Virus record (IMG/VR): IMGVR_UViG_3300029944_000014
Strand: one strand, 5' to 3'
Length of the DNA: 48,178 bases
Source of the DNA: a virus
Shown: piece by piece, positions 1 through 48,178 of the stretch
How positions within the stretch are numbered: position 1 is the stretch's first letter
Layout: each line of letters begins with the position of its first letter
Position numbers and translations under genes: made by a program
Notes under the pieces: model-generated
The model's database searches: none
Seen by the model: only the letters and a program-made list of their open reading frames with translations
What the model was told of the DNA's origin: nothing

Positions 1-185
<185 letters not shown>

Positions 186-392
186 GACGACCCAATACAC
201 GCGCCTTTTCGCAACCCCTGAATATGCAATGGTCGCGGCGCGTTACACCCCAGAAAGCTTGGCAGAGAAAATGACTTCAGGACTGATTAAAGGCATAGCG
301 AATAAAGAGGGCAGAGGCATCGAAAACACATGCAAAACCCTGGGCATCAAGTACACATATAAGGCTATCGCTGCGTTTCTGAGCTAAATAAT

Positions 393-530
393 ATGCCGTC
401 TTATCTCCTTTTCAAGGCGCGCATGCTTGGCGCCTACGTCAAACCTAACGGGCTGCTGTGCTTTCCGTCGATTACCGCCCGCTTCCAGTGGTGCGCTATC
501 GCCCGGGCTAACGGGTTTGAATTTCGCTGA
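393..530 (+). CDS. small hypothetical ORF (45 aa)
   Basis: Hand-translated ORF below the track cutoff (MPSYLLFKARMLGAYVKPNG...FEFR). It fills the 387-547 gap. No clear SD. Confidence 0.3.
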   Translation: MPSYLLFKARMLGAYVKPNGLLCFPSITARFQWCAIARANGFEFR

Positions 531-546
531 CTAATCAGGATAAATC

Positions 547-762
547 ATGAGCCATCTGCATCTCGCTTACCCCGGACCTAAATTGCATACCTGGCTCGCA
601 CCGTTGCTCTTGGCCTTGATGGACGACAGCCTTACGTCGGCCCTAGCGTATCAACAGGGCTGGAATAGCGCCGCGTCAGGCCTACAGACAAACGGCTATC
701 GCAGTGCCAGTATCGAGTGGTTTGCTTTTGAACTCGGGCGCGCTGATGCGCTCGATCAGTAG
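547..762 (+). CDS. hypothetical protein (71 aa)
   Basis: ORF with AGGA about 8 nt upstream of the ATG. Confidence 0.55.
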   Translation: MSHLHLAYPGPKLHTWLAPLLLALMDDSLTSALAYQQGWNSAASGLQTNGYRSASIEWFAFELGRADALDQ

Positions 763-771
763 GGGTTAATT

Positions 772-897
772 ATGAGCCGACCTGCCGCGAATCTTATCGA
801 ACTAATCCGACTACGAGGCCAGGACCACGGCGCATTGCTTGAACATTTAATTATTGTGCTGGTCCATCTTATCCTGGAGGAAAGTTATCGTGTCTAA
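772..897 (+). CDS. small hypothetical ORF (41 aa)
   Basis: Hand-translated ORF (MSRPAANLIELIRLRGQDHGALLEHLIIVLVHLILEESYRV). It fills the 762-890 gap and ends 8 nt into the next gene. Confidence 0.3.
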   Translation: MSRPAANLIELIRLRGQDHGALLEHLIIVLVHLILEESYRV

Positions 898-1792
898 AAA
901 ATTCGAACTGACTAGCGAATTCCTAGTAAATGTTTTCGGTGTAAAACTTTTTCGCATTAAAGCCTTGGCTTCTTTCTCGGATGTAACTATCGGGGATTTA
1001 GGGGGTTTTGTAGAAAAAGAAGATAACTTCAGTGCTGAGGCACAGATCTCCGGCGATGCCTGGATCTACGGCGATGCACAGATCTCCGGCAATACGTGGA
1101 TCTCCGGCAATGCACAGATCTCCGGCGATGCACAGATCTACGGCGATGCACAGATCTCCGGCAATGCACAGATCTCCGGCAATACGTGGATCTCCGGCAA
1201 GGCACAGATCTCCGGCGATGCACGGATCTACGGCGATGCACGGATCTCCGACAATGCGTGGATCTACGGCAATGCACAGATCTACGGCGATGCACAGATC
1301 TCCGACAATGCGTGGATCTACGGCAATACGTGGGTCTCCGGCGATGCGTGGATCTACGGCGATGCACAGATCTACGGCAATGCACAGATCTACGGCGATG
1401 CACAGATCTACGGCGATGCACGGATCTACGGCAATGCACAGATCTCCGGCAATACGTGGGTCTCCGGCGATGCGTGGATCTACGGCGATGCACAGATCTA
1501 CGGCGATGCGTGGATCTCCGGCGATGCACGGATCTCCGGCGATGCACGGATCTCCGGCGATGCACGGATCTCCGGCGATGCACAATTAATTTGGTTTTCT
1601 AAAGTCGGTAGCGAAGAGGGCACGCTTACTGTATTCAAAGCGGAAGCAGGGCTGAAAGTAACGCGAGGATGCTTCTTAGGCACCGATGTTGAATTTTTAG
1701 CCGCCGTAGATATTAAGCACGGTGCGGATTCCAAGATTGGCAAAGAATACCATTTGCTGATCGAGGTCGCTCGGTCACGGTTAGGAGGTTAA
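890..1792 (+). CDS. hexapeptide-repeat (left-handed beta-helix type) protein, 31 tandem GDAQIS-like hexads, unknown function
   Basis: The track ORF is 854..1792. I prefer GTG 890 because GGAGG lies 8 nt upstream. There are 31 consecutive hexads [G/D][D/N/K][A/T][Q/W/R][I/V][S/Y]. The N-terminal flank (KKFELTSEF...GDLGGFVEKEDNFS) and C-terminal flank (VTRGCFLGTDVEFLAAVDIKHG..GKEYHLLIEVARSRL) resemble a recurrent phage/prophage family of unknown function (from memory, not searched). Confidence 0.85.
   Translation: MSKKFELTSEFLVNVFGVKLFRIKALASFSDVTIGDLGGFVEKEDNFSAEAQISGDAWIYGDAQISGNTWISGNAQISGDAQIYGDAQISGNAQISGNTWISGKAQISGDARIYGDARISDNAWIYGNAQIYGDAQISDNAWIYGNTWVSGDAWIYGDAQIYGNAQIYGDAQIYGDARIYGNAQISGNTWVSGDAWIYGDAQIYGDAWISGDARISGDARISGDARISGDAQLIWFSKVGSEEGTLTVFKAEAGLKVTRGCFLGTDVEFLAAVDIKHGADSKIGKEYHLLIEVARSRLGG
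1034..1591 (+). repeat. 31 x 18-bp near-identical tandem repeats (consensus GGCGATGCACAGATCTCC)
   Basis: Counted directly. 558 bp in phase with the coding frame of CDS 890..1792. Every reading frame on both strands is open across it. Confidence 0.97.
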
Positions 1793-1793
1793 T

Positions 1794-2000
1794 ATGCCCT
1801 TACTCGGTAATCGGTCGCTAGGCCATGTGCGCAGCCTGCAAAAATCAGCCAAGATCACCGCACTTGAAGCAAGTAATCAACGGCTTATGCAGGCGCTTAT
1901 CGGCATCATGCGCAATCCCGGGCTCGAAGGCCCAAGACTCGCTAAACTAGCTGAAGAGGCATTAGCCGCAGATCAGCTAGCCCGTCACCCGGAGGAATAA
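1794..2000 (+). CDS. hypothetical protein (68 aa)
   Basis: AGGAGG 6 nt upstream of the ATG. It starts 2 nt after the previous stop. Confidence 0.7.
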   Translation: MPLLGNRSLGHVRSLQKSAKITALEASNQRLMQALIGIMRNPGLEGPRLAKLAEEALAADQLARHPEE

Positions 2001-2003
2001 ACC

Positions 2004-2192
2004 ATGCGCCACGTTAGCACCACTGAAATGCTTTCCCGCCTTGAAGGCTTGCTAGGCACGAAAGATTTAAACGATTGGGAACAAGGCTTCGTAAGCGGCC
2101 TTCTTAGCGTTAGCTCTATAAACGATCTCACGTGGCTCAGCGATAAGCAGGTCGAGACATTAGAGCGGCTACACAATAAACATTTCGCTTAA
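2004..2192 (+). CDS. hypothetical protein (62 aa)
   Basis: GGAGGA SD upstream of the ATG. Tightly packed in the operon. Confidence 0.7.
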   Translation: MRHVSTTEMLSRLEGLLGTKDLNDWEQGFVSGLLSVSSINDLTWLSDKQVETLERLHNKHFA

Positions 2193-2203
2193 CGGAGACA
2201 GCC

Positions 2204-2389
2204 ATGGCTACCCCCACGAAAAGCTTGAAAGACCCGAAATTCAAATACCGCAATAGTGCTGAGACGGATATCAGCGTGACTTTCCGGCGCGAGCGTAAGC
2301 GTCTGGAAGCCTTGAAAGCTGTTGAGGAAGTTGCACCTGCACCGAGTTATACCGCACGGCCTTTGATGTTCGGGAGGCGAGTGAAATGA
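2204..2389 (+). CDS. hypothetical basic protein (61 aa)
   Basis: GGAGA SD. The KDPKFKYRNSAETDISVTFRRERKRL stretch resembles small conserved proteins I recall from proteobacterial mobile elements (unverified). Confidence 0.7.
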   Translation: MATPTKSLKDPKFKYRNSAETDISVTFRRERKRLEALKAVEEVAPAPSYTARPLMFGRRVK

Positions 2390-2441
2390 TTAAAACCACC
2401 ATCGGATCGAGCATCATCTTGATCAATAGAAAGGAGAGGCT

Positions 2442-2759
2442 ATGAAACAGATAGCACTAGGGCAATCAATCGCTCTATACACACCCTCCGGCGCGGACAG
2501 CCCGGAACCCGTAGCTAAGCTGGTGTACGGCGAATACAATTTTGAAATTAGCTATACGCTGATGCACTGGATTACGGGCTGGCTGGGACATGGTATGTTT
2601 GGGGCGGACAGCGTACCGATTGCAGCAAAGGCGAATACTCGGGCTGCGTTTAATCGCGTGCGGTCAGCAATGATGCTTGACGCCTTGCAGGAAAACGGCA
2701 TCCAAGACCTCGAAGACTTGTGCCCCTTTGTGCTGCCTCACCCACAGAATCCCGCATAG
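2442..2759 (+). CDS. hypothetical protein (105 aa), last gene of the rightward block
   Basis: AAGGAGAGG SD 3 nt upstream of the ATG. Confidence 0.7.
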   Translation: MKQIALGQSIALYTPSGADSPEPVAKLVYGEYNFEISYTLMHWITGWLGHGMFGADSVPIAAKANTRAAFNRVRSAMMLDALQENGIQDLEDLCPFVLPHPQNPA

Positions 2760-2890
2760 CGCGAATCTCTTTGACTTAGAATAGAATTAAAGCATTTAGG
2801 CTGAGCGACCTATCCGCTCCGTACCGGCCCGATAAGGCCTTATCTCTACCGAACGGAGGACGCCATGCACACGACGGAGTAATGTCCGTT

Positions 2891-2927
2891 AAAAAGCCCC
2901 GGACCTTAGCAGGTATCCGGGGCTTTC
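2891..2927. terminator. Hairpin terminator at the convergence point of the two transcription blocks
   Basis: AGCCCCGGA-(11 nt)-TCCGGGGCT, a perfect 9-bp GC-rich stem. On the minus strand it is followed by TTTTAA (end of the late/lysis operon). On the plus strand it is followed by TTCCATTTC. Confidence 0.7.
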
Positions 2928-2963
2928 CATTTCAATAGGGCCTAACTCAGCGCCCGATAACTT

Positions 2964-3356
2964 TTACAGATGCAGCAGTTCCTTCAAGCGCGCCCACAAG
3001 GCATGTACTTCCGCGCCGGCGTCGTCGTAAGCCGTTTTGATATGGCTTTCCACTTCTGCAGCTAGGTCCGTAGCTTCATCGTGATCGGTAGGGGTAATCA
3101 CCACGCCGGTTGTGCTCGGATCAGCAGACACCACGGCCGGGGTTTCAGCGGCAGGCTCGGTTTGCGCAGCATCTTGAACAGCAGGGGTTTCGACCACAGG
3201 TTCAGCTTGCGCGGCATCTTGAACAGCAGGGGTTTCGACGACGGCCGCAGTGCTCGCTTCCGCGGTAGCAGCAACTTCAGGGGTCGATACTTCGGTGACA
3301 GGTTCGGCTGCGGGTACGGCTTCCGGGGTTTCGCCAGTTACGGTCTGATCGCTCAT
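2964..3356 (-). CDS. highly acidic E/P/A/T/V-rich repeat protein (130 aa), unknown function
   Basis: The track ORF is 2964..3374. I prefer the ATG at 3356 (MSDQTV) because AAGGAA lies 5 nt upstream. It has a tandem 15-aa (45-bp) repeat VVETPAVQDAAQ[A/T]EP, almost no K/R, and a short helical C-terminus. Confidence 0.7.
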   Translation of the reverse strand: MSDQTVTGETPEAVPAAEPVTEVSTPEVAATAEASTAAVVETPAVQDAAQAEPVVETPAVQDAAQTEPAAETPAVVSADPSTTGVVITPTDHDEATDLAAEVESHIKTAYDDAGAEVHALWARLKELLHL

Positions 3357-3408
3357 TTTGTTTCCTTGGTTCAAGTTAATAAGGTAAGAGCCGCTACGAT
3401 AACACGAT

Positions 3409-3639
3409 TTATTTGCTCGGCGCTACAGCAGGGCAGTTTGCTCGATAGGCTCGGTCAAAAGTATCGATCTCGCGCCGTGTCTCGATCGTATCCGATGCTG
3501 AGGCGGACATAGGAGAAAGCCAGGTACAGGCGCTATCGATTACCACGGGTGCCGAGGGCAGCATGAGAGGGGCTTGGCTTGCGCATGACACCAGGGCAAG
3601 TCCTGTACAAGCTACTAACACTCTAATTAGCGTGCGCAT
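3409..3639 (-). CDS. o-spanin (outer-membrane lipoprotein, Rz1-like)
   Basis: 76 aa. Signal peptide with lipobox (ALVSC), followed by a Pro-rich short mature part. It lies directly downstream of the i-spanin candidate. Confidence 0.75.
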   Translation of the reverse strand: MRTLIRVLVACTGLALVSCASQAPLMLPSAPVVIDSACTWLSPMSASASDTIETRREIDTFDRAYRANCPAVAPSK

Positions 3640-3944
3640 TAGTCTTTCCTCAGTTCGCCCATGGCGCTTAAGTCAGCATCGATCGATGCATCAGGGATAG
3701 CGGTTGTCGCTTTTTGCGCCGCTACACTGTTCTGCACATCGGCTGTTACGGCCTGTGCAGCCTTCGCTTGGCCTTGTGCTGCGGCTGCTTGACTGTTAGC
3801 TAGGGCAATCTGCGTACTTGCCTTAGCCGTGGCCGCAGCGACCCCTGTAGCGCGGCCGTGGAACCAACTACCGATGCAGCCGGCGCCCAGGGCCAATAGC
3901 CCGAGGAATAACTTGCTTGAAAATAGAGATAAAAGCAGCGTCAT
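3639..3944 (-). CDS. i-spanin (Rz-like)
   Basis: 101 aa. N-terminal TM (LFLGLLALGAGCIGSWF) followed by an Ala/Gln-rich helical periplasmic domain. It follows the endolysin. Confidence 0.7.
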   Translation of the reverse strand: MTLLLSLFSSKLFLGLLALGAGCIGSWFHGRATGVAAATAKASTQIALANSQAAAAQGQAKAAQAVTADVQNSVAAQKATTAIPDASIDADLSAMGELRKD

Positions 3945-3946
3945 GA

Positions 3947-4594
3947 TTAGATCCTTTCAATGAAGGATACGACATCTTGCACCAAGGAGGGTGCGGATAC
4001 AGGCGCTTCGACAACCGCCAGGGTACCTTCAGAGGTGGCGGCCGGTACCGGCATAGGCTCGGGTACCGATTCGGCGGCAGGCGCACCGATTACCCCGCCG
4101 GCCGCAGTATCCGCAGCCTCTAAGGCTGCGTCCGTCGATTCGGGCTGGCCGTAACTATTACCGGGCAGACTGGCCCAGATATGCGCGCACAGGCCAATAG
4201 CTGTATCTAAGTCGCCGGCCAGAATCGCGGGAATAGCATTGCATTCTTTGATCAGCCGGATAGCCCATTTATCTTGAGATAGAGGGCTGAAGTCCGGCAA
4301 GGATAGCAGCGCTTTATAGGCCAGCCAGTCTTTTACCAGGAACTGGTACCGGCCACTGGCCGTAGAGGTCAAGCCTACGTGATTCACGACGACCGGCGCA
4401 CGGCCGGAGGCGAAAGGGTGCTGGCTGTAATCTGTAAAAATATTAGGACCGTTAACGCCCGACACAATTACGTCGTAGCCGTCGTTAGCCGTAACCGGGC
4501 TACTTGCGGTACCTTCACTGGCTTTTGACGCGATCATATCGAGGAAAGCCGTGATATTCGTACCGCCTACTAAATTCGGATTAATGACAGCCAT
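3947..4594 (-). CDS. endolysin, lambda R-like lytic transglycosylase/lysozyme with Ala/Pro-rich C-terminal extension
   Basis: It aligns by eye with lambda R: AFLDMIA..SEGT (catalytic Glu), GYDVIV, FTDYSQHP, SGRYQFL, LPDFSP.SQD, IWASLPG..YGQ. About 60 extra C-terminal residues. Confidence 0.92.
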   Translation of the reverse strand: MAVINPNLVGGTNITAFLDMIASKASEGTASSPVTANDGYDVIVSGVNGPNIFTDYSQHPFASGRAPVVVNHVGLTSTASGRYQFLVKDWLAYKALLSLPDFSPLSQDKWAIRLIKECNAIPAILAGDLDTAIGLCAHIWASLPGNSYGQPESTDAALEAADTAAGGVIGAPAAESVPEPMPVPAATSEGTLAVVEAPVSAPSLVQDVVSFIERI

Positions 4595-4896
4595 TACTCA
4601 CCTCTTCGGTCAAAAGTTAAAACACGGGCCAGAATAATCAGCAGAGAGCCGATAGCGGGGGCGACAGATCCATCGGCGTGCGGGAAAAAGCGCATGACAA
4701 ATGGCGCCACGTTCGGCCACTGGTCCGCCAAGGAGGGTAGCAGCCGCGGCACGGCTAGGTAAAGACCGGCGAAGGTGGCGGCGATATGGATCGACCCGTA
4801 TTTCCAGCACTCGCGCCAGTCATCAACTAAACGCAGCCGGAAGCCACGTCGCGTTACCGTTGGCGGTGTAGGAAGATTACCCAGTGGTGTAGTCAT
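4594..4896 (-). CDS. two-TM membrane protein, holin candidate
   Basis: 100 aa. Hydrophobic segments IHIAATFAGLYLAV and VAPAIGSLLIILARVL. Its stop overlaps the endolysin start. Confidence 0.5.
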   Translation of the reverse strand: MTTPLGNLPTPPTVTRRGFRLRLVDDWRECWKYGSIHIAATFAGLYLAVPRLLPSLADQWPNVAPFVMRFFPHADGSVAPAIGSLLIILARVLTFDRRGE

Positions 4897-4898
4897 GA

Positions 4899-5309
4899 TT
4901 ACCCTGCAAATTTTTCAAGCAACGCATATCCTTTCATCGCCCAAGTCGCCCATACGGGTAGGGTTTGAAAGGTCAGATAATGGACAAGCGCTATGATACC
5001 TAAAGTCGCTAAACCTTTTTTAGATAGCAGCCAGGTCACAGCCCATTCATAAGTGCGCGCCGCTTTACAAAACCCTCGGCCCCAGCGCGCCCCGCCTTCC
5101 CACATGCCGACGATTCCTTCAATCGAAGATTTAATCTCAGCGCTAGAACCGTCCTGTCGTTCTAAATGCTCTTTGATCTCTGTCACAGCGCAAGCAAGAC
5201 CGGATAGCGCTTCTGAGACTTCTTTAAACCGATTACCCCCGACGTCTAATTGATGCTCAGCGCGGCCCATGCGCTCGCGTAGTTCGCTAATCTCGGTTTC
5301 GGTGCTCAT
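4899..5309 (-). CDS. membrane protein with N-terminal coiled-coil, holin/antiholin candidate
   Basis: 136 aa. Charged helical N-terminus and hydrophobic C-terminal half (LATLGIIALVHYLTF). First gene of the lysis cassette. Confidence 0.4.
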   Translation of the reverse strand: MSTETEISELRERMGRAEHQLDVGGNRFKEVSEALSGLACAVTEIKEHLERQDGSSAEIKSSIEGIVGMWEGGARWGRGFCKAARTYEWAVTWLLSKKGLATLGIIALVHYLTFQTLPVWATWAMKGYALLEKFAG

Positions 5310-5332
5310 AAGTCTTTTCCTGATAAGAGAAA

Positions 5333-5373
5333 GCCGCTTAAAAGCTAAGCGGCCTTCGGGCAGTAAGCCGCTT
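5333..5373 (-). terminator. Three-segment alternative hairpin/terminator between tail-fibre genes and lysis cassette
   Basis: GCCGCTT (5333-5339), AAGCGGC (5347-5353), GCCGCTT (5367-5373). The middle arm can pair with either flank. On the minus strand each hairpin is followed by a T-rich run (AGCTTTT or TTTCTCTT). Confidence 0.55.
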
Positions 5374-5378
5374 AAATA

Positions 5379-6029
5379 CTATACGCCTGTCGCTTCCCAA
5401 GTAAAGGCCACGGTCTGGTTGAACGTAGCGTAACCTAGCGTGTCGCCCTTGGCAGTAAATCCAGTAAGCGTAGGCGCGCCTTGCGCCCCCGTTGTAGGTT
5501 GGCCGCCGGTACTGCTATTGGCTGATCCGTAGGGGGTAATTTGCATCGCCCATACGCCGGAAGTAAAGGCCACAGGAAACGTAACTGCCAAGGTTGAGGT
5601 TGTCGCCGCGCTGGCTGGCAATGTGCCGCTTCCCCACTGCGTAATAGTGCCGTCTGGGTTATTGCGCCATCCTGGCGTAGCCTTTACCCCGACACTGGCG
5701 CCTGCCTGGACGAGATTGGTCATAGTGCCGTCGGTGATGAAACTGGACACGCTATCGCCGGCCAGCCAGTTGTCCGCCGCAGTACCTTCCTGCGCACGTA
5801 TGATCGTCATTACATCGGCTGTGCGTGCTGTGCAAAAACAGATCTCATTGACGAGGCCAGTCAGTGCGTCGACCAGGGTAATGCGGAAAAACTGATTGAG
5901 CCCGGTATTCGGGTTCGGGAAAAGCGCACCGGTCCCTGAAGCCACTGTTAACGATGTGGCCGTGGATACCAGAGGGGCCGCTAGTGTTGTTCCTGCATTG
6001 TTGGCAAATAGCTCGGTGATGGCGCTCAT
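5379..6029 (-). CDS. tail fibre protein B (second receptor-binding protein)
   Basis: 216 aa. Its N-terminal roughly 100 aa are paralogous to CDS 8893..9513 (ANNAGTTLA.P....T.LTVA.GTGALFP.P). The C-terminus is divergent. Confidence 0.7.
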   Translation of the reverse strand: MSAITELFANNAGTTLAAPLVSTATSLTVASGTGALFPNPNTGLNQFFRITLVDALTGLVNEICFCTARTADVMTIIRAQEGTAADNWLAGDSVSSFITDGTMTNLVQAGASVGVKATPGWRNNPDGTITQWGSGTLPASAATTSTLAVTFPVAFTSGVWAMQITPYGSANSSTGGQPTTGAQGAPTLTGFTAKGDTLGYATFNQTVAFTWEATGV

Positions 6030-6334
6030 GTTGAAACCTCCGGCGGGATAGTGGCATTGGCTAAGCAGTGGCCTTTACCGAAGATAAAATCAATAAAGGG
6101 CGCGGCGAAAGAGGCCCACGGCTTGCCTTCAATCAAAGCGTTACCTGTGGCTGTGCTAATCGTCTCCGTAGGCGGGTTGCCGAATAAAGCGCTACCGCAC
6201 TCATCCTGCGCTATTGCCATGCTCTTAGCTCGCGCCTCCGAGCCGAATAGCGCCTGTATGAGCATAGCGGTTAGGAGCACCGGAGTAAAAAGTACCACGA
6301 GGAGCCACATGCCTAGAAGTTCTAAGCGCGTCAC
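6026..6334 (-). CDS. small membrane-anchored/secreted protein inside the tail-fibre cluster
   Basis: 102 aa. N-terminal hydrophobic helix (LLGMWLLVVLFTPVLLTAMLI) and two Cys in the soluble part. 4-nt overlaps with both neighbours. Confidence 0.6.
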   Translation of the reverse strand: MTRLELLGMWLLVVLFTPVLLTAMLIQALFGSEARAKSMAIAQDECGSALFGNPPTETISTATGNALIEGKPWASFAAPFIDFIFGKGHCLANATIPPEVST

Positions 6335-6840
6335 TGTGGCACCCCCGCCAGGATTTGCGCGATGCGATCAGGCAGGATAATTTGCAGCGTCGGGGCTGTC
6401 GGGCTCGATAAGTAGCTGAGGGCCTGCTGTACGGAGGGCAGGTTAGGATCAATGAGGTCCTGCAGCGTCACGGCCAGTTGATAGGTCTCCCAAAAGTCGG
6501 CAACGATAGGATCGATCGGTATTGCTACCTCGGTAGACGTTGCCGGAATACCGGTAAGCGCCATAGTCTTGAGCAAAATACGCTCGGCGTAAGTAAAGGC
6601 AAACCAGAAAACCATAGGCGTTAACTGAGCGTAAGCGACCGGAGGTATGAGGGGCGTCGGAGGTGCGGGCGGCGCCGTCCATACACCATCGACCAAGGTG
6701 CTATTCACGATGGTGCCATCAGGCACTTCAGTAAATAGCACGGCTACCTCAGAATGAAAGCACTGCGCTAGCGTGAAGCCGGTCGGCGGAATGAAAATTT
6801 CCACAGCGACATTATTTTGAATTTGTGCGTAGGTCGTCAT
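6331..6840 (-). CDS. hypothetical protein, possible tail-fibre assembly/chaperone
   Basis: 169 aa. Call rests on position only, immediately after the glycine-rich protein. Confidence 0.5.
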   Translation of the reverse strand: MTTYAQIQNNVAVEIFIPPTGFTLAQCFHSEVAVLFTEVPDGTIVNSTLVDGVWTAPPAPPTPLIPPVAYAQLTPMVFWFAFTYAERILLKTMALTGIPATSTEVAIPIDPIVADFWETYQLAVTLQDLIDPNLPSVQQALSYLSSPTAPTLQIILPDRIAQILAGVPQ

Positions 6841-6843
6841 GAT

Positions 6844-7851
6844 TTACCACTCCACGATTACGAGGCCATTGCCCCCAGCGGTACCTAGAGAAGTGCCAGT
6901 GGTAGGGGCCGCCCCACCCAGGCCCGCCGACACTACGTACTGCTGTAGAGGGTATACGGTAAATACACCCATCGCAAAGCCACAACCGCCGCCACCAGAC
7001 CCGCAATAGGCGACAGCATTTCCACCCCCGCCGCCGCCGCCTCCGATACCGCCGCCAGCACCTGTTTGCCCGCCGCCGCCGCCGCCTCCGATACCTCCTG
7101 CCAGGGTGCCAGTGGCACCGGTGCTCGCCCCGCCGCCGCCGCCTCCGATACCGCCGCCGCCGAGGGGGCCGCCGCCCCCGCCGCCGCCAGGGAAGATATC
7201 AAATGGAAAACGAATTACAGCGTTAAAGGGATTTTTTGCCCCGGCGGAGTTCGCTGCTGCATTGACCCCGGAAACATCCATGCCGCCAGTGCTGCCAACT
7301 CCAGGGCCTGCGCTGCCTCCACCTCCACCTCCGGCCCCACTAGCGGTACCAGCGGCGCCAGCATTCCCGGCAACTCCACCTCCGCCCCCGCAGCTTCCAG
7401 CGCCAGCGCCACCAGCGCCACCGTTGCCAAGTTGGCTCGCAGCGCCACCGCCACCGCCAGCACCAGTTGCGGCGTTACCCCCAAGACCCCCAGCACCGCC
7501 CGTGAGCTGAACTTGGCCGCCGAAACCAATCCCCCCGGCTCCGGGTGTGCCTGACGACGTAGATGTGCCCATTGCCGCACCCTGTCCGCCAGTCGCAGAC
7601 AGAAGACTACCGAAGGAAGAGGAGCCGCCGCTATTGCCCCCTCCTCCACCTGCTGACGATGACCCACTACCTCCGCCAGAGGCGACACGAACGCGAATTT
7701 GCGATATGCCCGTTGGAACCGTAAAAATTCCGCTCGCACCAAATATCTGATAGGCACCAGTTCCGAAAACTATGCCATTCGGTGCTTGCACCGTCTGGAT
7801 GGTGTTTTTACCCGTCGGGTACTGAGGCCCGAATAAGCCGCGGCTAGTCAT
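6844..7851 (-). CDS. glycine-rich tail-associated protein
   Basis: 335 aa. FTVPTGISQIRVRVASGGGSG start followed by long G/A/S tracts, with GIGGGGGG three times. This signature is typical of glycine-rich domain proteins in phage fibre loci (from memory). Confidence 0.8.
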   Translation of the reverse strand: MTSRGLFGPQYPTGKNTIQTVQAPNGIVFGTGAYQIFGASGIFTVPTGISQIRVRVASGGGSGSSSAGGGGGNSGGSSSFGSLLSATGGQGAAMGTSTSSGTPGAGGIGFGGQVQLTGGAGGLGGNAATGAGGGGGAASQLGNGGAGGAGAGSCGGGGGVAGNAGAAGTASGAGGGGGGSAGPGVGSTGGMDVSGVNAAANSAGAKNPFNAVIRFPFDIFPGGGGGGGPLGGGGIGGGGGGASTGATGTLAGGIGGGGGGGQTGAGGGIGGGGGGGGNAVAYCGSGGGGCGFAMGVFTVYPLQQYVVSAGLGGAAPTTGTSLGTAGGNGLVIVEW

Positions 7852-8882
7852 TAGTAGGTCCCCCCTTCACCTTGTATTGATATGCCCGATAAAATCGGGG
7901 GGTTGCCTACTAATACCGCTGTCGATACCGCAGCGCTTGCGGCAATAGTAAGAACGCTTGTGTAGGAGTTAGCCGATTGCACTTCGTTAACATTCGGCCC
8001 CGATAAAACTTCTGTCTGCACTGTGCCTGAGCTATTTGTGCCCGTGATGGTGAAATTAACCGCTGAAATATTACCTCCACTTGATATCATAATTTTAGTC
8101 GGCAAAGGCAATACTGCGGTACCGGCCACCGTGGAATATCCAGCGGACACCGTACCAGCGTTGCTAGTAGTTGGCACAATCGACAAAATAGCTTTGTACA
8201 CATTGACGGAATATACCGTATTAGCATTTGGGCCTGTCATCGCCTCAGACACTATTGCGCCTGCGGCTGTACGACCTGTTACTTGATAGCTAACTGTCGA
8301 CACGTTCGACCCACTAGTGAGCGTCAATAACGCCGGATTCGTCATCACATAGGGGCCGGAGGTGAGCGTCATCGGCGCGTTGGCGACAGGCGCCGCCGCC
8401 GTTGCGATAGCTGTGGCGCTCGCCGCAACCACGTTCGACCCGTTCAGCGAAACCGGGCCAGCGCCGGCCAATGTCTGTGACTGCGCGATACTACTGATCG
8501 ACATTTCCTGTCCGATCTGAGTGTCGTTAATAGTTGCACGTAGGGACCATAGCGCAGGCAATGCAATCGGAAATAGATTAGGGTTGTCATATGCTTCCAG
8601 CGTAATACCTGGGTTAGCTGTGCCATTCGCCGCAGTTAGCGCAGGAATCGTAATCTCGCTCCCGTATTCATGGAAAGTCGTGCCGTCGTAACGAAATAGT
8701 CTTATCACACTAGCTGTTAATGTCCCCAGAGGGGTCAATACGATACGCTCGCAAGAGCCGCCGTTTGTGCTAGACGGGAAAATAGTTACAACATTAACTG
8801 GCGCTATTCGGGAAACATCCCCGAGGTTAAGCACCGCGGACCCTACTACGGGGACGTTCGTATAATTAGGGGTTGTGCCCAT
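7851..8882 (-). CDS. tail fibre / receptor-binding protein with two internal roughly 65-aa repeats
   Basis: 343 aa. The repeats are TLTSGSNVSTVSYQVTGRTAAGAIVSEAMTGPNANTVYS and MISSGGNISAVNFTITGTNSSGTVQTEVLSGPNVNEVQS. It lies directly after fibre A. Confidence 0.6.
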   Translation of the reverse strand: MGTTPNYTNVPVVGSAVLNLGDVSRIAPVNVVTIFPSSTNGGSCERIVLTPLGTLTASVIRLFRYDGTTFHEYGSEITIPALTAANGTANPGITLEAYDNPNLFPIALPALWSLRATINDTQIGQEMSISSIAQSQTLAGAGPVSLNGSNVVAASATAIATAAAPVANAPMTLTSGPYVMTNPALLTLTSGSNVSTVSYQVTGRTAAGAIVSEAMTGPNANTVYSVNVYKAILSIVPTTSNAGTVSAGYSTVAGTAVLPLPTKIMISSGGNISAVNFTITGTNSSGTVQTEVLSGPNVNEVQSANSYTSVLTIAASAAVSTAVLVGNPPILSGISIQGEGGTY

Positions 8883-8892
8883 GATCTGATCC

Positions 8893-9513
8893 TTAAAGTA
8901 AATAGCCTGTCATGTACAAAGATGCTGAAGCCTGATCTACAGCAGCGAGATTACCGTGCCCGTCATTATAAAGTAGCGCACCGATGCCTAGCGTAGACAA
9001 AGGCCCCCCCGTGATAAAGGTCCATACTGCCGTGGAAGCTGTGCCTGTCGTAGTGCAAATCCACCACTTAAAATCAGGCGCGTCCCATACTGCCGAAGGC
9101 GCAGAAACCCCCGTAACCCCCGCATTCCCCGCAACATGCCCGTTCGGATTTCCCGGATAGACTTGCACCATTGACACCCCTCCAATAGCGTCGGAGGGTT
9201 GCTGCGCGATGTTAGCAAACATCCCATCGGTAAAGAGATTGGCGATAATGTCGTGCGCTAAATAAGCTTTAGCTACGGTATTTTCTTGACCCCGAAGTAC
9301 GGTAAATACATCCTCTGCGCGGTTAGTCGCATACACTATCTCGCGCTGTAAACCTGACGCCTGATCCATCAAGGATAAAGACAAAACATTATTGCCCGAA
9401 GGGGAAGGGAATAAAGCCCCAGTACCCGTAGCAACGGTGAGTGTAGTCTGAGATGCCGTAATAGGAAAGGCAAGAGTAGTGCCCGCATTATTAGCGCCTA
9501 GAAAATAAGTCAT
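8893..9513 (-). CDS. tail fibre protein A
   Basis: 206 aa. It shares its N-terminal domain with CDS 5379..6029 and follows the baseplate genes. Confidence 0.7.
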   Translation of the reverse strand: MTYFLGANNAGTTLAFPITASQTTLTVATGTGALFPSPSGNNVLSLSLMDQASGLQREIVYATNRAEDVFTVLRGQENTVAKAYLAHDIIANLFTDGMFANIAQQPSDAIGGVSMVQVYPGNPNGHVAGNAGVTGVSAPSAVWDAPDFKWWICTTTGTASTAVWTFITGGPLSTLGIGALLYNDGHGNLAAVDQASASLYMTGYLL

Positions 9514-10221
9514 TTACCATACCCCCACTACATACGTATACTGAAAAGGAAGCTGCACTACGCCTGCATTAATGGCTTGCTGCAAAACATAAGCAAGACC
9601 AACATTCATAAAACTTTGGGTCGTAAGTTGAACCTGGTTAAACTGCACCTGGTTAAACTGGAAGGCATTGAACAGCGCCCCGCCGGATATAAATCCTACG
9701 CCAGCGGATACCCCAATATAGATTACCCTATTAGGCCCGAACGTTATACTAATTTGGGAGGTCTCGTCTATGTTAGGTGCCGTGCCTTGAGCCCCTATCA
9801 GGAACCGGGCAATACGTCGTTTCAGCCAAGCGATATTAACCTGTACGCCATCGCCTCTGTATAGATTCCAGGTAGCAATACGTTTGTACACGTCATCAGC
9901 CGTAGGTAACAGACGGGCGGGCTGTATCTGTCTTAGAGTGTTGAGTGCAAGGCTATTAAGGGGGTAGGTGTTCAAAGGCCCCGCTAAGTTTTCCTGAGCG
10001 TTCAATAGCGCCGGTCTAGATTGCCCATAAATACCGTTGAGTACCCAATCGAGCAAAGGCCCCCGAATTTCAGGGTTGCCTGCATACACAGGCAAGTTAA
10101 TGGCATTAAACCAGTCAATGTAGGCCTGGGTCTGTGCGTTATAAGCGTCGACAAATGCCTGTAGATCCTGATCGTCGTTATACTCCCAGTACAGATAGGA
10201 GGGTATCGTTTTAGTTAGCAT
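9514..10221 (-). CDS. baseplate protein (P2 gpI / Mu gp48 position)
   Basis: 235 aa. Immediately downstream of the J-like baseplate gene. Confidence 0.55.
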   Translation of the reverse strand: MLTKTIPSYLYWEYNDDQDLQAFVDAYNAQTQAYIDWFNAINLPVYAGNPEIRGPLLDWVLNGIYGQSRPALLNAQENLAGPLNTYPLNSLALNTLRQIQPARLLPTADDVYKRIATWNLYRGDGVQVNIAWLKRRIARFLIGAQGTAPNIDETSQISITFGPNRVIYIGVSAGVGFISGGALFNAFQFNQVQFNQVQLTTQSFMNVGLAYVLQQAINAGVVQLPFQYTYVVGVW

Positions 10222-10224
10222 GGC

Positions 10225-11640
10225 TTAGCCTTGCACTACTGAGATGTTCGCCGCTGTACAGAAAAAATAACTTTCAGAGTCCCCGAGTACGATCTCAGTA
10301 CCTGTTTGCGGCGCCGTCGTAATCCCGTTGATCGTGATAGACCACACTAACCGGGTCAAGAATTCAGCAGGGATTACACTGGCTATCGACTCGGTAAAAA
10401 TTGTCGACATTTGAATCAGGTTGATCGGCTGGCCGACTACGATACTGTTAATGTATGCCGCCAAGGGCGCGGTAGCTAAATTTGCTACTGAAGCAGGACT
10501 GACGAAATTCGGGCTGTCGGTATTCCACGTGGCGATAACGCCTGCCGTTTGCTGCGGGGGCAGCACGAAAGGTATTGCATAGACGTCGGGGAAATTGTTG
10601 ATCGACACAACTTCATTACGCAGATTCGGCGTAATCACTCCACCGCTAACCCAGGTCGGCAAAGAAGTCGTATCGACACCGATCGAGAAAGTTGTCTGCG
10701 TCAATACTGTGATAGTAAGCGCGGTATTATTGAGCGAGGTCGGGCCGACCATGCCGGCTATCTTGATCACCTGGCCCGTGGCGAAACCATGATTGAGACT
10801 GGTTGTCACGACGCCGGGATTTGCCTGTGTTAAACCCAGTACATTAAGCGTCGATCCTATCAACGTGGAAATATCGAGCACGCCGTTATAGATCGCAAGA
10901 GCCACGGCATAAGGGTCCCCCCCGCCTACGATCACTTCCCATTGCCCCGTACCTTGAATAATCGAGATTAACCGGGCTTGCACCCCAGGCACGTTCTGCA
11001 ATTGAGTGCGCAAGAAGCTCGGCATGCCTACGCCGGTAGCTTCTTGCGCCTGCACAACCTGCGCTCGATACTCCTCTTCAGTCTGTGCCGCAGCCTGCGG
11101 TACGCCCGTCACCAAGTTGGTACACGTCACTACGATAGGCGCCGGAACTGAGGTGATTATTTCATTGACCGTGTTGATCGGCACAGCCCAAGACCCCGCT
11201 ACCGAAGCCACGCAAAATACAGGTACCGTCGAGCCGCTTGACCCGATAACCGCGTTGTCTTGCGCTATATATTGATACTGGCCGTCGGATACCGTAAAGC
11301 CGATATTGATAACGAAGCCAGGTGTTGTGCTGCTAAATACGACATAGACACTCGTATTGGTATCAAGCCCTTGCACTACGCCGGTTTGCGCGCCGAGTTG
11401 ATTCAGAATAAATTGATTGGCGCCGAGGGGCGTAATTGAGTTGATCAGCTCAAGCTGAGCCGCATCGCAAAGGATGACAGCCCCGGTATCGGTACTCGAA
11501 ATATCTTCGATCAGGGATGCCGGCAAATTCGCGGTATAGCCGGGGGCTTGCGCTTCAGCATAAGCGATGATATTCGCCAGGATCGTAGTTGGGGCCTCCG
11601 GTTGCGGGCCGGCTGCAGTCATAACAAGGGGGAGGCTCAT
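10225..11640 (-). CDS. baseplate wedge protein (P2 gpJ / Mu gp47-like)
   Basis: 471 aa. Position and size in a conserved V-W-J-I gene order. Confidence 0.65.
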   Translation of the reverse strand: MSLPLVMTAAGPQPEAPTTILANIIAYAEAQAPGYTANLPASLIEDISSTDTGAVILCDAAQLELINSITPLGANQFILNQLGAQTGVVQGLDTNTSVYVVFSSTTPGFVINIGFTVSDGQYQYIAQDNAVIGSSGSTVPVFCVASVAGSWAVPINTVNEIITSVPAPIVVTCTNLVTGVPQAAAQTEEEYRAQVVQAQEATGVGMPSFLRTQLQNVPGVQARLISIIQGTGQWEVIVGGGDPYAVALAIYNGVLDISTLIGSTLNVLGLTQANPGVVTTSLNHGFATGQVIKIAGMVGPTSLNNTALTITVLTQTTFSIGVDTTSLPTWVSGGVITPNLRNEVVSINNFPDVYAIPFVLPPQQTAGVIATWNTDSPNFVSPASVANLATAPLAAYINSIVVGQPINLIQMSTIFTESIASVIPAEFLTRLVWSITINGITTAPQTGTEIVLGDSESYFFCTAANISVVQG

Positions 11641-11981
11641 TGAGGCACCTTAAGGGCTATCTGCGCGCCTAACAGGGTAGTACAGGCGATATTGTAAGTC
11701 GGAGTCGCACTAGCCTGCTTATAGACGAGCAGGCTAGCAAAGTACGGCGCGAACTGGCTTTGTGTCTGCGTCACGTAAAAATCAGGGAAAATCTGCGTCA
11801 GCACTGACTGAATCGCGGGGATACCGTAGTTCGCATAAAACGGACTTTCCCCCAAGACCAGCTTTAAACACTGGATCAAAGTCGTCAGATAGATTTGCGA
11901 ATTGTCGCCGTTCGCGGCAGTCTGCACCTCAACCCAGGATAAGGACCCGTCGTTATTCGTGATGCGGCCATAGGTTCTCAT
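11637..11981 (-). CDS. baseplate protein (gpW / gp25-like)
   Basis: 114 aa. It lies between the spike and J-like genes with a 4-nt overlap. Confidence 0.6.
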   Translation of the reverse strand: MRTYGRITNNDGSLSWVEVQTAANGDNSQIYLTTLIQCLKLVLGESPFYANYGIPAIQSVLTQIFPDFYVTQTQSQFAPYFASLLVYKQASATPTYNIACTTLLGAQIALKVPQ

Positions 11982-11989
11982 GTCAATCC

Positions 11990-12709
11990 TTAAACGATAG
12001 GTGCGCCTGTATCGCCTGTACCCGGCTGCACCCCTGGATGTACGTGCGCGCTCAGCGGTATCCCGTTTGCTGTGACCTCCTGAATAACCGTAACAGGCCC
12101 TTGCAAAGTTGCCGCGTAAGACGTAGCGCCGGTACCCTGTGAAAGCTCACCATTCAGCACAATCACCGGGGAATCGATCGTCGTCACCGGCCCGTTAAGT
12201 GTAATTCCTGAAGCATTGATTGTGATGTTAACAGAACCCACGGCTAGCGTGATCTGCGTCGGCAGGACCGTCACTACGGCACCCGAACCCGTATCACGCA
12301 TAACAACCCCGTTCGGTCCGTAGATCGTCACCGCTTGCGGGTCAACCTCAGACCAAGCGGTTGTAGCGAAAGGAATAAACACCAGTGCGGATAAATTGCC
12401 AGGTTGATTAAGCGTGGCCGTGCCTCCCCCCTGGCCACTGATACCGCCGAGCCGTGCATCTGCCGCCACCAGGAACCCGCCGTCGCCGGTTTGCATCGGA
12501 TATCGGATATATTCCGGGCCGATAAGTGGCACCGTCACTTGCATCAGCGTGAAGATGCTCGATATCTGGAAACTCACCGTCATAAACGATTTGCTCGCCT
12601 TGACCACGCGCGCCGGAAGAGACCGGCCGGTTAGCTGAATCGCGTCAAGTGCTTTATCTCGGGCAAACTGGTTTTGAGATAAAGCGAACGGAGTTTTTAA
12701 GGCGTTCAT
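11990..12709 (-). CDS. baseplate central spike (P2 gpV / Mu gp45-like)
   Basis: 239 aa. The C-terminal LSAHVHPGVQPGTGDTGAPI resembles the HxH apex motif of gpV-type spikes. Confidence 0.7.
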   Translation of the reverse strand: MNALKTPFALSQNQFARDKALDAIQLTGRSLPARVVKASKSFMTVSFQISSIFTLMQVTVPLIGPEYIRYPMQTGDGGFLVAADARLGGISGQGGGTATLNQPGNLSALVFIPFATTAWSEVDPQAVTIYGPNGVVMRDTGSGAVVTVLPTQITLAVGSVNITINASGITLNGPVTTIDSPVIVLNGELSQGTGATSYAATLQGPVTVIQEVTANGIPLSAHVHPGVQPGTGDTGAPIV

Positions 12710-13656
12710 GAGGTAACAACCGGATGCGCGTAAAAGCTCGTCACCCAGCCGCGGCCGTCGCGCTGGCGGAAATTCCCGACGTGCCGCACCATGTCGACTT
12801 GAAATGTACCCTGGAACACCGAGCCTTGCCGATACTGCGATAAAGATTGCGGCGTGGTCGTGACCTGGCCTGGCGGCATTTTGATGTAGTCACCCACGTT
12901 GATATCGGCGCGCATGACGTTGTAAAACGATATCTGGCCGGGGTTGATCCAAGTCGCTTGCCCGATCATATCGGTAAAAGCTACCTGAGTTGGCGTCTTG
13001 GTTGTCGTACCGTCATACACGCTGAATACATTATTGCGCAGAACAATATCCACGCCCGGATAAGTACCGCCGAGAATTGCTTGACTGACGGATTTAATGT
13101 ACGTGCCGAACTGCACCAGGGATTGACTAAACCCCGGCTCGTCATGAGCAAGTACAAGGTTCGGGCTAATGTTGATGTTTGCGGTATAGGTAGGAAAGGC
13201 TACGGCCAGGGTATTTTTAATCACCGTGGCTAAAGGTGTGCCTGCCGTCCAATTGTGAACCAAGTTCGCCGGCTGCGTAAAATTCACGCCGTTCGGGATC
13301 AAGTTAAAATCAAGCGACTGGTTGATACCTTCCCAATTGCCGAAGGCTTGTTGCACCGTCGCTATGACGAGCACGCCGGCCTGTTTTGGGTTTGCCAAGG
13401 GCAGGCCTTTAGACATACCCCCGGCTATCGTGATATTGCGCCCGTTGAAATTTGAAGCTTGCGCCACGTCTTGCAGCGAGGGCCCCCAGATCCGCAAGTA
13501 AGCCTGGCCCATGGGTGTAGCAAAAGGCACCGTGGGTATGTCGAGTTCGATTTGCGCCGCAGCCGGATTAAACGCGCCGCTGTCGAGCAAAGAACTCCAT
13601 GCGCGTGTCGGGGCTACGCCGGCCGGATCTGTAATCGTAATGACGTAGTAGCGCAT
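12706..13656 (-). CDS. baseplate hub protein (gpD / Mu gp44 position)
   Basis: 316 aa. Position upstream of the spike gene. Confidence 0.55.
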   Translation of the reverse strand: MRYYVITITDPAGVAPTRAWSSLLDSGAFNPAAAQIELDIPTVPFATPMGQAYLRIWGPSLQDVAQASNFNGRNITIAGGMSKGLPLANPKQAGVLVIATVQQAFGNWEGINQSLDFNLIPNGVNFTQPANLVHNWTAGTPLATVIKNTLAVAFPTYTANINISPNLVLAHDEPGFSQSLVQFGTYIKSVSQAILGGTYPGVDIVLRNNVFSVYDGTTTKTPTQVAFTDMIGQATWINPGQISFYNVMRADINVGDYIKMPPGQVTTTPQSLSQYRQGSVFQGTFQVDMVRHVGNFRQRDGRGWVTSFYAHPVVTS

Positions 13657-13928
13657 TAGCCGATTACCTCAAACTGCTGCGACGGCGCCCGGAAAACAAG
13701 CTGTGATGTGAATTGGCCTGCGACCAAGTTTATGTTGTACCCGTTGGGGGAGCCAACCATTGCACAGTATTTAACGAGCACGTTGTCGCTTGTCGTAATC
13801 GAGATATACCAGCGCTGACCGAATAAACCCCAATACACCGTCACGGTATAGGCCGTGCCGTCGAGCACAGCTTGAAAAGTGAAAGGCGCGTTAGCTGAAG
13901 GCGTGAAAGGTGTAATTACGGTACTCAT
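13656..13928 (-). CDS. small tail/baseplate protein
   Basis: 90 aa. Overlapping start and stop with both neighbours in the tail module. Confidence 0.5.
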   Translation of the reverse strand: MSTVITPFTPSANAPFTFQAVLDGTAYTVTVYWGLFGQRWYISITTSDNVLVKYCAMVGSPNGYNINLVAGQFTSQLVFRAPSQQFEVIG

Positions 13929-14701
13929 GGCAAACTCGTCACAATAGAAGACCCGCTAGGTACCGCGCTAGCTGTCACGCCGGACGCGGCCCCTGTCAAT
14001 GTACCTGTCAGGTTCTGCGCGCCTGTCACGGTCGTGCTGACGGCGCCGGATAGCGTACTGCCTACGGCTGTTTGCGCCCCGGACCAAGTTGGATCACCAG
14101 ATATTTGCGTGCCGCTTGATAGCTTGCTCATTAGGCTGTTTTGCGCCGAGGCGGCTGCACTAAACGTAACAAGGGGTTGCTCAAAATCCCACTGATAAGT
14201 ATGTTGCGCCTGCGCGCTTTGCCCTGCCGATACGTCATGCAGCTTACGCAAAATAAGATTCGTATAAATTTGTGCAGGGGTTGCCACTGTGTACAAACCG
14301 CCTTGCGCAGTATGCATCGCAAGTACCTGAGTAAGCGCGGTAAAGGCGATCAACTTGGCTGTATAGCCCCCCGCCTTGCGCACAGGGCAGATCATTTGCA
14401 GGGATATAGTCAAAGGGTTGGCTATCGTCGCATTGGCCGCCACGGTTTGATTGGCGAATGGATATTGCCCGATATCGTTATCTACGAGTGACGAGCCGGG
14501 TAGCGGCCGATAGTGGGCAAAGAAATTGTCTAAGGTATCGTCAACCGAGCCGTTGAGCAGATCCGTCACAAAGCTTGCCGCTTCGGTGATCGTGATGATA
14601 GGCAGCATGCCGCCGGGAATCGAGCTAGCGATACCGCCTGTCAAAATGATAGGGGATACTTCAAACCCAAGTCGAAAAAGCTCGCGCCCTAAGCTGATCA
14701 T
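13925..14701 (-). CDS. tail protein downstream of tape measure (Mu gp43 position)
   Basis: 258 aa. Position only. Confidence 0.5.
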   Translation of the reverse strand: MISLGRELFRLGFEVSPIILTGGIASSIPGGMLPIITITEAASFVTDLLNGSVDDTLDNFFAHYRPLPGSSLVDNDIGQYPFANQTVAANATIANPLTISLQMICPVRKAGGYTAKLIAFTALTQVLAMHTAQGGLYTVATPAQIYTNLILRKLHDVSAGQSAQAQHTYQWDFEQPLVTFSAAASAQNSLMSKLSSGTQISGDPTWSGAQTAVGSTLSGAVSTTVTGAQNLTGTLTGAASGVTASAVPSGSSIVTSLP

Positions 14702-14703
14702 AA

Positions 14704-16773
14704 TCAGTACGCTATAGACCGAGAGGAAACGATCGCGCTCCCCCCCGTGTTGTTGTTAATCTCGATAATGACAGGCTGCGCTATCGAGCCTTGCCCTTGC
14801 TTAGCGCTGATGATTTGAGCCACCTTATCCGCGCTATAGCCTTTCGAGCCTTCTTCTTTCAGCATCGCACTCATAACCGTAGAAAGCGTAGCGGTATCTG
14901 TCAGGCTTAAATGCTCTTTCGGATCAAATCCCGTTTCTTTACTCACGTCGCGAATATACCGCGGGGTATCATTTTCGAAATGGCCCTGCGCATCTTTCGG
15001 CGGCGCATATTTCGAAATGATATCTTGTAGCGTATCCAGGTGATCACGGTTTTGATAAAGCAATAGCTGATTCGCCATGGCCTGTACGCCGTCGGCATCT
15101 GAGGCGAAAGACTGAAAAGCATTTGCGCCAGGTACGCGCAAGTTACCTGGGTTATGCCGTTCGCCGTGCGGCCCGCTAACCCCGCTTGATACGTCCGGGG
15201 CGCTCATAGCGTTAGCCGTTTCCGGGAAGTCGCTCATATCAAGCATCGTGATAGGCGTCTCTTTCGGCTCAGAAGAGGAAGGCATAACGGTTTTAGCCTT
15301 CGGCTTAATCGCCGGCACTTCGTCCATATCAATCACGGTTTCGGGTGAATCATTTAACGAGCTAAAACCGTACTCGTCAAACAAGCCTTTCATGATCGGC
15401 CCCATAGTCGGATTTTTTACCGAATCCGAGGCCGCGGCCATGGCCTGGCGTGCTTTCTCGCGGGCGGCGTAATCATTAGGATGCGTGATCGCATCGTTGA
15501 TCGCTGCAGCCGTGCTGAGGTTGCCGTGAAAAATGCCTATATCCCGGATGCCTTTTTCCTGTTCACTTGTCGCATCAGCATAGGCATTAGGGTCGAGCGC
15601 GGCGCCGGGTTTATCGCCCCCCGCACCTGAGCCCCCGCTCGAATCGGGGCCGACCCAGCCCAGCTTACCCAGTAGGTCGTAAAGGTGCGTGCCAAGGGCG
15701 TCGATTACTGCAAAAAATTTATGTGTGCTTTCCTTGAAGTCATCCGATACCAGGTACTTCGCGAAGTCCTGCAAGCCGACGGCTGCATCGTCTAGGTACT
15801 CTTTAAAATGCGGATCTCCTAGCACCGTGCCAAAGGCATTAGCAAGTGCGTCGGATAGTTGAGTGAAAGAAGGAATCAGGGGGTCCAGGGCTTTCACGAA
15901 TACGTTTTCGATCTTGTCGCCGGCTGTATCTAACTGGTACTTAAAATTTTGCCAAGACTCGGCCGTTTGATCACTCAGGTCAAGTAGTTTGCTGTTTTTG
16001 CCATAGGTATTTTGAGCGGATTGCAAATCCTCGGGCGACGCCTTAGCGAGCCGGTTCAAGTCCTCCAAGCTCATAAACTGGTCAAGGCCGTAGGCGTGTG
16101 CGCCCTGCGCTGTCTGCCCGCTAGCAAGATATTTCTGGCGGATCAAAGGCAGCGCTTCCTGTGCGAGTTGCGCGGTGTCTTTGCTCTGTATGTCGTGCTC
16201 AGAGATGCCAAGCGCACTCAGCGCCCAGCGTTTCGACAAGTCATGCACTGACTCATTGACGTTAGAAAGGAAGCTCCCTGAGTCGACATATTTGCCGTAG
16301 CTCAAGTCAAAAGCTTTGTTCTCGCCATATGTTGTGCCAAGCCCTTGAGACTGGCGCCGATTGTTCGATACAGACTCAGCTAGCCGTGTAATGCCAAACA
16401 GGCCGCCACCGCCGACTAAACCCCCTAGCACGGACGTAATGCCTGCCCACTTAAGCAGCGACGTCGTAGCTTTAGTGATATTGGACGCGATCGACCCTGA
16501 GCTTTTTGCAAGACTGACAAACTGGGTCGCTGTCGTCTGACTGACCCGCATCATTAGATTCTGCTGCTTGGCAACCCCGGCCATAGCTTTTTGCATCTTA
16601 GCTATTTGCGCCGCGGATTGCCTGAGCGCCGAGATATTGGCTGAAGTCGCTTTATTGACAGCCTCCCACGTACTCGGCAGGGTACGTGCGAGGGCTTCGT
16701 ACTTGGCAAATGTGGCCTCGTACTGTTTAAATTTTTCGTCATTAACATCGACTTCTAGGATCGATACAGGCAT
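14704..16773 (-). CDS. tail tape measure protein with C-terminal NPGNLR-type domain
   Basis: 689 aa. Helical, Ala/Gln-rich N-terminal two thirds with a GGLVGGGGLFG hydrophobic patch. It lies after the chaperone pair. The C-terminal GERHNPGNLRVPG...DIISKYAPP...YIRDVSKETG domain is recalled from other virion proteins. Confidence 0.8.
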   Translation of the reverse strand: MPVSILEVDVNDEKFKQYEATFAKYEALARTLPSTWEAVNKATSANISALRQSAAQIAKMQKAMAGVAKQQNLMMRVSQTTATQFVSLAKSSGSIASNITKATTSLLKWAGITSVLGGLVGGGGLFGITRLAESVSNNRRQSQGLGTTYGENKAFDLSYGKYVDSGSFLSNVNESVHDLSKRWALSALGISEHDIQSKDTAQLAQEALPLIRQKYLASGQTAQGAHAYGLDQFMSLEDLNRLAKASPEDLQSAQNTYGKNSKLLDLSDQTAESWQNFKYQLDTAGDKIENVFVKALDPLIPSFTQLSDALANAFGTVLGDPHFKEYLDDAAVGLQDFAKYLVSDDFKESTHKFFAVIDALGTHLYDLLGKLGWVGPDSSGGSGAGGDKPGAALDPNAYADATSEQEKGIRDIGIFHGNLSTAAAINDAITHPNDYAAREKARQAMAAASDSVKNPTMGPIMKGLFDEYGFSSLNDSPETVIDMDEVPAIKPKAKTVMPSSSEPKETPITMLDMSDFPETANAMSAPDVSSGVSGPHGERHNPGNLRVPGANAFQSFASDADGVQAMANQLLLYQNRDHLDTLQDIISKYAPPKDAQGHFENDTPRYIRDVSKETGFDPKEHLSLTDTATLSTVMSAMLKEEGSKGYSADKVAQIISAKQGQGSIAQPVIIEINNNTGGSAIVSSRSIAY

Positions 16774-17018
16774 TACAGGCCCCCTCTTTGCCGAATTGCT
16801 TTAACTATGTGACGATGCCTGAATTCTTGCGCCGAGTCCCAGCCGAGCCCATACTCCAAGAAAAACCGCGTGAAGCCCTCGCCGGAGGCCCAATCTAGTG
16901 CGGCACAGATGAAAGAGGGGTCGTCTCCGCCATCTCGCCAGTATTCGCGGCCTCTGTCGACGTCTGCAAGGAATCGACGTACTCCGTAAAGCTCCACGAT
17001 GCGGCGCGTGTGCCCCAT
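16773..17018 (-). CDS. tail assembly chaperone, overlapping -1 frame ORF (gpT/E'-like extension)
   Basis: 81-aa ORF in the -1 frame relative to CDS 16895..17479, overlapping its last 124 nt. It ends in TAATG with the tape-measure start. This is the classic G/GT arrangement. Confidence 0.5.
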   Translation of the reverse strand: MGHTRRIVELYGVRRFLADVDRGREYWRDGGDDPSFICAALDWASGEGFTRFFLEYGLGWDSAQEFRHRHIVKAIRQRGGL

Positions 17019-17479
17019 ACGCCATTCATCCCGGCTAGCGTGATCAACAGTTCTTTCCCACGCTGTATCGCAGAGGCCAACGTAAAAAACACAAGCGCCC
17101 CCAGAAGCTCGCTCATTTCAGTAGCGCCTAGCATCTTCTCTTCATGCGCCCGGTCAAGAGAAATACGCCGCCAGCCGCCATTAGCATCGGGAAGGGCAAC
17201 ATTGGAAAGCCGGATAATTTCGGCCACCAGTGTATTTTTCACCCCGTCTTGACCGTCCCACATTTTACGTGAGGTCGCGATATCCTTGAGCATCAAGTAA
17301 GACACACGCGGCCCGCTGATCGCTCCAAGACCTTCGCCGTACAGGGCGGCCCAGGTCTTGGACATAATCAGGTAATGGCGCTCGAAGTTTTCCAAGGTGA
17401 TCGGCGTTGAATGCACATGCAGCACGCCGATATCCGTTTCAACTTCGATCACGATATTCATTTGCTTGTTAATAGACAC
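16895..17479 (-). CDS. tail assembly chaperone (gpG/E-like)
   Basis: 194 aa. It lies between the tube and tape measure genes. The C-terminus is acidic. Confidence 0.6.
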   Translation of the reverse strand: MSINKQMNIVIEVETDIGVLHVHSTPITLENFERHYLIMSKTWAALYGEGLGAISGPRVSYLMLKDIATSRKMWDGQDGVKNTLVAEIIRLSNVALPDANGGWRRISLDRAHEEKMLGATEMSELLGALVFFTLASAIQRGKELLITLAGMNGVWGTRAASWSFTEYVDSLQTSTEAANTGEMAETTPLSSVPH

Positions 17480-17508
17480 AGTGCCTCCTATCGTTACTGC
17501 AGGTTAAA

Positions 17509-17955
17509 TTAGAGCAGGTCCCACAAAGAACTGTTGATCAGTGTGTAGCCTTTAATTTCTACCACGTACCCGGCATCTTCCCCGCCGAATTTCAATTCTT
17601 TGATCGTACCGATTGAGGTGTTGATCAGGTCAAACTGAGGCAGTGCCGAGCTATCGGTGTAGACCGTCGAATCCCCGAGCAAGGTGCTCAGTTGCTTTTG
17701 CGTCTCGTACTGCTGCGCGAGCCCTTGAGTTTTCAGCAGGGGGATTTCAACCGTCACCATTTGATAGGGTTCCGGCGAAGTAACGGCGCCCGTCATCGTC
17801 GGGATATACGTCGTCGCTTCCCCGTCAAACGTCAGCGAGATACCGGCTTTACCCAGGTAAGACGCAGGCACGTTTAGTGCCGGGAAGTTGACAATAGCGA
17901 AGGAACCCCGTAACCGGTTTAGGGTGCCCTGTGGAACCATAGGATTAGTTGCCAT
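17509..17955 (-). CDS. tail tube protein
   Basis: 148 aa. Directly downstream of the sheath-sized gene. Confidence 0.6.
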   Translation of the reverse strand: MATNPMVPQGTLNRLRGSFAIVNFPALNVPASYLGKAGISLTFDGEATTYIPTMTGAVTSPEPYQMVTVEIPLLKTQGLAQQYETQKQLSTLLGDSTVYTDSSALPQFDLINTSIGTIKELKFGGEDAGYVVEIKGYTLINSSLWDLL

Positions 17956-17967
17956 TTGTCAGGCTCC

Positions 17968-19278
17968 TTAGCTTGTAATGAAGTCAGTCACGCTAATGTT
18001 AAACGTGATCGATTTAAACCCGATTTGCGGGGTCATAACCAGTGACAACCCGTTATAGACACCTTCGAAGTAATCGTTCGGGTTATCGGCTACGTACTGC
18101 GCAAACGGTACAGCTTGAACCGTGGCGGGAGACAAGATCAAAGCATACGTGATGCCGCTGTTGGTCGTTTGCTGTGCGCGCAATTGCAGGCGGTTGATGC
18201 CGTTTTGGTTGTAGCCGAGCGGATTGATCGGGTTATTTGACCCGTTGATAATCTCGTTTGACAAGGCCAAGGCGATATTGATCTGAAGCCAGTCAACCGC
18301 ATACCAGTAAGTAAAATCGCGGCCGTCCGCTGTCGTACCCCATTTAGTGATGATGTTTGAAATGCCACCTGCCGCGCCCGTAATGAAATAGTTGCAGAAA
18401 CCGGCTTTAAGCGCCGATTGCTGTGGCCCGGTAAAATTCGAACCCGTTACCCCGCTGACAAAACGGAAGGCCATCGGCGGGACTTTATTTGTCGTGCTCG
18501 GGTTCTGATTGAGCACGTTCCACATAAAGGACGCAAGATCAAACTCGGTACTCGGCGGGGTAGCTACGCCGGCCGCTTCCACCGCGGTAACGAAGCACTT
18601 GGTCGCCGCGTACTCGGCATAGTCAGCCATGCTGCAGGTTGTCAGCATGTAAAACTTGCTTGTCGTCGACGAATAGAGCTTGCCTAGAGGCAGCAGAGTC
18701 GAGTCAGCAGCCCAGGAGCGCGGCAGCAAGGCCAGATAAATCTTGTTCAGATTAGCCATCAGCCAAGTGGCAAAATTTGCGATACCTACCGTCGAGCTTA
18801 CCGCGCCGACTTCAAGTACATTGACTGAGACGGTCGACCCGTTCGCGAAAAACGTGTCAATCATGGACGTCAATTCTGCTACCGAGCCGCTAATGACTGT
18901 GCCGGGTGTTGTCTCGGTACCGGGGTTTGTCGTCAGGGGGTAGGTGAAGGTACTGGCCCCTGTGATAGAGGCAAGGAAAGTGCCGTTATACCCGGCCGGT
19001 GCCGCCCCGGCAATCGTCAGGTAAATCGATTGCCCTGTCGTATAGCCGTGCGGGGCCGTAGTAGTCCCGGTCACAACCGAGGAGAGCCACGTTAGCGAGG
19101 TAAGGGCCTGCGGGGCCACGAGCAACGGCGTTAAATCTGAGGTTTGCGTGATTAGCGCCGTCGTGCCTTCGGCTAAGGTCGTCGCCCCATTTGAGATACA
19201 CGCACCGGTCTGCTGCAGCGTCGACGGGGTGGCGCCGACCTGCTGCGATACGTTGATTTGGACAATATCATTGGACAT
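17968..19278 (-). CDS. contractile tail sheath protein
   Basis: 436 aa. Call rests on size and order (sheath-tube-chaperones-TMP-baseplate). Confidence 0.6.
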   Translation of the reverse strand: MSNDIVQINVSQQVGATPSTLQQTGACISNGATTLAEGTTALITQTSDLTPLLVAPQALTSLTWLSSVVTGTTTAPHGYTTGQSIYLTIAGAAPAGYNGTFLASITGASTFTYPLTTNPGTETTPGTVISGSVAELTSMIDTFFANGSTVSVNVLEVGAVSSTVGIANFATWLMANLNKIYLALLPRSWAADSTLLPLGKLYSSTTSKFYMLTTCSMADYAEYAATKCFVTAVEAAGVATPPSTEFDLASFMWNVLNQNPSTTNKVPPMAFRFVSGVTGSNFTGPQQSALKAGFCNYFITGAAGGISNIITKWGTTADGRDFTYWYAVDWLQINIALALSNEIINGSNNPINPLGYNQNGINRLQLRAQQTTNSGITYALILSPATVQAVPFAQYVADNPNDYFEGVYNGLSLVMTPQIGFKSITFNISVTDFITS

Positions 19279-19292
19279 AACGCGGCCTCGGT

Positions 19293-19625
19293 TTAGTTAT
19301 ACGACACGGCCAGGGTTTGACCCGTGCCAGGCGTGACGACAATCCCCACTGCACAGGGGAAATGTACCGGGTAGCTACCCACGGCTTCAGGGATAACGAA
19401 AACCTCGTTTGCGGTAGCGACGGCGCCAGTTGTCGCGCAATCGTTGACCGTACCGGTACCGGTACCGACGACCAAGACATTCACGATAACGGCGGTACCG
19501 GGCGCGGCCTTAACCACCGTGGCGGCCGTAATGTTGAGGTGTGTCGATTTCGCCGCTGTCTCCAAGACATTGACGTTCGAGCCGGCTTGCTGAAAAATTG
19601 CGACTTGTTGCGCGGTTTGAGGCAT
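19293..19625 (-). CDS. small beta-rich structural-module protein (paralogue of 30540..30875)
   Basis: 110 aa. It shares length and a C-terminal pattern YPV[HN][FI]P.A..[IL].V[TV].....G.....[LI]..[SI]Y with the 111-aa protein at 30540..30875. Confidence 0.6.
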   Translation of the reverse strand: MPQTAQQVAIFQQAGSNVNVLETAAKSTHLNITAATVVKAAPGTAVIVNVLVVGTGTGTVNDCATTGAVATANEVFVIPEAVGSYPVHFPCAVGIVVTPGTGQTLAVSYN

Positions 19626-19642
19626 GGTGTTATCTCCGGCTA

Positions 19643-20653
19643 TTAAACGACAGGGGTAGGATCGACGCTATAGTTTACAGTAGCGCTGAGGATATCTTGT
19701 TGCGCTATGTTTCTAATGCGGGTTTGATAGTAACTAATCTCAGGCTCGAAAACCTTTTTCATTGCGATCACATTCAATTCTGACTGGATACGCTTTTCGT
19801 CACGCATGACAGGCATCTCACCGACTAGGCCGAAATTGTCAGTGTTCAGTGAGTAGCTGAAAATGTAATCCTGAAAGTCCAGCGCGTTAAAATTACGCAA
19901 ACCGTAGATCGTAATTTTGACTTTATCGCGCACCAGTTGGTAGTGATTCGACATTGAATCATTCCACGGTACCGGCTGAATCGCACGGGTGCCGGAGGGC
20001 TCGATATGCACCGAAGCGTAGGGCGGTTCAACGTTATCTGGTACCAAGAACGACGGGTACATCGGCATAAACTGGTCTAAGCTTAGCCACATAGGCAGGC
20101 TGTTCGAGACAATCACGTTCTGCGTGTCGAACCCTGTCACGTCGTCAATAATCTGCGACTCCATAGCGGCATAGATGGCTTCGCCCTGGTAGTGGAATAT
20201 ACCGGCCTGTTCGAAAAACATGCGGCGCCGGGTAAAGGCAAAACGCACACCTTCGAACTCGCCTATCCAGATCGAATTAGGACCAATCTCGTTAAAATCT
20301 TGGATCTCCTCGGTGCAATTAAACAGCACTGAATTGATAGCCAGGGTTTCGTCTTGACGCTGTTCCTGATTCGTCATGAAATGGAAGGCGCCTTGCACTA
20401 CGAGCGTCGGCGCCGGCGTTAAAACCTTGGTCGGCGCATTCAAGCAAAGCTGGTTCAGGCGATGCGCGTTAAGCAAAGCGCCAGGGGATACTTGATCCGC
20501 GCGCACCCAGAAAACATAGCCGTCGAGCGGCAGCACCAGTCGTATGTACTTGGTAAAAGTAATCGTCTGGTTGTATGAAATGTTGTCAAGCCCTGCCTCT
20601 AACGCAGCGTTAAGAGGCGAGCCCGAGGCAGCACTTTCGACGGCTGAGGCCAT
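19643..20653 (-). CDS. hypothetical virion protein (neck / tail-completion position)
   Basis: 336 aa. It lies between the connector genes and the sheath. Confidence 0.55.
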   Translation of the reverse strand: MASAVESAASGSPLNAALEAGLDNISYNQTITFTKYIRLVLPLDGYVFWVRADQVSPGALLNAHRLNQLCLNAPTKVLTPAPTLVVQGAFHFMTNQEQRQDETLAINSVLFNCTEEIQDFNEIGPNSIWIGEFEGVRFAFTRRRMFFEQAGIFHYQGEAIYAAMESQIIDDVTGFDTQNVIVSNSLPMWLSLDQFMPMYPSFLVPDNVEPPYASVHIEPSGTRAIQPVPWNDSMSNHYQLVRDKVKITIYGLRNFNALDFQDYIFSYSLNTDNFGLVGEMPVMRDEKRIQSELNVIAMKKVFEPEISYYQTRIRNIAQQDILSATVNYSVDPTPVV

Positions 20654-21171
20654 TATTCTATCCAGGCTCTAAACGATTTTTGGTAAAGACCTGTCGCAAT
20701 AAACGACGGCCGCGGTGATCCTTGCTTACTTTTCAGCCGAGGGTTAAACCCGTCCAAGGCGGCCTGAGTTGGCACACCGGGCACACCTGCATGCGCCATT
20801 TCGTCATCACTGAGAAACTGGCGAAACATCTGCGCTATGGCATCTTCACCTTGGGCAAAAGGGTTGCTACCGGCGGGCGCACCGAGTTGCTGATTTTGCA
20901 GGTAGCCAACTAAAGACTGGCCCAGGGCGTCAGCACAGACTTGGCCCTGCAATTCCCAAAACTTAGCCATCACGCCGTACTTGGTTTCCAGCCAGTCCGC
21001 CACGTCGCCGGTTGTCTCGGTACCGCTTTGCACTTTACGCTCCGTCGCCGGCTTGACAAGCGCCTTACCGCGGGCAGCTTTACCTTTTGCCCGCTTCGGT
21101 ACCGGCGTCGTGTTGACCGACGAAAACGCATAAGGTACATCGATTACGCCGAGGTGTAGGGTAAAGCTCAC
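20653..21171 (-). CDS. head-tail joining protein candidate
   Basis: 172 aa. Position only. Basic Lys-rich N-terminal segment. Confidence 0.5.
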   Translation of the reverse strand: MSFTLHLGVIDVPYAFSSVNTTPVPKRAKGKAARGKALVKPATERKVQSGTETTGDVADWLETKYGVMAKFWELQGQVCADALGQSLVGYLQNQQLGAPAGSNPFAQGEDAIAQMFRQFLSDDEMAHAGVPGVPTQAALDGFNPRLKSKQGSPRPSFIATGLYQKSFRAWIE

Positions 21172-21380
21172 TGTTTTCTCTCGATCAAGTCGTAGTACTG
21201 CAGGATTAGGTCTACCTTAGCTATTTCCTCGGCAGTAGGTAGATAGCCCACTTCAACTCGGGAAAAATCAGGATAGAATAATAGGCGGACATGCGCAACT
21301 TTACTCACGTCAAGACCGAGGGCTTCACATATTTTCTTATTCAGCTCAAGAGTGTTAATCGTTCTCATGACATACCCCAA
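21168..21380 (-). CDS. hypothetical protein (70 aa)
   Basis: Overlapping start and stop with both neighbours in the connector region. Confidence 0.5.
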   Translation of the reverse strand: MGYVMRTINTLELNKKICEALGLDVSKVAHVRLLFYPDFSRVEVGYLPTAEEIAKVDLILQYYDLIERKQ

Positions 21381-21802
21381 AGGCTTCCGACCTGCTGCGC
21401 AATCGCTAGATACTCGCGGCCGTATTGCGTTTTAAGGTTTTGTAAATCTTGTACGCCGAAATTCTTAAACGTATCCGGCACCATGAAAGACTGGCTGTCC
21501 GTTTCATCGGCCGACGCGTTAATCACACCGGCCACGAAAGAGAGAATCCGGTTACTTTTACGTAGTAACGTAAAATAGGTTTGACCTTCTTGATCCGGCG
21601 CCCAGTTGATCAGCCAGTCTGCCGCGAAGTTGTTTACCGCAACAGCATATAAAAGCGGTATCTCGCATTGAATTTCAGCATTGACCATTGCGAGCGCCAT
21701 GTTAAACGACCAAGCGATAGCCGGCGAATCGTCAGGCAATGCCGGGACCGGCACCTCAACGATATTGCGTAAAAACCACAAATAACCGGCTAACGTGGGC
21801 AT
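21365..21802 (-). CDS. head-tail connector/adaptor candidate
   Basis: 145 aa. Position only, downstream of the capsid genes. Confidence 0.5.
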   Translation of the reverse strand: MPTLAGYLWFLRNIVEVPVPALPDDSPAIAWSFNMALAMVNAEIQCEIPLLYAVAVNNFAADWLINWAPDQEGQTYFTLLRKSNRILSFVAGVINASADETDSQSFMVPDTFKNFGVQDLQNLKTQYGREYLAIAQQVGSLWGMS

Positions 21803-21825
21803 TTAACTTTTCCTAAGTTGATCGA

Positions 21826-22404
21826 TTAACGGCGGTTGCTCTTGGCTTGACGCGCACGCTCAGCGCCTTTCTGAGCCATTGGCGAACCCGGCTTAGACAC
21901 AGAGATCACTTCCTCTAGTCGGTCCGCGCCTTGGTCCTCTCCGCGCTTTACTTCTTGCTCAATTTGCATCTCGATACCTGCCAGCTTCGGCGCCTGCGAA
22001 CCCAGTTCACCAGCCAGACGGTCAGCTTGGTCTTGTACTTGCGCATGCAGCGCTTCAGCCTGGACCGTGCGGATCAAATGCGCCTTATCAAGCAGAACGT
22101 CTTTGTTATGCGTAATCGCGGTAACAAGCGTGTCATGCGACACCGGCACATCAAGGGAGTAGCACAGCCCTACGAATTTCGTGGTACGGGGGATTTCCTT
22201 TGCATCGATCAAGCCATACTTGGCGTGCTGCTTGATAATTTTATCGATGTCGCTGAGCTTGATCTCTTTGCTGAGCAGCGCCTTTTGCGAGCCGGCCGGG
22301 ATACGCTGAATAATCAGCTTCGGCACATCGGATACCCGAAAGTGAAAATCCTGATCCAAGGTCGAGCAGTTAGCGATATACAAGGTAGCGTGCGTCTTAG
22401 CCAT
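21826..22404 (-). CDS. hypothetical protein (192 aa) with charged helical C-terminus
   Basis: First ORF after the capsid-gene terminator. Confidence 0.6.
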   Translation of the reverse strand: MAKTHATLYIANCSTLDQDFHFRVSDVPKLIIQRIPAGSQKALLSKEIKLSDIDKIIKQHAKYGLIDAKEIPRTTKFVGLCYSLDVPVSHDTLVTAITHNKDVLLDKAHLIRTVQAEALHAQVQDQADRLAGELGSQAPKLAGIEMQIEQEVKRGEDQGADRLEEVISVSKPGSPMAQKGAERARQAKSNRR

Positions 22405-22421
22405 GTGACTTACTCTCTATA

Positions 22422-22454
22422 GTGAAAGGGGCTAAGCAGGGTTTGCCTAGCCCC
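22422..22454 (-). terminator. Rho-independent terminator after the major capsid gene
   Basis: GGGGCTA(22428-22434)...TAGCCCC(22448-22454) with an inner GCA/TGC extension. On the minus strand it is followed by TTTCAC. Confidence 0.6.
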
Positions 22455-22489
22455 TAGGGGTAACTGTCTCTACGTCTTAACCGAACAGC

Positions 22490-23512
22490 TTATTCGTACT
22501 GGATCGACAGAACCGTAACAGCTTCGCCGCGTTGGCCCCAGCCCGACGTGATACGCAATTCGCTCAGCACGTCGATAGCGCCACCCGGCAACGGGGTCGG
22601 GATTTCCCGCGGCGCGACCATATCGCAGTACATCACGTTTGTAGCCAACATACCCGGCGTCAGATCGGCAAACGTATTGGTATTCCAATTCGGGATCTTG
22701 GGTTTCTTGATCTCAGGTACTGTCAGAATCACCGCATCTGTGCCGCCCGCACCTTGGCCTTGGAGTGTGTCGTCATAGCACCATTCCAAGGTGTAACCGT
22801 TACGTTTCAGGATATCTTCGATCAAACCCTTCGAAGTTTCCGTACCGGCACCGGTACGCTGGAATTGCGTAAGCTGGACGATATTTTGCATTTCCATCGG
22901 CGCCAAGATCCGTTGCGGACCCAATACGACGATGCGGCCGACTTGGCCCATCTGGTACATACGGGTCAGGATCGAGGTAACTAGCGTCAGGAAAAACTCA
23001 GCCAATTGCCCGTTATCGTAAGTGACGAGCGTATCGTTACCATTCGAATCGGGCGGCAAGCTAATCGCCGTGGCACCGGCCGTATTGATAATGCCTTCGC
23101 CGCCGGCCGGGTTCATCCCGTAAATCGCAGCGTTACGGCTTGCCTGAAAGATACCCTGGCGCATGCCGAGCTTTTGCGACTCGGGCAGCGATGCGCCCCA
23201 GCGGCTAAAGCCAGCCGTATCGTGGTGATCGTACTCAGCGCGCACGCGCAACAGATACGTCGGTGTGTTGATCTGCGAAGGCACAACCGATACGCTCGGC
23301 AGTTGGTTGTAAGCGACTTGGCCGGCGGCAGCAATCGTGCGAATGTCCATGCGCTTTTGATACACGTACAGATCACCGTCGCCCAAGCGCACCATTGGCT
23401 CGCCTGTCGCAAACATTTCGAAGGCCCCGGATACCTGATTAAAATTCAGGATGATTTCGGGGGCGGTGTAATTCGGGCTTACCTGGGAATAGGCAGGCGC
23501 AAGATTTGCCAT
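22490..23512 (-). CDS. major capsid protein
   Basis: 340 aa. It follows the scaffold and a small decoration-like gene and is followed by a terminator. The overall sequence resembles DUF2184-type capsid proteins as I recall them (unverified). Confidence 0.8.
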   Translation of the reverse strand: MANLAPAYSQVSPNYTAPEIILNFNQVSGAFEMFATGEPMVRLGDGDLYVYQKRMDIRTIAAAGQVAYNQLPSVSVVPSQINTPTYLLRVRAEYDHHDTAGFSRWGASLPESQKLGMRQGIFQASRNAAIYGMNPAGGEGIINTAGATAISLPPDSNGNDTLVTYDNGQLAEFFLTLVTSILTRMYQMGQVGRIVVLGPQRILAPMEMQNIVQLTQFQRTGAGTETSKGLIEDILKRNGYTLEWCYDDTLQGQGAGGTDAVILTVPEIKKPKIPNWNTNTFADLTPGMLATNVMYCDMVAPREIPTPLPGGAIDVLSELRITSGWGQRGEAVTVLSIQYE

Positions 23513-23524
23513 GGTAGTAGCTCC

Positions 23525-24136
23525 TTAAATTTCGATGAGAGCGCAAGCGCCGTTAAAATTCCAGGTGACAAATCCAGTACCTGAGTTGTATTGCACGATC
23601 ATACAGCCGGTTGCGATCACGTTGAGGATCTTGCACGGGAAGGCGCCGGGCGTAGCGTTATACGCAATCAATTTCTGATTGACATAATCCCAGGACACTT
23701 GCTGGTTGATCAGACCGGTATTCAGGCTGACCAGTGCAGGGTCGCACTGTACCGCGATACGCGCATGCGAGCCGAACCGGTAGAAGTTCACCGTCCCGCC
23801 ACTCGGCACAGCCGGCGCATTGCTTTGCGGTGTCGTGATCGCGTTATTGAGTTGGTTATAAACCGTCATACCGGTAGCGCCAGCTTGATTCGCCGCGCGC
23901 TCGATATTATTGCCCAGGCCGTTAGCCTCGTCGGCCAGATTCAGATATTCACCGATGACCACGCCACCCCACATCGGCAGGGTTTCGGTGCTAGCCAGGA
24001 CGCCGCCGGCCAGTGAATTACGGATGTTCGGGTCATCCATGGCGATACCCTGGACCATGCCGTAAGTAGTCGCGGAGAACGTGCCCGTCGCGTTGGTCGT
24101 GATATTCGGGTTGAGTGAGATAGCGCTTGTCGTCAT
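23525..24136 (-). CDS. capsid decoration/cement protein candidate
   Basis: 203 aa. It lies between the scaffold and the major capsid protein, the same position as the cement protein of BPP-1-type heads. Confidence 0.45.
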   Translation of the reverse strand: MTTSAISLNPNITTNATGTFSATTYGMVQGIAMDDPNIRNSLAGGVLASTETLPMWGGVVIGEYLNLADEANGLGNNIERAANQAGATGMTVYNQLNNAITTPQSNAPAVPSGGTVNFYRFGSHARIAVQCDPALVSLNTGLINQQVSWDYVNQKLIAYNATPGAFPCKILNVIATGCMIVQYNSGTGFVTWNFNGACALIEI

Positions 24137-24139
24137 GGC

Positions 24140-25882
24140 TTAGCCCTTCCGTGGATCTTTGTTGATTTGGGTCACTAGACGGGGCTCGCTCATAAACGGC
24201 GCCATCCAGCTACGCGGGCTGTGGCCTGCATATTCGGTGATCTGGCGGCCGGTAGCGTCGGTGCGGATAATCGGGCGAAGCTCAGCCGATCCTGCATCAA
24301 CGGTATGCGCGCTCACCATGGCATCGGCGTAAATCGTTTCTTCAGCCATCGCTAGCACGGCTTCCGGCAGTTCCGGCGTCAGCTCGATATCCTTCCAAGC
24401 GCCGGAGTGCTTTTGCAACGGGCGAGCCAGCCGCTTTTTGTACGACAGCAGCGTTTCGCCGGACATTGGCGCCGGGGCGCGCTGGCCGAGGGCCGAGTAC
24501 ACGCTATCAGCGCGAGCCTGTGCGGTAGCGAACAGGCCGTAGTCAGCCGCTTGCGTATCCCGCGGCAAATTGCCTTCGAGCATTTCCAGGCGTTTTTTAA
24601 GCGCTTGGTTTTCGCTCATAGCTGCGTCGGCCTTCTTGTTCGCTTCCTCGGCTTTCTCGTCCGCCTTTTTATCGGCGGCCGTCATCGTCGGAGCAGGCAA
24701 TTCTTCACCTGCACCGTCAGCCTTTTTATCGGCTTTCTTGTCGCCTTTACGGGCCTCCTCCATGCTGTCCATCCGGGCGCCCATAGCTGCTACGCTATCC
24801 GCCAAGGAACGAGCCCAAGCCGGCTGTTCGGCATCGGCCTTGGCCTTAGCTTCGTCCGCTTTTTTCTTGTCTTCTGCTTCTTTGGCTTCGGCGTCGGCTT
24901 TAGCCTTCAGTTCTTCTTCCGTCATGATTGATTCTCCATTTGCTGAATCCGATATAACGCCAGCAGCCGCGCCGCCTTTGTCCCATACTCCCAACTCACA
25001 GACTGCCACGTGATCAATAAGCCCTGGTTTGCCTTCAATCAGGAAAGGCGTACCGTCGGCTAACTGCAGCATACCGTTCGCGCCTTCCCTGAAAACAACC
25101 GTGGGCGAGGTCGATACCTTAAAATCCGGGTCCGACATAATCTCTACGGCATCGGCATCGTAAATTCGGGCTATCGCCCAGACCTCGTCACCTTTGATAT
25201 AAGGCAACATAATCGAGCCGACGATACGCTTTTTAAATTCTTTCGAGTCTAGAGTGCGCTTTTCCGGGTGCAACATAATAACCGGCACGCCGTTACATCG
25301 CGCTAAAAACTCTTTGGTCAGGTAATTTTCTGGCAAACGTAGCACATATTCTTGATCTAAGCTACGGTACGCAATGCCAGTGCCTGTTACGCGAATCGCG
25401 AACAGGGCCATGTTTGAGTAAATTTGAGGGGAAGGCAAATCGCCGGAAGCGATCGACCGGGCTACGTCCAACTCGCTAATATCGGCCGGGTTTTGGCTAT
25501 TGTTCGCCTGCAAATGATTATTGCCGAGCAGGTCTTGCACGCCGGGATGCAGGTTCGCCGGGTAAGCGCCGAAGTCCACCCACATAAACGCATCTGACTC
25601 ACTATTCAAGGTCGGCGTGAATTGCTCAACCCGGGCAACGAAAGTCGTAAATTCGTTGTGGCCATCGTTCGAATAGCTAAGCTGCGTCAGGTCCGAGCAT
25701 TCGTATTTCAGTTCCTCACGGCACTCGCGCCGCGCTGCTTCCTCAGGGGACTCGCCAGCTTCTAGGCCCCCGGCCGGGAAAGCCCAGGTACCAGGGTAGT
25801 CGCAAGATAGGCTGCGTTTCGTCAGCAAGATTTGGTTGCCGGAAACAAACATCACCCCGGCTGCGCGTTTTAGCTCAGCCAT
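24140..25882 (-). CDS. Nudix hydrolase domain fused to capsid scaffolding/prohead-core protein
   Basis: 580 aa. Nudix box GGLEAGESPEEAARRECREELKY at residues about 38-60. Then a DUF2213-like region (DLPSPQIYSNMALFAIRVTGTGIAYR ... LIDHVAVCELGVWDKGG). Then a K/A/D/E coiled-coil (KAKADAEAKEAEDKKKADEAKAKADAE, KKADKKADG, KKADEKAEEANKKAD). It occupies the scaffold slot. Confidence 0.85.
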   Translation of the reverse strand: MAELKRAAGVMFVSGNQILLTKRSLSCDYPGTWAFPAGGLEAGESPEEAARRECREELKYECSDLTQLSYSNDGHNEFTTFVARVEQFTPTLNSESDAFMWVDFGAYPANLHPGVQDLLGNNHLQANNSQNPADISELDVARSIASGDLPSPQIYSNMALFAIRVTGTGIAYRSLDQEYVLRLPENYLTKEFLARCNGVPVIMLHPEKRTLDSKEFKKRIVGSIMLPYIKGDEVWAIARIYDADAVEIMSDPDFKVSTSPTVVFREGANGMLQLADGTPFLIEGKPGLIDHVAVCELGVWDKGGAAAGVISDSANGESIMTEEELKAKADAEAKEAEDKKKADEAKAKADAEQPAWARSLADSVAAMGARMDSMEEARKGDKKADKKADGAGEELPAPTMTAADKKADEKAEEANKKADAAMSENQALKKRLEMLEGNLPRDTQAADYGLFATAQARADSVYSALGQRAPAPMSGETLLSYKKRLARPLQKHSGAWKDIELTPELPEAVLAMAEETIYADAMVSAHTVDAGSAELRPIIRTDATGRQITEYAGHSPRSWMAPFMSEPRLVTQINKDPRKG

Positions 25883-25909
25883 GGTTTGCCTTTAAAACCC
25901 CGATATTTA

Positions 25910-26728
25910 TCATTGTGCTGCGACTCGCTCTAAGCTTTTAATGCCCAAGACCGTAAGCATATAATCCGGCACACTGGCGAGATTGTACACATAAACGTAG
26001 CTACAGCGGCAAAAGGGCTCTTCGCCGGGCTGCGTAATCTGATCGGTATAACCGGCAGGGCCGACTTTCATCAAACCTTTCTGCATCGCCCAGTTACCGC
26101 GGATCGCATAATATTTCCTGTCACGCTCTTTATGGTCGGGCCGATAGTTGTACCCCGGCTGACGCCAGCGTGAATCCCAAACAGCACACAAAGCGTTATT
26201 GTCGAGTGCGATGATATCGTTGATATTCGATATCAGCTTGTGCGCTTGATCAATCAACACGCGCCGCTCTTCATAGGGTAGTGAGGTAAGGGGCTTAGTT
26301 AAATTCTCCTTAACTTCTTTCACTTCTACTACGTTGCTCCCGCCGGCCGGTACCGAGGTCGACCAACCTTCAAAGCGCTGAATCGTCTTGCGTATCGTTT
26401 CCTCGCGATGCAACTTGATCAAATTGCGTGAGGCTTCCATGCGCCGCTCTAACTCGCGATGCAGGCTAGGTTTCATCTGGTCGATCGTAAATCGCGATAT
26501 GCCCGGATGCACTTTGTACACGCCGTCTTTCTCGATAAAACGCGTGTACACGGTACGCAGCATGCCGTTCAACATATTTTCGACCATGCTTTGCGGGGTG
26601 TAATGCCTGGCCGCAGCCTCGCGTATCACGAGTATCCACCGCTGGATACGCGCTTGCGAGTCATAGCCGTGCGCTTCGATATCGCGGATCGCTTCGGTGA
26701 TGACTTGGAAAAAGGATTTGCTAGCCAT
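25910..26728 (-). CDS. head morphogenesis protein (Mu F / SPP1 gp7-like)
   Basis: 272 aa. It lies after the portal. The C-terminal RPDHKERDRKYY...PGEEPFCRCSY is typical of this family. Confidence 0.75.
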   Translation of the reverse strand: MASKSFFQVITEAIRDIEAHGYDSQARIQRWILVIREAAARHYTPQSMVENMLNGMLRTVYTRFIEKDGVYKVHPGISRFTIDQMKPSLHRELERRMEASRNLIKLHREETIRKTIQRFEGWSTSVPAGGSNVVEVKEVKENLTKPLTSLPYEERRVLIDQAHKLISNINDIIALDNNALCAVWDSRWRQPGYNYRPDHKERDRKYYAIRGNWAMQKGLMKVGPAGYTDQITQPGEEPFCRCSYVYVYNLASVPDYMLTVLGIKSLERVAAQ

Positions 26729-26993
26729 GGGCCGAGGTCAAAGGGATGAATTCTTTGTCTTTGATATAACCGAAACGATGCGTCTTTAACATCGTGCTCG
26801 CTACTTCCTGCTGGGTAAAAAGTTCAACAAACCAAGTGCAAATAGCCTCAGAGTCAAAATCTTCTATCCTTGCAGCAACATAATGCTTGGCGCCCGTCAT
26901 ACTTTCGTATTCAAACACCGGATGCATCGTAACGAGTTCGATCCTATGGACCTTGGTATCGACTCTAACACGCAGTGTGTACTTATCGAGCAT
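26721..26993 (-). CDS. hypothetical protein (90 aa)
   Basis: ORF between the portal and MuF-like genes, overlapping the MuF start. Confidence 0.55.
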   Translation of the reverse strand: MLDKYTLRVRVDTKVHRIELVTMHPVFEYESMTGAKHYVAARIEDFDSEAICTWFVELFTQQEVASTMLKTHRFGYIKDKEFIPLTSAHG

Positions 26994-27006
26994 AACGACC
27001 CCTTGA

Positions 27007-28479
27007 TTAGGCAGTTACAGCAAAAGGCTTCGGTCGACTGGTCGGCGTCTCGGCTTGCTGAGTGTCTTGCTGTGCTAACTGACTAGCGGCATCCTCGCTA
27101 GCCTGTTGCTGTTTCTGCAGGAAGGCAAGCAACTCGTCAAATTCAAGCATAAGCGGTGTGCTAAACATCAGCTTCATTTCGCTGAGGTTATCCGAGGCCC
27201 AGCGCATAACCTCAGCTTTATTAGTCGGGTCGACTAAGGGCGTCATAACTTCCATCACGGCGACAATAGCTTTGAGCTTCACATCTTCGACCTTGACCTG
27301 TTCGCTTTCCGGCTCAATCAGCAGGGAAGGCCAAGTAGCACTAAAGCTATTTTTCCATTTGTAAAAAGCTTGCTCGTAGGGGATAGCTTGATACTCAGGG
27401 AAGTCGGCTTGCACGCACGCATAGAACTCGGGGGACCAAGCGCGATGCATCGTAATTTCATCGAAATAAGCGTAGGCCGGATTGAGCCACTTACGAATAT
27501 TGTCGATATATCGCGCCACGTTCTTAGCGTCCTCGGTACCTTCCCCGAAACCTTCCGCGAAGGTCTCGCTATTCAATAGCTTGGCCGGCATATCCGCGGC
27601 GACAGCGACGTTCTCTAACACGTTCTTACGTGCTACCGTCATAGCGGTATCTGCGTTTTTCAGGTCAAGTGTCTCAACCGAATCTTCCGGGCCAATGTTG
27701 ATCACATTGTTAGTCGTCGCTTCTTTCAACAAATCCCGCTTACGCCCCGCGGCGCGCTGCATCAAGTTAGTGATAACACCTGTGATCTGTTTCAGCTTGG
27801 CGATCAGTACCCCGGCCTTGCGCGTCACAAGATCATCGGTACGCATTGATTCGATAAACGTCTTAAGTGGGTAGAGTGCCCGCTGATAGACCGAGCACCC
27901 GACATAACCGAAGGCCGAGCCCGTGTAATCGAGGAATACCGGCTCTTCATTCATTAGCACACAGGCGCGGCTGCGGTGATAAACCTGGCCGGCGGCCGTC
28001 ACGTCCTTGTATTTCAGGAAGTCAGGTGCATTAGGATCTTGATTAAGCACGAGTGAGCCCGACGTATTCAAAGGGTCGAGTACGTTGAAATAGAGTTCAA
28101 GCTTAGGCCACTTGAACGGGTCGATCGGTTTATCTGTCGGGATATTGACGGCGCCGACGATGACCGTCGCAACCCCGTACACCCGAGATAGCGAACCAAC
28201 GTTGAGGATGTTCTTGTCATTCTCAAGATTCAGCCACTCGTCCTCAAAAGCTTTGCGCAAACGATCTTCGGGGCCACCGTTAATCGTTATCTTGCGCTCT
28301 TGGGATTGCGCCATCTTAATCGGCGCGCGCGCCATCTTGGCGCCGAGCGGGTGATAGCGATAGATCAGCTTACACAATTCGTAAGAAGGCGAGTCGCCTG
28401 GCTGGATATCGCCGCCGCTCATAATCTGAGCAAAAGCTTGCCCTGTGCCCGTGCCGTTGCTGATTTCGTATTCGGCCAT
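27007..28479 (-). CDS. portal protein
   Basis: 490 aa. Directly downstream of terL. Gln/Glu-rich acidic C-terminus. The N-terminus (SYELCKLIYRYHPLGAKM) resembles DUF1073-type portals as I recall them. Confidence 0.85.
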   Translation of the reverse strand: MAEYEISNGTGTGQAFAQIMSGGDIQPGDSPSYELCKLIYRYHPLGAKMARAPIKMAQSQERKITINGGPEDRLRKAFEDEWLNLENDKNILNVGSLSRVYGVATVIVGAVNIPTDKPIDPFKWPKLELYFNVLDPLNTSGSLVLNQDPNAPDFLKYKDVTAAGQVYHRSRACVLMNEEPVFLDYTGSAFGYVGCSVYQRALYPLKTFIESMRTDDLVTRKAGVLIAKLKQITGVITNLMQRAAGRKRDLLKEATTNNVINIGPEDSVETLDLKNADTAMTVARKNVLENVAVAADMPAKLLNSETFAEGFGEGTEDAKNVARYIDNIRKWLNPAYAYFDEITMHRAWSPEFYACVQADFPEYQAIPYEQAFYKWKNSFSATWPSLLIEPESEQVKVEDVKLKAIVAVMEVMTPLVDPTNKAEVMRWASDNLSEMKLMFSTPLMLEFDELLAFLQKQQQASEDAASQLAQQDTQQAETPTSRPKPFAVTA

Positions 28480-28490
28480 GATTTAAATCC

Positions 28491-29759
28491 TTAGTAGCCG
28501 TCGCCGTTGCCGAGGGCCAAGCTGATACCGTAAGTGAAGCAGTCCAGTAAATCATCTACTTGATCCTTCACGCCTATCTTGAATCCGAGCACTTGGGTGA
28601 GAAAGTGATTCCGGGTCTCGCCTTTGTATTGCACTACCTTATCGTAAGCGTATTGAGTGATCTTAACGAGGCCTTGATAGACATAGCCTGAGACGCTAAT
28701 CGCCCGTTCATCCTTGCCTAGTGCCGTAAGTTTACTGTCAATTGCCTGTGCAGGCCACCCGCGACGCAAGGCCTGCTGGATAAGGATAGTACCTGAAGCC
28801 TTATCTTCGATGAAAGCGCCCTGTGATCCGTTACGCGCCTTGGTCTTAACGCACAGCGCTTCTAGGTTCTGGAAAACCGTGGGTAGCCAGGTCTCAAGCA
28901 GCGCGCCTTCGATCTGCAGCACATCCCAATCCAAGATGGTAAGCGGCTTGCCGTGGAACTCGGAATATCCATAATACGTTACGCCGGTACCGTCGTTATC
29001 CTTGCCTGTCTTAACTGCTGTATCGATCACGGCGAACACAGTATCGATGTGCTGAGGGGTCGGCACGGGCACGCCGTTATCGAGCATCGCCGTGAGGCTA
29101 AAGAATTGCACCCCGGACCAATCCACGAACTCAGCGAGGTATTCTTGCTTAAAGACAAGCGGGTGATTCTGTACCCGGAGTAGAGCTAACTCCTCGGGCG
29201 GCAGGAAAGGATTGCTATGCGACGGCGCATGATAGCTGATAAACCCGTGCTTGTTCTCAGGGTCATTGCATATCTTGTAGAAGAAATTATCTGGGTCAAC
29301 CCCGTTCGGCGTACTCGCTGCAATTGCTGTGCCGCGATAGTCGAGCAGGGTAGGCTTGATGGATTTGGCCCAGATATCCATCATATTCGGTTTAGCAAAA
29401 GCCACTTCGTCAAGGATGGCTTTGTGGTACTTGCGGGACCGGCCGGCACGCGGGTTCTCTAAGGTCCAGAAGTCAATCCGGCCTCCTGTGACTAGCCGGA
29501 TCACACCTTCGGTTTTAGACGACCGACGCTTAACGACTTCCAGGATATCAAGGATCTGTTCATATACCTCGGTCTGCTGCTTATACTCCGGCGTAAACCA
29601 ACCAACCGACTCACGTTTAACCGCAGCATCGCAAGCAACCGTAGTCAGATATTCAGTCTTGCCCCAGCGGCGCCCGCATCGCAATACCTTAAACCGGCCA
29701 CGTGCGAGATGCGCGTTTATCTGCCCCTGGTGTAGTGTAGGCAGGATGATTTCAGGCAT
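28491..29759 (-). CDS. terL: terminase large subunit
   Basis: 422 aa. Walker A CGRRWGKTE, Walker B-like AILDEVAF, nuclease-half Asp motif FAVIDTA. It is flanked by the terS-like and portal genes. Confidence 0.9.
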   Translation of the reverse strand: MPEIILPTLHQGQINAHLARGRFKVLRCGRRWGKTEYLTTVACDAAVKRESVGWFTPEYKQQTEVYEQILDILEVVKRRSSKTEGVIRLVTGGRIDFWTLENPRAGRSRKYHKAILDEVAFAKPNMMDIWAKSIKPTLLDYRGTAIAASTPNGVDPDNFFYKICNDPENKHGFISYHAPSHSNPFLPPEELALLRVQNHPLVFKQEYLAEFVDWSGVQFFSLTAMLDNGVPVPTPQHIDTVFAVIDTAVKTGKDNDGTGVTYYGYSEFHGKPLTILDWDVLQIEGALLETWLPTVFQNLEALCVKTKARNGSQGAFIEDKASGTILIQQALRRGWPAQAIDSKLTALGKDERAISVSGYVYQGLVKITQYAYDKVVQYKGETRNHFLTQVLGFKIGVKDQVDDLLDCFTYGISLALGNGDGY

Positions 29760-30513
29760 CGCGATTCACCCCGTCTTCAGCCTGTTCGAGATACGTCACT
29801 TTCGGCTCTTCGCGGATTTGTGCGTCGGCCGGCAAGCCACCGATGATACGGATCAAAGCCGGGTCGTCAGCGCCTTCCTGATTAGTTGCGCTACCCTGGC
29901 TAATGCGATAGTCCATTTGACTAACCCTAACCTTTTTAGGCGTCATGCGCCCCATGATCCATTGGCGTGTCGTTATCTGTAAGTTGGCACGTTGAGTGTT
30001 GTCAATGCGTTTAATCTTTTGCTTGGTGATACGGATTTTAGGCTTGCCTGTTTCGGGGTCGATAACAAGCTTGCCGCGCCGATACACTAGCTCTTGTTCA
30101 GTCTCTTCGATTAGCGAGATACGGTCATCATCGGCAATCTGGACACACTCGTCTTGCATAGATTGCAAGCGGACCTCAAGCGCAGCCGCGTACATCTCTG
30201 CTACGCCTTTAAACTCAGGGTATTCTTCAGGTGCCGCAGCCTTATCGAGCCAGGTAAATAGCAGGCTCATACTCGGCATGCCAGGTTGATTAGTCGCGTC
30301 AGTAACGGTCATTCCTCGCACACCTGGGCCACCGGCGATATAGCTACAAAGCTCGGTCATAACCGCATGAGTAAATGTGACAAGCTTTGTAGGCTTATAC
30401 TTCGCGGCCTTGGGCGTGATGGCCTTCATGTACGCCTCTTGCACCTCTTCAACTTGAGCGAGCGCAGCAGCTAACTCTTGCTCAAGTTGCTCCTTGGTTT
30501 TAGCTTTAGCCAT
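29752..30513 (-). CDS. terS: terminase small subunit
   Basis: 253 aa. It overlaps the terL start by 8 nt. N-terminal coiled-coil followed by an HTH-like segment (ELCSYIAGG..GMTVTDATNQPGMPSMSLLFTWL). Confidence 0.65.
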   Translation of the reverse strand: MAKAKTKEQLEQELAAALAQVEEVQEAYMKAITPKAAKYKPTKLVTFTHAVMTELCSYIAGGPGVRGMTVTDATNQPGMPSMSLLFTWLDKAAAPEEYPEFKGVAEMYAAALEVRLQSMQDECVQIADDDRISLIEETEQELVYRRGKLVIDPETGKPKIRITKQKIKRIDNTQRANLQITTRQWIMGRMTPKKVRVSQMDYRISQGSATNQEGADDPALIRIIGGLPADAQIREEPKVTYLEQAEDGVNRDA

Positions 30514-30539
30514 GGTGCTAGCTCGGTAATTGCCTCCGG

Positions 30540-30875
30540 TTATTCTGAATAGATAAGCGTGATATTCGCCGCAGTGCCGCCGGCCGTTGTGACGTTGAGC
30601 GCCGTAGCGATTGGGATATTCACCGGATAAACATTAACGGCTGTAGTAGACAGTGTAAGTTTCACGTTAGATCCATCGTCAACCACGATAGTCGAAGTCA
30701 CACCGGCCACTCCAACGATGATGCTTTCGAGTAACGTTGGTCCTGTCGTTACGGCCAGAGTCTCATTGGTCGTCAGGTTGACAACATGCTGAGTTGAGCC
30801 GCTACCTGCAGGTGCGGGGGCAATCCAGACAGGGATAGCAGAGGCAGGGTTGGACTGAGAATTAGGGAAGGCCAT
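30540..30875 (-). CDS. small beta-rich protein (paralogue of 19293..19625)
   Basis: 111 aa. See 19293..19625. Confidence 0.6.
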   Translation of the reverse strand: MAFPNSQSNPASAIPVWIAPAPAGSGSTQHVVNLTTNETLAVTTGPTLLESIIVGVAGVTSTIVVDDGSNVKLTLSTTAVNVYPVNIPIATALNVTTAGGTAANITLIYSE

Positions 30876-30890
30876 AGTGTCACCTCAAAA

Positions 30891-31109
30891 TTATCGATGG
30901 AACCGCGGGGATATCCAGTTACGATTTAACTTGCGCTTGCGTAACGACCGAAGGCGCTTGTCTCTCTGTTGCTGCATAACACGCATGTCAAACCAATCAG
31001 GCGGATCGATAGCCGTTGAGCGAACGGAAACAGCCCGCTTTTCAAGGCGAGCCTGCAGCTCCTCTAATTCATCTTCTTGATCCTGCGCCGCGCCTTGATC
31101 CTGCAGCAT
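30891..31109 (-). CDS. hypothetical charged protein (72 aa)
   Basis: ORF with an acidic N-terminus and a basic C-terminus, co-oriented in the late operon. Confidence 0.5.
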   Translation of the reverse strand: MLQDQGAAQDQEDELEELQARLEKRAVSVRSTAIDPPDWFDMRVMQQQRDKRLRSLRKRKLNRNWISPRFHR

Positions 31110-31136
31110 GGCAAACCTCGATAGCTTTCAGTTGTG

Positions 31137-31640
31137 TTATCTGACGGGGATTGTAACGGCAAAATCCATATACCAGTTGAAAACGTCCCAGGCGTGCTTA
31201 TGCCCGTACACGACAATACAGCAATACCCTTTACGATGCGCCGCTGCGGCAAACTCAACTTGGGCCTCGCTTTGGCCCCCGTTCTTTTCATTTTGTCGGC
31301 CTAAGCGCTTGAACTCTAAATAGAGGCCAAAATAACCGCCCCTTGCTTCTTGTATACAATAATCGTATACACCTGCGCGAACACCTTCGGCGGCTAGACG
31401 CACACGTTCTATCTCACCACGGGAGCCGCCGTTAGGTACGGCGTAGCCCAGTACGTCGGGATAAAACGTTTTTAACTTAGCCGTAAATATAACTTGGTCG
31501 GTATGTTCTAGTTTTATCTTAGGTTTAGTAGGCTTCGTAGCCTTAGTTTTAACTTTAACCCCTATCTCAAGAGATTTAGTAGTCTTAGCAAGCGTAGCAG
31601 GCCTAGCGAGAGGTTTTAATAAAGCTGCAATTTTAGCCAT
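31137..31640 (-). CDS. VRR-NUC family nuclease (PD-(D/E)XK) with Lys-rich N-terminal tail
   Basis: 167 aa. GVYDY...GLYLEFKRLG...LSEAQVEF...GYCCIVVYG fits the D...ExK core and overall VRR-NUC layout. Confidence 0.8.
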   Translation of the reverse strand: MAKIAALLKPLARPATLAKTTKSLEIGVKVKTKATKPTKPKIKLEHTDQVIFTAKLKTFYPDVLGYAVPNGGSRGEIERVRLAAEGVRAGVYDYCIQEARGGYFGLYLEFKRLGRQNEKNGGQSEAQVEFAAAAHRKGYCCIVVYGHKHAWDVFNWYMDFAVTIPVR

Positions 31641-31872
31641 CTTTACCCCCGAAAAGATCAGGTCTAAGCGTAGCAGCGCTAAATTTAGGATTTACCTTTT
31701 CAACAAGTTGCGCTCCTTTAGCGCTAATTTGCCCGTAAGACATCCATCCGGCGGCTCGGCCTTCAGGTATAGCTAAAATTCGGGCTAACTGCTTAGTTGA
31801 GCCCCCGTAAAAATCTAGTAAATCACGTAAAGCTAAACGCTTAGCCGCCTTAAAATTATCCGACTTAGCCAT
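31633..31872 (-). CDS. Cro/YdaS-like helix-turn-helix protein, first gene of the late block
   Basis: 79 aa. GGSTKQLARILAIPEGRAAGWMSYGQISAKGAQLVE...LRPDLF parallels the HTH of CDS 35500..35856. GAGGGGG SD. Confidence 0.65.
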   Translation of the reverse strand: MAKSDNFKAAKRLALRDLLDFYGGSTKQLARILAIPEGRAAGWMSYGQISAKGAQLVEKVNPKFSAATLRPDLFGGKDG

Positions 31873-31924
31873 AAAACCCCCTCTTTATCCAATTTAAAAG
31901 TTAAAAAGCTTTTTAACCTTGTCA

Positions 31925-32194
31925 GGTACACCGTCTGGTACGCACTCAGAACACCCCTGTGTACGGGCTGAAACCCTTACCTGTATTGGGTTTCAGCGAT
32001 TTGGTACACGCGGTGCACCGGAATCGACAAAACTCTATCCTGACGCATAATGTATATATCGTAATATCACGATATATCATTTCTTCTTCTACTCTCTTTA
32101 TTACTTTTTCAGTGTACCAGTGTACTAAAAGAAAGAAAGAAGAATGAAATCAAGTACTTAAGTCGGTACACAGGTAGTGTACCTCCTGTGTACA
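31925..32194. promoter_or_regulatory. Iteron-rich, AT-rich non-coding region (candidate replication origin and/or late-operon control region)
   Basis: About 10 copies of GGTACAC/GTGTACC or one-mismatch variants, at 31925, 31937, 31959, 32003, 32013, 32112, 32120, 32165, 32177 and 32188. A 10-bp perfect hairpin at 31967-31997. A 9-bp inverted repeat ATATATCGT/ACGATATAT at 32054-32077 inside a roughly 70-bp AT-rich stretch. Confidence 0.5.
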
Positions 32195-34723
32195 TCAGTG
32201 TTCTTCAGCTATGTTATCTAAATTCCCTCCTATCGCATCCCGCACTAAATCAAGATCAGTGCAGTTAGACCAAGCCACGTCCTTCGTATAAATAGTGTGT
32301 AGCCCCCGGCCTAATTTAACCCTGGACTTATAAGTTGCTAGCGGCACACGCACATAACCCATCTTGGCTAAGGTGCGCAGCATGCGGGTAGGCCCAGGCC
32401 ACGGTAGAGCCCCGCTAAGCGGCCAGACGGTGCGCAGCCAGGTCACAGACAGCAGCGTCTCATTCATGCCCAGGGCGCGGCCTCCTTGATCAAGCAGATC
32501 CTCTAGCATGCGTTCCTCGTCGTTACGGCTGACCTCAACCATGCGGTGCTTACCCTGGCTCTCCGGTGCTCGCGCATTGTTATTAAACGCTTCGGATATC
32601 ACGCGCTCGGTAAAATACTTACGCAAGCTACCTGCGTTGGCGCGCATAGACTCAAACAGCCAGCCGTAAAACTTTTCATGTTTAACGCGGTACTGGCGCG
32701 CTTCCTCTTTAGTTTTAAAGCGCGTAAAAATAACGTAATAGCGGGTGTTGTCTTCGTCGAGAGGTAAAGCATCTTCGAAGTTAGTAAACATCATGTAGTT
32801 AGTTACGTTGACGGCGGTGTACGAAGTCTTACCCTTGGGGTTGATATGCACCGAGCCGTTCGAGATATAAGGTTTCATCTTGTTAAGAATCGCGTACCGG
32901 TCTTTACCCTCTAAACGGATCTCTTCGACAAAATTAAGCAAGGAGCCGGCAGCCCAATCTTGGAAGTTGCCGCCGAGCATCGCAGGGTCAACCGGTTTGA
33001 CGTTCGAGGTACCGAGCATGGCTTGACACATCTCGGCTAAAAACGTCTTACCGATACCCTCATGTCCCCACACTAAAATTGCCCAACGGATCTTCTTACC
33101 CGGCTGTTGAACCGTCCAGGCGATGTAATCAAGCAGCATCTCCCGGTCCCGCGGGTCTTCGATGACGGCCTCTAGGTGGCCGAGCATGGCTTTTACGATC
33201 TCTGTGCCTGCAGTATCGTAAAACTGCGGCAACGGGGCGCCGGTATCTTTATAAATATTTGCCCAAGTACCCAGTTCATCGGTAAAAATTAAAGGCTGAC
33301 CAGGCCGATAGCGTGCGCCGTTTAAAACTTGCATACCGTAAATATCCGTTGCAAGGGCCGAGGCGTTGCGCTGATCGTCAGGCATTTTTACGCGTTTATT
33401 AAAAATAGCGTTAAAGCTGGCAGGGCTATACGCTTTAGATTGCGCCGTGCTAAAGAACTCGTCATTCTCAGCGAGGTAGTACCAACCTTCCCACAGAGCC
33501 GACAGCGCCCCGTTAGAGTGCTCCCCTGGGGCAAGTACCTCGGATGACCCGGCAGAGGCGCCAGGGGCCGATTTGAGGGCTTTCTTGACATCAGCTAGCG
33601 GGACGGTCGAGCCTAAAAGTGCACTTGCACGCGATTTAACTGCGTTTTGGATCGGAACCGCCATCACCGGATTAGCTGAAACGTACTTACGGAGGTCTTT
33701 AGTCAGCGGGCCGTCCATTAAATCGGTATAAGACTGCGCTTCGGCAATCATCTTATTTAACCGTAACCGGTAAGATTCGGCTTGAACGTTTTGTTCGGTT
33801 TTAGCCCAGTGAAAGATAGACGCGACGGTAACGGCGCTATCGCGGGTTTCGCTAAAGCTATTCCACTTGGCCAGTAGGCTATCGACGCCGTTATAATTTT
33901 TACCGGTTTGTGACCATCGGTCCCATACGTCGACACCTTCTAAGTTGCCGTCGAACTGATGATGCAAGGCCATGCCGACGTGTACCCATTGATCATAGTC
34001 GTCGGCATTGATAAAACTTAGCAGGTGATCAAGCTGAGTCGGCTCGATCGGTGCGGGCGCTTTTCGGTCAAGGAGCGCATCAACATCTGTCGGCGTGAGA
34101 TCCGCAGCAACCCCGAAGGCGCCCCGTTTAAGGAACACCCACTTACCGGCGGTGACCATCTGCGCACCAAGCGCTTCGAAGGCAGTGAGTACGGCTCTAC
34201 AGTCGACGAGCCGCAAGAGGGGTAGCTGAAAGTAAGGTGTAGTGGCAGGGCTATCTTCGGGCCAGATATACGGGCGCTGAGTCCCTGGGTGAATGTGCAG
34301 AGCGGCATACTGTTGTCCTTTACCTAGAATTTCGATGCGATGCGTAATTGTCGGGTCCGTCGCATCGGCGTATTTAGCTGATAGCATTTTGCTAAACGGC
34401 TGATCGGTACGAAAAGCGAGTAGGGCGCGAGGCGGACGGCCGATTCGCCGCAACCCTTGGCCGATGTGCATATCGATCCAGTCCACCATCGTATCGACTA
34501 CAGATTCATCGGATACGTCGATATCGATAGCCGGCGCCCACTCGGTAATGATGCCGATACCTGCATGCGCGTGGCCGTTGGCTAACCACTTATTAAGATT
34601 GTCGAAGGAAGGCTGTACCGTGCTCCACCCTTTCATCCCCGGATGTTTTTCCCCGGGCTGTATGGGCACGATGTTATAGCCATTGGTCAAAAGCTGACTA
34701 CCATATTGGCTTAGCTCGTTCAT
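32195..34723 (-). CDS. bifunctional primase-polymerase / SF3 (D5/P4-alpha-type) helicase
   Basis: The track ORF starts at TTG 34768. I prefer ATG 34723 (MNELSQ). N-terminal prim-pol motifs (NIVPIQPGEKHPGMKGW, AIDIDV), Walker A WGHEGIGKT, Walker B-like LLNFVEE, and a C-terminal domain of about 130 aa. Confidence 0.9.
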   Translation of the reverse strand: MNELSQYGSQLLTNGYNIVPIQPGEKHPGMKGWSTVQPSFDNLNKWLANGHAHAGIGIITEWAPAIDIDVSDESVVDTMVDWIDMHIGQGLRRIGRPPRALLAFRTDQPFSKMLSAKYADATDPTITHRIEILGKGQQYAALHIHPGTQRPYIWPEDSPATTPYFQLPLLRLVDCRAVLTAFEALGAQMVTAGKWVFLKRGAFGVAADLTPTDVDALLDRKAPAPIEPTQLDHLLSFINADDYDQWVHVGMALHHQFDGNLEGVDVWDRWSQTGKNYNGVDSLLAKWNSFSETRDSAVTVASIFHWAKTEQNVQAESYRLRLNKMIAEAQSYTDLMDGPLTKDLRKYVSANPVMAVPIQNAVKSRASALLGSTVPLADVKKALKSAPGASAGSSEVLAPGEHSNGALSALWEGWYYLAENDEFFSTAQSKAYSPASFNAIFNKRVKMPDDQRNASALATDIYGMQVLNGARYRPGQPLIFTDELGTWANIYKDTGAPLPQFYDTAGTEIVKAMLGHLEAVIEDPRDREMLLDYIAWTVQQPGKKIRWAILVWGHEGIGKTFLAEMCQAMLGTSNVKPVDPAMLGGNFQDWAAGSLLNFVEEIRLEGKDRYAILNKMKPYISNGSVHINPKGKTSYTAVNVTNYMMFTNFEDALPLDEDNTRYYVIFTRFKTKEEARQYRVKHEKFYGWLFESMRANAGSLRKYFTERVISEAFNNNARAPESQGKHRMVEVSRNDEERMLEDLLDQGGRALGMNETLLSVTWLRTVWPLSGALPWPGPTRMLRTLAKMGYVRVPLATYKSRVKLGRGLHTIYTKDVAWSNCTDLDLVRDAIGGNLDNIAEEH

Positions 34724-34744
34724 AATTTTCGCTGTTATGAGCTT

Positions 34745-34777
34745 AGAAAACGAAGCCCCTCTAAACAACCAAGGGGC
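34745..34777 (-). terminator. weak hairpin/terminator upstream of the primase-helicase gene
   Basis: GCCCCT(34755-60)/AGGGGC(34772-77), a 6-bp stem with an 11-nt loop. On the minus strand it is followed by TTCGTTTTC. Confidence 0.35.
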
Positions 34778-34807
34778 CTACAGTAAAACGTGTTGTGTTG
34801 CGTGAGA

Positions 34808-35503
34808 CTACTCGCCTTTAACAGGCTTGTTAAATTCAAGCTGTACGCCGAGGTAATTGATACAGGAAGCAGTGAAACTCTCAGCTACTTGAATGTACTG
34901 TGCGGAGCTGAGACCTGGGCTTAGCGCAAGTTTAGCCTCCGCGAGAGTAAAACCCTCGGACCAGACACGTTGAGCAAAAGCGATTGCTTGATCTTCAAGC
35001 GTAGCCGCGGTGATTTGTTCGAGAGGAGGTGCATCTTGCAGATAATCTTCAGGAATAAAGTCTTCTTTTAGGCCCTCAGGGATATCGCTATGGGCAGTAG
35101 CACCTTTACGCTTCGCATCTAAGGCGCTATTTAAGGCAACAAAAACCTCAGCATCTTTTAGCCGTGCAAGGCTCTTGTCTTGCTCAAGTGCGTCATCATA
35201 GTCCGTAGGCATCGGTGTCTCCTTAGTAAAATCAGCTAGGAAATGTTGTTTGAGAAAATCAGCTAGGAAATGTTGTTTGAGAAAATCAGCTACTTCCTTA
35301 GGGTTAATAAAATCAGCCTCGTTGCAAACACAAACATCGTTTAAGAGCACAGAGCAGCGAATCCCTTGAAAAAGGACATCTATGTAAAAGCGATACACAC
35401 CTTTCCACCCGCGGAGCGTTCTACGGAAAGAGACGTCTCCTCGTGACCCTCGTATCTCAGCGATCAGCACCTGGAAAGGGACAAGGATTAACGTATTGGT
35501 CAT
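34808..35503 (-). CDS. hypothetical protein with 9-aa ADF-repeat (231 aa; alternative internal start gives 134 aa)
   Basis: ATG 35503 overlaps the upstream stop (ATGA). The frame stays open through an AT-rich stretch. An internal ATG at about 35212 (MPTDYDD) has a strong AAGGAGA SD, so a shorter product is possible. Confidence 0.6.
   Translation of the reverse strand: MTNTLILVPFQVLIAEIRGSRGDVSFRRTLRGWKGVYRFYIDVLFQGIRCSVLLNDVCVCNEADFINPKEVADFLKQHFLADFLKQHFLADFTKETPMPTDYDDALEQDKSLARLKDAEVFVALNSALDAKRKGATAHSDIPEGLKEDFIPEDYLQDAPPLEQITAATLEDQAIAFAQRVWSEGFTLAEAKLALSPGLSSAQYIQVAESFTASCINYLGVQLEFNKPVKGE
35228..35318. repeat. 27-bp tandem repeat (AAAATCAGCTAGGAAATGTTGTTTGAG x2, then two degenerate units)
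   Basis: AAAATCAGC[T/C] occurs at 35228, 35255, 35282 and 35309, an exact 27-bp period. Confidence 0.9.
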
Positions 35504-35856
35504 GGTTTTTGCTCCGGCAAAGGGTTAGCTTTCAAGTAAGCCTTAGCTGCTGCAAGCTTGCTCTTAAATACCGGGTCTTTCAGCCACGCCGGATCGAGCA
35601 CCTTGATATCCGGTCGAATATCCTCTAAATTCATCGGGAATCCCGGGAGAAGGCCGAGTAGCAGGGCGCCGTTGCGGCTGATCTGCCCGCGGTGCTTCAT
35701 ATAGACAATTGCGACAGAGGATACCCCCAGGATACGAGCGAGATTATTACCGCTGCCCGCAAGGGCTAAGGCATTAGCTACACCTTGAGCGCAACTTTTT
35801 TTGTACTGTGCATCTTGCTTCGGGCTGACCTTAACCCGTGCCCCTCTTGCAGTCAT
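35500..35856 (-). CDS. Cro/YdaS-like helix-turn-helix regulator
   Basis: The track ORF is 35500..36123. I prefer ATG 35856 (MTARGARV) with AGGAGG 7 nt upstream. HTH GSGNNLARILGVSSVAIVYMKHRGQISRNGALLL...IRPDI. Confidence 0.75.
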   Translation of the reverse strand: MTARGARVKVSPKQDAQYKKSCAQGVANALALAGSGNNLARILGVSSVAIVYMKHRGQISRNGALLLGLLPGFPMNLEDIRPDIKVLDPAWLKDPVFKSKLAAAKAYLKANPLPEQKP

Positions 35857-35888
35857 ATGCTTGCCTCCTGTAGTTAAATAGTAAAAGT

Positions 35889-35902
35889 TAAGTTGCAACT
35901 TA
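35889..35902. promoter_or_regulatory. 14-bp perfect palindrome TAAGTTGCAACTTA (candidate operator)
   Basis: It lies at about +1 of the predicted leftward promoter, upstream of the Cro-like gene. Confidence 0.4.
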
Positions 35903-35908
35903 GGACTT

Positions 35909-35936
35909 AGTGTAGCATACGGGTCTAGCCCTGCAA
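35909..35936 (-). promoter_or_regulatory. candidate sigma70-type leftward promoter
   Basis: On the minus strand: TTGCAG (35936-35931), 16 nt, TACACT (35914-35909). Confidence 0.45.
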
Positions 35937-35952
35937 TAGAATAATAAAATTC

Positions 35953-35981
35953 TTGCACGGCAAAGATTAATACCCTATAGT
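35953..35981 (+). promoter_or_regulatory. candidate sigma70-type rightward early promoter
   Basis: TTGCAC (35953-58), 17 nt, TATAGT (35976-81), 24 nt upstream of the first plus-strand gene. It is back-to-back with the leftward promoter. Confidence 0.6.
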
Positions 35982-36004
35982 ACCCATAACAAGGAAAATG
36001 TGTC

Positions 36005-36202
36005 ATGCACGGGGACTTTCTACTGGTTTTCGCTTTTGTCGCACTGTGCTTCGCCTGCATCGGTTGGACGTTTTTAAAGCTTATTGTAAGACTTGTAATG
36101 TACGCAGTGATCTTCATGATCATCTATATTATTTTGCACCAAGGGGCTAGGGTCAGCGCCCGCCCAATTGGAGCTTTAACTTCACAGGAGTATGTAGCGT
36201 GA
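36005..36202 (+). CDS. small two-TM membrane protein (65 aa), first early gene
   Basis: AAGGAA SD. Hydrophobic FLLVFAFVALCFACIGWTFL and LVMYAVIFMIIYIIL. Confidence 0.65.
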   Translation: MHGDFLLVFAFVALCFACIGWTFLKLIVRLVMYAVIFMIIYIILHQGARVSARPIGALTSQEYVA

Positions 36203-36771
36203 GTCGATTTCACCCCGAATTAAACGCCTTCGATATCGCACGCATGCTTGTGCTCGGCGCGCGCGATTGCCTAGGCGAGCTAGCCGCAAGCGCCTTAGCC
36301 TTTGTCGTCAGCTCACCTAGAGTTGCAGACTGGCTGATTGAACGTGCCCAGCGCACGCCGTACATCCATATCGGTGAGGGGCCGGAAACCTATATGTACC
36401 GGTACTGGCTGTTCAATGCTTATGATAGCTGGACCCACAAATGCAAATACGCGCCCTTCATTAAACACTCAGCACGTATCCACGAGATTATGCGCCCGGA
36501 CAGCAGCCGAGATCATCATGACCACCCTTGGAACGCTCGCACATATATTTTGAAAGGGTGGTATATCGAGCAGCGTGAGGATGGCCGCACCTATCTGCGT
36601 CAACCGGGGGATACCGTAGCGATAAACTTTAACGAATATCACACGATTATTTCGGTAGCCCCCGGCGGCTGTACCACGCTATTCGTGACAGGCAAATACC
36701 GCGGTATCTGGGGGTTTCTTGTCGACGGGGTAAAGGTGCCGCACTTTGACTATGATAAGGGCCGAGTATGA
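36199..36771 (+). CDS. cupin-like protein with HHDHPW motif, unknown function
   Basis: 190 aa. GTG start overlapping the upstream stop (GTGA). YMYRYWLF, IHEI..PDSSRDHHDHPWNARTYILKG and PGDTVAINFNEYHTI fit a two-motif cupin metal site. Family recalled from other phages, with no known function. Confidence 0.7.
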   Translation: MSRFHPELNAFDIARMLVLGARDCLGELAASALAFVVSSPRVADWLIERAQRTPYIHIGEGPETYMYRYWLFNAYDSWTHKCKYAPFIKHSARIHEIMRPDSSRDHHDHPWNARTYILKGWYIEQREDGRTYLRQPGDTVAINFNEYHTIISVAPGGCTTLFVTGKYRGIWGFLVDGVKVPHFDYDKGRV

Positions 36772-36893
36772 AGACCTTCAAACAGAAATTTGACGCTTGG
36801 CTACTCGGGGATTGGGCACTGATACAAACCGCTTGTATCTACGGGGTTTTCTGCGGCGCGGTTAATTTCCTAGTTATGAGGTACGTATCATGA
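36768..36893 (+). CDS. tiny membrane protein (41 aa)
   Basis: Hand-translated (MKTFKQKFDAWLLGDWALIQTACIYGVFCGAVNFLVMRYVS). ATGA overlaps at both ends. Confidence 0.5.
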   Translation: MKTFKQKFDAWLLGDWALIQTACIYGVFCGAVNFLVMRYVS

Positions 36894-37075
36894 AACCAGA
36901 TTGGAAAGATGCACCGGCATGGGCTCAATTTGTTGCAATGGATTCTAACGGCGAGTGGTATTGGCATGAGCATAAACCCGCTTGGATTAAACGGGCTGGC
37001 CGTTGGGCAAACCCTGGGCTAATGGAAGGGTTTGACATTGTTTCGGCACTCGAATCTCTTGAGGAAAGACCATGA
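36890..37075 (+). CDS. MKPDWKDAPAWA-family small protein, paralogue 1 (61 aa)
   Basis: MKPDWKDAPAWAQFVAMDSNGEWYWHEHKP...SLEERP. Confidence 0.75.
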   Translation: MKPDWKDAPAWAQFVAMDSNGEWYWHEHKPAWIKRAGRWANPGLMEGFDIVSALESLEERP

Positions 37076-37266
37076 AACCAGATTGGAAAGACGACGCACC
37101 GGCATGGGCACGATATTTAGCAATGGACGCCGACGGGGCCTGGAGTTGGTTTGAGTACGAGCCCCAGTGGATTCCTAACATGGGGCATTGGAGCGCCGCG
37201 CCGAGGTATGAGCAAGCGTATCACACCCTGGAACAAGCGGCGAATAGTCTTGAGGAAAGACCATGA
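37072..37266 (+). CDS. MKPDWKDAPAWA-family small protein, paralogue 2 (64 aa)
   Basis: MKPDWKDDAPAWARYLAMDADGAWSWFEYEP...SLEERP. ATGA overlap with paralogue 1. Confidence 0.75.
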   Translation: MKPDWKDDAPAWARYLAMDADGAWSWFEYEPQWIPNMGHWSAAPRYEQAYHTLEQAANSLEERP

Positions 37267-37391
37267 AAACCACTTATACGCGCTGGCCTTTGTCGGACCT
37301 TGCGCTTACTTTGGGTGCCGTCTACATGGCAGGCATTGCAACCGGCGCCGCCGTAGTCGTAACGGCGCGCTGCTTATTAGGAGTGATTTAA
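37263..37391 (+). CDS. tiny membrane protein (42 aa)
   Basis: Hand-translated (MKTTYTRWPLSDLALTLGAVYMAGIATGAAVVVTARCLLGVI). ATGA overlap upstream. Confidence 0.5.
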   Translation: MKTTYTRWPLSDLALTLGAVYMAGIATGAAVVVTARCLLGVI

Positions 37392-37392
37392 G

Positions 37393-37623
37393 GTGGAAAA
37401 ACACTATCGGATAAGAGTCACAATTGAAGAGATCCAGCGCGATAAGTTCGAGCCGTGTGCGTGTGCGGACACGATGGCTATAGTGGACATCATGCCAGGG
37501 AGGCCGAAGAGTGAAATACGTCGGGTGCTATCTACCTGGGTACAAACACGTGCACTGGAAGTAGCGAAAGTATGCAGCGAACAATTTATCCTGTCGGAAG
37601 TAGCCAAGTGGGGCAGACTATGA
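37393..37623 (+). CDS. hypothetical protein (76 aa)
   Basis: GTG start with AGGAG about 9 nt upstream. Confidence 0.6.
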   Translation: MEKHYRIRVTIEEIQRDKFEPCACADTMAIVDIMPGRPKSEIRRVLSTWVQTRALEVAKVCSEQFILSEVAKWGRL

Positions 37624-38075
37624 AACGACCAACGTTTAAATGTATATCATGCAACGAAGATCACCCGATACCAGATTGCGTCAGCCCCGGGTGCCGCAAT
37701 TTCGCGGCCGGCTGGCTCGCTTATCAGGTTGAAGTTTTACGCCCGGGGGAAGAGTCGGTAATCGTTACTGTGCTGCCAGATATCGTTGCCTGCGAATCGT
37801 GTTGCACTAAAGAGCGTATGGCCGATATCCGCCCCGGCATCTTAGAAATGTTCGACGCTGAAACGCTAGCTGCGATTCCTGGCGCTTCGGAAGTCGGCGC
37901 AATTCGGGCCGTCATTCTTGAGTTCGGGTCAAAACTTGAACAAGAAGCAATTAAGCAAAAACTTGACAGACAATTGCGCGCACTTTTGTCGGGTAGCGAT
38001 GTGCTAGCTCAAGAGTTGCAAGTGACTCAGGCAAGCGCTGATGACCTGAAAGCTTTACGCCCGACGCTGCATTAA
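37620..38075 (+). CDS. Cys-rich (zinc-ribbon-like) protein (151 aa)
   Basis: The track ORF is 37572..38075. I prefer ATG 37620 (ATGA overlap). CISCNEDHPIPDCVSPGC near the N-terminus and CESCC later. Confidence 0.7.
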   Translation: MKRPTFKCISCNEDHPIPDCVSPGCRNFAAGWLAYQVEVLRPGEESVIVTVLPDIVACESCCTKERMADIRPGILEMFDAETLAAIPGASEVGAIRAVILEFGSKLEQEAIKQKLDRQLRALLSGSDVLAQELQVTQASADDLKALRPTLH

Positions 38076-38091
38076 CTGCGAGTACCTAGCC

Positions 38092-38547
38092 ATGGCAATC
38101 TACTATTACCGCGACGGCCGCGAACACAAAACCGAGTTTGCGCTACCCGTCAATCATCGCGGCGAATATAGGCGCCACGGACACGCGACGTTGTACACAG
38201 CAGCCCGATTGCAACAGCTTAACGAAACAAAATGGCTAAGCGAGGCGCATGCATCGGCACGTAGAACCTTGGCCCAGCATACGCCCGACGAATGGCGAGA
38301 GTTATACCAGTGCGATTTTACCGACGCGATAAAACGCGAACAGGAAGCGCTCTATCTCGCTAACGCCGAGACGATGGCCGGCATAGAAGCGCTGCACAAT
38401 CAACACGAAGTTCTGTTGAATCTACGGGAAAAACACACCCATGGTATGTATTTAATTGAAGAGGATTTCCGTGAGGCTAAACGTGCTATCCAAGAAGTTG
38501 CACGACGCGTTATCTCAAGCGCTGCGGCTGACTTGAAGCGCATATGA
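38092..38547 (+). CDS. hypothetical protein (151 aa)
   Basis: ORF in the operon. No motif recognised. Confidence 0.7.
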   Translation: MAIYYYRDGREHKTEFALPVNHRGEYRRHGHATLYTAARLQQLNETKWLSEAHASARRTLAQHTPDEWRELYQCDFTDAIKREQEALYLANAETMAGIEALHNQHEVLLNLREKHTHGMYLIEEDFREAKRAIQEVARRVISSAAADLKRI

Positions 38548-38684
38548 CTTTTACCCCGTGGAAACCGAATTGCATAATCGATAACCTCGGGGGCTATTAC
38601 CTTCCTGTAACTGAACATCCTATTTCCTTGACGGCGATGATCGTCACAATCGTAATTTACAAAATGATGCGAGGTCAAAAGTGA
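38544..38684 (+). CDS. tiny membrane protein (46 aa)
   Basis: Hand-translated (MTFTPWKPNCIIDNLGGYYLPVTEHPISLTAMIVTIVIYKMMRGQK). ATGA and GTGA overlaps. Confidence 0.45.
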   Translation: MTFTPWKPNCIIDNLGGYYLPVTEHPISLTAMIVTIVIYKMMRGQK

Positions 38685-38875
38685 AACCAGACTGGAAAGA
38701 CGCACCGGCATGGGCTAGATATTGCGCCAAAGACGCAAAAGGAAACTGGTATTGGTTTGAGGATAGGCCCTCAACTCGTGAAGAATTCGGTGTCTATCAA
38801 ACCCGTGGACGGTTTCTTTCTGTGCGCGTGCGATCGTCCATTTCTTGGCGTAATTCCCTTCAGGAGCGGCCATGA
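38681..38875 (+). CDS. MKPDWKDAPAWA-family small protein, paralogue 3 (64 aa, GTG start)
   Basis: (M)KPDWKDAPAWARYCAKDAKGNWYWFEDRP...SLQERP. Confidence 0.7.
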   Translation: MKPDWKDAPAWARYCAKDAKGNWYWFEDRPSTREEFGVYQTRGRFLSVRVRSSISWRNSLQERP

Positions 38876-39012
38876 AACCGGATTGGAAAGACGCACCCGC
38901 ATGGGCAAACTACTTAGTTCAAAGGCCGTCCGGTATTTGGTACTGGCTTGAAGTTAAGCCTCAGTGGCTTTCTAATCAATCAGCGAAAAACTTTGAGACG
39001 CGGCCTCAGTGA
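38872..39012 (+). CDS. MKPDWKDAPAWA-family small protein, paralogue 4 (46 aa)
   Basis: Hand-translated, below the track cutoff: MKPDWKDAPAWANYLVQRPSGIWYWLEVKPQWLSNQSAKNFETRPQ. ATGA and GTGA overlaps. Confidence 0.6.
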   Translation: MKPDWKDAPAWANYLVQRPSGIWYWLEVKPQWLSNQSAKNFETRPQ

Positions 39013-40280
39013 AATTACCTCAAGCGCATCAATACTCAGGGTATCAGTGGCTGCGTGATCACCCGAAAGGTTTGTGTGCCGATGATATGCGGTTAGGTAA
39101 AACGCTTACCGCTACGTTGTCGGTGCACGATAAAGGCCCAGGCGTGATCGCGTGCCCCGCTTCCGCTAAGTTAATCTGGCGGGACCATTTTCGTGAGTTG
39201 AATCCTCGCGTCAAGATCAACATCTTATACGGTCGTAGCGCGCACATTATCGAGGACGCCGATGTTTATATTACCAATTACGATATCCTCGGCGACAACC
39301 TCGTCCGTATTCCTAAACGTGCTCGATACAATTGGTTTTTGCCGGATGAATTTCATATGCTCGGGAACCCCATGGCGCGCAGAACGGGGGCCGCGCAACA
39401 TCTGGCTCGTCATTCATTAATCTGCCACCCGTTGAGCGGCACGCCGATGCCTAACCGGCCCATAGAGTGGTGGCCGATGCTCAATGCGCTCGATATTACG
39501 AGCATGAATTACCCGACGTTCGCGAAGCGCTACGCTGCGGCGTGGCATGCACCCTGGTCGAAAGATAAGCCCTATGGACTGGATGTACGTGGCGCGTCTA
39601 ATCTTGCTGAGCTACATGATCTGACGGCGCCGCACATCTTGCGCCGTATGAAGTCGCAAATTATCGAAGGCTATAAGTCGCCTGAGATAGCGCTGATCAC
39701 CTTTGACCGACCTGTCGATAGTCGTGAAAGTGGTTTTAACCGTGAGGTGTTGCGGCAAACAGAGAACCCTTTATTGTCGATTGAGGGGCTATCCGAGGTG
39801 CTGAAAGAGAGTGCGCTTCGTAAGCTCCCGGACTGTATTGAGTTCATCGAAAACCGTTTGCAGGAGGAACAAAAAATAATTGTTTTTAGTTACCACCACG
39901 AGGTAATAGATGCGCTACAATTAAGGTTAGCAGCTTACCCCAGTGTCCAAGTTACCGGGCACAACACGACAGAGCAGAAGTATGCGTTAGCTGCGCATTT
40001 TAGATCTGACCCGGATTGTCGGTTATTTTTCGGCAACATCGTATCAGCAGGACAATCGATCGATCTAAGCGTTGCCGATACGATTATCTGCGTAGAGACA
40101 ACGTTTGTACCGTGGCATTTTCGGCAAGCGATTGAGCGCACCGAATCCGTGTTTAAAACCGGCCGTGCTGCATCGGTCTATGTACTCACTACGGAGAATT
40201 CGATAGACCACTTTTTACTTGAACGAATTTTTAGCAAAGAGCATGTTATCAGCCAAGTCGTAAAACCAAGCTATTTGTGA
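39009..40280 (+). CDS. small SNF2/SF2-type helicase
   Basis: 423 aa. Motif I CADDMRLGKT, motif II LPDEFHMLGN, C-terminal helicase lobe (GQSIDLSVADTIICVETTFVPWHFRQAIER). Confidence 0.85.
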   Translation: MKLPQAHQYSGYQWLRDHPKGLCADDMRLGKTLTATLSVHDKGPGVIACPASAKLIWRDHFRELNPRVKINILYGRSAHIIEDADVYITNYDILGDNLVRIPKRARYNWFLPDEFHMLGNPMARRTGAAQHLARHSLICHPLSGTPMPNRPIEWWPMLNALDITSMNYPTFAKRYAAAWHAPWSKDKPYGLDVRGASNLAELHDLTAPHILRRMKSQIIEGYKSPEIALITFDRPVDSRESGFNREVLRQTENPLLSIEGLSEVLKESALRKLPDCIEFIENRLQEEQKIIVFSYHHEVIDALQLRLAAYPSVQVTGHNTTEQKYALAAHFRSDPDCRLFFGNIVSAGQSIDLSVADTIICVETTFVPWHFRQAIERTESVFKTGRAASVYVLTTENSIDHFLLERIFSKEHVISQVVKPSYL

Positions 40281-40286
40281 GGGGTT

Positions 40287-40481
40287 ATGCAAAACGAGCA
40301 TCAGTATTTCACTGTTGAACGAGGGCTACCAGCTAGGCTTGTAAGCCGTTCGGAAGCAGCAGAGATTTACGATAAAAAATTGCCGGGGATGCGTATATTT
40401 TGCGTAGACGAAGATTCGCTTATCTTTGAAATCAAAAGGAACAGCACACTAGGTCACATGGAATTTGTAACGGTTAATTAG
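40287..40481 (+). CDS. hypothetical protein (64 aa)
   Basis: GAGGGG SD. Confidence 0.6.
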   Translation: MQNEHQYFTVERGLPARLVSRSEAAEIYDKKLPGMRIFCVDEDSLIFEIKRNSTLGHMEFVTVN

Positions 40482-40549
40482 TTTGTACCGCAGTGCCGAA
40501 GTACCCGGGCTCACGCCTAAATCTCTAAATTTAAACAGGAGTCACCTAA

Positions 40550-41317
40550 ATGTCTGAAGCTTATAAAAACGCCCTTGAGGAAGCTGCAGCACTCGCCTCT
40601 GAACTATCGTCGGCGTTGTTTGAAGTTGCCGCGCAAATCCCCGGCCTTGCACTTACCCCTCTCGCACCGGCGGCCATGGCTATCCCGCCGGTACCGGCAG
40701 CGCTCGCAACCCCTGCTGCACCGCTCCCCCCTTCGGCTATGGCCGTTCCGCCGGTACCGACAGTGCCCGCTGCACCCGCAGCCCCTGCCGCACCTGCATC
40801 CGGTAAGCGCACCCGTCGCACCAAGGAACAAATTGCACAGGATGTCGCCGCCGTTGCCGCCGGCTTTCCCGACCACGCCGCTATGCTTGCCGCCCAAGGT
40901 GGAGCTGTTCAGCCCGGAACAGTGGGCGGCGCTCCGGCTGCACCAGCGTACACGCCCGCTATGCCCACGGCCCCTGTTGCACCGGGGGCAGTACCAGCCG
41001 TGCCAGCAGTGCCACAACCCCCAGTGCCCGCTGCACCCGCAGCGCCGGCCGCTCCCGTCCCCCCGCCTGCACCGGTTCCGGTAGCTACACCTCTAGATGA
41101 TTTGCAAGCTGCGTTTATCAGCTTTGCAAGCATGATCGAAAAGCGCCCGAACGGCGTAGGCCATGGTATGGGCCAGGCAGGGCTGCTACTCGGCAAGCTC
41201 GGCTATACCCGCCTAGAAGATATCCCGGCGGAGTCGATCGATCACGCGATCAAATACGTGTCCGACTATCACAAATACATCGAACTGGCGCCGGGTACCT
41301 GGGTAACGGCCGATTAA
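40550..41317 (+). CDS. Pro/Ala-rich low-complexity protein with small folded termini (255 aa)
   Basis: AGGAG SD. Two long P/A/V tracts (PPVPAALATPAAPLPP..., PAVPAVPQPPVPAAPAAPAAPVPPPAPVP) separated by a basic patch KRTRRTKEQ. It is followed by a strong terminator. Confidence 0.75.
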   Translation: MSEAYKNALEEAAALASELSSALFEVAAQIPGLALTPLAPAAMAIPPVPAALATPAAPLPPSAMAVPPVPTVPAAPAAPAAPASGKRTRRTKEQIAQDVAAVAAGFPDHAAMLAAQGGAVQPGTVGGAPAAPAYTPAMPTAPVAPGAVPAVPAVPQPPVPAAPAAPAAPVPPPAPVPVATPLDDLQAAFISFASMIEKRPNGVGHGMGQAGLLLGKLGYTRLEDIPAESIDHAIKYVSDYHKYIELAPGTWVTAD

Positions 41318-41336
41318 ATCGCCCGAATAACTTTGA

Positions 41337-41376
41337 CCGTCTAGGAGTTGGCGAGAAAGCCTAGACGGCTTTTAAC
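41337..41376 (+). terminator. Rho-independent terminator inside the early block
   Basis: CCGTCTAGG-(14 nt)-CCTAGACGG followed by CTTTTAACTTT. Confidence 0.75.
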
Positions 41377-41390
41377 TTTAGGAGTCAGTC

Positions 41391-41669
41391 ATGCAAAAAC
41401 TTATCTCGGGCGGCCGTCGACAAGGAATAATGGAGGCGATGAAACTCGCTATTAACCGTTTCCTGAAACGCAGCGGTAAGCCTACGTGGCACGCCCCGCA
41501 CATCGGCGCAAAGGAACAAGAGCGCGCTCAGCGCTGCATTATGAGTACGCATCACCGGGGCGATATCAGGCTCCCCCGTGCGGCGCCGACAATGCAGCAA
41601 ATGAGCAAACGTCGGTATTTTGATCTTGTCATTTTCGACGAGGCGGATCATGCAAATAGCGACGATTGA
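41391..41669 (+). CDS. basic hypothetical protein (92 aa)
   Basis: AGGAG 7 nt upstream. It ends 20 nt inside the exonuclease gene. Confidence 0.55.
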   Translation: MQKLISGGRRQGIMEAMKLAINRFLKRSGKPTWHAPHIGAKEQERAQRCIMSTHHRGDIRLPRAAPTMQQMSKRRYFDLVIFDEADHANSDD

Positions 41670-43152
41670 ACTGCCGATACGCGAGCATAGCGAAGTCGGT
41701 GCGTCAGCTCGGGAGCGTTTCTCTAAATGCCCTGGCTCAGTGCGGCTATCGCGCTATGCGCCGCCCGAGGTGCCACGGGAATATACCGAGGATGGTATTG
41801 AGGCGCACGCCTTCGCTGAGGTTGTCCTGAAGGAGCGTGATCACGGTCAGCGTGCGGTACTTTATGCAACATGGACAAATAACGGCGGCGACTTGGAGAT
41901 TTTCCGCTCTGTCGTCAGCTATTCCCGCTATTTCGAGAGGTATGCCAGTATCCCCGGCGCCATTTACGGTATCGAAGATGCGCTAGACTTATCTTGGCTT
42001 GTCGAAGATGCCCGCGGGCGCTGTGACGCCTGGGTGTATGTGCCTGCAGGTTTTATTGAGTTGGAAACTGGCGAGGTATTTGAAGGACCGACGCTACATG
42101 TTTTCGATTTTAAATTCGGTAAGCTGCAACGTTACGCAAAAGAACACCCCCAAACACTTTACTATGCCAGTGGGGCGTTTTTTAATCTTGTGCGTACCGG
42201 CGTGCAATACCCGAAGCGGGTCGTCCTGCATATCTTTCAGCCTCGCGTCGAGAACCGCAATCGGCTATACGAGCATCACGACGTCTGGTCGTGCGATCTG
42301 CCCTATCTTGAACAAGATGCGATCAAGCTGAAAGATGAAATACTGGCTACCCGTGAGCCGGATGCGCCGCTTAATCCCGGCGTCGAGCAATGCCGTTTTT
42401 GCCCTGCTGCCACTATCTGCCCGGAACTGCAGAAGCCGGGGTATGAGGCTGCTAAACAGGCTATCGCGGAGCAGAATTCAGCTGGCGCCGCGCTACCTGC
42501 ACTCGCCACGTTTGAGGAAGTCATGCAAGATGACAATCAGAAAATTCGGGCCGCCTACTTGGCCCGCTCCTGGGCCAATCAGGTTATCGAGCAAGGGAAA
42601 GAACAAGCTTTTCGGGGTCAGAAATTTGCAGACTTTGCTCTGTTTAACGGCAATCGCCTGCGTTACTTATCTGACGAAGCCAAGTTTAGAGAGGCTTTTC
42701 CGCCAACCCTCTACCCGGACTGTTATGAGCAGCCCATCGCTAAATCCGTGGCACAGATTGAGACGGTGCTAGCTGCGCATCCTTTCGGCGGTAAAAAGCT
42801 TGTTAAGAGACTTGACGAGGAATTTACTCGGAAAGGATACCCGAAACCGATTTTCGGCCCGAAAGAGGGCGCACGGCGTAAGGAATATACCGGCGACGAA
42901 AAATTTATCGAAGAGTGGTCAGCCGAGCTTGCTGATCACGTGCATAAAAATCCACCTGATACGCCGACCGAAACACGCGGCCCGGAGGGTCAGTCTTTGC
43001 AAAGGGTTATTGTCAGGCATGATTATTCGCAAGATCACTATTCCGAAGATGGTAAATTGCCTGACTCCCCGGCTGAAACCCTTATTATCCCGCCCGGACC
43101 TCCGGCCTTTACCCCCGCCCCAGGAGCCCTTGATTTTCTGAAGTTGAAGTAA
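41650..43152 (+). CDS. PD-(D/E)XK exonuclease, Cas4/DUF2800-like with 4-Cys cluster
   Basis: The track ORF starts at 41620. I prefer ATG 41650 (MQIATIEL). N-terminal KCPGS Cys plus CRFCPAATIC (C-x2-C-x5-C). Nuclease core RCDAW...LHVFDFKFGK. Roughly 170-aa C-terminal extension. Confidence 0.85.
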   Translation: MQIATIELPIREHSEVGASARERFSKCPGSVRLSRYAPPEVPREYTEDGIEAHAFAEVVLKERDHGQRAVLYATWTNNGGDLEIFRSVVSYSRYFERYASIPGAIYGIEDALDLSWLVEDARGRCDAWVYVPAGFIELETGEVFEGPTLHVFDFKFGKLQRYAKEHPQTLYYASGAFFNLVRTGVQYPKRVVLHIFQPRVENRNRLYEHHDVWSCDLPYLEQDAIKLKDEILATREPDAPLNPGVEQCRFCPAATICPELQKPGYEAAKQAIAEQNSAGAALPALATFEEVMQDDNQKIRAAYLARSWANQVIEQGKEQAFRGQKFADFALFNGNRLRYLSDEAKFREAFPPTLYPDCYEQPIAKSVAQIETVLAAHPFGGKKLVKRLDEEFTRKGYPKPIFGPKEGARRKEYTGDEKFIEEWSAELADHVHKNPPDTPTETRGPEGQSLQRVIVRHDYSQDHYSEDGKLPDSPAETLIIPPGPPAFTPAPGALDFLKLK

Positions 43153-43219
43153 ACTGCACATAACCGCGATCCCGAGAACCCGAGTACAAGCCTAAACCTT
43201 TATCCAGTGAGCCCTTATC

Positions 43220-44311
43220 ATGAATGCACCGTTAGCCCCCGTTTATACCCCTCCCGGCGCTCCGCAAGTGCCTCCCGCTTATGCGCCCGCGGCTCCTGTC
43301 CCGCCAGCTTACGGTACGCCTGCACCGGGTACCCCTTACGGTGCCCCGGCTGCACCCCCTGCGGGCCCCGATCCGCGCCGCGTCAAACTGCACAATGTGC
43401 GCGTTTCCCACTGGTACGGCATCGAGGGCAAGCTGAACCCAAAAACCGGCGTGCTCGAAAAGACGACCAGTTTGCTTATTCCGAAGTCCGAAGCCACGTG
43501 GAATATGTGCCAGGTAGCTATCAATGCCGCTAAAGCTAAAAAGTGGCCTCACGATCCGACGAAATGGGCGGATTGTTCTTTACGCGACGGCGATTTACCT
43601 GCCCCGAGAGGTAAACCCCGGGGCCCGGAATGCAAAAATCACTGGGTGCTCAATACGGGTACGCCGAACGGGCGCGAACTGGAAGTGCGCCGCCTGGACG
43701 GCTCGCTGATCACCAACCCGCACGAAGTCAAATCTGGGGATTACGTACATTGCTCGATCACATTCTATGGATCAGACAATGACAACAATACCGGCGTATG
43801 GGCCTCGTTGAATAACGTAATCTTTGTGCGCCCAGGCGAAGCTTTAGCCAGCAGTAATATGATGGCTGAGGACGAATGGTCTGACGAGTTTGTTACGGGT
43901 AGCGTCCCGCAAGCTCAGGGGGCCACGCGATATGCGGCACCGATGCAACCCTACACTCCGGCACCGGCCGTCGCACCTCATGCTGTATCCCCTGGGTTCG
44001 CAGCACCTCAGCCTGCTATGGCCCCCCCTGGTCTTGTGCTAACGGCTAAAGCGGCCGGCGCATCGCTGCAATCGTTTTACGACGGTGGCTGGACCGACGA
44101 CCAACTTGTGTTGCACGGCTATGCAGTACGCGCTGTTGCTGCGGCCCCCGCCGCCCCGCCGCCCCCTTCGGTACCTGCTACGCCGGCAGGTCTCGTTATG
44201 ACGACTAAAGCGGCCGGCGCATCGCTGCAATCGTTTTATCAGAATGGCTGGACAGACGAGGCGCTTGTATCAAACGGATACGCCGTACCTCATTCCGACG
44301 TACCGTATTAA
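43220..44311 (+). CDS. DUF2815-type single-stranded DNA-binding protein with P/A/Y-rich N-terminus and duplicated C-terminal module
   Basis: 363 aa. The core matches the recalled DUF2815 signature (VRVSHWYG, LLIPKSE, LRDGD, SGDYVHCSITFYG, NTGVWASLNNVIFVRPGE). It lies next to the exonuclease and PolA. Confidence 0.8.
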   Translation: MNAPLAPVYTPPGAPQVPPAYAPAAPVPPAYGTPAPGTPYGAPAAPPAGPDPRRVKLHNVRVSHWYGIEGKLNPKTGVLEKTTSLLIPKSEATWNMCQVAINAAKAKKWPHDPTKWADCSLRDGDLPAPRGKPRGPECKNHWVLNTGTPNGRELEVRRLDGSLITNPHEVKSGDYVHCSITFYGSDNDNNTGVWASLNNVIFVRPGEALASSNMMAEDEWSDEFVTGSVPQAQGATRYAAPMQPYTPAPAVAPHAVSPGFAAPQPAMAPPGLVLTAKAAGASLQSFYDGGWTDDQLVLHGYAVRAVAAAPAAPPPPSVPATPAGLVMTTKAAGASLQSFYQNGWTDEALVSNGYAVPHSDVPY

Positions 44312-44333
44312 TCCACGCTCTTCGCTTTAACCC

Positions 44334-44365
44334 GCCTGTCAGCCCGAAAAGCTGGCAGGCTTTTT
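44334..44365 (+). terminator. Rho-independent terminator after the SSB gene
   Basis: GCCTGTCAGC-(7 nt)-GCTGGCAGGC, a 10-bp stem with one G-U pair, followed by TTTTT. Confidence 0.8.
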
Positions 44366-44377
44366 AACGGGGTTAGC

Positions 44378-44746
44378 ATGAAAATATTGATCAGCGGGGG
44401 CTGCGAAAAACCTAACTACGAAGAGATCGCTCTTGCACTTGACAGGCTACAGCGGCGAGAAAAACAAGAGTGCTTAGAGACTAAACGGCCTTTCGAGTTG
44501 ACTCTTATCCTCGGCGGCCCGCATCTCACTGACGCGCTTGCACAGCGTTGGGCCTTCCTCGGCGGCATACCCGTTTTGCGCATTGAAACGAATTCTTGGT
44601 TTTACGGCCGTGCGGCCGAATCGGTGCGTGCATCCTGGCTAATGAAAACCACGGTACCCGACGTAGTGCTGTCCCTCCCCGGCGACGAAGTAGCGCCGAT
44701 TATTACCCTGGCTCAGGCATACAATATACCCGTGGTTACGATATGA
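44378..44746 (+). CDS. DUF2493 / SLOG-family protein
   Basis: 122 aa. ILISGG...LILGGPHLTDALAQRWA..GGIPV...YGRAA...DVVLSLPGD...AQAYNIPV parallels the recalled DUF2493 pattern. ATGA overlap with PolA. Confidence 0.7.
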   Translation: MKILISGGCEKPNYEEIALALDRLQRREKQECLETKRPFELTLILGGPHLTDALAQRWAFLGGIPVLRIETNSWFYGRAAESVRASWLMKTTVPDVVLSLPGDEVAPIITLAQAYNIPVVTI

Positions 44747-46998
44747 AACTCTCAGGCGACTACGAAACGTTCAACACCGAGCCGATTAAAAATTCGATGT
44801 TCAAGTACGCCGAATCGGACACGCTCGATATCTTGTGTATGTCGTATAAGATCGACGCGGCTCCGACGCGGATCTGGTACCCGGGGTTAGATGTGCGCGA
44901 TCTAGCGTATGCGATGCGCGAGTGTGAAACGTTTCATGCCTTTAACGCAGGGTTCGAATATCTCATTACGCATACCCGTGCGGCGCGCTATTACGGCTTG
45001 CCCGAGGTGCCGCTTGCCAAGATGCGCGACACAGCACTCAAGGCCGCTGTGTGCGCTCTACCGCGCTCGCTAGGCCAATGCGCCGAGGTATTGGGTACGC
45101 CAATTCAAAAAGACGAAGAGGGTAAGCGCGTCATGCTGAAATTGTCGCAACCACGCACGCCGTCTAAGTCCAACCCGAGTATCCGCTATACCCCTCAAAA
45201 CGCCCCTGAAGATTTTGCCAAGCTCTATGAATACTGCATAAACGACACCGATACCGAGGAAGGTATTGACCAGCTATTGCCTGAGCTGTCGCCGTTTATG
45301 GTGCAATTCTGGAAACTGGATTACGAGATTAATGCGCGTGGCGTGCCAATCGATAAACCCATGGTTGAGCATATCTGTATGCTGCGTGACGAATATATTG
45401 CACGCCTGAATACGGAGTGCCGCGCACTGACAGGCTATAACACGACGCATGTAGCCAAGCTCCATGCGCTGATCAATGAGCAGTTACATTTTCAACACCT
45501 GGCCGCCGACGAGAGGGGCCGATTTAAAGTACAAACGTTAGCGAGCATGGCGGCACCTAACGTGTCGATCGCGATCCAGGCGCTCCGTCAAGGTGCCGCA
45601 CGCAGCGAGAATAATGCGCTTGTGCTGCGGGTCTTAGAACTACGCCAGCAGGCGGCCAAGACGAGCGTAAAAAAGTTTGACAGGATGCTATCGGCTATGT
45701 GCCGCGACGGGCGCATACGCGGTATGTTTTTAATCCATGGCGCCGGTACGGGCAGGCACGCAGGGCGCATTGTGCAATTTCACAACTTGGCGAAACCGGT
45801 CATTGGTACCCAGGTCCAAGACAAGAAATACCCGCAGCTTAAAGGGGTAAATGTACCGGTCTTAGTGGCAGAGCAGATCACGCATATGTCGCTTGATAAC
45901 GTGCTGCAGTTTTTCCCTCGGGCGATGGACGTGTTTAGCTCAGTCTTGCGCCCTGCTGTGCTATCACCCCCTGGCCATCGCCAGATCGTGGTCGACTATA
46001 AATCGATTGAAGCCCGTATCATTTCCTGGCTCGCGAACGAAGAGTGGCGCCTAGAGGTGTTCCGCACACACGGCAAAATCTATGAAGCCGCGGCGTCTCG
46101 CATGTTCAACATCCCGATAGAAGATATCGGCAAAGATTCCAAGGTACGTCAATCTGGCAAAATCAGCGAGCTCGCCTTGTCCTTTCAAGGGGCGGTAGCG
46201 GCACTGATACGCATGGGGGCCATTAGCCAATATGGCTTAAAGTACGAAGAGCTATTGCCCCTCGTCAAATCCTGGCGCAAAGCGAATAGCCGGATTACCC
46301 AGATGTGGGCAGGCTTGCAAGAATTGATTATTGAGTCGGTACGATCAGGCCGCGTACTCAGCGGGTACCGATGTCATTTTGGTATGGAATATCACAATGC
46401 ACCGGGTATGCCGCAATTCGCCACGTTCGTGATTCAGTTGCCGAGCGGGCGTAAGCTGTACTACCCGTTCCCCCGGCTGCGCAAGAATAAAGTGGTCTGG
46501 AATGACGAGACAGGACGCTACGAAATTTATGATAAGAACAAGCATCCATTAACTGCCCACGAGCGTATTATTGAGGTTAATTTCGAGACTCGCGGCGACG
46601 GTAGCAGCTTACTCGATCTCACCACACCCGAAGGCTCGTCTGAAAGTGAATACGTTACCTACCTACACCCTGGGTTTGAGGTACAGGAAAAAACGGAATT
46701 CGTTTTTAGGTCACAAGTTAAAGGTACGTTTTGGGGGTGGCAGTCAATGCATGGCGGGCTGGCGGCCGAAAACATTACTCAGGCTGTCGCGGCCGATATC
46801 TTGCAGGCAGGACTCGTGCGCACCGAAGCAGCTGGATATCAAACAATCTTGCATGTGCATGACGAAGGCGATGCACTCATGCGCTACGGCGTCGGTAGCG
46901 TCGAGGAATACAAAACACTTTTATGTGTATTACCGCCTTGGGCAGAAGGATGCCCGATAGACGCCGAAGGTATTGAAGTCGAACGTTATAGGAAATAG
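44743..46998 (+). CDS. family A DNA polymerase with 3'-5' exonuclease domain
   Basis: The track ORF starts at 44596. I prefer ATG 44743 (MKLSGDYETFN), which has the ATGA overlap. Exo I DYETF, motif A VVDYKSIEARI, motif B RQSGKISELALSFQG, motif C LHVHDEG. Confidence 0.93.
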   Translation: MKLSGDYETFNTEPIKNSMFKYAESDTLDILCMSYKIDAAPTRIWYPGLDVRDLAYAMRECETFHAFNAGFEYLITHTRAARYYGLPEVPLAKMRDTALKAAVCALPRSLGQCAEVLGTPIQKDEEGKRVMLKLSQPRTPSKSNPSIRYTPQNAPEDFAKLYEYCINDTDTEEGIDQLLPELSPFMVQFWKLDYEINARGVPIDKPMVEHICMLRDEYIARLNTECRALTGYNTTHVAKLHALINEQLHFQHLAADERGRFKVQTLASMAAPNVSIAIQALRQGAARSENNALVLRVLELRQQAAKTSVKKFDRMLSAMCRDGRIRGMFLIHGAGTGRHAGRIVQFHNLAKPVIGTQVQDKKYPQLKGVNVPVLVAEQITHMSLDNVLQFFPRAMDVFSSVLRPAVLSPPGHRQIVVDYKSIEARIISWLANEEWRLEVFRTHGKIYEAAASRMFNIPIEDIGKDSKVRQSGKISELALSFQGAVAALIRMGAISQYGLKYEELLPLVKSWRKANSRITQMWAGLQELIIESVRSGRVLSGYRCHFGMEYHNAPGMPQFATFVIQLPSGRKLYYPFPRLRKNKVVWNDETGRYEIYDKNKHPLTAHERIIEVNFETRGDGSSLLDLTTPEGSSESEYVTYLHPGFEVQEKTEFVFRSQVKGTFWGWQSMHGGLAAENITQAVAADILQAGLVRTEAAGYQTILHVHDEGDALMRYGVGSVEEYKTLLCVLPPWAEGCPIDAEGIEVERYRK

Positions 46999-47001
46999 AC
47001 C

Positions 47002-47205
47002 ATGGAAGATCTAATAGAGGAACGTATGCGCGCCCTAGTTTTTCATGAAGATGGCACCTTTGAGCGTTATAGAGCCCGTGCTACGCAGGAGGTTCTAAGC
47101 GAGCAAATACAAGGAGCATGCGCAGGTATCCCCGAAAACGAAGCACTGCATAATGTGCTTCGTTTCCTAGCTAATAAAGCCCTGGGCGACGGCTATGTTT
47201 TTTAA
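47002..47205 (+). CDS. hypothetical protein (67 aa)
   Basis: AGGAAA SD. It starts 3 nt after the PolA stop. Confidence 0.6.
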   Translation: MEDLIEERMRALVFHEDGTFERYRARATQEVLSEQIQGACAGIPENEALHNVLRFLANKALGDGYVF

Positions 47206-47419
47206 CTTCCTACGACAATGGAGGCAGGAGCGTGCTAGACGCAAAGTATACGCAGCGTATGAAGCGGGACTGATCGCTTGGTATCGAGAACAAGTTAAAA
47301 AAGAACAGCAAGTTCTTTCTCCTTATTTTCCGGGTACTGAGGAGTATTTAGCCTTCTTTGAAGGGTATAAGAACGCAGAAGCGCATCGGTACGTTTTAGG
47401 AGACCCCGACAATGTTTGA
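47195..47419 (+). CDS. hypothetical protein (74 aa)
   Basis: ORF overlapping the previous gene by 11 nt. Confidence 0.55.
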   Translation: MFFNFLRQWRQERARRKVYAAYEAGLIAWYREQVKKEQQVLSPYFPGTEEYLAFFEGYKNAEAHRYVLGDPDNV

Positions 47420-47603
47420 TATTTTTCAAAAAGTGATAGCCCGGATAGGTCTTAGTAAAGCCAAGTGGGCGGGGCGCGAGGCGGCACTTTTAATTATTAA
47501 TGAAAAGCAGATGACGTCTTGCCCTTATGCGGTCGGTACCCCCGAGCGTTATGCCTACTACGCAGGGTTTGCCGACGAGTGGATACACCACTATGACCAC
47601 TAG
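47412..47603 (+). CDS. hypothetical protein (63 aa)
   Basis: AGGAG about 10 nt upstream. It overlaps the previous gene by 8 nt. Confidence 0.6.
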   Translation: MFDIFQKVIARIGLSKAKWAGREAALLIINEKQMTSCPYAVGTPERYAYYAGFADEWIHHYDH

Positions 47604-47739
47604 ACCCCAACCCTACCGCACTGACGTTGTGCACATGTTCGGGTTTTGGTGCCCATACCGCGCACCGATAAAGCCCCTTCCTAAACCTCAGGCAAATAGC
47701 AGCGGGGCATGTACTCAACCTTTGAGCGAAAATAGTTAA
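47593..47739 (+). CDS. small hypothetical ORF (48 aa)
   Basis: Internal ATG of track ORF 47527..47739 (MTTRPQPYRTDVVHMFGFWCPY...). It would fill the 47603-47764 gap. The SD is weak. Confidence 0.3.
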   Translation: MTTRPQPYRTDVVHMFGFWCPYRAPIKPLPKPQANSSGACTQPLSENS

Positions 47740-47993
47740 AAATAATTTACACGGAAAAGATTAATGCGCTATTCTGTAGTTACTGAAGCGCACAACCTTA
47801 CCGGAGTATATGAAATGAGCACGACGAAAACCACAGTAAGCGGCGGCTTTCACAACGCCACCCCAATCACGCTCAGCATCCGCGGCGACAAAATGTCACT
47901 TCGTCAATATGACCGTCTCAACAAACACATGTGCGGCGTGTCGGGCTGTATATGCGGGTGGAGAGGCTTTGAGGTGACAGGCGTGACCAAGGA

Positions 47994-48178
<185 letters not shown>

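Follow-up and report, generated by a model that had tools for sequence, protein, structure and literature searches.

Genes that encode a protease joined to a scaffold are known from herpesviruses and phages. Herpesvirus UL26/UL26.5 encodes an assemblin-scaffold together with a nested, more abundant scaffold, and lambda C/Nu3, Mu I/Z, and P2 gpO are phage protease-scaffold genes of the same class. In such classic systems, the protease and the scaffold fragments exit the capsid. Phage T4 loads its internal proteins and Alt by means of a capsid-targeting sequence (CTS), and these proteins are trimmed by gp21. T4 also encodes a stand-alone Nudix enzyme, NudE (e.1), whose gene adjoins e, ipIII, and ipII, and whose substrates are FAD, ApnA, ADP-ribose, and NADH according to the note in its record. 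The fusion of a Nudix domain to a head-assembly protein was described computationally by Iyer et al. 2022 (PMC9503650), who, in the available text of that paper, called the Nudix domains of such fusions “T4-like nudE” and proposed that they are packaged and injected. Other passenger classes, i.e., Alt/VIP2-type ADP-ribosyltransferases (ARTs) and the PBECR1 nuclease, are predicted or known to be injected according to the accessible part of a further paper (PMC5512222).

We analyzed a gene of this kind in a 48,178-nucleotide window, i.e., the whole stretch of DNA of IMG/VR virus record IMGVR_UViG_3300029944_000014. The gene, its parts, and its neighbors are summarized in Table 1. The ORF starts with ATG, contains no internal stops, and fills its interval exactly, and phrog_6216 matches residues 7–574 of the 580-aa protein (E = 1e-151). 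The full-length AF2 model consists of four folded or helical modules with disordered linkers between them. The first-pass annotation had described an uninterrupted ORF in the scaffold slot, and the head module around it was confirmed, with a MuF-like gene upstream and the major capsid gene downstream. The major capsid protein also gave weak matches to phrog_264 “major head protein” and to Pfam Major_capside, a Pfam scan of the 203-aa gene, which is no more than a putative decoration gene, gave no matches, and a tail sheath gene is present in the window. An artifact of assembly or frameshift was ruled out, because four independent metagenome assemblies contain an intact ORF of 99% identity flanked by the same genes. 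Relatives are encoded at no fewer than 581 IMG/VR loci, and the best 80 of these all include the Nudix end. A megablast comparison of the head module with 50,697 phage records returned no DNA at or above about 85% identity. The phage of the window is not among the deposited phages, and only metagenomic twins exist.

Table 1. Features of the head module and of the predicted Nudix–protease–scaffold gene, in positions of the window.
Feature	Positions	Strand	Size or residues	Evidence or remark
TerS	29752-30513	-		
TerL	28491-29759	-		
Portal	27007-28479	-		
ORF between portal and MuF-like gene		-	90 aa	
MuF-like head morphogenesis gene, upstream neighbor	25910..26728	-		phrog_324 “head morphogenesis”, E = 6.4e-22
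Full-length gene: predicted Nudix – prohead protease (DUF2213) – coiled-coil scaffold – C-terminal domain	24140..25882	-	580 aa	
Nudix hydrolase domain	25523..25882	-	residues 1-120	Pfam, AF2, Foldseek, PDB profiles
Nudix box	25703..25771	-	residues 38-60	GGLEAGESPEEAARRECREELKY, from translation
Linker 1, disordered	25475..25522	-	residues 121-136	pLDDT <50 at residues 122-132
Predicted assemblin / T4 gp21-fold prohead protease domain (DUF2213)	24977..25474	-	residues 137-302	AF2, Foldseek, phrog_530
Linker 2, disordered	24926..24976	-	residues 303-319	pLDDT <50 at residues 312-322
Predicted nested in-frame scaffold gene, M320 to stop	24140..24925	-	261 aa	ATG at 24923-24925
Lys/Ala/Asp/Glu-rich helical (coiled-coil-like) scaffold region	24569..24919	-	residues 322-438	AF2 and composition
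Folded C-terminal domain	24203..24550	-	residues 445-560	pLDDT 85-93
Gene between protease-scaffold gene and major capsid gene	23525..24136	-	203 aa	phrog_6268 (PHROG without assigned function), E = 1e-53
Major capsid protein (DUF2184-type)	22490..23512	-		phrog_6671, E = 1e-142

Profile and structure searches agree with the earlier proposal that approximately residues 1–125 have the Nudix fold. Pfam NUDIX (PF00293) matched residues 5–112 above its cutoff (E = 4.3e-19), the AF2 model of the domain has a pLDDT of ~90, and a Foldseek search with this model returned 523 PDB matches at E ≤ 1e-3, all of which were Nudix enzymes, with TM-scores to the targets of up to 0.8. The Nudix box is G38-x5-E44-x7-R52-E53-C-R-E56-E57-L-K59-Y60, in which Cys occupies the U54 position. 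The motif GX5EX7REUXEEXGU had been called near-canonical, and this holds: the catalytic residues are intact, and the sole deviation is K59 in place of the last glycine. In 110 of 112 Nudix-bearing relatives, G38, E44, R52, E53, E56, and E57 are kept; judged from these alignments, the catalytic residues are under purifying selection throughout the family, and the hydrolase of the 580-aa protein is seemingly active. The mean pairwise identity is 0.57 for the Nudix domain and 0.57 for the scaffold C-terminal domain. Position 59 is G in 107 of the 112 relatives, and this copy and its 99% twin were the sole sequences with K there. This replacement of the last glycine, unlike the state of the 107 relatives, was counted against the best explanation given below.

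The best profile matches of the Nudix domain are MutT/NudG-type NTP pyrophosphohydrolases, and its PDB profile matches include NudG and MutT (E down to 4.7e-12), and sequence and structure do not favor the NAD and ADP-ribose substrates suggested in the first-pass annotation. No NCBIfam equivalog cutoff was reached, and no substrate can therefore be assigned to the domain. A substrate call from NCBIfam equivalogs, PDB profiles, and Foldseek neighbors was also dropped because the matches were a mixture of MutT, NudG, NudI, NudC, NUDT15, NUDX1, and RppH. Among the PHROGs, the domain matched phrog_1198 (E = 7.6e-24) and phrog_1185, the T4 NudE family (E = 6.5e-10); BLASTP against T4 NudE gave 28% identity over 101 aa (E = 3e-7), and cellular MutT/NudG profiles scored like or above the T4 NudE family. 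Compared with the description of Iyer et al. in its accessible part, the Nudix domain here appears nearer to phrog_1198 and to MutT/NudG than to the phrog_1185 of T4 NudE. It also differs from the stand-alone NudE in being fused, and because of the sequence distance, the substrate range of NudE is not transferable to it.

Downstream of the Nudix domain, residues ~150–330 had been read as the usual N-terminus of a scaffold. Instead, residues 137–300 are predicted to form a prohead protease domain of the assemblin / T4 gp21 fold, an assignment that rests on fold and motifs, so that the protein would combine Nudix, protease, and scaffold. The AF2 model of this domain has a pLDDT of 84 and a pTM of 0.79. 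In the PDB, the top 45 Foldseek matches were all herpesvirus proteases or T4 gp21 (prob 0.9–1.0), the best of them with a modest E-value (E = 2.8e-3, prob 1.0, TM 0.44). In BFVD, there were 116 matches at E ≤ 1e-3, many of which are annotated as prohead serine protease, and matches to annotated prohead proteases reached E values of ~1e-7 to 1e-8 with TM ~0.6. The domain also matched phrog_530 “head maturation protease” (E = 5.7e-7), and DUF2213 (PF09979) was found on residues 179–298 with the small margin of 23.6 bits against a gathering cutoff of 22 (E = 5.8e-5). The residues C196, H205-P206, S257-T-S259-P, D290-H291, C295, and GVWDK are invariant in 118 of 118 sequences, and in the AF2 model the putative catalytic H205, S257/S259, and D290-H291 lie on or beside predicted strands in the order His…Ser…His. 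A permissive Pfam scan gave DUF2213 alone and no peptidase family, a PDB sequence search with the C-terminal 446 residues found no match, and neither did NCBIfam with residues 135–580. The family profile aligned to the single T4 gp21 sequence by hhalign was not significant (prob 0.1%), and likenesses to gp21 seen by eye (NHP/LHP, GNDVYGRARV/GDEVWAIARI, and VSS/VST) are therefore anecdotal and were kept outside the evidence.

The two linkers flank the predicted protease. Linker 1 ends in a conserved [M/L/I]-x-E-[L/T] junction motif (ISEL, residues 135–138, the last two inside the protease part), and any use of it for cleavage is speculative. At this Nudix/protease junction (consensus “MTE”), a third internal start was considered and rejected, since just 1 of 39 contexts contains a Shine-Dalgarno (SD) sequence and the present copy has Ile at that position. 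Linker 2 contains an internal SD sequence, GGAG, at 24934–24937, 8 nt upstream of the ATG of M320; the DNA reads aatGGAGaatcaatcATG. An ATG lies within ±8 residues of the M320 position in 52 of 54 distinct family contexts, and an SD-like 4-mer or longer precedes the start in 46 of the 54, compared with 6.8–18.5% in controls, a statistic that ignores kinship. The spacer between the SD sequence and ATG peaks at 7–8 nt across these contexts, and GGA accounts for 16 of the 20 Gly codons in the SD window, against a background of 11.6% (p = 3e-12, again ignoring kinship). The long form of 580 aa is preceded only by a weak AAGG motif. The internal start M320 is conserved family-wide at the nucleotide level, and a nested scaffold product of 261 aa is likely to be made from it. 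The internal start had previously been placed near SNMALF (M158), a placement that is rejected here. At that position, the residue is M, V, I, or L across the family, an SD sequence was found in 0 of 54 contexts, and a start there would cost the invariant S151-P152; the conserved start is M320.

After M320, the Lys/Ala/Asp/Glu coiled-coil segment of the first-pass annotation proved real on the composition of the translation and the helices of the AF2 model, where long helices were predicted with low confidence at residues 322–343, 355–378, and 410–438. The C-terminal domain, present in 131 of 150 cluster representatives, has the invariant residues Q455, E476, Y481, R484, and G545, and is presumed to be the capsid-binding or oligomerization end of the scaffold.

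The protease domain is distributed over at least 805 clusters at 50% identity, and we took a census of N-terminal passengers in the 150 closest cluster representatives. A Nudix domain was found in 93 (~62%), nothing in 50, and another region in 7; the Nudix extension is therefore widespread among homologous genes. On the same protease-scaffold platform, relative P0209 carries an Alt/VIP2-type ART together with Nudix, P0165 carries the PBECR1 nuclease, and P0121 carries DUF5710 and Nudix. Judged from these predicted domains, effector passengers are swappable on the protease-scaffold carrier. Nudix also occurs fused to or beside portal and MuF-type genes in PHROG, in phage genomes, and in the accessible text of PMC9503650: the Nudix domain matches a region of phrog_15528, which is annotated as a portal protein, and stand-alone Nudix genes adjoin minor-capsid or virion genes in phages BCSR129 and PQ43W. 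Among deposited phages, full-length, collinear homologs with ~40–44% identity were found in Pantoea phage PdC23 (pdc_04, “NUDIX hydrolase”), Klebsiella phages Chronis (gp4) and RothC/D, Yersinia phage vB_YenM_29.18 (gp055, “glycosyl transferase”), and Shewanella phage vB_Sb_QDWS (gp44), in the same gene order of TerL, portal, MuF-like gene, fusion gene, small gene, and MCP. “Glycosyl transferase” and “TolA protein” are misannotations among the deposited genomes.

The gene had been put forward as an undescribed system, and this does not stand: PHROG 6216 covers the whole fusion, deposited phages carry it, and it was published by Iyer et al. 2022 (PMC9503650, as far as its available text goes). 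Because the design is widespread and was described computationally in 2022, the gene is not a new system but is well suited as a test case. The domain combination, the late or head-module context, the bias toward contractile-tailed phages, and the packaging/injection hypothesis are all shared with the accessible parts of Iyer et al. (PMC9503650, PMC5512222). The nested scaffold start and the C-terminal scaffold module are present here and are not mentioned in those parts of Iyer et al. 2022 (PMC9503650). As in the head-packaged effectors or phage polyvalent proteins of Iyer et al. 2017, the effector and a head-assembly domain form one protein, whose gene lies in the head module, and combinatorial exchange of effectors on one carrier was seen in the 150 closest representatives. 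The literature searched contained no functional study of Nudix-scaffold/protease fusions, virion-associated Nudix, or the named relatives, and no proteomic, biochemical, or genetic data for any family member.

The best overall explanation, to which we give about an even chance, is that the gene encodes a head-assembly polyprotein with a passenger enzyme, as two products that share a C-terminus. The architecture of Nudix, protease, scaffold, and C-terminal domain is very likely correct. The long product of 580 aa would consist of the Nudix hydrolase, a linker, the assemblin-fold protease, a second linker, the helical scaffold, and the C-terminal domain, and the short product of 261 aa, started by GGAG-ATG at M320, would be scaffold alone and probably the major species. 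We infer these two products, their ratio, their co-assembly, and the cleavage sites. Through their common scaffold end, both products would assemble together with the major capsid protein, so that the minority of chains that are long would bring protease and Nudix into the procapsid, by the logic of UL26/UL26.5, lambda C/Nu3, and Mu I/Z. With these, the gene shares an assemblin-fold protease N-terminal of the scaffold, an in-frame internal start, and a common C-terminus; these systems and P2 gpO differ in having no extra enzyme N-terminal of the protease, and here the products and cleavage sites are predicted. The activated protease would then cut the exposed linkers, whereby the scaffold would be dismantled and the ~14-kDa Nudix domain freed, and the freed domain would most likely stay in the head and be delivered together with the DNA, as a pyrophosphohydrolase made beforehand. 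By analogy, this would resemble T4 internal proteins and Alt as prohead-core cargo freed by the prohead protease and ejected with DNA, and the Alt/VIP2-type ART of P0209 is a further tie to T4 Alt; T4 cargo uses a 10-residue N-terminal CTS, whereas here covalent fusion to the protease-scaffold would target the cargo. Capsid loading of the Nudix domain is plausible, the more so because relatives carry ART and Nudix or the PBECR1 nuclease on the same platform, and we consider its carriage into procapsids reasonably probable. Its retention in the virion and ejection to act early is a tentative proposal, less probable than even; retention, ejection, and substrate are all speculative.

Since protease and scaffold fragments leave the capsid in well-studied phages, the Nudix domain could likewise be expelled or degraded. 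It may act only in the producing cell, or transiently in the prohead, and never enter the next host, the fusion serving to co-express the enzyme late and at a high level, or to remove it at a set time; the targets would then be late cytoplasmic alarmones, NAD/ADPR-type signals of late-triggered abortive-infection systems, or damaged or modified NTPs. We consider this alternative possible, if rather unlikely. It is consistent with T4 NudE, the best-studied phage Nudix, being annotated as a soluble enzyme, with the MutT/NudG-type profile affinities of housekeeping-like enzymes, and with one third of the close relatives having no passenger. However, co-expression could be had from a separate gene, yet the covalent fusion persists over hundreds of clusters, Nudix is also fused to or beside portal and MuF-type genes, and the alternative passengers are of predicted or known injected classes (PMC5512222, in its accessible part).

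The reading of the first-pass annotation, i.e., a plain, non-proteolytic DUF2213 scaffold with Nudix and an internal start near SNMALF, is very improbable. Pfam assigns DUF2213 no function, and both the coiled-coil segment and the gene's place in the scaffold slot hold, but the assemblin/gp21 fold of residues 137–300 with its invariant His/Ser/His, the match to a “head maturation protease” PHROG, and the lack of conservation of the SNMALF start argue against it. Also very improbable is a non-catalytic Nudix domain, retaining the enzyme motif only in part, that serves as a nucleotide-binding module or as a pro-domain keeping the protease inactive or monomeric until assembly: K59, the unmet NCBIfam equivalog cutoffs, and the position directly before the protease, which is typical of pro-domains, would suit it, but E44, R52, E53, E56, and E57 are intact here and in 110 of 112 relatives, which is hard to explain without catalysis, unrelated enzymes replace or join Nudix in relatives, and in 50 of the 150 close relatives, the protease-scaffold looks functional and lacks any N-terminal domain, which makes Nudix dispensable for protease regulation.

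For the preferred reading of a polyprotein with a passenger enzyme, our re-analysis corrects the anatomy by placing a predicted protease between cargo and scaffold, and adds the nested scaffold gene, defined linkers, candidate catalytic residues for mutagenesis, and the ART and PBECR1 effectors on the same platform. The published hypothesis is directly testable, because cultured Klebsiella, Pantoea, Yersinia, and Shewanella phages belong to this large family of at least 805 clusters at 50% identity. If the Nudix domain is packaged and injected, it would be a ready-made hydrolase that acts before phage gene expression, its possible targets being immune signals derived from nucleotides, alarmones, or RNA caps. 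The paradigm of T4 Alt and the internal proteins would then extend from modifiers of macromolecules to erasers of small-molecule signals. In a broader and doubtful extension, the protease-scaffold with its nested scaffold gene would be a general effector-loading platform of contractile-tailed phages, which here would load tens of active MutT-like Nudix copies per capsid, to be freed by the protease and ejected with the DNA to destroy a pyrophosphate-containing immune signal or cap at time zero; the targets may be gcADPR/ADPR-type signals, NAD-capped RNA, (p)ppGpp/ppApp-type alarmones, or a dNTP-like signal. If true, this would be the first demonstrated capsid-delivered anti-defense enzyme that degrades a small molecule.

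The 580-aa ORF that the first-pass annotation had read as a Nudix hydrolase fused in frame to a capsid scaffolding protein was recovered at exactly the coordinates assigned to it, with no internal stop, and lies on the minus strand. Its surroundings form a canonical head module on that strand, as summarized in the table. Four independent metagenome assemblies hold a 99%-identical intact ORF with the same neighbours, which excludes a frameshift or assembly artefact. A megablast search of the head module against 50,697 phage records gave no match at roughly ≥ 85% DNA identity. The window also encodes a tail sheath, baseplate, tape measure, endolysin, primase, helicase, exonuclease, Gp2.5-like SSB, and DNA polymerase, which makes it all or a large part of the genome of a contractile-tailed phage. 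The 90-aa ORF extends 8 nt into the start of the MuF-like gene, is also predicted as a gene on the near-identical metagenome contigs, and had no match in Pfam or PHROG. The positional equivalent of the 203-aa ORF in Pantoea phage PdC23 (5303-6175 of its locus) is annotated “endosialidase,” likely a misannotation. At 854-1792 (+), a 312-aa ORF has weak PHROG matches to collagen-like and tail-fibre families. The ORFs that overlap it at 998-1602, each 168-195 aa long and in several frames of both strands, point to biased composition and repeat-like sequence, probably that of a collagen-like tail fibre region.

Head-module features around the Nudix-protease-scaffold gene
Feature	Coordinates	Strand	Match	Position
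Small terminase	29752-30513	minus	phrog_1482	
Large terminase	28491-29759	minus		
Portal	27007-28479	minus	PF06381	
90-aa ORF	26721-26993	minus		between portal and MuF-like genes
MuF-like head-morphogenesis protein	25910-26728	minus	phrog_324, E = 6e-22	
Nudix-protease-scaffold gene	24140-25882	minus		between MuF-like gene and 203-aa ORF
203-aa protein, no known function	23525-24136	minus	phrog_6268	
Major capsid protein	22490-23512	minus	phrog_6671	

The proposed Nudix fold was borne out by Pfam (PF00293, residues 5-112, E = 4.3e-19), by the full-length AF2 model (pLDDT ∼90 over the domain), and by Foldseek, in which all 523 PDB matches at E ≤ 1e-3 were Nudix enzymes. The Nudix box reads G38-GLEAG-E44-SPEEAAR-R52-E53-C-R-E56-E57-L-K59-Y60, confirming a near-canonical motif with Lys for the last Gly. 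We aligned the protein with 117 homologues collected with the non-Nudix part alone as the query, and 112 of the aligned homologues had a Nudix domain. Among these 112, G38, E44, R52, E53, E56, and E57 were kept in 110 and the canonical Gly at position 59 in 107; K59 was peculiar to the window phage and its 99%-identical twin in metagenome contigs. The mean pairwise identity was equal in the Nudix domain and the scaffold C-terminal domain (0.57 vs. 0.57), which, together with the kept active-site residues, indicates that the Nudix domain is under purifying selection as an enzyme. It reached none of the NCBIfam equivalog cutoffs; the top partial matches were MutT, NudG (pyrimidine dNTP diphosphatase), NudI, and RppH, and the ADPR/NAD families were the weakest. 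NudG and MutT led the PDB profile matches, and the Foldseek structural neighbours were mixed (NudC, NUDT15, NUDX1, MutT, YmfB, RppH). T4 NudE was 28% identical (E = 3e-7), but it belongs to phrog_1185, whereas the window domain fits phrog_1198 far better. In T4 (63000-69000), the immediate neighbours of nudE are e (lysozyme) and ipIII and ipII, which encode internal proteins, a setting consistent with a published remark that genes of the NudE type group with those for virion and late functions.

A scaffold does follow in the same protein, but the DUF2213 stretch, previously taken as its N-terminus, has a protease fold instead. DUF2213 (PF09979) matched residues 179-298 just over the threshold, and phrog_530, “head maturation protease,” matched residues 179-436 (E = 5.7e-7). 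C196, H205-P206, S257-T-S259-P, D290-H291, C295, and G298-VWDK were invariant in 118/118 sequences, an enzyme-like pattern. With the AF2 model of residues 140-320 (pLDDT 84, pTM 0.79), Foldseek listed only assemblin proteases of herpesviruses and the capsid-assembly protease gp21 of T4 among its top 45 PDB matches (TM ∼0.44, best E = 2.8e-3, probability up to 1.0). BFVD gave 116 matches at E ≤ 1e-3 (TM ∼0.6), comprising DUF2213 proteins and many annotated as prohead serine protease, Proheadase_HK97, or prohead core scaffold. An assemblin/gp21-type fold is well supported by these models. The putative catalytic residues, on or beside predicted core strands, run in the order His…Ser…His, as in the assemblin-type triad. 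The hhalign comparison of the family profile with the single T4 gp21 sequence was not significant, and we strongly infer, rather than assert, proteolytic catalysis by this domain. The full-length AF2 model also placed disordered linkers at residues 122-132, between the Nudix domain and the protease, and at 303-322. Beyond these, the K/A/D/E-rich stretch 322-438 was modelled with low confidence as long helices, and residues 445-560 with high confidence (pLDDT 85-93) as a folded C-terminal domain, in which Q455, E476, Y481, R484, and G545 are invariant among the aligned homologues. Exactly where the Nudix domain meets the protease, an [M/L/I]-x-E-[L/T] motif is conserved (here ISEL, residues 135-138, 25469-25480), and the “MTE” of its consensus recurs at M320. 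The motif resembles the T4 gp21 cleavage preference (L/I-x-E↓); speculatively, it may be a processing site, or else structural.

M320 is near-invariant in the family alignment, and in the window a GGAG lies upstream of its ATG, separated from it by 8 nt (aatGGAGaatcaatcATG). We surveyed 85 related loci (5 from deposited phages and 80 from IMG/VR), which collapsed to 54 distinct contexts. An ATG occurred within ±8 residues of the M320 position in 52 of the 54, and a ≥ 4-mer of AGGAGGT at −17 to −4 in 46 (85%), with the spacer peaking at 7-8 nt. The control rates of such SD-like 4-mers were 11.6% at all codon positions, 6.8% at the other 738 in-frame ATGs, and 18.5% in the Glu/Lys-rich region directly downstream. 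The residues before M320 vary by lineage (VQEPEM, NEAEIM, LGAVDM, RGDSVM, NEVQKM, SGGNTM), with the purine motif in each, and GGA was used in 16 of the 20 Gly codons of the SD window vs. 11.6% elsewhere in the same genes (binomial p = 3e-12, uncorrected for phylogeny). This persistence of the motif despite differing residues, with the GGA bias, indicates nucleotide-level selection for a ribosome-binding site. Given the conserved start and ribosome-binding site, the gene most likely yields a 261-aa scaffold-only product (24140-24925) besides the 580-aa polyprotein. The start of the long form has only a weak AAGG motif, which would fit a long form outnumbered by the short one. An internal start had been proposed near SNMALF (M158); that position varies among M/V/I/L, with an SD in 0/54 contexts, and is rejected. 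The junction “MTE” was also rejected as a start (SD in 1/39 contexts; Ile in the window copy).

Among the candidates scored, 1997 were homologues of residues 135-580 at E ≤ 1e-5. PF00293 was present in about 110 of the best 120, including Burkholderia, Paraburkholderia, and Caballeronia prophage proteins named “NUDIX domain-containing protein.” At least 581 IMG/VR loci encode relatives, and the protease domain alone matched at least 805 cluster representatives (50% identity), 498 of them at E ≤ 1e-30. Of the closest 150 representatives, 93 had the Nudix domain (10 with extra N-terminal sequence), 50 had no N-terminal domain, and 7 had some other N-terminal region. By this survey, the Nudix extension is widespread, and the fusion is neither rare nor lineage-specific. 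Among deposited phages, the full fusion occurs in, for instance, Pantoea PdC23, Klebsiella Chronis and RothC/D, five Yersinia temperate phages, and a Shewanella phage, and the Nudix-less form in E. coli phage Rac-SA53 and an Actinobacillus phage; PHROG 6216 (unknown function) covers the whole fusion. In the five Yersinia phages the gene is annotated “glycosyl transferase” (e.g., 2986-4617 of the vB_YenM_29.18 locus), and in Rac-SA53 (4995-6287) “TolA protein” with the note “nudix,” both likely misannotations. The Nudix domain also matches positions 522-619 of phrog_15528, annotated as a portal protein. Stand-alone Nudix genes overlap the end of a “minor capsid protein” gene in Burkholderia phage BCSR129 (4989-5417) and directly follow a “virion structural protein” gene in Ralstonia phage PQ43W (5001-5531). 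Nudix is thus found with head genes repeatedly, also outside the fusion.

Other enzymes occupy the N-terminus in some relatives. P0209 (857 aa) carries an Alt/VIP2-type ADP-ribosyltransferase (ART; PF03496, residues 27-167, E = 1.5e-19; R, S-T-S, and E-x-E motifs visible) ahead of Nudix, protease, and scaffold in one polypeptide, the only ART-Nudix case among 265 proteins examined. In P0165 (672 aa), a PBECR1 nuclease (PF18809), a polyvalent-protein effector, takes the place of Nudix on the same protease-scaffold, and P0121 adds DUF5710 to Nudix. Many relatives (e.g., P0045, P0121, P0112, P0118, and P0209) have 25-45-residue leaders before the Nudix or protease domain, with recurrent motifs such as MPxKxGSSxxxISxNI..AGK..KQAxAIxYSKAR, SEAQHKAMxAAxHG…VGKEF, and (E/S)xDHPRxxxGKFGSGGG, which may serve as targeting or processing sites. 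The window protein has none of them and begins directly at the Nudix fold.

The best-supported model has the nested-scaffold logic of UL26/UL26.5, lambda C/Nu3, and Mu I/Z, to which the window gene would add a passenger. Alt and the internal proteins of T4 are kept in the head and ejected with the DNA; scaffold fragments are lost. In this model, an abundant short scaffold and a rarer long polyprotein would have the coiled coil and globular domain of the C-terminal part in common and co-assemble with the capsid protein, so that protease and Nudix would sit inside the procapsid. The protease would then cut the two exposed linkers, dismantle the scaffold, and free a ∼14-kDa Nudix domain, which may be kept and ejected in the fashion of Alt or lost like scaffold fragments. 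That an Alt-like ART and a PBECR1 nuclease ride the same carrier favours delivery with the DNA. The main rival is that the Nudix enzyme works at a late stage inside the producing cell, after which it is discarded. A non-catalytic pro-domain and the earlier plain-scaffold version are less likely alternatives.

The first-pass interpretation is thus partly supported. Its suggestion of an undescribed system fails, since the fusion and the packaging/injection hypothesis appear in a computational study (Iyer et al., 2022; PMC9503650); an earlier paper (Iyer et al., 2017; PMC5512222) describes polyvalent effector proteins that end in assemblin-like peptidases. A Tn-seq paper mentions a DUF2213+NUDIX Pfam architecture in passing and, from Tn-seq and CRISPRi, calls the DUF2213 domain of B. 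cenocepacia BCAM1066 a “putative essential domain” (PMC8770471). Since DUF2213 belongs here to a prohead protease of a phage, BCAM1066 probably lies in a prophage, and its reported essentiality merits re-examination. We found no experimental study of any family member in the searched literature, and the window gene is thus a further case of a kind already described computationally. To this our analysis adds an explicit protease assignment for DUF2213 in the family, a conserved nested scaffold start, a linker map, quantified conservation of the Nudix active site, and the ART and PBECR1 variants. The gene would not surprise a specialist, but it is a clean case with cultured relatives suited to proteomic, enzymatic, and genetic work.
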